Below are positions 1-64,000 of a DNA stretch of 64,000 nucleotides, one piece after another. The notes below the pieces were generated by a model. It made no database searches and was not told where the DNA came from. It worked only from the letters and a program-made list of their open reading frames with translations. This DNA comes from Macrostomum lignano (Eukaryota): positions 124,001 through 188,000 of the forward strand of contig NIVC01000691.1 of the NCBI GenBank assembly GCA_002269645.1. The letters run 5' to 3'. The position numbers were made by a program, and so were the translations under genes. The stretch's first letter is position 1; every line of letters begins with the position of its first letter.

Positions 1-954
1 CGGCTGCATCGGCGGCTGCAAGGCAGATAAAAAACCTGCGAGTGTTCGCGCTGGCCAGACTGGGGAATCGCCAGAACACCGCGGCAGAGGCCAAGTGGCC
101 AGCCAAGCCGCCGAACAGCAGGATGGTCAGGTAGACTTGGTAGATCCGCTTGGCAACGTCCTGGTGCTGCTCGATTGAGGCCATGCCAGACAGACAGAGT
201 TTTCTGGGTTCTTTGCCAACACCTCTAAAAGCAGATCTGCAGAGAGCAGATCTCAGGTAAATTATACCCTATGGGATTTCTATAGGGGGGAGATCTCTCT
301 CCCTATCGTGATTGGATTCCTCATCTAGACCACTCCCCACCGATGGGTTCACCTCGGGTGAGCGCAGACTGCAAGGCTCCGCAATTCTCTCTCGCGCATC
401 CCTGCCTCAGCGTCTCTTGACTTAATTGCCAGGTATATTGCCCGAGAACTGCCTGCTAGCTTCGACGGGGAAGAGAGAGAGTGAGTGGAAGAATCAACGC
501 TTTCGACAAGAAGAGCTCGCTCGGACACGAAATACAGCGGCAGTAGCGAATTTGAACTCTGTGGCCTCGGTGACCTCGAATAGTCACGGATTTTATTGGA
601 GGAGTAGACTGTGCCGATTTCTCATTTCTGTGAACTGCTCGATTTCATTATCGCACCAGTTTTAACGAGGTTACTGCGAGGGGTGTACTGAAACTGTCTC
701 CGAAAGTAGAACGTAAACTTTCAATAAAAATGCTACTGTGTAATACCATGGCAATAGAGTCACGGTTTGAAAATTTCATTGGGAGTGAGTACTGCTTGAT
801 ACTCGTAGCTGGCTATGTTGACTTTGAAGAGCACAGAGACTGAAAATTCATACTCAAGCATCTGAAACGTGGTAGAGCTTGAGACAGCAAAGTTACATGA
901 AGTCAACACGTTTTTGAAGTTCTAACGTCTTTAGTTTGTTCTTTTGTTTGCTTG

Positions 955-2870
955 CAGTCACCATGGATTTTTTGGTGGGGAGACAAAGCCAAGAATTCTA
1001 TATGTGCATGTTAATGACTAAATTGTGTGCTCACATTATTTTTAGAATTGGTGTTGTCAACACTCATTTTGGCGCCGCAGGCACTCATTTTGGCGCCGCA
1101 GGCACTCATTTTGCCACCACAGACACTTATTTTGGCGCCGCAGGCACTCATTTTGGCGCCGCAGGCACTCATTTTGCCACCACAGACACTTATTTTGGCG
1201 CCGCAGGCACTCATTTTGGCGCCGCAGGCACTCATTTTGCCACCACAGACACTTATTTTGGCGCCGCAGGCACTCATTTTGGCGCCGCAGGCACTCATTT
1301 TGCCACCACAGACACTCATTTTAGCGCCGCAGGCACTCATTTTGCCACCACAGACACTCATTTTGGCGCCGCAGGCACTCATTTTGGCGCCGCAGGCACT
1401 CATTTTGCCACCACAGACACTTATTTTGGCGCCGCAGGCACTCTATTTTGGCGCCGCAGGCACTCATTTTGGCGCCGCAGGCACTCATTTTGCCACCACA
1501 GGCACTCATTTTGGCGCCACAAGCACTGATTTTAGCGCGGCAGACACTCTATTTTGGCGCCACAAGCACTCATTTTGGCGCCACAAGCACTCATTTTGCC
1601 ACCACAGACACTCATTTTGGCGCCGCAGGCACTCATTTTGCCACCACAGACACTTATTTTGGCGCCGCAGGCACTCATTTTAGCGCCGCAGGCACTCTAT
1701 TTTGGCACCACAGGCACTCATTTTGGCGCCACAAGCACTCATTTTGGCACCACAGGCACTCATTTTGGCGCGGCAGGCACTCTATTTTGGCGCCACAAGC
1801 ACTCATTTTGGCGCCACAAGCACTCATTTTGGCACCACAGGCACTCATTTTGGCGCCACAAGCACTCATTTTGGCGCGGCAGGCACTCTTTTTTGGCGCC
1901 GCAGGCACTCATTTTGCCACCACAGACACTTATTTTGGCGCCGCAGGCACTCATTTTGCCACCACAGACACTTATTTTGGCGCCGCAGGCACTCTAGTTT
2001 GGCGCCGCAGGCACTCATTTTGGCGCCGCAGGCACTCATTTTGCCACCACAGGCACTCATTTTGGCGCCACAAGCACTCATTTTGGCGCCGCAGGCACTC
2101 ATTTTGGCGCCGCAGGCACTCATTTTGCCACCACAGACACTTATTTTGGCGCCGCAGGCACTCATTTTGGCGCCGCAGGCACTCATTTTGCCACCACAGA
2201 CACTTATTTTGGCGCCGCAGGCACTCTATTTTGGCGCCGCAGGCTCTCATTTTGGCGCCGCAGGCACTCATTTTGCCACCACAGGCACTCATTTTGGCGC
2301 CACAAGCACTCATTTTAGCGCGGCAGACACTCTATTTTGGCTCCACAAGCACTCATTTTGGCGCCACAAGCACTTATTTTGGCGCCACAAGCACTGATTT
2401 TGGCGCCGCAGGCACTCTATTTTGGCGCCACAAGCACTCATTTTGGCGCCACAAGCACTCATTTTGCCACCACAGACACTCATTTTGGCGCCGCAGGCAC
2501 TCATTTTGCCACCACAGACACTTATTTTGGCGCCGCAGGCACTCATTTTAGCGCCGCAGGCACTCTATTTTGGCGCCGCAGGCACTCTATTTTGGCGCCA
2601 CAAGCACTCATTTTGGCGCCACAAGCACTCATTTTGGCGCAACAAGCACTCATTTTGGCGCCACAAGCACTCTTTTTGGCGCCGTGGGCACTCCATTTTG
2701 GGGCCGCAGGCATTCATTTTGGCGCCGCAGGCACTAGTTTTGGCGCCACATGTGCTCTATTTTAGCGCCCTGAAACAAAATGATTGATTTCCACAACGGG
2801 TCACAAGGTGGTGTGGGGGCCCCAGAGCATTGGCATGTCCACCCCATAGCAGACCCCATAGATGAATGTC
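955..2870 (+). mobile_element. Degenerate non-autonomous hAT-like MITE with a hugely expanded internal 21-bp minisatellite (array ~1063-2755)
   Basis: Flanks (ccatggattttttggtggggagacaaagccaagaatt... and gccctgaaacaaaatgattgat...cacaagg) match those of the intact copy at 5136-5688. Internal unit ggcgccgcaggcactcatttt and variants. The termini are eroded. Confidence 0.7.
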
Positions 2871-3329
2871 TTTGCTATTGTTGAAAGTTTAAAACTTGTT
2901 TAAAAGGGCTTAAACACGAAGATGTAACAAACTTCAGTTTTAAAAGTATATCATAGAGAACTGGACCAATGTATGACCGGATACATGTGCTGTCTACTTC
3001 GTATTCCATGCATATCTGCTTTTGAATCCACAAAAATTTCTCTGCTCACATTACCCACAATTTGAATCGATTCCTACCGATAAATTTCACCGGAACATAT
3101 ATAAGCTGCCAGTTCAAACAAAGCACAAAGTTAAACAAAAAACTGGGTTCGGAAAACTGGCAATGTAACGAAAATAGTCTCACTCAGTCAATTTCTTAGG
3201 CCAAAATTAAATTGTTATTATTTTTGCGCACTTTACTACTTTCATACGTTATTTAAGTAGTAACAGCTAGCTCGAGTGCATTTTGTTTTAAAACGTTTCA
3301 AGGTCAATTGAAGGTCATTCGTGTCAATC

Positions 3330-3540
3330 ATTGGAGGCACCATCATTTTAGCGCCAATGTTGGAGGCGCCATCATTTCAGCGTCAATGTTGGAGGCGCCA
3401 TCATTTTAGCGCCAATTGGGAGGCGTCTAGCGCCAAGATTGGGAAACGCCATCATTTCAGCGCCAATATTAGATGCGTCATCGTTTTGGCGCCAATCATT
3501 CTAGCGCCAATACTGAGGGCACTAATTGCGTCGCACCAAT
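3330..3540. repeat. Short degenerate tandem repeat built around GCGCCA/GGCGCC
   Basis: Recurrent gcgccaatgttggaggcgccatcatttcagc-like units. Confidence 0.55.
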
Positions 3541-3944
3541 GCTTGTAAAAAATAGATTCTTTTCGATAGCAAAATTTCTCACGATATATCCCTATAGAAT
3601 TAATTTAGTGCCTCTTCGAGCGTATTAGTGGGCATTGCTCGCAATACCTGAAACCGAGGCTCGTCCTGTCCTTGGCGAAAGCCTTTTCAAAAGAGCAGCC
3701 TTGGCTGGGCACCGAGCCCCCCTTTAGCCTCACTCTCGGCTTGTCCACATTTCTTAGAATTCCTTCTACTACACGCTGTTTTGTGCGCATTTTGCTTGGA
3801 CTGAGTTGCAGAGAGCTGCATCCATGCCGCTCGGAGTTGAGGTGACTCATGACTCATTCACTCACGGTGGGTCAAGAGAACAAAAGAGAATTAAGGCGAC
3901 TCTGACCTCAGCTTGCGAAATCTGCTCACGCATAGGTTTGAGGT

Positions 3945-4279
<335 letters not shown>

Positions 4280-5135
4280 TTTAGGAATTCAACGAGACGC
4301 CGTCACGAGACGAGAGGAATGTCACGAGACGCCGAGTTAGACAGATGGGTGTCGAGCGCCTGTCATGTGCCTGCAACAAACTTTTCTTCCTCTGTCAATT
4401 GCGTTCGCTAGCGCCATGGACAGCAAAAACTTTTCTGGACCGGTGTTCAGCAGTGCAGTAAAATATAGTTTTCGAAACTTAGATAATGAATGAGTTATCG
4501 TCATTATCAGCCGAATTTATAAGTGAGCATTGCGCAAAAAATTCACAATTAAGCCACTATGGTGCTTTGGACCCGGTCAAATAATTTTGAACTACGTAGT
4601 TTATACTATAATAATTGTTTATAACACTCTATATCATTTCATTTGAAATGTAGAATATTGTAGACTCCAAGTACGTTCATATTAAATCCAACAAAACTTT
4701 AAAGGATTCATTTTTTGAACGTTTTGAAAGGAATTCTGTGCGCAATTTGCTTGTTGAAATGCAGTTCACCAGTTTAAATTTAGCCCTGCAGTTTTCTACG
4801 CATAACCGTCTTTCTAGTCCAGGTGAGTGTCAATAGGAGTCCCTGTCTTGCTTCTTTGCTTCTTAGAAATGTTAAATATAGTTTAGCATATGGACGATTC
4901 TACATTACTCCAGATGGATTGTCTGTCCCTGCTCTTGCACTTAAAGTTATACGCCAGCGCGGAAAATGCACCCCATTCCCCTCTGTTGCCCTTTGCTTAG
5001 CTAGTCTTCTTCTCCGCCGCGTCTGCCCCGAGTGTGGGCGTGGGGAATGGACGAAGGTCGTTTCCAATCCAAGTTCTATGTTGTATTTTTGGTTGGTTGG
5101 CGAGGGGTTCTGCAATCTAATCCAATGACCAATGT

Positions 5136-5688
5136 CAGGGGCGTCGCCATGGATTTTTTGCTTGGGGAGGACAAAGCCAAGAATTTTATACGTACATGAC
5201 TAAATTAAAACATGTACATTTTTTCAGAATCAGTGTTGCACCACAGGCACTCATTTAGGCACCACAGGCACTCATTTAGGCACCACAGGCACTCATTTAG
5301 GCACCACAGGCACTCATTTAGGCACCACAGGCATTCATTTTGGCACCACAGGCACTCATTTAGGCACCACAGGCACTCATTTAGGCACCACAGGCACTCA
5401 TTTTGGCGCCACAGGCACTCATTTTGGCACCACAGGCACTCATTTAGGCACCACAGGCACTTATTTAGGCACTCATTTAGGCACCACAGGCACTCATTTT
5501 GGCACCACAGGCACACATTTAGGCACCACAGACAATCATTTAGGCGCCACAGGCGCTATATTTTGACGCCCTGAAGTAAAATTATTGATCTCTAACACGG
5601 GTTACAAGGTGCGGTATGTCCTCCCCATAGCTTTTACTGGGGGGGGGTCATGTGCCCCTGTCCCTCCAGTGGCTACGCCACGCCCTTG
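5136..5688 (+). mobile_element. hAT-type MITE with an internal 21-bp tandem array
   Basis: Termini CAGGGGCGT / ACGCCCTTG form an imperfect TIR fitting the hAT YARNG consensus. 8-bp TSD ACCAATGT (5128-5135) / ACCAAAGT (5689-5696). About 15 units of caccacaggcactcatttagg inside. Confidence 0.8.
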
Positions 5689-6903
5689 ACCAAAGTTCTA
5701 CCAATACGTGAACTGTAAGCCCAACTCCTTGTCTATTTTTTGCCCAACTGCAATAACCCTACAAACCCTAAACTCCACCAACTTAACGCCCATTTTGCTG
5801 CACCAAAGATCTGATTCGGAACAGTGCAAAGTCAAAAAAATGCCATGGCATGATCTTTCTCGTCTTGCCCGTCCAATGACGTTCATCCATCCATTCATCC
5901 AGCCACTTCTGAAGGAACCGCTTGCAAAGTACAGTGCGTCTGTGTTTGAATTCCTCTTAAAACTTTGTACCGTATAAAGTATTGCAGAAGCGCACGTGAC
6001 ACTGATGCGGATTTAATTGTGTTTATTCTTGATTGAATTTATTGCGAGAACAGGTACATTAGGACCATTGGAAAATTGATTGAAACTACCTTGAAGTAGA
6101 AAAAAATGAGCACAAAGATATTTTTAAAGGCAAGCCGACAACGGCATTGAAAAATCTGGAAAATTCCGAAATTAACTGGCAACAAAATAAATAATGGAAC
6201 GAGCCACGACCAGTTTTTTCGCTAATGTCACGCCATATTGAATGTGCAATCGTAAAACAATGGAAGAAGCTTCCATGAAGAAGGCAAGCCTTTTTGTGCA
6301 TTCCTCCGCCGGAGACCTTCTGTTGTTTTTCTATGCCTACTTATTTTACCGCTCTCAGAGACAATTAATTGCGCGATCTTATGCGTCTTAAGGTGGTGAC
6401 AGGTACAGAGACCAGGGAGCTGGCAGATCTAAACTGCAGATTTTGGGCATTTAGCAAGTACATGCAAGCCTAAAAAAACAAACACTTAAAAGAGAGATAG
6501 CTCTCGTAGAGAAAAGCCAAAGAACAGGACAAGTTCCCCCACTAAAGCGAGCCAAGAGAAAAAAGGGGTTCGAATAAGATAAGGGACGCCACTTCACATA
6601 GGGCCGCCCAGACCCCTCGACGGGACCTATGTACTCGAGCGAAACAATTTTATAACCTTCTATCCTTCTACCGTCCACTGGGCCCACCTCGCCTCTCATT
6701 GGCCTGGACTTGCGAATAGCACAAGCAGAGGAGACACGGAGAGAGGACCATTCATACAGGCCCTTTTATTGCGAAGCGAAGAATATATTTAAGGGCAAAG
6801 CGACTTTAGTTAGCTAAAGCAAGCCAAGGTTAACTCGAAGGAGTCTCTCCCGCTCGGAAAGAAACCCAACAATCCCCAAAACAGCATCCAAAAGCTTCAG
6901 CAT

Positions 6904-7686
6904 ATGACGGATGCCCCAATATCACCGGCGTCTCTGCAGGTGCCAAACAAGTTAAACGTGCCGCTGGTCAAGCAGCAGGAGCTCTGCCTGCTGTCCAATG
7001 CCTCCTGCATGTCCCTCACCCAGGAGGAAGTCTCCGCTTCCTTGACCTCGTCTTCATCCCAGGCTGAGGCCACTGGCGAGCTCATTCTGCGTCTGGGCTG
7101 GAAGCTCCGAGTTCACGCCTACCTAGCAAAGTTCGTGGCCGCCTGCGGCGCGCTGTCCCTCTCCCTGGCCACCATCGGCTTCGTGTCGGTCATGCCGCCA
7201 GCGCCGCTGAACTCGGCAACCCAAGCTGGCAGGCTGTCGGCCGGACTGCAGGACGCTCACTCGGCCGAGTGGGTTGGCGCCGTCATGCTGGCAGCTGGAC
7301 TCGCCAACCTGTGGGTGGGTCGCGGCCGGATCAGCTTGCTGCTGGCGTTCGGGGCCAACCTCATCGCCATGGCGTTCGCTGGCACCGGCCTGTGCGTCAG
7401 CTGCATCCTGCTGGGCCTGTACTTCAGCCAGCGCGACTCCAGCGCGTCTACCCAGCTGCTCAACGCGTCTCTGCTAGTTCTGTTTGTCCTGCTGGCGCAG
7501 CTCTCCGGACTGGGGGCTCTGGTGACGCACAGCTTAATCTACCACCCGTACAGGGCGTTCGCCCGGGCCAATGTGCTGTTGTTCCAGCAGCAGATGCAGT
7601 GCAGCGATCTTGGCGGACCGGCTTCTGGTCAGTCGACTGAGGTAGATGCAGGCAGTCAAGGTCAGGCGGAGACATCAACAAAGTAA
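6904..7686 (+). CDS. Single-exon four-transmembrane protein, MS4A/CD20-like
   Basis: 260-aa ATG ORF with GC-rich codons and four hydrophobic helices. The second helix SAEWVGAVMLAAGLANL resembles the MS4A W-x-G...G motif. Family call is by eye. Confidence 0.65.
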   Translation: MTDAPISPASLQVPNKLNVPLVKQQELCLLSNASCMSLTQEEVSASLTSSSSQAEATGELILRLGWKLRVHAYLAKFVAACGALSLSLATIGFVSVMPPAPLNSATQAGRLSAGLQDAHSAEWVGAVMLAAGLANLWVGRGRISLLLAFGANLIAMAFAGTGLCVSCILLGLYFSQRDSSASTQLLNASLLVLFVLLAQLSGLGALVTHSLIYHPYRAFARANVLLFQQQMQCSDLGGPASGQSTEVDAGSQGQAETSTK

Positions 7687-7875
7687 TGCAAACAATTGAT
7701 CCGATATTCTGTACATGCATAAGATAGCAGTCATTATTTGTCCGCTAAAACCAGTACTATAGAAGTACATGGTGACATAAACTTTTTGTTCGGTTTAACA
7801 ACAACACTATCTATACCCTAACAGTCAACTTTGATGGGGGCTTAGCCCAGCGGCCCAGGTTGGATTCCAAATGCA

Positions 7876-8150
7876 GTCACATTAATTTCGGGCTGAATTG
7901 GAATCTCGGCTTGGCTCTGCTCGTGCAGTCAACGCCTAGCTTGAGGGCCAACCCCAAGGCACACTGAAGTGTACATAAAGTTAGGGCCGCTGTACACTCC
8001 TTGTGTGAGTGTGTGTCTGTGCGTATGACTGTGTACGTATCCGCGCGCTTGTGTGCCTGCTCAGGGGAGTCGGTGGAATGGGCAGTAAAGCCTTTCGCCG
8101 GTAATGTCGCTTGAAGAGCGTTAGAGTGCACCACAGCCACAGCCCCTGCC
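7876..8150. repeat. ~280-bp dispersed repeat, copy 1
   Basis: Reverse complement of 14957-15240 (e.g. ggaatctcggcttggctctgctcgtgca vs tgcacgagcagagccaagccgagattcc). Confidence 0.8.
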
Positions 8151-9365
8151 CTTAATAAGAACAAGTAAAACATTAACAATATTTTATATAACTGTTGCGT
8201 CAATTATTAATAGTCGATTAATGGGAATTAGACATTAATGTTTTTTTTCGAATATTGAACCCTTTTAGCATTGAGACACATTCTTAGCCAAGACACATGT
8301 ACCGTCAGGGGAAATTTCTGATCGAATGTTGCAAGTTTGAAGAAACTCGGTTGAGCAGTTTTTTCTTAAATCGATCACACAGACACACACACACCTACCT
8401 ACAGACCAACCATTTTTAGTGAATGGATCTTGTGAACAGAACAAATAGCTACTTTTGTTTAATTCAATAAATGTGTAACTGCTTACGTATGAAAGGATGC
8501 ACTTACTCGTAAATTTACATATCTAGTTAATTTTCCAATTGGGTCAACAGCTATTTTAGTCAGTCCACCTCACTTCCTTGTCAACACGCCTAATTTGACT
8601 TTGGTTTTCCTGTTATCCCACACTTCGTTTTTTTCTAGTTAATGAGAAATGTCAAACAGACCAGGCTTTCAAACGCTTGAATTGCATTCAGTCTAATTGC
8701 ATTATTAAATTTGTTTTGCGTGTGTACAAACAAATATTTGTCAGCTTGTCAACTGCGTCATTATTGCGTCATTCCTAATTGAGTTGCAACATTTCGCAAT
8801 CAAAATAATTAAATGTCATACGATTTATTTAAAGTCATTGTTACATAGTAAACATCCGTTGTCTGGTGACCCAGTGGTTGTAAATATTGTTTAAAAATAT
8901 AATTTCAACAATTTGTAAGCCATTGCAATATTTATTCTTAGAGTATGTAATATTCTACTCAGTGAAGCCTCATCCAGCTGATTGTGCTCTGGATTAGCAT
9001 TGGCTGATAACACGCTAAACGCAAGTTTTATATCTCAACCGACAAAATGGAATGTACGAAATTTAACTTACTAAGGTCAGTCAGCTCTTGGACCTCGGGC
9101 TCTCCTGATAAGCATGCTTATGCTACGTGTAGATTCCCAATCAGTAGTTGCAATTTACAGTTAGTCATAAACATAAGCAGGCATTTTCTTCACTGCCTTC
9201 GCTTATTAGGCTGAAAATGCAGAGCTTTTAAAAATTAACCAAAATCTCTAAATGTTTTGCATTTTCTGTCTTCCGGTTCTTGTGCTGCTGGATGGCGCAA
9301 TAAAACAAATATTTAATTTTACCCCAAGGGTAGAAATTGTAACAGGATATCTCTAAAAACCCATG

Positions 9366-9830
9366 TTAGACACACAGGTAAAGCACTGTTAGACACACAG
9401 GTAAAGAACTATTAGACACACAGGTAAAGCACTGTTAGACACACAGGTAAAGCACTGTTAGACACACAGGTAAAAAACTGTTAGACACACAGGTAAAGCA
9501 CTGTTAGACACACAGGCAAAGAACTATTAGACACACAGGTAAAGAACTATTAGACACACAGGTAAAGAACTATTAGACACACAGGTAAAGAACTATTAGA
9601 CACACAGGTAAAGCACTGTAGACACACAGGTAAAGAACTATTAGACACACAGGTAAAGAACTATTAGACACACAGGTAAAGAACTATTAGACACACAGGT
9701 AAAGAACTATTAGACACACAGGTAAAGAACTATTAGACACACAGGTAAACCACTGTTAGACACACGGGTAAAGAACTATCAGACACACAGGAAGCACTGT
9801 TGGAGTGTTTAGACACACAGGTAAAGAAAT
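9366..9830. repeat. 23-bp minisatellite (ttagacacacaggtaaagaacta)
   Basis: About 20 tandem units with two alternating variants (gaacta / gcactg). Confidence 0.95.
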
Positions 9831-10658
9831 TTTGCGCAGAAAAGTGACGCTGTTAGAATATCAGGAAAAGTTTTATTAGAGGCACTGCAACTTGTCAAAT
9901 CAGCTTATATGTACACTGTAATAATGTGTAAAAAAATAGGCATTTCTCGACCAGCAGCATTCCATTCCATTTGCTGAATGTGACTTCATTTATGAACCTA
10001 CTGCTGGCCTGCAGCCGTCGGTGCGGTCTTATTTAATATGCGCACATGCAATAAAAACACGTATCAAGTGCCAAACGAATGCGTTTCTTTCTTTAAATTA
10101 CGAGCGTCAGACCGTATCACCAGAACTGATACTATTATGCTTCTTAAATTCCGAAAACGATCAATTTTATTTCCCATCGAAAACTGCTAATATAAGGTTT
10201 TTTCCTGCTTAACAGATAATGCGCCATATATTCTACTGATAAAAAGTACTAAGTAGTATAAAAAGCAAATTTTCGCGCTCACAAGTCCCAAATAAAAAAG
10301 TTTGCGCATGGGATTGAGCCAGGGCTCACGTGTCGCGGGAGTCAGACGGGAATACAAAGACGTCTAAGTTGTAAAGCAATTATTCAAATTTATTATCCAC
10401 TAAAAACACTTGGAATTCATCTGGCATGCGAGCAAGGTCAAAGATCAGACTTTTAAGCGCGAATGCGATTAGGAAAATAAGTTTTGCGATGAAATAAGTT
10501 TTATTTATACAGTTTCAAAAGTAGAAATAACAGTATTCGAAAATATAGTAGTACCTCTGCAAGGCCGACAGACAGAAAATCGATTGGAAAATTCAGCCAC
10601 AAAGCCAAAAAAACTCACATCAGTCTACCCGATCATGTTAGCCACAAGGAACCTTCAC

Positions 10659-11157
10659 CAGTGACGTACGCAGCAATTTTATTTTGAGGGGGTGCCAATA
10701 TTTGTTGTGCGCGCCAGTCGCTGGCGCCGCTGTCTCTTGGTGGGCGCCCCTGTCTCTTGGTGGGCGCCCCTGTCTCTTGGTAGGCGCCCCTGTCTCTTGG
10801 TGGACACCCCTGTCTCTTGGTGGACACCCCTGTCTCTTGGTAGGCGCCCCTGTCTCTTGGTAGGCGCCCCTGTCTCTTGGTGGGCGCCCCTGTCTCTTGG
10901 TAGGCGCCCCTGTCTCTTGGTAGGCGCCCCTGTCTCTTGGTGGGCGCCCCTGTCTCTTGGTTTGCGCCGCTGTCTCTTGGTGGGCACTCGTACCCCTATG
11001 TCCAGATCAGGTGGTCAGCCACGTCCAAAAGATCGACTTTCATTCGTTTAGCTTGGCTACCTCTTTCTTCATTTAGTTTTAGAGTAGCATAATAATTTTG
11101 TGAGAACGATTGGAAGGGGGTCGGGACCCCCCTTGACCCCCTCTGCGTACGCCACTG
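10659..11157. mobile_element. MITE with 15-bp TIRs and an internal 20-bp tandem array
   Basis: CAGTGACGTACGCAG ... CTGCGTACGCCACTG (14/15 inverted match, hAT-like CAGTG end). Array of gtgggcgcccctgtctcttg at ~10725-10985. No clean TSD. Confidence 0.75.
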
Positions 11158-11215
11158 ACTCTCCATCAAGTTACCGCACCCATGCGAACAGACAGTCAAA
11201 ACAGGCCAGTTTCCC

Positions 11216-11659
11216 TCACGCCTCCATTCTCAAGTTGAACCGGAGCCCGGGAGCCGACCGGAACAGGAAGCTGCCGACCCACTCCTGCCCGTTGGTGTCC
11301 GTGAACTTGCCGTTGCCCTCCAGTCGATTCTCAAAAAAGTCGCCCTCGTAGCAGCTTCCATCCGGGAACCTGTAGCAGCCACGGCCGTGCATCTGGTTCT
11401 CGTGGAACTGGCCCTCGTATGCGGCGCCTGAAGGAAAAAACAGACGTCCAGTGCCGCTCATGGCGTCCTTATCGAAGTCACCTTCGTACTGCAGGCCGTC
11501 GCTGGAAGTGTGCCGTCCCTTGCCTTGGCGTTGCAGCGCGCCACCTTCGCCGATGAGGTACTCGCCCTCGTACTTGTCGCCATTGGAGAAGAAAAACGTG
11601 CCCGTGGGAGGAGCGACCGGCTCTGCTGGCTCCTTGCTTTTGCCCTTCTTTGGCGGCAT
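11216..11659 (-). CDS. MORN2: MORN repeat-containing protein 2
   Basis: 147-aa ORF with tandem YEG-x-F...G-x-G MORN repeats. C-terminus WVGSFLFRSAPGLRFNLRM matches the MORN2 tail (W-x-G-x-F-x-F-x-x-AP-x-L-x-x-x-L-x-M). Confidence 0.85.
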   Translation of the reverse strand: MPPKKGKSKEPAEPVAPPTGTFFFSNGDKYEGEYLIGEGGALQRQGKGRHTSSDGLQYEGDFDKDAMSGTGRLFFPSGAAYEGQFHENQMHGRGCYRFPDGSCYEGDFFENRLEGNGKFTDTNGQEWVGSFLFRSAPGLRFNLRMEA

Positions 11660-12108
11660 TTCGATAGAGACTTGCTGAGATTGCTGGACTTAGAGAGGCC
11701 TGCTTTCGCAAAGACGACAGCCACCGCTCTCTGCAGCTGCAGGCTTACTTCTAACTTCAAAAAATCTCTCTCGTCACCTCGCTTGTTGTCAATGGCAACG
11801 CGCACCTCTCTCCTTCCCCTCTCTGTCCGCTCTCTCTCTCTCTCTCCCTCTCTCGTCTCTCTATTCTTTCTGTCAACCGCCCAGTGCATAGAGTGGATAG
11901 GAGCGGTAAGGAATGGAGTGAAATGTACGCTCCAGACCCACCCTGGCGGGGTTGGTTAGGAAAGAGCGTACACCTCCATTGCTCAGTGCACACCTATGAA
12001 CAGTGACGGTTAAAAAACTCTTCTTGGATTTTTGGAGCTTCTTCTTTTGAACTGCTAAATTCAATTTGTTGGTTGCTCAACTTCTGAGACGTCTTCATCG
12101 GTTTCAGC
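11660..12108. promoter_or_regulatory. Bidirectional promoter with RFX X-box GTTGTCAATGGCAAC (11785-11799) and a (CT)n tract
   Basis: 449-bp gap between divergent ATGs. The motif fits GTNRYY-N(0-3)-RGYAAC. Confidence 0.6.
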
Positions 12109-15100
12109 ATGGCGGCTCGACCTCCTGTGAGACGGCGGAAAGCGACCGGGTCCGGGGCCGCTCGGAAGGCCTCGCCCGAGGACCAGTTCATGGCCGCTGC
12201 CATTGGCGACGTAGAGTGGCTCCGGCAGAGCCTCCGAGAGCCAGGAGCTTCAGCCGGAGCTTTCGACAGAAACGGCCTGGCAGCTGTGCACCTGGCCGCC
12301 ATTCACGGCAGACTCGAATGCCTTCGACTGCTGATTGAGCAGAACGGTTGCGACGTTAACTCAGCTAGTAGTACCGGTTGGAGACCGGTGCACCTGTGCA
12401 TCAGTGCGCAGACTGGGCCCAGGTCACTGCAGTGCCTGCTCTACCTGCTGGACAAAGGGGCTGATCACTCCTGCGTCAATGACGACTTCGTGAGTTAGAA
12501 TAGTATGTTTCTACCCGTCCGTTTCTATGAGACCTGTCCGTTTCTATGAGACCTGTCCGTTTCTATGAGACCTGTCCGTTTCTATGAGACCTGTCCGTTT
12601 CTATGAGACCTGTCCGTTTCTATGAGACCTGTCCGTTTCTATGAGACCTGTCCGTTTCTATGAGACCTGTCCGTTTCTATGAGACCTGTCTGTTTCGAAC
12701 TTACCGTTGACCGCTTCTATCTGTCTCTTTCTACGCGTCAGTTTTATATCTGTCAATACCTACCTACCTGTCCATACCTACCTGTCCATCTCTACCTGTC
12801 CATCTCTACCTGTCCATCTCTACCTGTACATATCTACCTGTCCGTATCTACCTGCTGTTCATCTGTACCTGTCCATCTGTACCTGTCCATCTCTACCTGT
12901 CAATCTCTACCTGTCCATCTGTACCTGTCCATCTGTACCTGTCCATCTCTACCTGTCCATATCTACCTGTCCATATCTACCTGTCCGTATCTAACTGCTG
13001 TCCATCTGTACCTGTCCATATCTACCTGTCCGTATCTAACTGCTGTCCATCTGTACCTGTCCATATTTACCTGCCCATATCTACAAATGTCCATATCTAC
13101 CTGTCCATATCTACCTGTCCATATTTACCTGTCCATATCTACCTGTCCATATCTACCTGTTCATATGTACCTGTCCACATGTACCTGTCCATTCTGAAAC
13201 TTATTGCCTTGAACTCATCCTTAAATTGCTGCACAGAATACGAAGGAATATTCACTAAGGACTGGTGAGCAGCAAAATATCACACACCGACTCAAATTAA
13301 TTAAAAAATGCTTACACTTGCTAAAAGCAATTTTCTTCACGTAATCACGTTATATCAGTTCACGCTTAGCATCATGACAAATAACGATGTTGTGAACTTT
13401 CGAAGTATTTTCTAAGAAACAAGTTATTCTTTTTTGAACAGATAGAAGTACTCACGGTAACTACTTATAATAATATGTCTGATTTGTATTCAATTTTAAT
13501 TACTCAAACAATCACTGTAAGGTGACGCCGGTGCACCAGGCCGCCAGCGAGGGCCACCTTCAGGCCCTGCAGCTGCTCATCAAGCTGGGAGCCAAGCTGG
13601 ATCAAACCGACATTCGCGGCTTCCGGCCAATCGACATGGCCAAAATCTGGGGCCACCGGAAGTGCGCCAAGCTGCTGGCCACCGAGACTTGGCACCGGGA
13701 GAAGGACCAGGTGGCCAGGAAGCTCAAGATGGAGAAGAGACTGGCTATGAAGGATTTGTTGAAGCAGTTTGAAAAAGAGGAACAGGTTGCTCACGACATG
13801 AGATACCAAGGTGAGTTGATTGCTCAGGTATTCGTCTTCTGCTCTGCTCCCTAATTGGGATACTTAGCTTGCTCACAGGTGCTAGCACCCCTGTGCTGGC
13901 ACCCCTGGTGCTGGCGCCCCTGGTGCTGGCGCCCCTGGTGCTGGCACCCCTAGTGCTGGCACCCCTGGTGCTGGCACCCCTGGTGCTGGCACCCCTGGTG
14001 CTGGCACCCCTGGTGCTGGCACCACTGGTGCTAAAGCCCCTGGTGCTAAAGCCCCTGGTGCTAAAGCCCCTGGTGCTAAAGCCCCTGGTGCCAAAGCCCC
14101 TGGTGCTAAAGTCCCTGGTGCTAAAGTCCCTGGTGCTAAAGCCCCTGGTGCTAAAGCCCCTGGTGCTAAAAGCACTGGTGCTAAAGCCCCTGGTGCTAAA
14201 AGCACTGGTGCTAAAAGCACTGGTGCTAAAGCCCCTAGTGCTAAAGCCCCTGGTGCTAAAGCCCCTGGTGCTAAAGCAACTGGTGCTAAAGCCCCTGGTG
14301 CTAAAAGTACTGGTGCTAAAGCCCCTGGTGCTAAAAGCACTGGTGCTAAAGCCCCTGCTGCTAAAGCCCTTGGTGCTAAAGCCCCTGGTGCTAAAGCCCC
14401 TGGTGCTAAAGTCCCTGGTGCTAAAGTCCCTGGTGCTAAAGTCCCTGTTGCTAAAGCCCCTGGTGCTAAAAGCACTGGTGCTAAAGCCCCTGCTGCTAAA
14501 GCCCTTGGTGCTAAAGTCCCTGGTGCTAAAGCCCCTGGTGCTAAAGTCCCTGGTGCTAAAGTCCCTGGTGCTAAAGCCCCTGGTGCTAAAGCCTATCTAA
14601 TAATAAAAATTTCACAAACGCACTCAGGTAACGAAGCTTTCAACGAGTGGGTCCAGCAAGTCGAGGAGACCAAAGTCAGTCACAAAAAGCGCCATCGCAG
14701 TTCGGAGGAGAAGCAGCCACGGCCAGACCAGCAGCAGCAGCCGCCGAGAAAAGACGAACAGCTCGAAGCCTCTCCAGCTGAACGCTATCGCCAGCCGACG
14801 GTGACAGAGGAGGACGCAGAAGCCGACAAACTGCAGACGCAAGTTCGCGAAGTCATCGACGAGGCGAATGAAATTCTTGGCGAGCGCGGCGGACAGGAGC
14901 AGCGGCCGCCGTTGAGACTGGCTCATCATCCGCAGGTGCCAAAATTTTATTAGACGCAGGGGCTGTGGTGCACTCTAACGCACTTTAAGCGACATTGTCA
15001 CACAACCGTCGAGAGGCATTGCTGCCCATTCCGCCGACTCCCCTGAGCAGGCACACAAGCGCGCGGATACATACGCAGTCATACGCACAGGCACACACTC

Positions 15101-16266
15101 ACACAGGAGTGTACAGCGGCCCTAACTTTATTTATCGTTGTGCATGTACACTTCACTGTGCCTTTAGGGTTGGTCCTCAAGGCCGTTAATTGCACGAGCA
15201 GAGCCAAGCCGAGATTCCAATTTAGCTCCAAAATTATGTAACTGCACTTGGAATCGAGCCTGGGCCGCTGGCACATCAGACTACCTATGCTACGGCCCCT
15301 CTTCATCTATGTGCTAACCATAGTCAACTCTACTTAACTTAAAACGCTGCCTTGAAATGCGCCAACGTCTCATACGGCTAGAGGCTCATTAGTTAACTCG
15401 GATTACCAGCCCCTAGTTCTACGAGTAGTTCCCACCCACGAGCTGAAAATTAATTGAGCCTGAGCTTCGAGCAGGTTGCCCTTTGAAACTGATATCTTAG
15501 TTAATGACGCTGTGAACAAGTCCAAGAAGTACAAAAATTTACAGGCTATCAATGAAAATAACTCGTTTTAAAGTTTGAACAAAAGCATTCTTTAGATTTC
15601 ATCCAAGCGTTGCTTTCATTCCTTCGAACGCTGCAGGACTGGAACCACTCCACCAAGGTGTCAATCTGCTTCAATCCCTACCAGCCGCGCCTCGAGGACG
15701 TCTACCCGCGCGACAACTTCACTCGGCTGCCGCACCCGGCCAACTCGTATCCGCTGCGACTCAACGTCCGCTCGCGACATCCCGAAGCGGCACTGGCCGG
15801 AGACAGCGACCGCCGAGAGATGCGCGACGTTGGAGCGGAACGGCGAGACGCTCAAGGCGATGGCGAAGACCTGAACGAGTCGCCGGAAGAGGAAGAGACG
15901 AAGGCGCCGCGGCCGCGTCCAGCGAGCACCGTCGCAGATGAGCGTCCGTTCCGCGAGCAGCTGTTCGCCTGCAAGTCCGTGCTGGACATTCAACGACGCA
16001 AACGTCTTGACGAGGTTGTCCGCCGCTACCGAGGCGAGGCAGCCGCCCATCTGACGTCGGACAGCAGGTCGTTTTTGTTTCGCGATGCTCTGGGCTTGGA
16101 GACGGCGGCGTCGGCAGGTTCAGTGGCAGGTTCAGCAGCGGCTAGCAAGAAGAGCAGCAAGCAGAGCAGCAGGCGGAGCAGCGGCAAGAGCGGCAGTCAG
16201 CCGAGACAGAAAACTCCGATGGCTTCGCATTCGAGTAGACTGCTGACCCCGGAGCTGAAGGCTTAG
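12109..16266 (+). CDS. ANKRD53: Ankyrin repeat domain protein 53-like; exons 12109-12489, 13522-13810, 14628-14935, 15637-16266
   Basis: GT-AG junctions join in frame. QFMAAAIGDVEWLRQSL and GFRPIDMAKIWGHRKCAKLL...W match ANKRD53 (FAAAVGNVEWLR; GYKPIDFCKIWNHRACARFL) as recalled. Confidence 0.8.
12516..13195. repeat. Intronic 19-bp (gtccgtttctatgagacct) array followed by a ~12-bp (ctacctgtccat) array
   Basis: Read directly; ANKRD53 intron 1. Confidence 0.92.
13875..14593. repeat. Intronic 15-bp minisatellite (gcccctggtgctaaa)
   Basis: Read directly; ANKRD53 intron 2. Confidence 0.95.
14957..15240. repeat. ~280-bp dispersed repeat, copy 2 (inverted relative to 7876-8150), in ANKRD53 intron 3
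   Basis: Reverse-complement identity with small indels. Confidence 0.8.
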
Positions 16267-16953
16267 AATGACGTCATACTCGCAAATCAGGCAAATTTTG
16301 CAACGTGTAGCGTCATTCTAATTTAGTTTTCATGCGCCGACAAAGTACATGTGTTACTTGCTCTTCTGCTGAAGTTTTGATCAAAATAAGGGCATAAAAA
16401 AGTTTCGTAGTTTGATGAGAAGACTGCTCTTTCGCTAATATTGACCACGTTGCCTTTACATGTTACCTGTCTGTCAATCGAAATTGACGTGTGTCATACT
16501 TGACTGATTGATAAGACTGCTGAAAAGACTCACACTTCCTATAAAATTTATTGAAAATTAACTACTTCTGAAGTATTCTATAAAGGATAAATAGTAAAAC
16601 TGCTGATATCTTGTAACTTGCTTTTTCCGATAGAAAGTAGCCCAAAACTTGTGCGCAACGAAATTGACCTATTTTATAATTTCTTCGCAGCAGTTTATCA
16701 TATGTAACTTTTGTTTTAATAGTAAAATATAAAGATAAATTAAATATTTTTCATTGAAATTCCAACAACAAAAACAGATTTCCGCTGATTTATAGATTAA
16801 TTGATTTATTTTATTGAGCAATTTTGCGAATCAAAACAATTTTAACGGCATTTTTCTAGGAAACACAAATACCCAACCCGTAAAATTGTGACTTAAAGTT
16901 AGCTAAAATTAACCGTGCCTTGTAGTTCGTATTTAAAAAACGAACGGAGCAAT

Positions 16954-20184
<3,231 letters not shown>

Positions 20185-20680
20185 GGCTCAAATCTTTAAT
20201 TCTGCACGCGAAAGCTGTGGAAATATACCTGGCTAGAAGGGCTAGGAAATCTCAAATTTATATAGACAGGAAACATCGTGCCCAGCCTCGAGAATAGCAG
20301 AGTAAACACACAGCTATTAAAAAGCCTTGCACATTTCTCATTTGTGAAATAGTTTCACGTGCTCATAGTCAGTCTTAAATTTGCGCGTCTCACTGTAGCA
20401 GTGTCTGACAGCGCATTGTACAGGCAATTGGGGAGGTCAGACTTTGTGTATCTATCTACTCATACCAGTGCTCAAGTTGCACACAGCTCTCATTGTTTGA
20501 CGTGGATTTGTCTGCAAACAAACTTTAAGAATAGAGAACTGTTTGAGTTATGATGTTAGCTAACAATCAATTTACATTCATGAATGTCATTTGAGCTTAA
20601 ATGTATAGATTGATTGTTACAGACGAAATATTTTCGCTACAAAATGAGAAATCGCTGGGTGGTTTTTTGTAATTCCCAGG

Positions 20681-23427
20681 TTAATTTTCTCTCAACGACA
20701 GATCAACTGTCGCTCTACGAGTCCGACGGCCATTGTCGCTTTGTCGACGCTGATTGTGACGTTTCCTAGGACAGCAGCGGCAGAAGCAGCAACAGCAGAG
20801 GCGGTTGATCACGCTGTCGAACCAACGAGCGACGCGGATCCGAGCGGCTGGGCAGCAGACCAGAAACGGCACCAGCTTGAAGGATGCGCCGGCAAAAGCC
20901 AGCAGTCTGCAGGCGAGCTCGAGCCACAGTCGGCGAGCGTCCTCGCCCAGCGCCAAGTCCGGCGCGGCTCTGGCCAGAGTCTGACGGCCGGACAGCCTGA
21001 CGGAGCCGCGCACTGACGAGAAGCTGAGAAAGTTGGTCACGTAGGTCACCGTCTCGGGCACGGTGGCGATCACGTACATAACGGAGACGGTTAGAAAACA
21101 GACGCGCAATTGTTTGAATGTCGGGCAATCGACAATGTACTTTTGCATCAGTCTCTCCGTGCTCAGCCGGTCATCTGGCGTGGTGGTCAAGCAGTGTGAT
21201 TCGTCTCCCAGGATACCGGATGTGCGACGCGACAAAGCAGAGGAGGATGCGAAGGCGTGACGCATGGCGCATCCGGCGCTTAGCAGAGCCGCGATAGAAA
21301 TCACCGTCAGAGGCAGGGCGTCCGATACAAGAAAATCGATGAGCGGCCACACAGTGTTGCGCCAGGCTGGGGCTATCCACGTAGACGCTACGGTGCAGAG
21401 ACTCTCTGAGGAGGTGGTAAATGATGCGAACAATTGCAGCATTGAAACTGTGCATCTGGCCACTAAAATATCCAGTAAACCCATTTTGTTCCACTCTCTG
21501 AAGAGAGGACAGAGCAACTCAGCGGTAAACGCGTCTTCCTTTTCGGTTCCGTGCGTGATCTCATTCATTTGGGGCTTGTAAGCACGAAAATCGGCTCTTC
21601 AAACCTCTGAGGGCCAACAGCTAAGGCACAGAGAGTGTACATGCCTGAGGATTGAAAAGCCAGGACCGCTGTACACCCTATGTCTTGATAGAGTACGCTT
21701 GTATGTGTTCGGGAATCAGTCAGCGAAATGGGAAGAATTGCCCCATTGTATTTATGGGACATGTCTCCCAGGGCGTTGAGCAAGCTGAAGAGTCCTCAAC
21801 CCTCCTGCTGCCTAAATGATGCGATATTTTAATCATTGATTTGTAGAACTGTTTCAAAACGCACTACTCTAGTCTAATATATGGATTGTTGCCTGTCTGA
21901 GTTTTGAATGCGCATTCATAATACTGAAATGTTTAACCTAATGCTTGAACTCATTACCCTTAGCATCGCTGCTCTCTAGTCGCACGTCCTGCAACGAATA
22001 GGTCCACAGGTACTGTGAGTTGAGCACTAGAAAGGTGGCGCAGAACGCGATCAGGGTGTTCCCGACTCGATCAGGACGCAGGCTCTGCCAGGCCTTCACG
22101 GGCCGCCAATACAGGCTGACGGTGTCCCAGGCCAGAGCAAGGTGGGCGAAGCCCCGCATGTGCACCACGCAGCCGTAGGCGAACGGGAAAACGCTGCAGG
22201 CGGTCTTCGACTGAGTCAGCGCCATGCTGACTGGACTAATGTCCAAAGCGCAGCGAAGCCACAGATCGCCGCATCGAACAAGTAAAAGGACCAGGTCGGC
22301 GCTTGAGATGGCGGCAACATACAGGCAGGTGCCGAGTCGACTGTAGGCGAACTGCGAGACAATTTTGCCATTAAAAATAGCAAGTTCTGACTTGAAATGA
22401 GACAAACGGTTCCCCAAGGGGTTGCAGGTTGACTCTCTCTCTGCACCTTGGTACATGTATGTCGCAGAGCAGCTCATCAGTTCACATGCCAGACTCTCTC
22501 AGCTAGAGTACTCAAGTTCGAAAACCGTGCGCCACCGCTACGTTAACTTGGAGCTTGAGCACCAAAATTGGTCTGATAGCGATAGCTTGTGTTTGTCTTC
22601 TTTCTATATCAGGATGGCCTCATTCTATATCAGGATATCCTCATTCTATAACAGGATGTCCTCATTCTATATCGGGATGTCCTCGTTCTATATCAGGATG
22701 TCCTCATTCTATATCAGGATGTCCTCATTCTATATCAGGATATCCTCATTCTATAACAGGATGTCCTCATTCTATATCAGGATTTCCTCATTCTATATCA
22801 GGATATTCTCATTCTATATCGGGATTTCCTCATTCTATATCAGGATGTCCTCATTATATATCAGGATGTCCTCATTATATATCAGGATGTCCTCATTCTA
22901 TATCAGGATGTCCTCATTCTATATCGGGATGTCCTCATTCTATATCAGGATGTCCTCATTCTATATCGGGATGTCCTCATTCTAAATCAGGGTGTGCTCA
23001 TCCCATAGCCTAGGGCATCGGTTCACCCTGTGACTGAGTGCTCTCACCACACCATATAAGTTATCCTGAGCCCCGGGCTCACCTGGAACATGCAGCAGAT
23101 CAGTGCTGAGTTGCACACGGTGCCAGCCACCGTCAGAACTGCCAGCACAACGGCGCAGACCATACGAGCTTCAATTGGCAGCGAGTTTAGCGGTCTCCCA
23201 TTGGTTAGACAGGCGATCGCGAATGCGAACAGGTGGCTCTCGCGCTCCTCAGTCATGACAGAGTGCTTCGAATGGTCCAGAGCTTCTAGTTCCGTCGCGG
23301 TTGCTTTGTTCGTTGCGATAGCTGACGCGCTCACGGAAGCGTTGCTGCCACCATTCGTTTTAGCCACTGCTGCTGGACTGTACGCTGCTGCATCTGAAAA
23401 TGAGCACGGTCGATTGGCTGCTAGCAT
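20681..23427 (-). CDS. Orphan rhodopsin-like (class A) GPCR; exons 23427-23083, 22351-21958, 21405-20681
   Basis: Seven hydrophobic helices. TM1 GTVCN, TM2 SADLVLL, TM3 Cys, ECL2 Cys (ESLC), TM5 IDFLVSDALP, TM6 VSVMYVIATVP, Cys-rich C-tail. In-frame GT-AG joins. Confidence 0.8.
22600..22985. repeat. 21-bp minisatellite (tatatcaggatgtcctcattc) in GPCR intron 1; a related array lies at 24552-24695
   Basis: Read directly. Confidence 0.93.
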
Positions 23428-23899
23428 TGTCCAGGTGAATTCTATTATTAAATTTCACAAGTAATTCAATCTAGAGCGACGCACACGATGAAGCGGACAG
23501 GCGATGATGCTGGGTTTTACTCTCTAAGTGAAGGCCTAAAGAACACAACTAGTCTCTCCTTCTCTCTACACAGCTGAGCTGAAACTGCTCCTGCTCTGGG
23601 GGAGGCTTTTATCATGGGGTTGACTCACGCAGAGTCGCTGGCGGGAAACTCTGCGGATTCTGGAGGGATCATCATTCAGAGCTGAGATAAAATTGGCGAT
23701 ACGGCTGCCGCTAAAAAGGAGCCTGCAGCCATTTTTCATGCTGCCAACTCTGGGATAGCGGCTTACTGGCCCTTAATTCCGTCTCTTATAATGATAGAGG
23801 CGACACGGCTCATCCCTGATAGATAAGCTAAACAGTGCTACTGACTGATGTGCTCTGCAACAATGGGAGGCTGTCTGCCTAACGAAACGATTCTAAAAC

Positions 23900-24293
<394 letters not shown>

Positions 24294-25329
24294 GGAACTC
24301 ACCTGGCCCCAAGCTCGGCAGGCTCTGCAGACTCCGACACATGATGAGGTACCTCAAATCCGGCCATTGCAATCCAGCCTCTGTTGGTCTGTCGCTCATT
24401 GTTGTGGTTTTTGCTACTGAAAGTAGACGGTTAGGGGATAAGTTTTGCCTTCCCTTGTTCCAGCTTGGTTTGAAATTTCATGTAAGAAAAGTAATAAAAA
24501 TATCCATGATGTTGAGCTAAAATCCATGCTACTTAAATGATATACTGACTTGAATCAGGATGCCCTCCTTCTATATCAGGATGCCCTCCTTCTATATCAG
24601 GATGCCCTCCTTCTATATCAGTATGCCCTCATTCTACGAGTATATCAGTATGTCCTTATTCTACATCAGGATGTCCTCATTCTATATCAGGATGTCACCA
24701 ACTCACCGAGAAAGTTTAAGCACGTTTTTGAAACGGGATTCCTTCTCTTTTTAGTCGCAATTTCCACTTACACACTCTGCTAATCTCTTTTATTTGAAGC
24801 AATTGCAATCAAAAACCTACTGCACCTCGAAGAATTGCTGAGCGATTGCCAATAAGTAGGGAGAACCCGCGATGCACCTCTCATGTGATTGGCTGTTCGA
24901 AATGCATTTCGAATTCCGAAAATCTGCACACGAAATTGGGGGAATGAATTGGCAGATCAGTATTTTTATTGCCCGAATCGTCCGCTCAGCCACTCTCTGA
25001 CCCCCTGGGGGGACGGCACTCCGGTTGAACAGATCGCATTTGCATTTTCCGGAAACGGTTGAACCATTAAAAGTGACTTTTTTTGGAAAAAAAGAATTTA
25101 AACAAATAAAATTAAATGGTACTTGTCGTTTGCGGTGACTAATTAAATTTAATGAGGTCTGAGTTTGCACCATTGTATCTACTCTTTCTATTTTACACAG
25201 TCTTATCTCAATAGATCTAGTCTCATATCATGGAGATGCATTTTGTCCTTTTCGGTTATTTTTTGTTTTAGTTTTAAATTGTATCTGATTTTAGCAACAA
25301 AAATATCTTACTCAACTTACGATCACTCT

Positions 25330-25940
25330 TAATCTTACCTAACTCTACTGTAATCTCTAATCTCACTCTCTAACTCTCTAACTCAATCTCACTCTTCAAA
25401 TCTTGCCTACTTCTATCTCACCTCTACTCTTAATCTCATCTCATCTACTCCACTTTCGACTCGACTACAGCCTCTCCTATGCTAGTATCAACTCTATTCT
25501 CCCCTCTACCCTAATCTCATCCCGTCACTACTCTATTCTCACCTCTACTCTAATCTCATCCCGTCACTACTCTATTCTCACCTCTCCTCTAATCTCATCC
25601 CGTCACTACTCTATTCTCACATCTACTCTAATCTCATCCGGTCACTACTCTATTCTCACATCTACTCTAATCTCATCCCGTCACTACTCTATTCTCACCT
25701 CTACTCTAATCCCACCTATTCGACTTTAACCTAACTCTAACTTCAACTAGCTTCTAATCGTACTTCTACACTTATCTCACCTCTATTCTAACCTCATCTA
25801 CTTCAAGCTGGACTCAAATCTAATCTCACCAACTCTAATCTCGCCTCTATTCTGATCTCGCCTACTCCAATTTTGAATTAACGTCACCTATTTACCCAAA
25901 TACACTAATCTGATCTGAACTCTACTTCAATCTCACCTCC
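25330..25940. repeat. CT-rich low-complexity region with a 39-bp tandem core (~25520-25710)
   Basis: Unit ccgtcactactctattctcacctctactctaatctcatc, about 5 copies. Confidence 0.85.
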
Positions 25941-26838
25941 ACTCTAAACTCATCAAAACTAATCTCACCCAGCAACAATCAAGCCAGCGCACAACAGTCG
26001 CTGATGCAGATTCTGACTGAATATAAGAAGCAGCAAGGCCTGGAGACTGGAGACTGAGAACCCTGCCGCAAAAATCCTCCGCAATCAAATTCTCTCTCAG
26101 GCAGTCCAGGCACGCCAGCATCTCTTGTTTGCTAAGTCATTTATGCACGCAAAAATGGCCTCATCAAGAGGAGGCCCTGCAGAGTGCACGGGTGTCTGCG
26201 TGTTCCACTCAGATATCAGCTCATCTCATTTATTGCTGCCCATATTTCTTAGGGTAAGGGGGGGGGGTTGTTGCTACCCGAACTCAAGATGCTCAGCGGT
26301 TGCTGGCGCTTTAGACTTTTCTCTCTCATTTTGGTGCACTGTTTGGACCCGTGTAGACTCAGATTGAGAGTAAACTCTACAGCTGATATAAAAATTCTGC
26401 TCAAAAGCAATAGAATGTACTCGAATTCCAATTTCTACGTACTGCATCGATGGCGGAGAACTCCGTACTCACGAATCAACGACTCCATATCTACTGGAAG
26501 CTGGTTTTTGCAAACTGATTGTGTACGTCTAGTTTCTGTCTAATATTGTTTTTCTCGTTTTAGAGAAATTTTTCTTTAAACTACTTTAAGTAGTTTTCGA
26601 GAGTATATTTAATATAGAGTTTTCCCATTAAATTTTATAAATCATTAATTCAAGAAAATTAACAACACCTGTTGTTAGTTTGAGTGCCTTTCTGCTACGC
26701 TGCTCTAAATGTCTCACGGCTAATGGAGATAAATACACCAGCTTTACACCTGCACTCAAAATTAGCTAGTGCCTAAAGCCTGAAAAGAGTCTAAGGGAAA
26801 CTTAAGCTTTTTCACAGAAAGTTAAAATCGTAGCAAAA

Positions 26839-27621
26839 ATGACCTCGAATTATCTGCTGTTGTTAATCCTTTGGGTCAGCAGTCGTGAAGAAATTATGAT
26901 TTCTGCAACCAGCATCAGCAGCGGCACGGGGTACTCGGCCATCGATGCCCTCCTGTGCGTTGCCAGCGAGTTCGTCCAGACGCGCCCGGAAGTCGAAGGC
27001 ACTCTGGGCTGCGCGATGCTCTGCAGCCGCAACCCGCGCTGCCAGGCGTTCGGAGCTCCGGACGGCGGCTCCGCTGCCTGCCGACTCTTCGTGTTCGACG
27101 CCTGCAGCCGGTCGGTGCGCTCGGACTGCGGCTGCTCGCAGCGCGGCCGGCTGTTCGTCAAGCAGCGCTCGGGTCTGACGTCCGGCTCGCTGTGTCCGAG
27201 CGGCTTCGGACACGGCCGGTACGGAGTGAAGTACATGGCGTACAACGGCTCCGGGAACTGGGAGCAGAGCCGACTGAGGTGCGAGTCCGAGCCCGGTCTC
27301 GTCGTCATGGCCGACGCTGCCGACCTCGCCGAGCTGAGCCACCTGGACCGGGTGCGCAACGAGTCGCTGTCGCCGCAGACCTCCGTGTGGCTCGGCGGTC
27401 TGCAGCAGCCCGGCAGTGCGGAGCCGTCAGGCGGATGGACGTGGGCGACCTGCGGCAGCCCGATTGACAGCAGCCTGTGGACCACCGATCAGCCAAATAA
27501 TTTTCAAGAGGACAACGCAACTGCCATTGCCAGGAATTTTCCTGGACTTCTGGTTGACGCCAATTCTATGGACGCGCGCTCGACGTCCGTTCTGTGCGAG
27601 TGCGTGTCGCCTTTTGACTAA
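26839..27621 (+). CDS. Secreted PAN/apple + C-type lectin protein, copy 1
   Basis: Hydrophobic N-terminus, PAN-type cysteines (CAMLCSRNPRCQAF...CRL), and a CTLD (NWEQSRLRC, VWLGG, WTW, W..DQPNN, terminal LCEC). Confidence 0.8.
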   Translation: MTSNYLLLLILWVSSREEIMISATSISSGTGYSAIDALLCVASEFVQTRPEVEGTLGCAMLCSRNPRCQAFGAPDGGSAACRLFVFDACSRSVRSDCGCSQRGRLFVKQRSGLTSGSLCPSGFGHGRYGVKYMAYNGSGNWEQSRLRCESEPGLVVMADAADLAELSHLDRVRNESLSPQTSVWLGGLQQPGSAEPSGGWTWATCGSPIDSSLWTTDQPNNFQEDNATAIARNFPGLLVDANSMDARSTSVLCECVSPFD

Positions 27622-28830
27622 GCATCGGAATGAAATTTAAACTGTCATCTAGGTATAGCTTCACGATCCTTGTAGGATTTGTGAAAGATCAGACTCTGAA
27701 GTTTCTGAAATGAACAAATAAATTCTGCTGTCTCATAGTAGTCAGCCGCATCTAATGACGAACACCCTTGTCAAAAATCGTTGTTTTTTACGCGCTCAGA
27801 TGAATCCCGCAGAAAAACCTCATAAAGTTGGACATTTCACTTCCAACAAATAGCCATTTCTCATTGCCACTTGTTTACGGATGACTTTTTTATCTGATGC
27901 TTGATACTTTTCCTACTCTAACTTTTCGGATATCAGGGGCGACAGATGTGGCTTCGCCCATCTAAACCTGCTGAAAGAAATTACAAAAGCTAGCTCTGTG
28001 AACAGTTGCACCTGTCATGTCAAGTGTCGATTGTCAGCGTTTGTGTCATAAAAGCAATTCCTACACACGTGTGGAGCAGTTCAATAGCCATGGGAATAGC
28101 TGTTGCTAATTGGAATGAAAACATTGTCCACGATTTTCTGTGAAATCGCATTTTAGCTATTACACATATCTTTCTGGCCACATCTGGCCATTTTCAGATG
28201 GGACTTTTTTTCGTCAAATTTTAATAATTGCTTCAGAAGCTTGCTTGCTGCATCGTTCCAATATCAGAATCAGGCAGAACTCATCGAGAGGAGCTTGTCA
28301 CAAAGCTTGTCAGAGGCGGCTCTGCAACTCTGTGTTAATTGCCTCTTTCAATGCCAAACATTGATATACAAACGAGATTCGTAGTCAGGACCACGTTTTC
28401 TGAGTCTAAAGTCTTTATCAGCTACTTATGAGTAGGGATGCACGGTTGAAGCGTTTCCTAGAATTCATAGACACACATATAACATGTGGGCGCTTCCAAA
28501 GTCCCCGACGCGAAAGCGTTGAGTGGCTACCTTGGGTATTTATTCAAAAAATCGATTTTTTGAGAGAGAATATTATTGACACCATGAACACCTGGGAAGA
28601 AGGCTACGGAAAAAAGTAGTTGAGTGACTGAGACACTCAAAGCAGAGCCCTTAATGGGAGTGCAGATTTGACAAATGAAGCTAGTTTTTACTAAGAAATC
28701 GCTCCGTGTCACTCATACAGCTTCGTCGCTTTGAAAAACATTTATATATTGAAGTGAATCAAATAGAGACAAGCCAGACTGGAGTAGTCGTATCTCCTAC
28801 TCAAGCAGCATACAGTTAAAAACCTTAAAG

Positions 28831-29618
28831 ATGACTGCAGAAAATCTAATGCTCATAATTCAAATACTCGCTGCCTCATCGCCTGTGCTGCTCTTTGCCT
28901 GCGCCACCAGCATCAGCAGCGGCACGGGGTACTCGGCCATCGATGCCCTCCTGTGCGTTGCCAGCGAGTTCGTCCAGACGCGCCCGGAAGTCGAAGGCGC
29001 TCGGGCTGCGCGATGCTCTGCAGCCGCAACCCGCGCTGCCAGGCGTTCGGAGCTCCCGACGGCGGTTCCGCTGACTGCCGGCTGTTCGTGTTCGACGCCT
29101 GCAGCCGGTCGATGCGCTCGGACTGCGGCTGCTCGCAGCGCGGCCGGCTGTTCGTCAAGCAGCGGTCGGGTCTGGCGTCCGGCTCGCTGTGTCCGAGCGG
29201 CTTCGGACACGGCCGGTGCGGAGTGAAGTACATGGCGTACAACGGCTCCGGGAACTGGGAGCAGAGCCGACTGAGGTGCGAGTCCGAGCCCGGTCTCGTC
29301 GTCATGGCCGACGCTGCTGACCTCGCCGAGCTGAGCCACCTGGACCGGGTGCGCAACGAGTCGCTGTCGCCTCAGACCTCCGTGTGGCTCGGCGGTCTCC
29401 AGCAGCCCGGCAGTGCGGAGCCGTCAGGCGGATGGACGTGGGCGACCTGCGGCAGCCCGATTGACAGCAGCCTGTGGGCTATCGGTCAGCCAAATAATTT
29501 ACGAGAATACAATGTAGCGGTCATTGCCAAGAATTTGCCGGGACTTCTGGCTGACGCCCATTTTATGGCCACGGGCTCGACGTCCGTTCTGTGCGAGTGC
29601 GTGTCGCCTTTTGACTAA
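28831..29618 (+). pseudogene. PAN + C-type lectin copy 2 with a 1-nt deletion at ~29002 (pseudogene or assembly error)
   Basis: Near-identical to copy 1. gaaggcgctc-gggctgc vs gaaggcactctgggctgc shifts the frame. The signal peptide differs. Confidence 0.75.
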
Positions 29619-30836
29619 GCATCGGAATGAGATTGATGCTGCATTGCTTAAGCTGTACGGCTCGTATCCTGAACCTCTTTCTTTAATTTGTTAAGGAAAG
29701 ACTCAACGATTCTAAAATTAACAAATAAATCCTACTGTCTCGGAGGAGTCAGCCGCATCTCATAACTAATGCACTTGTGTGAGATTTTCTCGTCGAAGTT
29801 TCAGCGCCTTTCTAGCGCCCCTGCATCGACTGGCGCCTTTCTATTTTTTTCCAGCCTCTCGCCCCCATGTCTTGCCAATCGCCTAGCTAGACAGACAGGA
29901 GTTTAGTTTCAGTATATTGGATATTGAATGAATATCTGGTGTGCAAATTCAAGACGTCTTCGAGCTCCTGCATCGGCTTGTCTCTTAACTTGGGGTTTGA
30001 TTTTACTTGAGACCAATAGAATAGAAATTGGTAAAGTTGCGATACAATCAAAATCAATGAAAATTTTATTGCATTTGTGCAATATTTTGTAAAATATTTT
30101 GATTTTTAAATAGGCTGATCAAAGACAATAAACGTCATTTAGGAACAAGCAGACGGCGTCACACAAAAAACGTTCTAATGCAGCCGCACGGCACGTTGAG
30201 ACTCCTGGAGGTCTCAGGTCGTGACCTCAACGTCAACAACGCGAATAAAATAAATAAGCCTTTGCTTCCTCAAACTCTCGAATTGCTTGCTGATGTTGCG
30301 GGCCTGCCAGATCCAGGGAGGATCCGTGCTTGCTAAGTCAACCAGTTATTGACACTACAAAATTTGAAGGAAAATCAAACTTTTTGGACTTTCACGTTTA
30401 GCATCCTACTTCAAGTAAATGGATAGATTTAGGGTTTGCGCTGGTGGGTTTGCGTTAAAAGCAGCCACTCCTCTGGCACGGTCTTACAGACTTAAAAATC
30501 ATTTGCAGCACTTGAGAGACCGTGTGTTTTCTCAATTTTTGTCTTCCAGTTTTCTACACCTTGTCAACTGACACGACCATTTTAGCCTCGTCTAAGATGT
30601 CAATATTAACCCTTATCTTTCAGAGCAATCGATTCTGGAGTTTGCATTTTCCCACGTTGTGAGATCCTCACCTGCAAAGCAAATAATGGCCGCATCTCGG
30701 AAGCTACTGGCACATGTCACAAGGAGCTGCTTCTTCTGATTTTTTTGCCTAAAGATGTTTTTCCGATATTTAGCTCGTAAAAAGCAGCCCGAAGAAACGG
30801 TTTCATGGCAACTTGATATTTTTAGCTCTTGCCAAC

Positions 30837-32035
30837 ATGCTGGTTTTGTTGAGCACACTTGGCCAGTTATTTTGCCTCAGTGCCATCGCCTCGGCGACCC
30901 TCGTGGGGCTCACCGACTACGACAAACTGCCCGCCTGTCCACCTGACGATCTGCCTGCTGATGGAGTGCGGAAGCTGGAGCTTCATCAACTGCCTGAACG
31001 CAGCATCGCTGGCTGCGTGCTCAGCTGCCACACGACAGAGAGCTGTGCAGCTGCCAGCATGGTCGCTGAGCATCGCTGGTGTCTGCTGGCGACTGCCGAG
31101 GCCTTCCTCACTGCATGGCTGCACGGACACGGCCAGTGCGACTCGTTAGTGAAAGGTCGGAGGCTGGCAAAGTTCCAGCAGGGTGAGGAGTCATGAGTGA
31201 CTACAGCTGTGCCCATGCAGTGCGTGACTGCAGCTGTGCCCATGCAGTGCGTGACTGCAGCTGTGCCCATGCAGTGCGTGACTGCAGCTGTGCCCATGCA
31301 GTGTGTGACTCAGCTGTGCCCAGTTCACTCACTGGCGAGTTCATCCATGCATCGATGTGCTCATATCGTTACATCTTTATCGAATTGCAGCTCACACGAC
31401 CGACCTGCCCAGCAGCATCGCGGTGAGCTCGCTGCGGATTCTGTACCACTTCCGTGCGGGCTCGTTCAACCTGGCGCCTGTGCACCGGAATCCGCACACT
31501 CCGGTGCTCGTGTCGGCTGTGCTCAACCGGTCTGCGGGCGCGTTCGTGACGGGAGAGGCTGGCTCCTTCATCGACGTAAACATGGCCGACGGAATCGAGG
31601 ACCTGTTTGCGCCCGAGCCCAACGTGACCGTATTTATGAGGGCCAGACTTGATTTCAATGGATTGTAAGTCTTTTTAGATTAAGTAAACTTTCCCTTTAG
31701 ATAAGATGCATGTACAACTTGGACCTTTCAGGGACAGGTTCAACGCAATATACCGGCTCTATAGTAGACAGAAGCCCAAATTTTATGTTAAACTGTTTCT
31801 CAGAAATGACAGCCAACTGACGCAAGCATACGCGAAGCAAAGCGGAATAAATCAATTTACAAATTACCGGTACGTCACGGATCCCGGCAGTTACCCATCG
31901 AACTCTTCCGGATTGTTTCGCGCCTTCGGCTTCTCCCTGCAGCAGTCGTTGGATTGCTTCTTCTACGCTGACAACAAGCTGACCCGCGTCCCTAGTTTTA
32001 AAGATCCTGACTTCCGGTTTTACAGTCCTGCGTAG
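30837..32035 (+). CDS. Secreted PAN/apple-domain protein; exon 30837-31182, exon from 31391; 3' structure uncertain
   Basis: Signal peptide and PAN cysteines (GCVLSCHTTESCAAAS...WCLL). Phase-1 join CAG G|gtgagg...gcag|CT CAC. The downstream ORF 31706-32035 could not be spliced on cleanly. Confidence 0.55.
31195..31320. repeat. 27-bp intronic tandem repeat
   Basis: gtgactgcagctgtgcccatgcagtgc, about 4.5 copies. Confidence 0.9.
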
Positions 32036-34317
32036 GACCTCCAGAACCTCAGAATAGGCGGGATGAGCCCTACCGACAGGAATTTCTACATGAAAGGCTG
32101 GATCGAATGCTTTGCAATTGTCAAAGGAAATTTGAGTCTTGAGCAATTCAACGGACTGGCCTCCTGGTGTACAAATAAGTGACCAGAAGGACTAACAATG
32201 AACTCCTAAGCGCCGTGAAATGGCTGAAAGAATTGTAAAAAATATTTAATCTGAAACAAGGACAACTAAAGGAACGCGCGTATATACAGGATGCGACACT
32301 CGAAACCTATTGCAAATGTTTTGAAGGCCACTTTTCGCTGAAAATACATTACGGAGATAGGAAGTTTTTACTTTTTTTTCAGCACAAAAACTGCTATTGC
32401 TTTCGATTGGAGGCAGATCCAGTGTTCATCTTTTGATAGGTTGTGCCTTTCTTATTGCTTTATTGATTATTGATATTCACAAAGCTTTTCGTTCAGAAAA
32501 TTAGGATTCTATGTTTACTTTTCATTCTACTTCTTATTTGACGCCCCCCATTTGGCCACTTGTGTGGTCGGCGCGGGGCGTGATATTATTATTTTTGAGC
32601 AATCTCAAGTGTTAATGCGAGCACTTGGCTTTTAAAATTTGTCGCTTTTTGCAACTTATAATTTATCTCCACTAGAAATTACTTGACCGAAGAGTTCAAC
32701 TTATTTTGAATTTCGAGCGATTCTCTTTATTTAGTGTTAAACCCACCTCCAGGGCGAAAGAAAATAGGATGGACGTGCGCGAGTTAAGGCCATTGTTCAC
32801 AATTTCACTTCACGTTAATGACCTCCAGTTAATGACCTCCTGGCGTTCTAGGAGACCAGTGACGCTGTTCTGTGGCCGACTTGCAGGCGGTGGGTCTCAG
32901 CCCTCAGACCGCAGCTGCCTGCCTTCACGCCTGTTTCGCGAAGCACGTGTTCGCAAAATCCCTCTAGTTTTTGTGTTTCTCTATCTGTCTATCTATCTCT
33001 AGGTTCAGTGAGATGATTATCCATAGCCTCAGGATTAGTAGGAAAAGGGTGCGGTCTGGCGCACGTCACTGCTTGGCCGGCTGTCAACGGGTCAGGAGTT
33101 TGGAAGTCCTTTGGGTGATTGCCCATGACTTTGGAATGAGTACCTATGTCACTTAGGGATGAGCATCCATGACTCAGGTGTGAGTATCCATGATTCAGGT
33201 ATGAGTGTCTATAAGATAAGTGTCCAGAGCTAGTGTCCATAGTTGAGGAGGAGCGGGTTTAGTTTTAGATGGGGTTTTAGTTGCTTTGGCTCCAGCTAGC
33301 GATTCGATAGGTTGAGAAGGCATGGCGGAGTTTCTGGGGAAGTATCAGATAATGTTTTTGGAATTTCCAGTCAGAGGGCTTCTGTTGAGAACTAAGGATT
33401 CTATTAGTCGAGACGCCCTGGTAGTCAGGGGGGGGGGATACTTCACACAGAGTCCTTTAGATCGGCCATGGCCAGACTACATGTGCCCTTGAATCTTTGC
33501 TCGCAGCAGGCTGGGAAACCCCCCTCTCATTACCTTTAGTGCGCACCTTCAAACACACTGGAGCCGCTGGTTCAGCATGCGAGAAGTTGGTCACTCCGTC
33601 ACAGCACAAGCTGCCCAACATCAGCTGAGGTGAAATGGTCCAAGTGAGCGAGGTACATATCGGCGCCAGAATAGAGAGCTCGGGGTTACAGAAAATGATA
33701 GAATAGTGAAAGAACTCCAATTAATTCATAGAAAAAAGATACTTTTCGTCACAAAATAACAGCGAGTGGTTTTTCTGATGTAATTGGTTTGCATTAAAAA
33801 AAAATTTAAACACTTCAAACAGCACCAGCTGTGTAAATTACCAAAATAAAACACGGAACTAAAAAGTGTCTCAACTTGTAAGTAAATACTGCTTGATCCA
33901 GTCAAGTCTTAAAAACTGGGACAATTTTTTAATAAAAAGTTAAACCGAAAGCAACCGAAATTTTTATTAGATATTCGATTACTTAAGTAGCACAGTAGCA
34001 AGATTACTAAAAGTTTTTGGATGAACAAATTTTCATTTAAATACATCTAAAAGTTAATTTTGTAAAGGAAAATCTTGAAAATATGTTTTGGAATGATTTG
34101 TAGGTTTTTTGCAGAAAATGTCATTGGCTACAGAAAACAAAGTAGAAAAAAATTAACAAACATCCCCTGCATGCTGATGGCTAAAAATAAATATCTTGCT
34201 GCGCTGTCACCAGAAGAAAACATCTGAATTAATGATGTATCGCACAGAGAAAAACATCTAAGTTACGGGGCTATGTGGGCTATGAAGATTTTTAAAAAAT
34301 AAAACGTGTAAGCGACG

Positions 34318-34700
34318 GGGCATTCACAAAAAACATGTAAGCAGCGGGCCATTCACAAAAAAACATGTAAGCAGCGGGCCATTCACAAAAAAACATGTAA
34401 GCAGCGGGCCATTCACAAAAAGCATGTAAGTAGCGGGCCATTCACAAAAAAACATGTAAGCAGCGGGCCATTCACAAAAAAACATGTAAGCAGCGGGCCA
34501 TTCACAAAAAAACATGTAAGCAGCGGGCCATTCACAAAAAAACATGTAAGTAGCGGGCCATTCAAAAAAACACAAGCAACAAGGAGTTCACAATAGACAT
34601 GTAACCATGTAACCAAACAGGTGACAGTGGAGCATTCACAAAAAAGAGATGTAAGCAGTTGACATTTAAAAAAGCATGTGTGCACGGGGCATTCACGAAA
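34318..34700. repeat. 30-bp tandem repeat (cattcacaaaaaaacatgtaagcagcgggc), degenerating 3'
   Basis: Read directly. Confidence 0.92.
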
Positions 34701-36496
34701 CAAAACGGACAGTCTACGGAGAATTCACTAAAATATTGAAGCTACAGAGCATTCATAAACAAATAAAGTCGAGCAAAAAGGTGCAGAAAATAACTTTAAG
34801 GCATAAAAATATGTCAGATACAGAAAACTATCACTGCCATTAATATACACGAGTAAACGATAAGGGCAACAAAAACTAAATAAAAGAAGCATGGGAGGGG
34901 AAAAAGGAAGCACACTGTGCTCTCTGATTCTTGAAAAGCAATTCCAGCTTTGCTTAATAGTAAGTATCCAACACTGACCCAAAATCAAAGCTTTCGCTGG
35001 TCATTGAGTTTCCAGAAGAGGATCAGTCATATAGGTCAGGACTTAAAAGAGCTCAGAACGTACAAATGTAATTAGCGAGTCAGGAGAGTTTTAGGTAATC
35101 ACTTGATATAGGATTTTCTGTCTCTTTTAATAATATTCCTTCAATACGGATTTCAAACTTAAGCTAATGGTGCACTAAGGATGCCATGGTAAGAAAGCAA
35201 CAAAGTTTTTCACGTGAACTTATAACCTTGCCATCTGATTTCGATATTTCGGTGGCTTGAGCTATCCATGGGTAAAATTTCTATGACGATGCTTAAAAAG
35301 TCTAAAAACATTCTGATATCTGAAGCAGTAGTAGGTCAAAGCTCTCTTTTGCTTCTTAAAACAGCGACATACGCGTCTGTGAAACACAACATAAGGGCAC
35401 TTGTCGTCAGAACAATAACCTAAGGCGAGCAAATTGTCATAAATGACACAGCATCAACAGGTGACTGGGTGCTCTAGGAGGGGGCTACGAATCGACAAGG
35501 TGCATGTGCCCGGAATTCTGAGCAGTTTTTGACATTAAAAATGATAATTATGAATAAATCTGGATTGCTGCGCCACGATCACAGCCTCTTGATGGCTACG
35601 CCATTATTGCAGGCTTCAGAGTGGTTGCACTTCGAGACCGGCTACGACCGCGTGTCTGTGCACGACTTTCACAGCCAACTGTCAACTGCAACGTGAAATT
35701 CGATTCTCCAAGATTCAGAGGCTCATTTTAGTTGTCAATTTAACCAATTTCGTTACAGTAAAAATAAAAATCAAATGGCAAGGTTATGAGTTAAAAAGGA
35801 AAACAGTTCTTGATAAAAAATCCTAAAAAGGCATGTTTCGTCTCACATAAATTATGGATATAAAACATTTTCAGGGATAATACTCTACATCACCGAATAA
35901 AATCCCGATGTAGATGTTTTGTTTTTACAAAATTTGTTCGTGAAATAACGGAAAGTGTCTATAAATTTTCGAATAGCTTTCTGATTGGTAGCAGTTATAC
36001 TTTCTGTAACTTTATATCACCAGCAGAGTATTATAGCCATTTCTAAAATAGTCAATGCAGCCTATTGTAAAAAAACAGCTGAGGTTCTGAGGGCTCACAC
36101 GAAAATTTGGCAGAAGATCGCAGATTTGCTCATAAAGCGATCGATGTTCGTTTGATTAATTAGAAATTGCTGTAGAGATAATGACGGCCATCAGAAAACA
36201 CGAGCTGCTCATTTGCATGCTGAGTCCGAAAGTCTGGAAATTGGCAAAAAAAATACAATTTAATTCCATTTGAAAGCTGAAACAGACTGATGAAATCTGC
36301 GCTGCAATACGGCCCAAATTTCTCGTAAAAACCCTAAAATAACATTTGCTTCGACTGCGCGTAAGCTATTTGCTCCGCAAGAGTTTTGAGTGTGTGCCAT
36401 TCCTAAATGACGCAAGTGTATAAACAAGGACTAATAGACTTGTGAAGTGTTCCTAGTGGTCCTTGTGTATAAATTTGACAACCTTGACAATTTTCC

Positions 36497-39400
36497 TCAC
36501 CGCTGCATCTGCTGCTGCATCTGCTTCAACATGTTCGTCATCTCGGACAATTGCTTCTTCGTTTTCCTTCTGTGCTTTCGCTGCCGTTGCCGAATTTCTT
36601 CAGTTTTTTCATTCAATTGAGTTTCAATTGAGTCTTTCAAGTGTGCCTCAATTCTTGCATTATCCTCTCTCTGAGCAGCTAGCACGTCCTGAGCCTGGTT
36701 CTCCACGTGTGCCTTGAGCACATCGGTGTCGCCCTTGTGCCTCTCCACAGGCCGCTGCAGCCGGGGCCGGTGCTCCCGCAGCCGTTTGGCCTGGTAAATC
36801 AGGAAACGCTTGTAGCCTTCTGGGTAGCCGCTGAAGTCTTTTTTGTTCTGCCACCACGGCTGGAGAGTCAAAAGTTTAGTGCACTTAGGTTTTTGTTTTA
36901 ACCAAAATTTCGTAAATGCATTCAGTCACCGAAACATACGCTTTATCATAGCCAAAGAAGACCTAGACGGGCCACTCAGTCAGCCAAAGGTACACTTTTG
37001 ATGTAAGCAGTACGATGTACGTTGTGAATATCGTGAATTTTTTATTCTAACTATAATGCCAAATCACATAAAGATTTAAGTAAGACTTTAATTTCATCGA
37101 CGATAAACCTAGCTGCTTCAAGCGTAATCAATCTTTTTAATAAATTGAGTTCCACAAAGTATAAGAAAATACGAAGAGCTTTTCCTATCCGAAATAAAGA
37201 AAAGTAACTTACTCTGCTTCTGTACACGAGAAAAGTCTGACTTGACAATATTGGCTAAGCTGTGGCCTTACCTCAGAACCGTCAGGTCCCACTCTGCCGG
37301 AGCGCCGCTCGCACCGACACCTCCGCAGCAGTTTCCAGGCGTAGTGCGGGAACGACAGCGGCGGCGGAACTGGACTGACCTCCGCGAACTCCCGCAGCAG
37401 CTCGAACAGATTCTTGCGCCACAGAACCTCCGCTCTGCTCGCCAACTTCGTCACAGTGCGGCTGAACAGCGCGATCAGCAGGTTCCACATCACGATGTTC
37501 ACCAGAAGGAGGTACACGAACATCAGAATTCCATCGTAAGCCCTTTTTCCTTCTTCATCCGCACAGGGCTTCTCATTTGGAAGGAAGTTCTTCCCAGTTG
37601 CGAGCGTGCCAGGATTGCAGGACTCGAAAATCACGCTTTCGAAGATCCCAAACGCCAGTGACACGGGTACGGTGAACACCTTTGTCAGAGCCTGAGCATC
37701 TCTTGAGTCTGAGAAAGCCGGAAACAGCAGGTTGAAGAAAAAGATACCAAATGAGTACACCAGCACCAGCAAGATCAATATGAATGGCAGCAGGTCTTTG
37801 AACAGCAAGCTTTTGAGCATATTGATCTTCGGCCCGGTGACTTTGAAGTAGCTGAGCAGGGCCACAGAGCGGAATCCCAGTAGCAGAAATGAGGCGCTGA
37901 GCACAACCTGACTGCTGCGTAGGAGGATGGGGCCGGTGAGCTCGCCGCGCAGCTTCAGGACCAGACCTGCCCACATCAGCAGCAGCCCAGCCATGTCAAA
38001 GTAGTTGAACAGGTCCGTGAAGTAGCCTGGAACCTTTAGATGGCGGCCAAAAATTGTCACGTCCTTCAGAGACATATTGTTTAGAAAATCATTGATTTCC
38101 TGCAGAGTGAAGGACAGTGCGTACGACAGCAGGATGATGTCTGGAACTGGAGACTGCTTGGTCCGACTGAAGTCCGTCACGTACCAGGCAAAGTAGAGCA
38201 GGAAGAGCAGGAAAGAGACGGCATGTATTACATATCTCTGCTGAATTGTTGCACCTTCAGGCCGCTTGCCGGTGCAGCAGTGCGGAGAGCTGCTCCAGGG
38301 CAACGGTGGAGGCTTTTTCCACTGCTGATCTACCAAATTGCTGATGCAGTCAGTCGCGAACAAGTCGTCACAGTCCAGAGTCTCCACAAGATGCATGACT
38401 GACACAAACTCTTTATCAACTTCATTTGAAGGCTTCTTCGCAGGTCGAGAAACGGATTCAATTGGTGGCAGAAACCTCGGCCCAGCAGCAGACTGTTTAC
38501 CTGAAGTACAAAACGAGCCAGTCAGGTAGTTGAAGAGATTTTTCCGATCATCTTCATCGCCATCAACATAGAGATGGTCCAGGATGTTGACGACAACATT
38601 CAACGCTCGAAATTGCACCTTCTGCATAGTTTCGCTTTTACTTGACCTGAAGTTCAGCTTTAAATAAATAAGCAACCTCAGGGTCTGAGGGATGATGTCG
38701 AATTGAGGCAGCAGCATGAGGTCGGTTAAAAGCTTTGGTTTCTCGAGCAGTATAGCATATTCCATAAGCACTAGGGTTTTTGAATTTCTGTCTCGCTCTG
38801 AGAAAAACTGCTGCAGAGTCGCTATTATGGGAGACTTTGAACCTTGCTGGTTTTTACGAATCTGGGTTAAAATATGAAGAGAAAACTGCTCATCAATCTC
38901 ATCGATGGCAAAGCCCAAACTGATCAAGCTGCGCAGCATTTCCGTTGAATCCAGCTCGAAGGCTCTGAACAGCATCTGAACTTCTGCAGATTCTTCAGAC
39001 TTTGGCATCATGCCAGCTTCTTGTCCTTTTTTCATGTCATCTTCAATGCTAGCCTTGAGCGAGGAGTCGTTGAACTGAGTCAAGTAATTCCGTGCACTCT
39101 GTTTGTCAGGAAGTTTGAGTGCCCTCTTTGCAACATCCACTAACTTAAGCAGTTCTCTAAGGGTAAATAGCTTCTTTTGAGGAGCTTCATTGATGTCATC
39201 TGCTAGCTCAATAAGAACTTCGAGCATCTCCTTGTTGCAGGCAAAATCTACGCACGTCTGTCCAGCTGCCGTCTCATCCTCCAGTTTCGCATCCTGCTGT
39301 AGAAGATATTTGATATTTTCTTTTTTGCCACATTCGCAGGCAAAGTGCAAACATTTCGCCTCTTTAAATGGACCGGTGGCGACTCGAACATCTAAAAGTT

Positions 39401-40946
39401 TTTCAAGACTGAGACCACAAAGCCTGCTTAACTCGTCTGCAATCATCGGAAGCTCGTACTTTGTGCAAAAAACGTGAGCCACGTGCAGACCTTCCGAGTT
39501 TCTTTGGAGGCTTTTAAAAACCTTTGCAAGAGAAGACGTCATAAGAGCGTCCAAAGCTTCTTTCAAGTTTATTTCACTGGCCACTGAAGCAAAAAGACAA
39601 TTATGCTTCTGCTTGTTTTCAGCTGCAGGATCAACGCCATTATCAACAAGGCATTGTATGCGATCGATGAGTAGCTGTAATCCATCTGAATCACAGAACG
39701 GGTTCAGATTTATGAACACTGCGTGCAACATACTATTGCCTTCAGAGTCCGTTTTAAAAAAATCAAACAAAACGTGTCGATCCTTATTTTGGACTCGATC
39801 CAATTCCAATAGCCATCGAAAAACATCTGGATGAGTACAATTGACAGCAGAAAGATAAAATTGGGTTTGCTGCAGATGATTATCAATAGTCAGACATTTT
39901 GTCAACTCAAATTTCTCGATTGGGGAACTCAGTGTTGTTGTATTTTGATGGCGAAAAGCGATATGCAAAGCATTATTTCCATCAATATCACGATTAAAGA
40001 ACTGCTGCTTGTCCTCGACAATGTCAATGAGCCACAGAAACACTGCCGGGTTTGCCGTGTTAAAAGCTGCTCTGTGCAAGACACTTTGATTTTTAGCAGT
40101 TTTTGCAGCCAGGCACTGCTTCAGACCGAGCTTCTCAGTCACTTGTTGTAGTGTGTCTAAATCTAGAAAAGAAAATGCATCGCTAACAGCGCTGTATCCG
40201 AAATCGTCCAGAACAAAGAACTGCTGCTTGTCCTCGACAATGGAACTGAGCCACAGAAACACTGCCGGATTTGCCGTGTTAAAAGCTGCCCTGTGCAAGG
40301 CGCTTTCGTTTTTAGCTGTTTTAGCAGCCAGGCACTGCTGAAGACCGAGCTTTTTGGTCACTTCTTTTAAAGTGGCTAAATCTAGAATAGAAAATGCAAT
40401 GCTAACAGCGCTGTAGCCGTAATTGTCCAGAGCAAAGAACTGCTGCTTGTCCTCAACAATGGCAATCAGCCACAGAAACACTGACGGTTTCGCCGTGTTG
40501 AAAGCTGCCCTGTGCAAGACACTTTGTTTTTTAGCAGTTTTTGCAGCCAAGCACTGCTGCAGACCAAGCTTCTCAGTCACTTGTTGTAGTGTGTCTAAAT
40601 CTAACTTCAAAAACGCAGCGCTAACAGCGCTGTACCCATAATCGTTCAAAAAAAAGAACTGCTGCTTGTCCTCAACAATGGAAAGGAGCCACAAAAGCAC
40701 TGCCGGATTCGCAGCATTTAAAGCTGCTCTGTACAAGACAGTTTCATTTTTTGCAGTTTTTGCTGCCAGACACTGTTGCAGACCAAGCTTGTCAGTCACT
40801 TCTTTTAATGTGATCAAATCCAGCTTCTCAAATGCAATGCTAACAGCACTGAAGCCGCCATAGTCCTGAGCAAAGAACTGCTGCTTGTCCTCGACAATGG
40901 ATATGAGCCACAGAAACACTTCTGGACTAGCCTTCCGGAAAGCTGC
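36497..40946 (-). pseudogene. Ankyrin-repeat TRP cation channel, 3' part (exon 40946-37272, last exon 36859-36497), disrupted by the LTR insertion
   Basis: 73-aa repeats plus ankyrins, six TM helices, S4-S5 GPKINML...KDLLPF, S6 NIVMWNLLIALFS, TRP helix W...PVPPPL, and a coiled-coil last exon joined by GAG|gtaagg...ccag|CCG. Confidence 0.9.
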
Positions 40947-41749
40947 TGTGACGTTGTCAGTTTAAGGTGGTCCCGGAAAGGGCCGTTGGACTGCTGTTTT
41001 CCATAGTCATTCAACCCTTCAGTTTCACCGCTTCGACTAAACTTTTCCATTCGTTTATTGCGACGTTTACTTGTAGTAATGCCCAACGATTTTGTGGCAA
41101 TTTCTAACTCACTGTATATTTTTGCTATCCTCTCTTGCGACCGTATAAAATTGGCACGATCGATAATTTTAAGTTCTCTCGCCAGCCAATGAAAACCACT
41201 CGTGCTTCGCGCTACCCCCCTCTGCGCTCCTTTATTAAACCCCCGCCTGGCGGCGGGCACTCCTCACTCCTGTCCTTATCGGTGCTTCTCTCTTCCTCCC
41301 GGCCTGTCCTTGGCCTTGTGTGTGTCTTTACGGCCTTGTTTTCCTTCTCTCTGTCTGGCTGCCTCGAGCCTCCTTGCCTCACGCCACGACTGACGCCAAC
41401 TTCGCCACTGCTCATCTGCCTACTACGTTTCACTGCCTTCACTGTGCTCATAGCCACTGCTCACGTCATGTCGCCATTACATCACTCGTCTGTCGCTTGA
41501 ACACTCATCCGATTTATCTTGAAAGAAACCATTGTTGCAGCCGCCAGTGCCCAGAAAACCATAGTTTGTTATTTGCCAGTAACAACCAAACTTACTATTT
41601 ATACTGATAATAAAAACGACTACGGCAGTTTCCTGCCCTTATTGCCAAGTGCTCCGCTACACCATCCACTTCGCCTAAGTTGACTTCAACTTATTTTGGG
41701 ACTAAAACGGCCCTTTTAAGGGTCACGGCCAACGTCAAATAACGTGACA
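40947..41749 (+). repeat. 5' LTR (803 bp)
   Basis: TGTGACGTT...AACGTGACA. By eye identical to the 3' LTR except for one C in a homopolymer. Confidence 0.97.
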
Positions 41750-41755
41750 TAATTT

Positions 41756-41772
41756 TGGAGGTCCCACCGAGA
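41756..41772 (+). promoter_or_regulatory. Primer binding site, tRNA-Gln
   Basis: TGGAGGTCCCACCGAGA is complementary to the 3' end of eukaryotic tRNA-Gln (...TCTCGGTGGGACCT-CCA). It lies 6 nt after the LTR. Confidence 0.85.
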
Positions 41773-41774
41773 CT

Positions 41775-42085
41775 CCTGCTCAGCACTGCCGGCTCGCAAC
41801 TAAATCAGTGCCATCAAGACTTCTGTTCAGCGCTGCCAACTCGTAATCAGCACCACCGAGACTTCTGCTCAGCCCTGCCAGCTCGCAACCAAGCGTCAGC
41901 AAGATTCTGCTCAGCTCTGCCGGCTCGTGACTGAGTGCCGGCCTGCCACGTTTCTGCCTGACGGTCCGCAAGGCTGCGAGAGCCTGTGCCACGCCTGAGG
42001 TTCGGTCCGCAAGGCTACGAGAGCCTGTGCCACGCCTGAGGTTCGGTCCGCAAGGCTGCGAGAGCCTGTGCCACGTCAGGCCCAG
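41775..42085 (+). repeat. Tandem repeats in the Gypsy 5' leader (degenerate ~45-50-bp units, then a 41-bp unit x2.5)
   Basis: ctgctcagc..tgcc.gctcg units; gagcctgtgccacgcctgaggttcggtccgcaaggct repeated. Confidence 0.75.
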
Positions 42086-42682
42086 GGGTCCTGACTGCTC
42101 GGCCGGTCTTCGCTCGTCGCCGCGAGTCGTCGCTGGTCGTCGCCCTGAGCAACGCGCGCTGTCAACTGCGTTGAGCTCGAGCTTACGCTCTGCCAAGATA
42201 GCTCCGCTGCGTGTGCCAAGCCACGCCAGGTTACGCTGTGCGCTGATTGTTTGTAGGGACTATTGCCTGACAGTTAGTCTGGGTGGTTTGCGTGATAGGA
42301 CTCTCCCCTATTATAGGCTTTTTGCGGTTTGCCCCTGTCAGGCACGTATTTTGTTAGTAGGACGCAATCTCTCTCGTCTCTCTCGCGTCATCAACCTCAA
42401 TTCGCTTTCTCTGGAGCCTTATTTTCGTTCACGCTTGATTCATTTGTCTCACTCAACCTTACACAATGTCCGACAACGGGGGGGCAAACGGCAACTTAAA
42501 CCGAGGGACTCTGTGACATCCGCCAGCTTTTCGTTTTTCGAGGAGGCTCTTCCCCCTCCTTTTCGTTCTGGCCTGGCGTGGAAGCGGCTAGCTTCCTCGT
42601 CTTGGTCTGCTGGTGGGGGACGGATCCCCCCTGCTGCTTTTTTGCGGGGCAGGTGGCTGCTAAGTAGTTGGCTGCTGGCTAA

Positions 42683-47767
<5,085 letters not shown>

Positions 47768-47853
47768 TCCTTGTGCTCTTTTACCTTGGGGTTGCGATAG
47801 GGGCCTCGCGGCCTATTCGCGGCGCCTGCGCCCCCCGTCAGTAGTAAGTTAGT

Positions 47854-50800
47854 ATGTCCGACAACGGGGACAACCATGCCGCAGCGTCATTGGCTGACGG
47901 AGATGCCGTCGTGCCAGATCAGGACGCAGTCGATGCCGGCGAGCAGCCAGCAGGCGCAGCTGCTGCCGCCGCGCCAGCTCCTAGTGAGCAACTCTTGTTG
48001 ACTCAAACCTTAGCCTCTCTTCACCGGATGCTCGAAGAGCGTCTCGCTGTTTCCTCGCCGTCAGCGCCAAATTCCTCGCCGCCTGCGAAGCCAGACATAC
48101 GCCTTCGCCCTCCAATCGCTTATCAGCCGAAGATGAACTTTGACACGTGGGAAGCTCAGCTTACTTCGTATCTAGCCACTTGCCGCGTTCCTGAGGACCA
48201 GAAGTCCGCCATTCTCGTATCTTTGCTGTCAGCCGAATGCCAAGAGGTATATCTTAATTACCGGTGTGACCAGTTGCCTTTCGAATCTGCGCTTCGGCTG
48301 CTCAGAGAAAGGTACACCGATGCCAAGAAGAAGGACAAGGCCTACGTAGAATTAGTTGCTGCCGCCCAATCTCATAATGAGCAGATGTCTGATTTCTTCG
48401 ACAGACTGGTCTCCTATTCTAGACTAGCGGGTCTCTCGCTCGCTGAAGCGAAGCCCCTACTCAAGGCCAGATTCTGCCATGGGCTGAGGGATAAGGACCT
48501 CGCCGAAAAGCTCCTCTTATGGGATCAGGAAACCGACAGTGCCACCTCTGCAGAAGAGCTGATGCAGAAGGCCAAAGATCTTGTCGGGGTCCGCCAGCTT
48601 CTGAACGTGCCTTCTACTATAGCCAAGGTCCGTGCCATAGAACCTGACGCTGAGAAGAAAGCGTTAGAACAGAGGGTCGCCGAGCTTGAGAAGATGGTGA
48701 CCGACCAAGCCAATAGATTAAGCCAGACCACTCCGCCTGTCACTACCAATCAGGGGCCCGCTCGCACAGAGCCCACTGGGGGCCCACCACAAGTTAGCCA
48801 AACCTATAGACAACCTAGGCCAGCTCCTCGCCCTCCGCGGGCTTGCCATCGATGTGGCCAGACCGATCACCTGATCGCTGACTGTCCATCGCCCTCGCCG
48901 AGGCCACAGTCGCCAAAGCAGCCCCGGGGGAGCCAAAATCAGCAGCCCAGCCGTGGAAAAGTCACGACTGAACTAGGAACCATTGCCACATGGTCTCAGA
49001 ATTACGGGTTCATCCAATCTGAGCACCTGCCAGAGAAATTGTTCGTTCACATTAGCCAACTGTCTCCCAGCCTGCGTAGCCTAGTCGAGCGACACCGCCT
49101 TAGGGGGACTAGGGTGAAATTCCAGCGCCAGGTCGACCCCGGGCGCCAGCACGACAAGGCCTGTAATGTGCAACCTCAGCCAGGGGACAGTGATCCACAA
49201 TGCCGACAAGGGGGGTACACAGCTGACACCTTTGAGTCTAGCTATTTCGTGCAGCTAGGAGTAGGAGACTCTAAAGTTCTGGCCTGTCTAGACTCAGGCG
49301 CCAATGCCAGCATCATGGGTGCTGACGTGAAAGCCAAACTGGTCGCAGCTGACCCCGTCAATAACATATTCACGCCTAGTGCCAATAAGCAGCGTGCCAC
49401 CGCCTTCGGCGGCTCTCAGGTAGACATCCTAGGGTCGCTACGCTGCGAAATCAATTTAGGTAATACGACTAAACAACACGTATTCTTAGTCACTGCTTAC
49501 TGTACCACGGAAGCCCTGTTAGGCATGGATTTCCTGCGCAGCTTCGAGATGCTGCTAGACTTCAACTCTGGCCGAGCTTTAGTAGCAGGGGTGTCAGTAC
49601 CAGTCATTGAGGGGGACAAGGGGATTTTCCAACTCCGACGAGTGATGGCCGCCGGCACCGTAGAATTGCCCCCGCACTCGGAAACCTTGATCCCCAGTCG
49701 TGCCCTCGACTCTTCGCCGTACACCTCCGGTATAGTCATGTCCCGGATCCTCGGACCAGAGACCGAACAGTTGGTAGCCAAGACTCTAGACTCAGTTAGC
49801 GATACTAACCACATACTAGTGCGCGTGCTCAACAGTGGGGAACAGCCTATTCAGATAACTAGGGGGCAAGAAATTGCCTCATTCCAGGAATTAGATAGTC
49901 ATGAGGTCATAGCTCAGACGACCCTGAAGGAGTCTGACTTTAGCCTGGACAATGTAGCTAACCTCACCAGCCAACTCAGTAAGCTGCCACCGCCTAGTAG
50001 GGAGTTAGCCAAATGGCTGACAACGCAGTTCCAACTAGACCAAGCCAAATTGTCTAGGGGCCAACTCGCCACCGTTTTGAAACTGCTCAACTACTTCAAT
50101 AGCCAAATTTCGAGATCAAACGCAGATTTAGGCCACACCAATTTACACGAGATGGGCATAGAGTTAATAGATCCTAAGGCCAAGCCTGTTGCGCAACCAT
50201 ACAGGCGCACCACGCCAGCACAAAAAGAATTCTTAGACCAGAACATAGCGCAGATGCTCGAACAGGGGGTCATTGAGGAGTGTGACTCTGACTGGGTGTC
50301 GCCTATCGTTCTGGTCAAGAAGAAGGACGGCACTCAACGCCTTTGCATAGACTATAGGGCCGTCAATAAGCTCATCAAGCCGTGTAGCTTCCCTCTGCCA
50401 CTCATAGAAGAATCTTTTGACAGCCTTGCCGGGGCCACTGTATTCTCTAGCCTTGACCTGACCTCCGCGTACTGGCAGGTAGGGATCAAAGAGGAGGCTA
50501 GAGATTACACCGCCTTTGCCTGCCCCCAAGGCACCTTCCGCTGGAAGGTAGTACCATTCGGGATCAAGACGGCACCTGCCAATTTCGCGAAACTGATGCA
50601 CAAGGTGTTTAGACCTCTCCTGATGAAGGTCAGCCTCATCTATTTAGACGACATTATCATTAAGGCTGTCAACAGTGACCAAATGATCGCGCATCTCGCG
50701 CTGGTCCTCTGGCAGCTTAGAAAAGCCGGTCTCAAAATTAAGCCGTCTAAGTGTGAGCTGTTTAAGGACAAGGTCGCATTCCTGGGGTTCGTTGTGTCTA

Positions 50801-53619
50801 GCCGGGGCATTGAGGCTGACCCAGCGAAGACTCAGGCTGTCCAAGACTGGCCTAAACCGCTTTCTAAGAAACAGCTTCTATCATTCTTGGGATTTGCGAA
50901 TTATTACCGGAAATTCGTGCCGCGATTCTCAATCATCGCCACGCCTTTGTATGCCTTAGCCAAAAAGGATGCTCCGTTTCTATGGCAACCGCATCATGAA
51001 CGGGCTTTCCAAGAACTCAAACATAGCCTCTGTTCACCACCGATTCTGGCGTATCCAGACCTCTCTGCCAAAGGGCGCGAATTTATTTTGGACTGCGATA
51101 GCTCGCTTGACGGCACTGGGGGTGTGCTGTACCAGCTCGGGCCAGATGGCCAAGAGCAAGTTATAGCTTACGCATCCAAAAAATTCAACAGTAGCCAGAG
51201 GAACTACTGCGCCACCATGAGGGAGTTGCTAGGGCTCGTTCTGATGCTCGAGCATTTCCGTCCTTACCTATTAGACAAGCCTTTCACTGTCCGGGTGGAC
51301 GCGGCCGCGCTCAAATGGCTGCATTCTAAGAAGCATGCCACTGGTATGCTGGCCCAATGGCTTGCCACCATTGAACTGTACCCGCTGAAGGTCCAGCAGT
51401 CCACTCTAGAACGAATAGCCGAATACGATTTCACAGTCCAGTACCGTCCAGGCGTTGACCACGTGCCTGCTGACGCTCTTAGTAGACTGCCAAAATTCAG
51501 AGCCGATCACTTTGACTGCCCGACGTGCAGCCAGATTCCGGAATTTAAAGGGAAATTCCTGGACCACGACCCAAAGCACCGGCGCACGCCCCCCTCTAGA
51601 GAACTGCGTCAGGTGTGCGTCCAGACCATAGGCATTAGCGTAGCGTGTCAGACTGACACAGATGCCCCGGCTGAACCAACGCCGAATGTCCGCGCTACTG
51701 CTAGCGGTGCTGTTCCTAGCCCAGAGACTGAATCCCGTCAACCTGAAACCGAATCCCAAGTGCCACCTGAGCTCATCTGGGCCCAGAATGCCCAGGACTC
51801 CTGTGTTGACATGGCGCGCCTAATCGCCAGTGTCCAGTGTAAGACTGAGCCATTGTCCAAGGCCGAACTGCAGGGTTGTAGCCGGGAAATGCGCTCACTC
51901 TGGGCTCAATTCAATGACCTTGAAGTAGTCGAGGGTCTATTGTACTTAGCCAAATCCTCCAAAGCCAAGACTGCCAACAGGCGCCTGGTGGTGCCTGAGA
52001 CCGCAGACGTCGGTCATCTGGTCCTTCAGTATCATGGCCAGTTGAACCATTGCGGTATCACCAAGACGATGGCCGCCCTGAAGGCGCGCTTCGTTATTTC
52101 CGACTTAGATACTATAGTCAAGGGGGTCCTGGCCGAATGCACCGTTTGCGCTAAGACTAAGAAGTCAAAGCGTAAGCTCAAGGCCCCTATGCAACCAGAA
52201 CTGTCCGGCTACCCGAACCAGGTTGTCCACGTGGACCACGCAGGCCCGTTCGAAGAGTGTGACGGGTACAAGTACCTGCTGGTTATGATCGACAGGTTCA
52301 CCGGGTTTGTTGAAGTAGTCCCTGTCCCCGACGTCAGCGCAGAGACCACTGCCACAACCATCCTGACTGAATGGGTTGCCAGGTATGGGGTGATGGAGCA
52401 GCTGGTGTCTGATAACGGAACTGCCTTCATCAATAGTACCATGATAGAATTAGCTAGGCTCCTACAGATTGACATGGGTCGGATCACCGCCCGTCGCCCT
52501 CAGGCTAACGGTAAAGCTGAGAGGATGATCCAGACGGTGAAAGCCCAGATTAGAGCCATCTGCCTTGAGAGACAATGCGACTGGCCCCTTGCCAGCCGCC
52601 TGGCCGCCCTGTCAATCCGTGCCACAGTCGCCGAATCCACCGGATTTACTCCAGCCAAACTTTTCTTCGGGCGTGAGTTCGAACTACCGCTCGACCTCTG
52701 TCACAACCCACCGCCAAATGAACACTACCAGCCGGAGAGGTACGCCCACCAGTTGCACCGCACGCTAGTCGAAACCTCTGCCCTAGCCCGCCGCACTAGG
52801 GGTAAAGCCCAGGAAAGGCAGAAAAGGTATTACGACCGCCGCGCCCTCCGCGCTGAGTTCCACGAGGGAGAGTTAGTCTGGGTCTTGAACCCGAATCACA
52901 AGGGCATAGAACCCGCTGTGTGGTTGGGGCCATACCGAGTAGTGCAGCGCTGCTCCGAGCGGACTTACCGTTTAGTCCCCGAGTATGGTCTCCTAAACCC
53001 AGCAGATCGGGTGCCAAATCCGCGCCATAACATTTACAACATTGACCGCCTCAAACCGTGCATCAGACAGCCCACTTACCAAGACGTAGTTGACCGGTAT
53101 GGTGAGGCCACCCATGCCAGGTCTCCAGCGCCTAGTGTGAACCCGCCCAGCGGGCCCGCGAGCGAGCTTAGCCTCGTCACCATTCCCCAGCCTTCCTCTG
53201 CCCGGCCAGAGAGCCCACGCAGAGCGCCAGGGCCAAATCCACCACCGCCAGCTTCAGGCGCCTTTGAGGAGGGGGCGGGAGCTGAAGCGGGAGAAGGCCA
53301 ACCATTCGCCGAAGCTGGCGATGCTGTAGCTATTGAGGGACAGCCACAACCAGACACTGACACTGACAGCACAGACACTGACACCAGCCACAGCCAAGAC
53401 AGCTCAGAGTCGCTGTACACGGCTTCCTTGGGGGACCCTTCCTCCGAGCAAATAGAACCACCTGAGATTGCTGCGAATCCAGTCGCTGCGCAAGCAGCTG
53501 AGCCACCAGCCCCGGCTGACGTACCCAGATCCAGGTACGGACGCCCCATCCGCCCGCCTGTCAGGTACCGGACCTGTCAAGTGTCCGACCTGCTCCAGCA
53601 GTGGGGAAGCAGACACTAA
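47854..53619 (+). CDS. Gypsy Gag-Pol polyprotein, a single uninterrupted 1921-aa ORF, with a cold-shock domain
   Basis: Gag, CCHC at 48844-48885, CSD at ~48976-49173, protease LDSGA at 49291, RT YLDD at 50641, RNase H (DCDSS, ELLG, ADALSR), integrase HHCC/DDE, GPY at 52927, acidic Pro-rich tail. Confidence 0.96.
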   Translation: MSDNGDNHAAASLADGDAVVPDQDAVDAGEQPAGAAAAAAPAPSEQLLLTQTLASLHRMLEERLAVSSPSAPNSSPPAKPDIRLRPPIAYQPKMNFDTWEAQLTSYLATCRVPEDQKSAILVSLLSAECQEVYLNYRCDQLPFESALRLLRERYTDAKKKDKAYVELVAAAQSHNEQMSDFFDRLVSYSRLAGLSLAEAKPLLKARFCHGLRDKDLAEKLLLWDQETDSATSAEELMQKAKDLVGVRQLLNVPSTIAKVRAIEPDAEKKALEQRVAELEKMVTDQANRLSQTTPPVTTNQGPARTEPTGGPPQVSQTYRQPRPAPRPPRACHRCGQTDHLIADCPSPSPRPQSPKQPRGSQNQQPSRGKVTTELGTIATWSQNYGFIQSEHLPEKLFVHISQLSPSLRSLVERHRLRGTRVKFQRQVDPGRQHDKACNVQPQPGDSDPQCRQGGYTADTFESSYFVQLGVGDSKVLACLDSGANASIMGADVKAKLVAADPVNNIFTPSANKQRATAFGGSQVDILGSLRCEINLGNTTKQHVFLVTAYCTTEALLGMDFLRSFEMLLDFNSGRALVAGVSVPVIEGDKGIFQLRRVMAAGTVELPPHSETLIPSRALDSSPYTSGIVMSRILGPETEQLVAKTLDSVSDTNHILVRVLNSGEQPIQITRGQEIASFQELDSHEVIAQTTLKESDFSLDNVANLTSQLSKLPPPSRELAKWLTTQFQLDQAKLSRGQLATVLKLLNYFNSQISRSNADLGHTNLHEMGIELIDPKAKPVAQPYRRTTPAQKEFLDQNIAQMLEQGVIEECDSDWVSPIVLVKKKDGTQRLCIDYRAVNKLIKPCSFPLPLIEESFDSLAGATVFSSLDLTSAYWQVGIKEEARDYTAFACPQGTFRWKVVPFGIKTAPANFAKLMHKVFRPLLMKVSLIYLDDIIIKAVNSDQMIAHLALVLWQLRKAGLKIKPSKCELFKDKVAFLGFVVSSRGIEADPAKTQAVQDWPKPLSKKQLLSFLGFANYYRKFVPRFSIIATPLYALAKKDAPFLWQPHHERAFQELKHSLCSPPILAYPDLSAKGREFILDCDSSLDGTGGVLYQLGPDGQEQVIAYASKKFNSSQRNYCATMRELLGLVLMLEHFRPYLLDKPFTVRVDAAALKWLHSKKHATGMLAQWLATIELYPLKVQQSTLERIAEYDFTVQYRPGVDHVPADALSRLPKFRADHFDCPTCSQIPEFKGKFLDHDPKHRRTPPSRELRQVCVQTIGISVACQTDTDAPAEPTPNVRATASGAVPSPETESRQPETESQVPPELIWAQNAQDSCVDMARLIASVQCKTEPLSKAELQGCSREMRSLWAQFNDLEVVEGLLYLAKSSKAKTANRRLVVPETADVGHLVLQYHGQLNHCGITKTMAALKARFVISDLDTIVKGVLAECTVCAKTKKSKRKLKAPMQPELSGYPNQVVHVDHAGPFEECDGYKYLLVMIDRFTGFVEVVPVPDVSAETTATTILTEWVARYGVMEQLVSDNGTAFINSTMIELARLLQIDMGRITARRPQANGKAERMIQTVKAQIRAICLERQCDWPLASRLAALSIRATVAESTGFTPAKLFFGREFELPLDLCHNPPPNEHYQPERYAHQLHRTLVETSALARRTRGKAQERQKRYYDRRALRAEFHEGELVWVLNPNHKGIEPAVWLGPYRVVQRCSERTYRLVPEYGLLNPADRVPNPRHNIYNIDRLKPCIRQPTYQDVVDRYGEATHARSPAPSVNPPSGPASELSLVTIPQPSSARPESPRRAPGPNPPPPASGAFEEGAGAEAGEGQPFAEAGDAVAIEGQPQPDTDTDSTDTDTSHSQDSSESLYTASLGDPSSEQIEPPEIAANPVAAQAAEPPAPADVPRSRYGRPIRPPVRYRTCQVSDLLQQWGSRH

Positions 53620-54209
53620 CCGCCAGTTTTTCACGCCCCGGGCAAGGCGTAAAACTACCTCCTGTGGCACCTGTCAGCCACAGGTCTCTGCGGCACCTGT
53701 AGACCGCAAGCTCACGCCCCGGGCAAGGCGTAAAACTACCTCCTGTGGCACCTGTTGGTCACAGGTCCCTGCGGCATCTGCCAGCCGCAAGCCACAAAAC
53801 ACAAGCCACAGCTGTTAATCACTGCCAGATACTAGTGTGCACAATTTCCACAGCTGTACCAGCCAACAGCCAACCACCGTAGTCAAGGGGATAAACTGCA
53901 GCGGCATTGCAATTTGATAATTTATATAGCTAACTAAAATAAATAAAATAAAAATAAAACACTAGCAGAATTAGCATAATATGCCGACAGTATAAATACT
54001 ATATTGTTCTAACGCAAGAATATATATAATATCGCAGCACCCAACTCCGACTGCACCTGGTCGGCGTTGCCGTAGTCTATAGAATACACTACGGCGCTAG
54101 AAACAAATAGTAGATAAGACATTAGCCTTAGCTCAAATATTCAAAAGTAAACTAAAAAATTAATGCACAAGTATGGCATAAAATAATGCATATTTTGGTC
54201 GAAAAATGA

Positions 54210-54539
54210 TTACGAGATGAATACTATAAATATAATAGTTGTCAAAATATTCTGTAGACGTCCTCTGCCTGCATCGGCGTTGCCATAATCGATAAAATAC
54301 ACTAGGGCACGTATAAACATTATAGCAATGGCAAAAATGATTAAAATAATTGATAGCAATGGCACCCGTTCGGTGTTGCCAAAGTCGATGAAATGAATAA
54401 GTGCGTCATCTCTGACGCTAATAGTAATACCCCGAAACCATGTAATGTGCAATATACGGTTAGTAATTAAAGCATAACTACTGGCGACTAGTGAAACGCA
54501 TAAATAACTCAAAAAGGAAAATAAAAACTGAAAAAACAA
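54210..54539 (-). other. Antisense AT-rich ORF containing Tudor-domain motifs; a third motif lies at 54054-54096
   Basis: WFRGITISVRDDALIHFIDFGNTERVPL, ALVYFIDYGNAD and AVVYSIDYGNADQV. Confidence 0.6.
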
Positions 54540-54582
54540 CCATTGAAAACTCGAGAAAAATATTCTGCCTATAAGAATATAG

Positions 54583-55302
54583 CTAGCTTAGTTCGCTGCT
54601 CAGCCCATTGACGAGTGCAGCATCGCTTTCGCTGTTGTCGGAAATGAGCTGTAGCTCGTCATTAAATTTCGCAAATTTCATAATGTAGCTAGATATATAT
54701 AATTCTTGTGGGGTAAAAGTAAGCACTACACACACACACACCGCACGCACGCTCTCTCTGCCTTTGGCGCGTAGCGCCATCCTCTGCCTCTGGCGCGTGG
54801 CGCCACCCTCTGCCTGGCGCGTGGCGCCGTCCTCTGTTTGGCGCGTGGCGCCGTTCCCGCGTGGCGCCCTTGCGCCGTTTCCTGCCTTGGCGCGTGGCGC
54901 CGTCCCTGCCTGGCGCGCTGCGCCGTCTTTGCCTTGGCGCGCTGCGCCGTCTCCGCCTGGCGCGCTGCGCCGTCTCTGCCTTGGCGCGCTGCGCCGTGTC
55001 TCCGCCTTGGGCGCTCTTGCGCCGGGTTCTCCCTTCCGCCTTGGCGCGCCGCGCCGTGTCCCGCCGCCCTTGACGCTTGGCGTCGTTTGCCCGCAGTTGT
55101 CCGGACTGTGTCTCTGTGCCGTGCCTCTGCTCTGCATCCTTTGCCTCATCCATCTGTCATCCTTGTTCTGTGTTTGCCTCATCCATCGTATCACTTCTGC
55201 GCGTCCTTTGTCGTTTTTGTGTTCGCGCGCGCCGCGCGCTCCGTCGTGCACTACTTTCCGTAACCATTGTTGTATTTTGTAATGTTTTTGTAACACCACC
55301 AT
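54583..55302 (-). CDS. Antisense 239-aa Arg/Gly/Ala-rich ORF in the Gypsy 3' region (coding status uncertain)
   Basis: ATG-initiated. The middle is encoded by a ~23-bp GC repeat array; the termini are non-repetitive. Confidence 0.35.
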   Translation of the reverse strand: MVVLQKHYKIQQWLRKVVHDGARGAREHKNDKGRAEVIRWMRQTQNKDDRWMRQRMQSRGTAQRHSPDNCGQTTPSVKGGGTRRGAPRRKGEPGARAPKAETRRSAPRQRRRSAPGGDGAARQGKDGAARQAGTAPRAKAGNGARAPRGNGATRQTEDGATRQAEGGATRQRQRMALRAKGRESVRAVCVCVVLTFTPQELYISSYIMKFAKFNDELQLISDNSESDAALVNGLSSELS

Positions 55303-55533
55303 GTTGTATTGCTCGTGCTCACCGTGTTCTACTGCCCTGTAATGTTCTGCTCTCGTAATAGTCTGTAGCCGTTGGAACTTTGTAATTTTGTCCGGTAATC
55401 ATATGCTCATACAAACTGACTCAATCCCACTATAATTCACTCTGCTATAATTTCATAAACTGCGGTTACGATGTGTTTTCCTTGCCGTCACCCCGCGTGT
55501 TGGTTTTCTTTTTGCGCGACCCTATCCTTTTTC

Positions 55534-55547
55534 GGAAGGGAGGCGGG
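55534..55547 (+). promoter_or_regulatory. Polypurine tract
   Basis: GGAAGGGAGGCGGG directly abuts the 3' LTR TG. Confidence 0.85.
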
Positions 55548-56351
55548 TGTGACGTTGTCAGTTTAAGGTGGTCCCGGAAAGGGCCGTTGGACTGCTGTTT
55601 TCCATAGTCATTCAACCCTTCAGTTTCACCGCTTCGACTAAACTTTTCCATTCGTTTATTGCGACGTTTACTTGTAGTAATGCCCAACGATTTTGTGGCA
55701 ATTTCTAACTCACTGTATATTTTTGCTATCCTCTCTTGCGACCGTATAAAATTGGCACGATCGATAATTTTAAGTTCTCTCGCCAGCCAATGAAAACCAC
55801 TCGTGCTTCGCGCTACCCCCCTCTGCGCTCCTTTATTAAACCCCCCGCCTGGCGGCGGGCACTCCTCACTCCTGTCCTTATCGGTGCTTCTCTCTTCCTC
55901 CCGGCCTGTCCTTGGCCTTGTGTGTGTCTTTACGGCCTTGTTTTCCTTCTCTCTGTCTGGCTGCCTCGAGCCTCCTTGCCTCACGCCACGACTGACGCCA
56001 ACTTCGCCACTGCTCATCTGCCTACTACGTTTCACTGCCTTCACTGTGCTCATAGCCACTGCTCACGTCATGTCGCCATTACATCACTCGTCTGTCGCTT
56101 GAACACTCATCCGATTTATCTTGAAAGAAACCATTGTTGCAGCCGCCAGTGCCCAGAAAACCATAGTTTGTTATTTGCCAGTAACAACCAAACTTACTAT
56201 TTATACTGATAATAAAAACGACTACGGCAGTTTCCTGCCCTTATTGCCAAGTGCTCCGCTACACCATCCACTTCGCCTAAGTTGACTTCAACTTATTTTG
56301 GGACTAAAACGGCCCTTTTAAGGGTCACGGCCAACGTCAAATAACGTGACA
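55548..56351 (+). repeat. 3' LTR (804 bp)
   Basis: Direct repeat of 40947-41749. Confidence 0.97.
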
Positions 56352-56811
56352 CTGCTCTGTGCAAGACACTTTGATTTTTAGCAGTTTTTGCAGACAGGCA
56401 TTGCTGAATACCAAGATTATTGGTCACTTCTTTTAAAGTGGCTAAATCTAGAGTAGAAAATGCAATGCTAACAGCGCTGTAGCCGTAATTGTCCAGAGCA
56501 AAGAACTGCTGCTTGTCCTCGACAATGGAACTGAGCCACAGAAACACTGCTGGGTTTTCCGCGTTGAAAGCTGCCCTATGCAAGACACTTTCATTTTTAG
56601 CAGTTTTATCAGCCAGGCACTGCTGCAGACCGAGCTTCTCAGTAACGTTTTTTAGTGTGTTTAAATCGAGCTTTTCAAAAGCATTGCTAACAGCACTACT
56701 CCCGTCTTTGCTCAGAGCAAAGAACTGCTGCTTGTCCTCCTCAGTGGCAATGCGTGACAGAAACTCTGAACCTTCGACGATGGATGTAGTGGAACTAAAT
56801 ACTTGGTCCAT
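56352..56811 (-). pseudogene. 5' part of the same TRP channel exon (MDQVFSS...SVLHRA)
   Basis: Same 219-bp repeats. Removing 40947-56351 and one CTGC restores LHRA-AFRKASPEVFLW in frame with ORF 37209-40919 (about 1497 aa in total). Confidence 0.9.
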
Positions 56812-57499
56812 TGGAGTCTGTCAATTGATGATTTAAGATTCGACAATTTTTTCTGAGGACTCTTGTTGGTGCTCTGAAATGTGACAATTGGGAAATTTTC
56901 AGTGAATTCCAGACAAATTTATAATTCTTTTAATAAACATATCAGCAAAATGTAATTTTACAAAGCGTTTTTGATTTATGACTTGACTATTTGTTTGTTT
57001 GCTAAAGAAAATGGTTTGAATACTATATTCGACTTAACCAAATAACTCACAAGAGTAAACCACTTTGCGCTACCGGGAATAAATCCATTGAAACTTTCAA
57101 AAAGACTGCACTGGACAGTAGAATGAGAAAAATCGAGTACTTTTAGAGGGGTAGAAGAAAAGAAAGGTTTCAGCACCGAAGACTGTACTTAGTTTCAGAA
57201 TGTGACGCAGAATTTTATTTGTGCTAGAGATTAATACGTTAACGTCTGATAGATGGAGCGAGAGGACTTGGCTAATAAGACTTGACCATTTGAACAATTG
57301 GTGTTAGCAATTGGGAATGAAACATGCGCAAATTTATCTTTTTTTAAAGTGATCTATATTGGGGCACAGTTAATGTTTGGTGGCAGTGGTTCGATTTTTA
57401 ATAGAGAGCACAAGACCTCTGCCTATTAAAGACTCCGGGGGACTTCTATGAGTTGGTGTGATAGAAGCATGACCTACACCAATCCGCAGGTGCAATCCG

Positions 57500-60100
57500 T
57501 GCTTCGTGTGATTTTATATCGAAAGAGTCGTACAGCAAGTCGTGCCGGTGGATGCTGGACACTGGAGTGCAGATCATCGACGTTGCATTGAGAGAGCTGG
57601 GTGGTCCTTGTGAACTACAACCAGCAGACGCCAGGCCTGTCGATGGACGTCTCCGCTCTCGAGCTGCTCAGAAGTGCAATATTACGGTGTAACTTGGAAA
57701 CCAGCTGCGCAGACAGTTGAACTGAAGGGGATTCGCTCAGATTTCATCCTACGGATGGACTTCGAAGGCAAGGCGGTCAGATCAACCAGCACTGTCGAGT
57801 CTGCAAAGATGATTGCATCCAATGGCGTGTCCGCTGCGTTTAGCGACATCGAACGCAAACGTGATGTACCGGTCCTACCGCTTAGCGCTCCTGTGCTCAT
57901 TTCCAGAGGTCAGAGCGCCGTCGTGGTACCGCCGAGGTCAACGAAGGTCGTGAACGTGGCGACGAAGTTACAGCAGGCAAAGAGTTTTTTGAGTCATCGC
58001 AAGAGTGCAACGACAGAACCCAAGTACTGCCCTGCCGCGTGTTCGTGGTGTCTCGACCAGAGGAGAGATTTCGGTTTAAATGAAACCGAGGAAGACTTGA
58101 GTTACAGCCCAGTCATGCTGTTCTGCAACCAAAGCATCAGCACTTTCGAGACAAGAATAAGAATGATAAAGCCATCGACCCAGATCGTGCTGGACGAATG
58201 CGCGTGTCCCATCAGCGACGTACCACGTCGCGTTGCACACACTTTAAGGAGGCAGGTGGCTGAGAAGCTGGAGCAAAGGGATCGGCATGGCGTCATCGAA
58301 GCCGGGGCTGTTGGCCCCAGGATCTCAGCACCTGCACTTGTGTGAAATCGCGTGGTTAAGAACTGTATCTGTGCATTATGAGTCTGCTTTGGCCTCTTTC
58401 CTAGCCAGCGATGCTCACACCTGCCCTGTTTTGGTGAGATGATGGCTCAAGAGACCTCGTATTCCGTTTTTCACCTTGCTAGGCGCACTTCGAAGTGTAC
58501 TCGTCCCGTGGGTGTTAAGGCAGGATTCCTGTGTCTTGATGAGCAGCTTCTTTGACGCAGAGGTTCTGATTTTACAATAAACTCACCCTCTAAGGTTCAA
58601 GTGTAACTCCGCTATAATGGACGCTTGGCCGAGGAGTAGTCTGGTCGCCAACAATTTTCCCTAGGCCCTTGTGTCCCGCTGCTTGGTTTGGGGTTGCCGC
58701 CTTGCGGCTCTTTGCCTGTGCTCTGCTGGAAGTCCCAACTTTTCCAGTTCAAGTTAATGGCTTCTAGCCGAAGTAATCTACCGGCTGCGAACGACACAGT
58801 GTCTCCGGCCTCGATCGGAGCTGTGGACTCCGCAGCCATACGATCTGCTTTCATCGGGGACGCCCCGGCGAGACCCATGGAGCAAACTCTGAGCGGTGCC
58901 TCTGCGATCTGCCACTCCAGCTACCAATAGACGGCTGAGCACCACCTCTGGAGCTGCCCGCCGCCGATTTAACGAGGCGAAGCGGGCCAAAATGGACGGA
59001 AACCTGACCAGTTCCAGGGGCCAACGCTTCTGCAGAGGTAGACATTTTTCGGGTGTTGAGGGGCAGATGTTCAGGCAGACAACGCCAACCGCCGGATCAT
59101 TACACAGCGAACTGGTGACAAACTGTTTGCTGTGGGTTGTCTTCCAGCCTCGGCAGTGAGCAAAATTCAACTGCTAGACATCCTCAGCTAGTCTCCTAAG
59201 GACGCCGTCGGCTTCTTCAACAGATGACACCAGACACCAGAGACGGATTACCCTATCCCCCTTGGTAGTTCGACGGTTAGCGAATGGATTGGTATTCTTA
59301 TTATTAATATAGATCTTTCAGCATTAGAAGGCCTGAACTATCTATTTTAAGGGGCCTGGATACAGGACCCAACTCACATTGATCATCTGATCATCAGAGT
59401 TCAAATTCCCTGAGGCCACTCTTAGTAGTCTAGCAAGTACAAGGTAGGTGATTGGTGAACTGAAGTCGCTACACAATCTCCAAACACGGAACATCTTTTT
59501 GAGTATATTTGAGGATTGGGGAACGCAATAAACAAAAAGAGCATGTTGCATATTACATTAGCAACGAGTATTATAGTATGTGAATTGGGTCAAATTGAAT
59601 CAACCGTAACATTATGCAATGATATGATAATTATGCAAGACGGACGGCCCACCCCCTAATTTAAAAAATTAATTTCTTACATTGTGAGTATGATGGAAAG
59701 AGATAAATTTCGAATGACGAATGAATGAGACGATCCGGCGAGCTGTGCCCTGAAGCGCCCCTGGCAGAGAATTGGAACTGGGAAGACCGGACGACACTTC
59801 TGGACGCACCCCCAGTAGACGGTGAGCGACAAGTAGATGAGACAGCACGGGCCAAGTCGACACGAGATGAGACAGCACGGGCCGACAGACTAGCTCGTAA
59901 TGGACTGAGTGCAAGGTAGGTGAACTGAAGGAGGGCAGAAGTCGCTACAGGAATGACGGTACGTCTGCTCAGAAGGGGTGGTGGCAGCCTCCGTGGTCGG
60001 GGGTCCTCTTCAGCAGACCGGAGACTATCATAGGCATCTTTGCAACAAGAGGAGACGATATACCCTCAGGCCAGAAGGCTACATGTACTTTAAAATTCTT
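57500..60100 (+). mobile_element. Decayed Gypsy pol relic, unrelated in sequence to the intact element
   Basis: CRWMLDTGVQIIDV (protease DTG, ~57543-57585), DFILR, VVVPPRSTKVV, and IVLDE..PISDVPRRVAHTLRRQV...GVIE (RT entry). Multiple stops and frameshifts. The 3' boundary is uncertain. Confidence 0.6.
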
Positions 60101-60124
60101 TCACTCAGATCGAGGGACCTGTAA

Positions 60125-61692
60125 TTAGAGGCCTATGTAATCAGAGGTCTGTGTAATCAGAGGTCTGTGTAATCAGAGGTCTGTGTAATCAGAGGTCTGT
60201 GTAATCAGAGGTCTGTGTAATCAGAGGTCTGTGTAATCAGAGGTCTGTGTAATCAGAGGTCTGTGTAATCAGAGGTCTGTGTAATCAGAGGTCTGTGTAG
60301 CTCGTAATCAGATGTCTGTGTAGCTCGTAATCAGATGTCTGTGTAGCTCGTAATCAGAGGCCTGTGTAATCAGAGGCCTGTGAAATCAGAGGTCTGTGTA
60401 ATCAGAGGTCTGTGTAATCAGAGGTCTGTGTAATCAGAGGTCTGTGTAATCAGAGGTCTGTGTAATCAGAGGTCTGTGTAGCTCGTAATCAGATGTCTGT
60501 ATAGCTCGTAATCAGATGTCTGTGTAGCTCGTAATCAGAGGCCTGTGTAATCAGAGGCCTGTGTAATCAGAGGCCTGTGTAATCAGAGGCCTGTGTAATC
60601 AGAGGCCTGTGTAATCAGAGGCCTGTGTAATCAGAGGCCTGTGTAATCAGAGGTCTGTGTAATCAGAGGTCTGTGTAATCAGAGGTCTGTGTAATCAGAG
60701 GCCTGTGTAATCAGAGGCCTGTGTAATCAGAGGCCTGTGTAATCAGAGGCCTGTGTAATCAGAGGCCTGTGTAATCAGAGGTCTGTGTAATCAGAGGTCT
60801 GTGTAATCAGAGGTCTGTGTAGCTCGTAATCAGATGTCTGTGTAGCTCGTAATCAGAGGCCTGTGTAATCAGAGGCCTGTGTAATCAGAGGCCTGTGTAA
60901 TCAGAGGCCTGTGTAATCAGAGGCCTGTGTAATCAGAGGCCTGTGTAATCAGAGGCCTGTGTAATCAGAGGCCTGTGTAATCAGAGGCCTGTGTAATCAG
61001 AGGCCTGTGTAATCAGAGGCCTGTGTAATCAGAGGCCTGTGTAATCAGAGGCCTGTGTAATCAGAGGCCTGTGTAATCAGAGGCCTGTGTAATCAGAGGC
61101 CTGTGTAATCAGAGGCCTGTGTAATCAGAGGCCTGTGTAATCAGAGGCCTGTGTAATCAGAGGCCTGTGTAATCAGAGGCCTGTGTAATCAGAGGCCTGT
61201 GTAATCAGAGGCCTGTGTAATCAGAGGCCTGTGTAATCAGAGGCCTGTGTAATCAGAGGCCTGTGTAATCAGAGGCCTGTGTAATCAGAGGCCTGTGAAA
61301 TCAGAGGCCTGTGTAATCAGAGGCCTGTGTGATCAGAGGTCTGTGTAATCAGAGGCCTGTGTAATCAGAGGCCTGTGTAATCAGAGGCCTGTGTAATCAG
61401 AGGCCTGTGTAATCAGAGGCCTGTGTAATCAGAGGCCTGTGTAATCAGAGGCCTGTGTAATCAGAGGCCTGTGTAATCAGAGGCCTGTGTAATCAGAGGC
61501 CTGTGTAATCAGAGGCCTGTGTAATCAGAGGCCTGTGTGATCAGAGGTCTGTGTAATCAGAGGTCTGTGTAATCAGAGGTCTGTGTAGCTCGTAATCAGA
61601 TGTCTGTGTAGCTCGTAATCAGAGGTCTGTGTAATCAGAGGCCTGTGTAATCAGAGGCCTGTGTAATCAGAGGTCTGTGTAATCAGAGGTCT
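60125..61692. repeat. 16-bp satellite (ctgtgtaatcagaggc/t) with interspersed longer variants
   Basis: About 90+ units; variants carry an agctcg insertion. Confidence 0.97.
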
Positions 61693-63109
61693 GGGGAGCA
61701 AGATACATGTATACCAAGCAACTACAACCAAACATTAAAAAATAGACCTTGGCCAAAAAAGTTACCGGCCAAGAAAGTATGGCTAAATTTTTTTTGGCCA
61801 CGGCTGAGGGGGGGCATGGCCCTCTTCCCCCACCCCCTGGATCCGCCCCTACCAAACCACCATAACTTGATCCTTTCAACAGCCAATCAGGACAAGGGCA
61901 GGGTAGAGAATACGTGATAGGCCAGGGGGCCGCACTGATTGACGCAGATGACGCAGACGAACCGGACATGCCCCGAACCAGGACAGAAAAAATAGGGCTG
62001 AGTGGTTAAGCAAACGCGATGAAGAGGTTTCGCTTTTCTTTTTTTCTTTGCATTTGAACTTTGTTTATTTTTTAGTATATTTTAAGCGAATAAGTGATCA
62101 TAAAAACCTCTCACGGTCATTTATCCGTCACGGTAAATTGGTTCAAAATGAAAGGTCTTACGTTGAAATAAATTCAACACCTAAGCCTTTCCTATGCTTG
62201 CATCGAAAAAAGGTGTACAAGCAATTGTTAGCATGTCTTTATTTTGCTTCAATTGCTACAACCTAAATATTGGGTAACTGGTGGCATTGTTTGCCTCCTG
62301 ATAGTACCCCTTGATACCCCTCACCTGCTTCTTTGCTACCCTTAACATCCCCTCATTTGAGTCTTTGGTCTCCTACCTTAGACTTTGCTCCCTGATGTCC
62401 CATCACCTGAGTCTTTGCTCTCCTAAGATCCCCTCATCCGTTTCTTCGCTCTACTATATAGAGATTCCCTTATCTGAGTCATTGCTCTTCTTGTGTTTCC
62501 TCACTGAGTCTCTACTCCCCTTGACATTCCCTCATCTGAGTCTTTAGATCCCGTCTTTAGTCCCGTGTTTAGTCTTTAGTCCCTTAGATCCTGTCAATTG
62601 AGACTTTTGCTCCTCTTGATATCCCTTCACTTCAGTCTTAGCTCCCCTTGAAATCCCCGCACCTACTAAGACTGCTCCTCTTGAGATTCCGCTCCCTGAC
62701 GTTCCACCACCTAAGACTTGACTCCATGAGATTTTTACACCTGAAACTGTCCCCACTGGAAATTCGCCAAAAGAAATGTCAAAATAAGAGCACAGCAGCT
62801 GTCAGTCACTTACAGTACAGTCGCTGTGCGCCCTGGGGGCGATAGAAGCTCTTGTTGGCACCGAGACCGCGTTTAGTTGTGTCACCAGCTTATTGAAGGC
62901 GAGAAAACTTCAGCTGCTGTGTGTAAAAAAGAAAGTTACGGTGAGAATTTAAATTGGCACGATTTGACGTTGCCGCTGAGTTTCAGAAATGATACACTTT
63001 TGTACGTAATCAGTGGAAACGTGTAGTTTTGATTTGAATTCAATGTTGAATTATGAATTTTTCAAGAAGAAAGACGTCCAAGGACAACTAAAGCAACGTA
63101 TATACTTAA

Positions 63110-63532
63110 GTAGTCCTTGAGGATGTGAAGAAGAGCAGAGGCTCAAGTGAGGGGATAAGGATGTCAAGAACAGCAGAGGCTCAAGTGAGGGGATGAGGAT
63201 GTCAAGAACAGCAGAGGCTCAAGTGAGGGGATGAGGATGTCAAGAACAGCAGAGGCTCAAGTGAGGGGATGAGGATGTCAAGAAGAGCAGTGGCTCAAGT
63301 GAGGGGATGAGGATGTCAAGAAGAGCAGAGGCTCAAGTGAGGGGATAAGGATTTCAAGAACAGCAGAGGCTCAAGTGAGGGGATGAGGATGTCAAGAACA
63401 GCAGAGGCTCAAGTGAGGGGATGAGGATGTCAAGAACAGCAGAGGCTCAAGTGAGGGGATGAGGATGTCAAGAACAGCAGAGGCTCAAGTGAGGGGATGA
63501 GGATGTCAAGAACAGCAGAGGCTCAAGTGAGG
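63110..63532. repeat. 38-bp tandem repeat (gaggatgtcaagaacagcagaggctcaagtgaggggat)
   Basis: About 11 units. Confidence 0.95.
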
Positions 63533-64000
63533 AATCTTTAAAGAAAACCAAAGCAAAGTTGAAGTGCACATATGGATCAAAGACACGGGTGAGGGGATCT
63601 CAAAGGTTACCAAGACAGAATGAATGCTCTTAAGGGGATCAAATTCTTAACTGAGGATCTAAAGGGGAGAAAATACTCAGGTGATGCAATCTCAGGGAGA
63701 CAAGGCTCTCCCTAGGATTCCCTGAGATTTTCAAAGAGTCTTTACACCCCTTGAAATCCCTCACATAAGCTTTTGATCCCCTTAGGAGCCGCTCACTGTG
63801 TCTTGGTTCCCTTTGTGATCCCCTCACCTAAGTCATTGCTTCCCTTTTAGACTGTTCCCCTGATAAGCCATCAACTTTGACTACCTGAGGGCCCCTCATT
63901 TGAGACTAATTGGCTCCCTGATATCCGTTCACATGCAACTTGGCTCGATGAGATTTTTTACCTGAAACTGTCCCCCAGAGGAGATTTAGCAACAGAAGCA

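What the first reader, a model, noticed from the sequence alone, without database searches (positions are those of the whole stretch)
54050..54440. Gypsy element carries three antisense Tudor-domain motifs in its 3' region: candidate anti-piRNA device
Seen: on the minus strand, three GC-richer islands inside AT-rich spacer translate to WFRGITISVRDDALIHFIDFGNTERVPL (54440-54358), ALVYFIDYGNADA (54311-54271) and AVVYSIDYGNADQV (54096-54054). All three are in one frame, with TAA/TGA stops before the third. Motifs 2 and 3 differ mostly at synonymous positions (atc/ata, gat/gac, tat/tac, gat/gac). Established: WYRA...V-x-F-x-D-Y/F-G-N-x-E-x-V is the aromatic-cage signature of extended Tudor domains of TDRD/Tudor piRNA-pathway proteins. 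Drosophila TART-A captured part of the piRNA gene nxf2 and yields piRNAs against it. Inference: the element's genomic RNA is antisense to these snippets, so small RNAs made from it could silence host Tudor mRNAs. Alternatively an antisense transcript encodes Tudor decoy peptides. I know of no description of this in a Gypsy element.
Basis: partly seen in the sequence, partly recalled or inferred. Interest (0 to 1): 0.92.

Follow-up and report, generated by a model that had tools for sequence, protein, structure and literature searches.

The report
Tudor-gene relics in flatworm Gypsy element
A young, active Gypsy retrotransposon of the flatworm Macrostomum lignano carries, backwards in its 3' untranslated tail, four short leftovers of a Tudor-domain coding sequence; they are real and sit in every copy examined, but nothing found here shows that they work as a weapon against the host's piRNA defence.

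Summary
On the minus strand at 54440-54054 there are three islands, plus a fourth decayed one at 53905-53870. They translate to the W-F-R-G ... [FY]-I-D-[FY]-G-N core of germline (TDRD/Tudor) Tudor domains. Pfam TUDOR scores 23.4 bits. An independently built eTudor HMM ranks the three islands first in the whole six-frame window and above all 100 shuffles.

The islands lie between the pol stop (53619) and the 3' LTR (55548) of a 15.4-kb Ty3/Gypsy element of Macrostomum lignano. All nine other copies fetched carry the segment (one only in part), at about 96-99% identity. Two sister families lack it.

Only 33 of 206 domain positions are present. There is no usable ORF, and the frame relation between islands breaks in one copy. 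No known protein is more than about 52% identical to island 1.

The best reading is passenger relics of a Tudor-domain gene carried in the 3' UTR. Decoy peptides are very unlikely. The small-RNA "anti-piRNA" idea could not be tested here, because neither the host genome nor small-RNA data were searchable. Weak hints of constraint keep it alive at low probability: mostly synonymous differences between islands, and 1 of 16 polymorphisms inside islands (p=0.05).

The parts
40943..40946 (.). Target-site duplication CTGC, left copy (right copy at 56352-56355)
   Evidence: the flanks read ...gctgc|TGTGAC and GTGACA|ctgct...
40947..41749 (+). 5' LTR, 803 nt (804-column alignment with the 3' LTR), TG...CA ends
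   Evidence: 99.9% identical to 55548-56351; termini
41756..41772 (+). Primer-binding-site-like TGGAGGTCCCACCGAGA just inside the 5' LTR (inferred; not matched to a tRNA)
   Evidence: sequence after the LTR
42482..47853 (+). Nested non-LTR (LINE) retrotransposon specific to this copy, with RT and RNase H. It is flanked by a 16-nt duplication ATGTCCGACAACGGGG (42466-42481 and 47854-47869).
   Evidence: (absent from five other copies)
47854..53619 (+). Intact gag-pol ORF of 1921 aa: PNMA-like Gag, CCHC knuckle, cold-shock domain, protease, RT, RNase H, integrase
53631..53792 (+). 81-nt tandem repeat (2 copies) at the start of the 3' untranslated region
53796..54745 (-). AT-rich block that holds the Tudor-like islands. 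It has no terminal inverted repeats and no Rfam match.
   Evidence: present in other copies
53870..53905 (-). Island 4, decayed: AAVYPLDYGG, in a different frame
54054..54095 (-). Island 3: AVVYSIDYGNADQV (eTudor HMM positions 103-119). It lies in a 37-codon ATG ORF (54122-54009) and forms a hairpin.
54270..54308 (-). Island 2: ALVYFIDYGNADA (eTudor HMM positions 104-115)
   Evidence: Y->N in copy L004
54357..54440 (-). Island 1: WFRGITISVRDDALIHFIDFGNTERVPL (eTudor HMM positions 90-122; Pfam TUDOR 68-97 of 121)
54555..54660 (-). GC-normal variable block with two haplotypes among copies (about 24% different, plus indels). Its small ORF MKFAKFND... (54681-54583) is not conserved.
54755..55024 (+). 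GC-rich tandem repeats of 24/47/96 nt
55534..55547 (+). Polypurine tract GGAAGGGAGGCGGG abutting the 3' LTR
55548..56351 (+). 3' LTR

Best explanation
The islands are short relics of germline-type (TDRD/Tudor) Tudor-core coding sequence. They lie antisense in the roughly 1.9-kb 3' untranslated region of a young, active Ty3/Gypsy family of Macrostomum lignano.

Shown:
- They belong to the family's standard structure, not to one copy.
- They are absent from two sister families.
- They cover only the beta-strand stretch around W-[YF]-R and [FY]-I-D-[YF]-G-N.
- They have no usable reading frame.

Inferred:
- The founder of the family acquired sequence from one or more Tudor-domain genes. The route is unknown: a DNA-level or template-switch capture, or a decayed antisense accessory gene.
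- The pieces now ride along as passenger sequence.
- They make no Tudor protein, so any effect would have to act at the RNA level, and none is demonstrated.
For: Element anatomy:
- The LTRs are 99.9% identical and end in TG...CA. There is a CTGC duplication, a polypurine tract and an intact 1921-aa gag-pol.
- The source is M. lignano contig NIVC01000691.1.

Distribution:
- The Tudor segment is present at 98.7-99.3% identity in five other copies and in four more, of which L010 holds it only in part.
- It is absent from the 3' regions of the sister families that are 58% and 56% identical in Pol.

The Tudor homology is real but partial:
- Pfam scores 23.4 bits over profile positions 68-97 of 121.
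- The independent eTudor HMM hits positions 90-122, 103-119 and 104-115 of 206. No other part of the domain is found anywhere in the window or in about 280 kb of fetched loci.
- phmmer finds 371 proteins at E<=1e-3. All 16 that carried a source name, out of 20 looked up, are large multi-Tudor-type proteins, many named tudor or TDRD.

No coding capacity:
- Stops lie between the islands, and islands 1 and 2 have no upstream ATG.
- Island 4 is out of frame, and island 3 is out of frame in L009.
- No minus-strand gene is annotated there in any copy.

No close relative:
- The best single-domain identity is 48-52%.
- The word-based search found nothing.
Against: - The D-[YF]-G-N core is intact in three separate islands, while everything around them is AT-rich and not homologous between units. 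Uniform neutral decay would not obviously give that pattern.
- Differences between islands are biased towards synonymous sites. I2 against I3 has 4 synonymous and 2 non-synonymous changes (pS 0.49, pN 0.07, p about 0.03), and pS exceeds pN in all six pairs.
- Among ten copies, only 1 of 16 mutational events in 53850-54480 falls in the islands, where 4.2 are expected (one-sided p=0.052).
- The donor gene and the capture mechanism are not identified.
Confidence: 0.6

Rival explanations
1. Anti-piRNA small-RNA device. The abundant sense RNA of the element is antisense to the most conserved stretch of host germline Tudor mRNAs. Sense-strand piRNAs or siRNAs from the islands would therefore trans-silence TDRD genes. 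The islands' codon variants would cover different host paralogues.
For: - The orientation is right, and the islands are in every copy examined of an active family.
- M. lignano makes sense-strand transposon piRNAs that take part in ping-pong (PMC4604429).
- There is a precedent: TART-A captured part of nxf2 and yields piRNAs against it (PMC7785250).
- Differences between islands are biased towards synonymous sites, and polymorphism inside the islands is low.
Against: - No nucleotide match to a host gene could be shown.
- No protein in 1.84 billion representatives is more than about 52% identical to island 1, and a word search of 5.8 billion proteins found nothing.
- The islands are only 36-84 nt. 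At about 50% amino-acid identity there is no 20-nt complementarity.
- The statistical hints are weak (p 0.03-0.05 on very few sites). Derivation from paralogous domains explains them equally well.
Confidence: 0.08
2. Decayed antisense accessory gene. An ancestor of the family encoded an intron-containing Tudor-domain gene on the minus strand of its 3' region. Antisense introns survive retrotransposition. The islands are its surviving exon pieces.
For: - GC-normal islands of 60-85 nt sit in an AT-rich matrix with abrupt borders.
- Some borders look like splice sites, for example tttctag|CGCC and CCAG|gtgcag around island 3.
Against: - The same beta3-beta4 motif recurs at spacings of 96, 213 and 193 nt, which is not how consecutive exons of one Tudor domain would read.
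- Most borders lack GT/AG.
- The one host intron examined has GC 0.45, not 0.2-0.3.
- The sister families have no such gene.
- No other part of the domain is detectable.
Confidence: 0.12
3. Antisense micropeptides or 'Tudor decoy' peptides. Short ORFs on the minus strand would be translated and would compete for methyl-arginine ligands: 37 aa MSYLLFVSSAVVYSIDYGNADQ... and 36 aa MFIRALVYFIDYGNADA...
For: Two ATG-started ORFs of 36-37 codons each contain a DYGN island.
Against: - A Tudor core needs about 60 residues and five strands. These peptides carry 10-14 motif residues, followed by hydrophobic tails translated from AT-rich sequence.
- Island 1, the best Tudor match, has no ATG.
- L004 has Y->N in island 2.
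- No annotated transcript exists and no matching predicted protein was found.
Confidence: 0.03
4. A cis-acting nucleic-acid element of the retrotransposon, such as repeated binding sites or hairpins in the 3' UTR, whose translation resembles Tudor only by coincidence.
For: - An 11-mer GGCAAC(A/G)CCGA is shared by islands 1-3.
- Island 3 folds into a stable hairpin (z=-3.8 on the + strand).
Against: - Islands 1 and 2 do not fold better than shuffles, and there is no Rfam match.
- The W-F-R-G at the correct spacing and the HMM score, far above the shuffles, are hard to get by coincidence.
- Differences between islands fall at third codon positions.
Confidence: 0.05

Closest known systems
TART-A capture of nxf2 in Drosophila melanogaster (PMC7785250)
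   Same: A retrotransposon carries sequence from a piRNA-pathway gene in its untranslated region. The captured piece is found in the dispersed copies. The proposed effect is that element-derived piRNAs hit the host gene.
   Different: In TART-A the homology is at the nucleotide level over a long stretch, with 17 differing positions in the shared region. The piRNAs and degradome cleavage products were observed. Here there are only four motif-sized islands of 36-84 nt. No host match is known, no small-RNA data are available, the element is an LTR element rather than non-LTR, and the host is a flatworm.
LTR retrotransposons that carry host gene fragments, for example maize Bs1 (recalled from memory, not checked here)
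   Same: Non-autonomous pieces of cellular coding sequence inside an LTR element, copied along with it.
   Different: Those cases carry contiguous exon-derived fragments with clear nucleotide identity to the donor genes. Here the same short motif recurs in non-homologous AT-rich spacers, and the donor is unknown.
Extended Tudor (eTudor) domains of Tudor, TDRD1, TDRD6 and TDRD15
   Same: The W-[YF]-R-[AG] and [FY]-[IV]-D-[YF]-G-N-x-[ED]-x-V motifs, at the right spacing. The best database hits are these proteins.
   Different: Only 33 of about 206 domain positions are present, with no ORF. This is a fragment, not a domain.
Antisense extra ORFs in the 3' regions of plant Ty3/Gypsy elements (recalled from memory)
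   Same: Location and strand: between pol and the 3' LTR, on the minus strand.
   Different: Those are long ORFs conserved across copies. Here there is none.

Membership tests
Ty3/Gypsy LTR retrotransposon (the carrier) | Direct LTRs with TG...CA ends, flanked by a short target-site duplication | tested here: met
   804-column LTR alignment, 99.9% identical; CTGC duplication
Ty3/Gypsy LTR retrotransposon (the carrier) | Pol domain order protease - RT - RNase H - integrase, with a polypurine tract before the 3' LTR | tested here: met
   (Pfam positions along the 1921-aa ORF)
Tudor / eTudor domain (Pfam PF00567) | Sequence match to the family profile at or above the curated cut-off | tested here: inconclusive
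   23.4 bits against a cut-off of 23 for the 76-aa piece holding two islands. Island 1 alone scores 17.2 bits and the whole frame 21.8 bits. The match is still clearly above chance.
Tudor / eTudor domain (Pfam PF00567) | A complete domain: about 60-aa five-strand core, about 180 aa with the SN-like extension | tested here: not met
   Only HMM positions 90-122 of 206 (Pfam 68-97 of 121) are found. Nothing else appears in the window.
Tudor / eTudor domain (Pfam PF00567) | An open reading frame that could express it | tested here: not met
   stops between islands and no ATG before island 1; the frame is not kept in L009.
Counter-defence by captured host piRNA-gene sequence (TART-A/nxf2 type) | Nucleotide-level homology to a host piRNA-pathway gene | not testable with these tools
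   The host genome and transcriptome are not searchable. Indirect protein-level searches found no close relative.
Counter-defence by captured host piRNA-gene sequence (TART-A/nxf2 type) | Fragment present in the active copies and absent from related lineages (acquired) | tested here: met
   all nine other copies, L010 in part; sister families lack it
Counter-defence by captured host piRNA-gene sequence (TART-A/nxf2 type) | Small RNAs from the fragment antisense to the host mRNA, with cleavage or down-regulation of the host gene | not testable with these tools
   No small-RNA or degradome data are available. PMC4604429 shows only that the pathway exists in this species.
Antisense accessory ORF of LTR retrotransposons | A long minus-strand ORF conserved among copies | tested here: not met

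The most novel reading that the evidence does not exclude
The islands are selectively maintained mimics of the most conserved stretch of several host germline Tudor/TDRD mRNAs. Sense-strand piRNAs or siRNAs from this abundant Gypsy RNA would trans-silence those genes. That would be an LTR-retrotransposon counter-defence against the piRNA pathway in a flatworm. It would be analogous to TART-A/nxf2, but multi-target and built from motif-sized pieces.
Probability: 0.07. Interest if true: 0.85.

Novelty: new member of a known kind. Interest (0 to 1): 0.36.

Why it matters
If the islands are only relics, this is one more case of a retrotransposon carrying scraps of a cellular gene. Its use would be mainly as a marker for the history of this M. 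lignano Gypsy family.

If they turn out to pair with host Tudor mRNAs and to yield small RNAs, it would be only the second kind of transposon known to aim at the piRNA machinery. It would also be the first LTR element and the first case outside insects. The question can be settled cheaply with data that already exist: the Mlig_3_7 genome and transcriptome, and the small-RNA libraries of PMC4604429.

Tried and rejected
- **Chance.** Rejected by motif counts against shuffles and by an independent HMM against 100 shuffled windows and about 280 kb of other M. lignano loci.
- **A copy-specific insertion.** Rejected, because the segment is in all nine other copies, L010 in part. The copy-specific insertion is in fact the LINE at 42482-47853.
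- **A fuller Tudor domain split over exons.** Joining the upstream small ORF or downstream pieces to island 1 lowered the Pfam score rather than raising it. tblastn with 150 multi-Tudor proteins found only the islands.
- **A nested transposon carrying the block.** There are no terminal inverted repeats.
- **A shared RNA structure.** Only island 3 folds well, and Rfam finds nothing.
- **Homology between the spacers (decayed tandem units).** Not detectable.
- **Finding the donor gene.**
  - The word-based protein search gave one candidate, and none scored E <= 10.
  - The representative search returned generic multi-Tudor proteins from cnidarians, molluscs, arthropods and others, with no flatworm among the 20 looked up.
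  - The third homologous-protein search was not spent. Any profile broad enough to reach M. lignano Tudor proteins would be swamped by Tudor proteins of other animals.
- **A selection test among copies.** The family is too young, about 99.4% identical. The result is suggestive only. The raw p=3.6e-6 is an artefact of a divergent haplotype block at 54555-54745 in two copies.
- **An intermediate relative.** P0002 is 69% identical in the integrase part but is not on record with DNA.

Full report
**What is there**

- WFRGITISVRDDALIHFIDFGNTERVPL at 54440-54357
- ALVYFIDYGNADA at 54308-54270
- AVVYSIDYGNADQV at 54095-54054

All three are in one frame, with TAA and TGA stops before the third. A fourth, decayed unit (AAVYPLDYGG, about 53905-53870) lies in another frame. 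The islands have GC 0.40-0.63, in a matrix of GC 0.13-0.30.

The motif [FYS][IVL]D[YF]GN occurs three times in the six-frame translation of the 64-kb window. All three are here, and block shuffles give none. The window's only W[YF]R[AG] sits at the proper distance upstream of island 1.

**Is it Tudor?**

Pfam TUDOR matches the 76-aa piece that holds islands 1 and 2 at E=6.7e-5 and 23.4 bits (cut-off 23). Only profile positions 68-97 of 121 are matched. The whole minus frame gives 21.8 bits.

The only PDB chains that phmmer returns are eTudor proteins (7cfd, and TDRD1 4b9w/4b9x), but at E about 1.

A 37-residue peptide around island 1 finds 371 proteins at E<=1e-3 among 1.84 billion representatives. 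I looked up 20 of them. Sixteen carry a source name and come from large multi-Tudor-type proteins, many named outright: Hydra TDRD6, amphioxus TDRD15, and 'maternal protein tudor' of abalone, sawfly and sponge. The other four are unnamed ENA or Logan predictions. Those very small E-values sum many weak repeats in each protein, so they overstate the case.

As a cleaner test I built a 206-position eTudor HMM from 1495 domains of those proteins, seeded from a sawfly Tudor domain and not from the islands. In the whole six-frame window its three best hits are the three islands: 14.5, 0.1 and -0.2 bits, at HMM positions 90-122, 103-119 and 104-115. The best hit in 100 block-shuffled windows is 4.1 bits. 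In about 280 kb of other M. lignano loci, the only hits above 0.5 bits are the same islands in other copies of the element.

The Tudor similarity is therefore real. It covers about 33 of 206 positions, and no other part of the domain is present.

**Where it sits**

The window is Macrostomum lignano contig NIVC01000691.1. The carrier is a Ty3/Gypsy element at 40947-56351 with these features:
- LTRs that align over 804 columns at 99.9% identity, with TG...CA ends.
- A CTGC target duplication.
- A PBS-like TGG... site just after the 5' LTR.
- A polypurine tract before the 3' LTR.
- An intact 1921-aa gag-pol with protease, RT, RNase H and integrase.

The element interrupts a host ankyrin/ion-channel gene built of 219-nt repeats.

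This copy also holds a nested LINE at 42482-47853, flanked by a 16-nt duplication. The other copies lack it.

The islands lie in the 1.9-kb stretch between the pol stop (53619) and the 3' LTR (55548). Their neighbours there are an 81-nt tandem repeat and GC-rich 24/47-nt repeats.

**Other copies and relatives**

The Pol protein cluster has 13 members, about 99.3-99.7% identical apart from one at 98%. Nine further copies were fetched. All carry the Tudor-like segment:
- Five match 53860-54470 at 98.7-99.3%.
- Over the whole AT-rich block, most copies are 98.5-99.4% identical. L002 (92.5%) and L009 (96.3%) are lower, mainly because of the divergent block described below.
- L010 holds only 362 nt of the segment.

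Two sister families (58% and 56% Pol identity; loci L007 and L008) have unrelated 3' regions without any such motif. The segment was therefore acquired on the lineage leading to this family. It spread because the founder had it, so its presence in every copy is not in itself evidence of function.

**Can it encode anything?**

- Islands 1 and 2 share a 109-codon stretch with no ATG upstream of island 1.
- The only ATG-started ORFs are 36-37 codons long. Each holds a DYGN motif followed by a hydrophobic tail.
- Island 4 is out of frame, and in L009 island 3 is out of frame with islands 1 and 2.
- L004 has Y->N in island 2.
- The small upstream ORF (MKFAKFND...) exists in two versions about 24% apart, with indels and different stops.
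- No minus-strand gene is annotated there in any copy.

A folded Tudor domain or a decoy peptide is very unlikely.

**Hints of constraint**

Three weak hints keep a functional reading alive:
- The units share only their 36-46-nt cores, and their flanks are not detectably homologous.
- Differences between islands favour synonymous sites. I2 against I3 has 4 synonymous and 2 non-synonymous changes (pS 0.49, pN 0.07, p about 0.03), and pS exceeds pN in all pairs.
- Among ten copies, 1 of 16 mutational events in 53850-54480 falls in the islands, against 4.2 expected (p=0.052).

The first two points fit pieces drawn from different paralogous Tudor domains that diverged under protein-level selection in a host gene. 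They fit ongoing selection equally well. The numbers are too small to decide between these.

**The piRNA idea**

M. lignano has ping-pong piRNAs, including sense-strand transposon piRNAs (PMC4604429). TART-A/nxf2 is a real precedent (PMC7785250). The idea needs nucleotide complementarity to host Tudor mRNAs, and I could not test that.

Indirectly, two searches lean against it. The closest single Tudor domain in the representative library is 48-52% identical to island 1, at 39 bits. The word-indexed search of 5.8 billion proteins returned nothing. These searches would have revealed a near-identical annotated donor. They cannot exclude short perfect matches of 8-9 codons.

No shared RNA fold or Rfam family explains the islands.

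**Verdict**

The best-supported reading (about 0.6) is passenger relics of Tudor-domain coding sequence in the 3' UTR of a young Gypsy family. The rivals are a decayed antisense accessory gene (about 0.12) and the small-RNA counter-defence (about 0.08). It is a new instance of a known kind of thing, namely transposons carrying scraps of cellular genes. The exciting reading is unlikely, but it can be tested cheaply with existing data.

Noticed in passing
window 42466-47869: A 5.4-kb non-LTR retrotransposon (RT and RNase H ORF at 44757-47546) is inserted 16 nt into the gag ORF, with a 16-nt duplication ATGTCCGACAACGGGG. The duplication leaves an intact ATG at 47854. The public gene model spans 42466-53619, apparently treating the LINE as an intron.
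   Followed up: partly
window 48976-49176 (gag-pol residues 375-441): The Gag region carries a cold-shock domain after the CCHC knuckle (Pfam CSD, 28.6 bits against a cut-off of 27). The two sister families show no CSD hit, so this family may have taken up cellular sequence more than once. phmmer against PDB sequences found nothing at E<=0.01.
   Followed up: partly
window 37209-40946 and 56352-56811: The element sits inside the 219-nt (73-aa) tandem-repeat region of a host ankyrin-repeat/ion-transport (TRP-like) gene. With LTRs 99.9% identical, the insertion is very recent and probably disrupts that gene copy.
   Followed up: no
window 40947-41749, compared with the LTRs of L002-L006: The internal region is 99.4% identical between copies. 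This copy's LTR, however, is only about 95% identical (first 320 nt) and about 84% identical (last 300 nt) to the LTRs of the other copies. That suggests LTR subfamilies or recombination.
   Followed up: no
window 54555-54745; L002 and L009: A block just upstream (minus-strand sense) of the Tudor islands exists as two haplotypes about 24% apart with indels, while the adjacent island region is near-identical. This mosaic points to recombination between subfamilies.
   Followed up: partly
window 54069-54095: Island 3 contains a near-perfect 12-nt inverted repeat (GCCGTAGTCTAT / ATACACTACGGC). The predicted hairpin has z=-3.8 on the + strand. Islands 1 and 2 have no counterpart.
   Followed up: yes
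window 41761-42084: The 5' untranslated leader of the element holds 41-nt and roughly 47-nt tandem repeats whose copy number varies between copies.
   Followed up: no
protein P0026 (Hydra vulgaris TDRD6-like; not in the window): The best database hit matches island 1 with the identical 29-aa segment seven times, at a spacing of about 212 aa. This shows how recently duplicated Tudor repeats can look inside a host gene.
   Followed up: no
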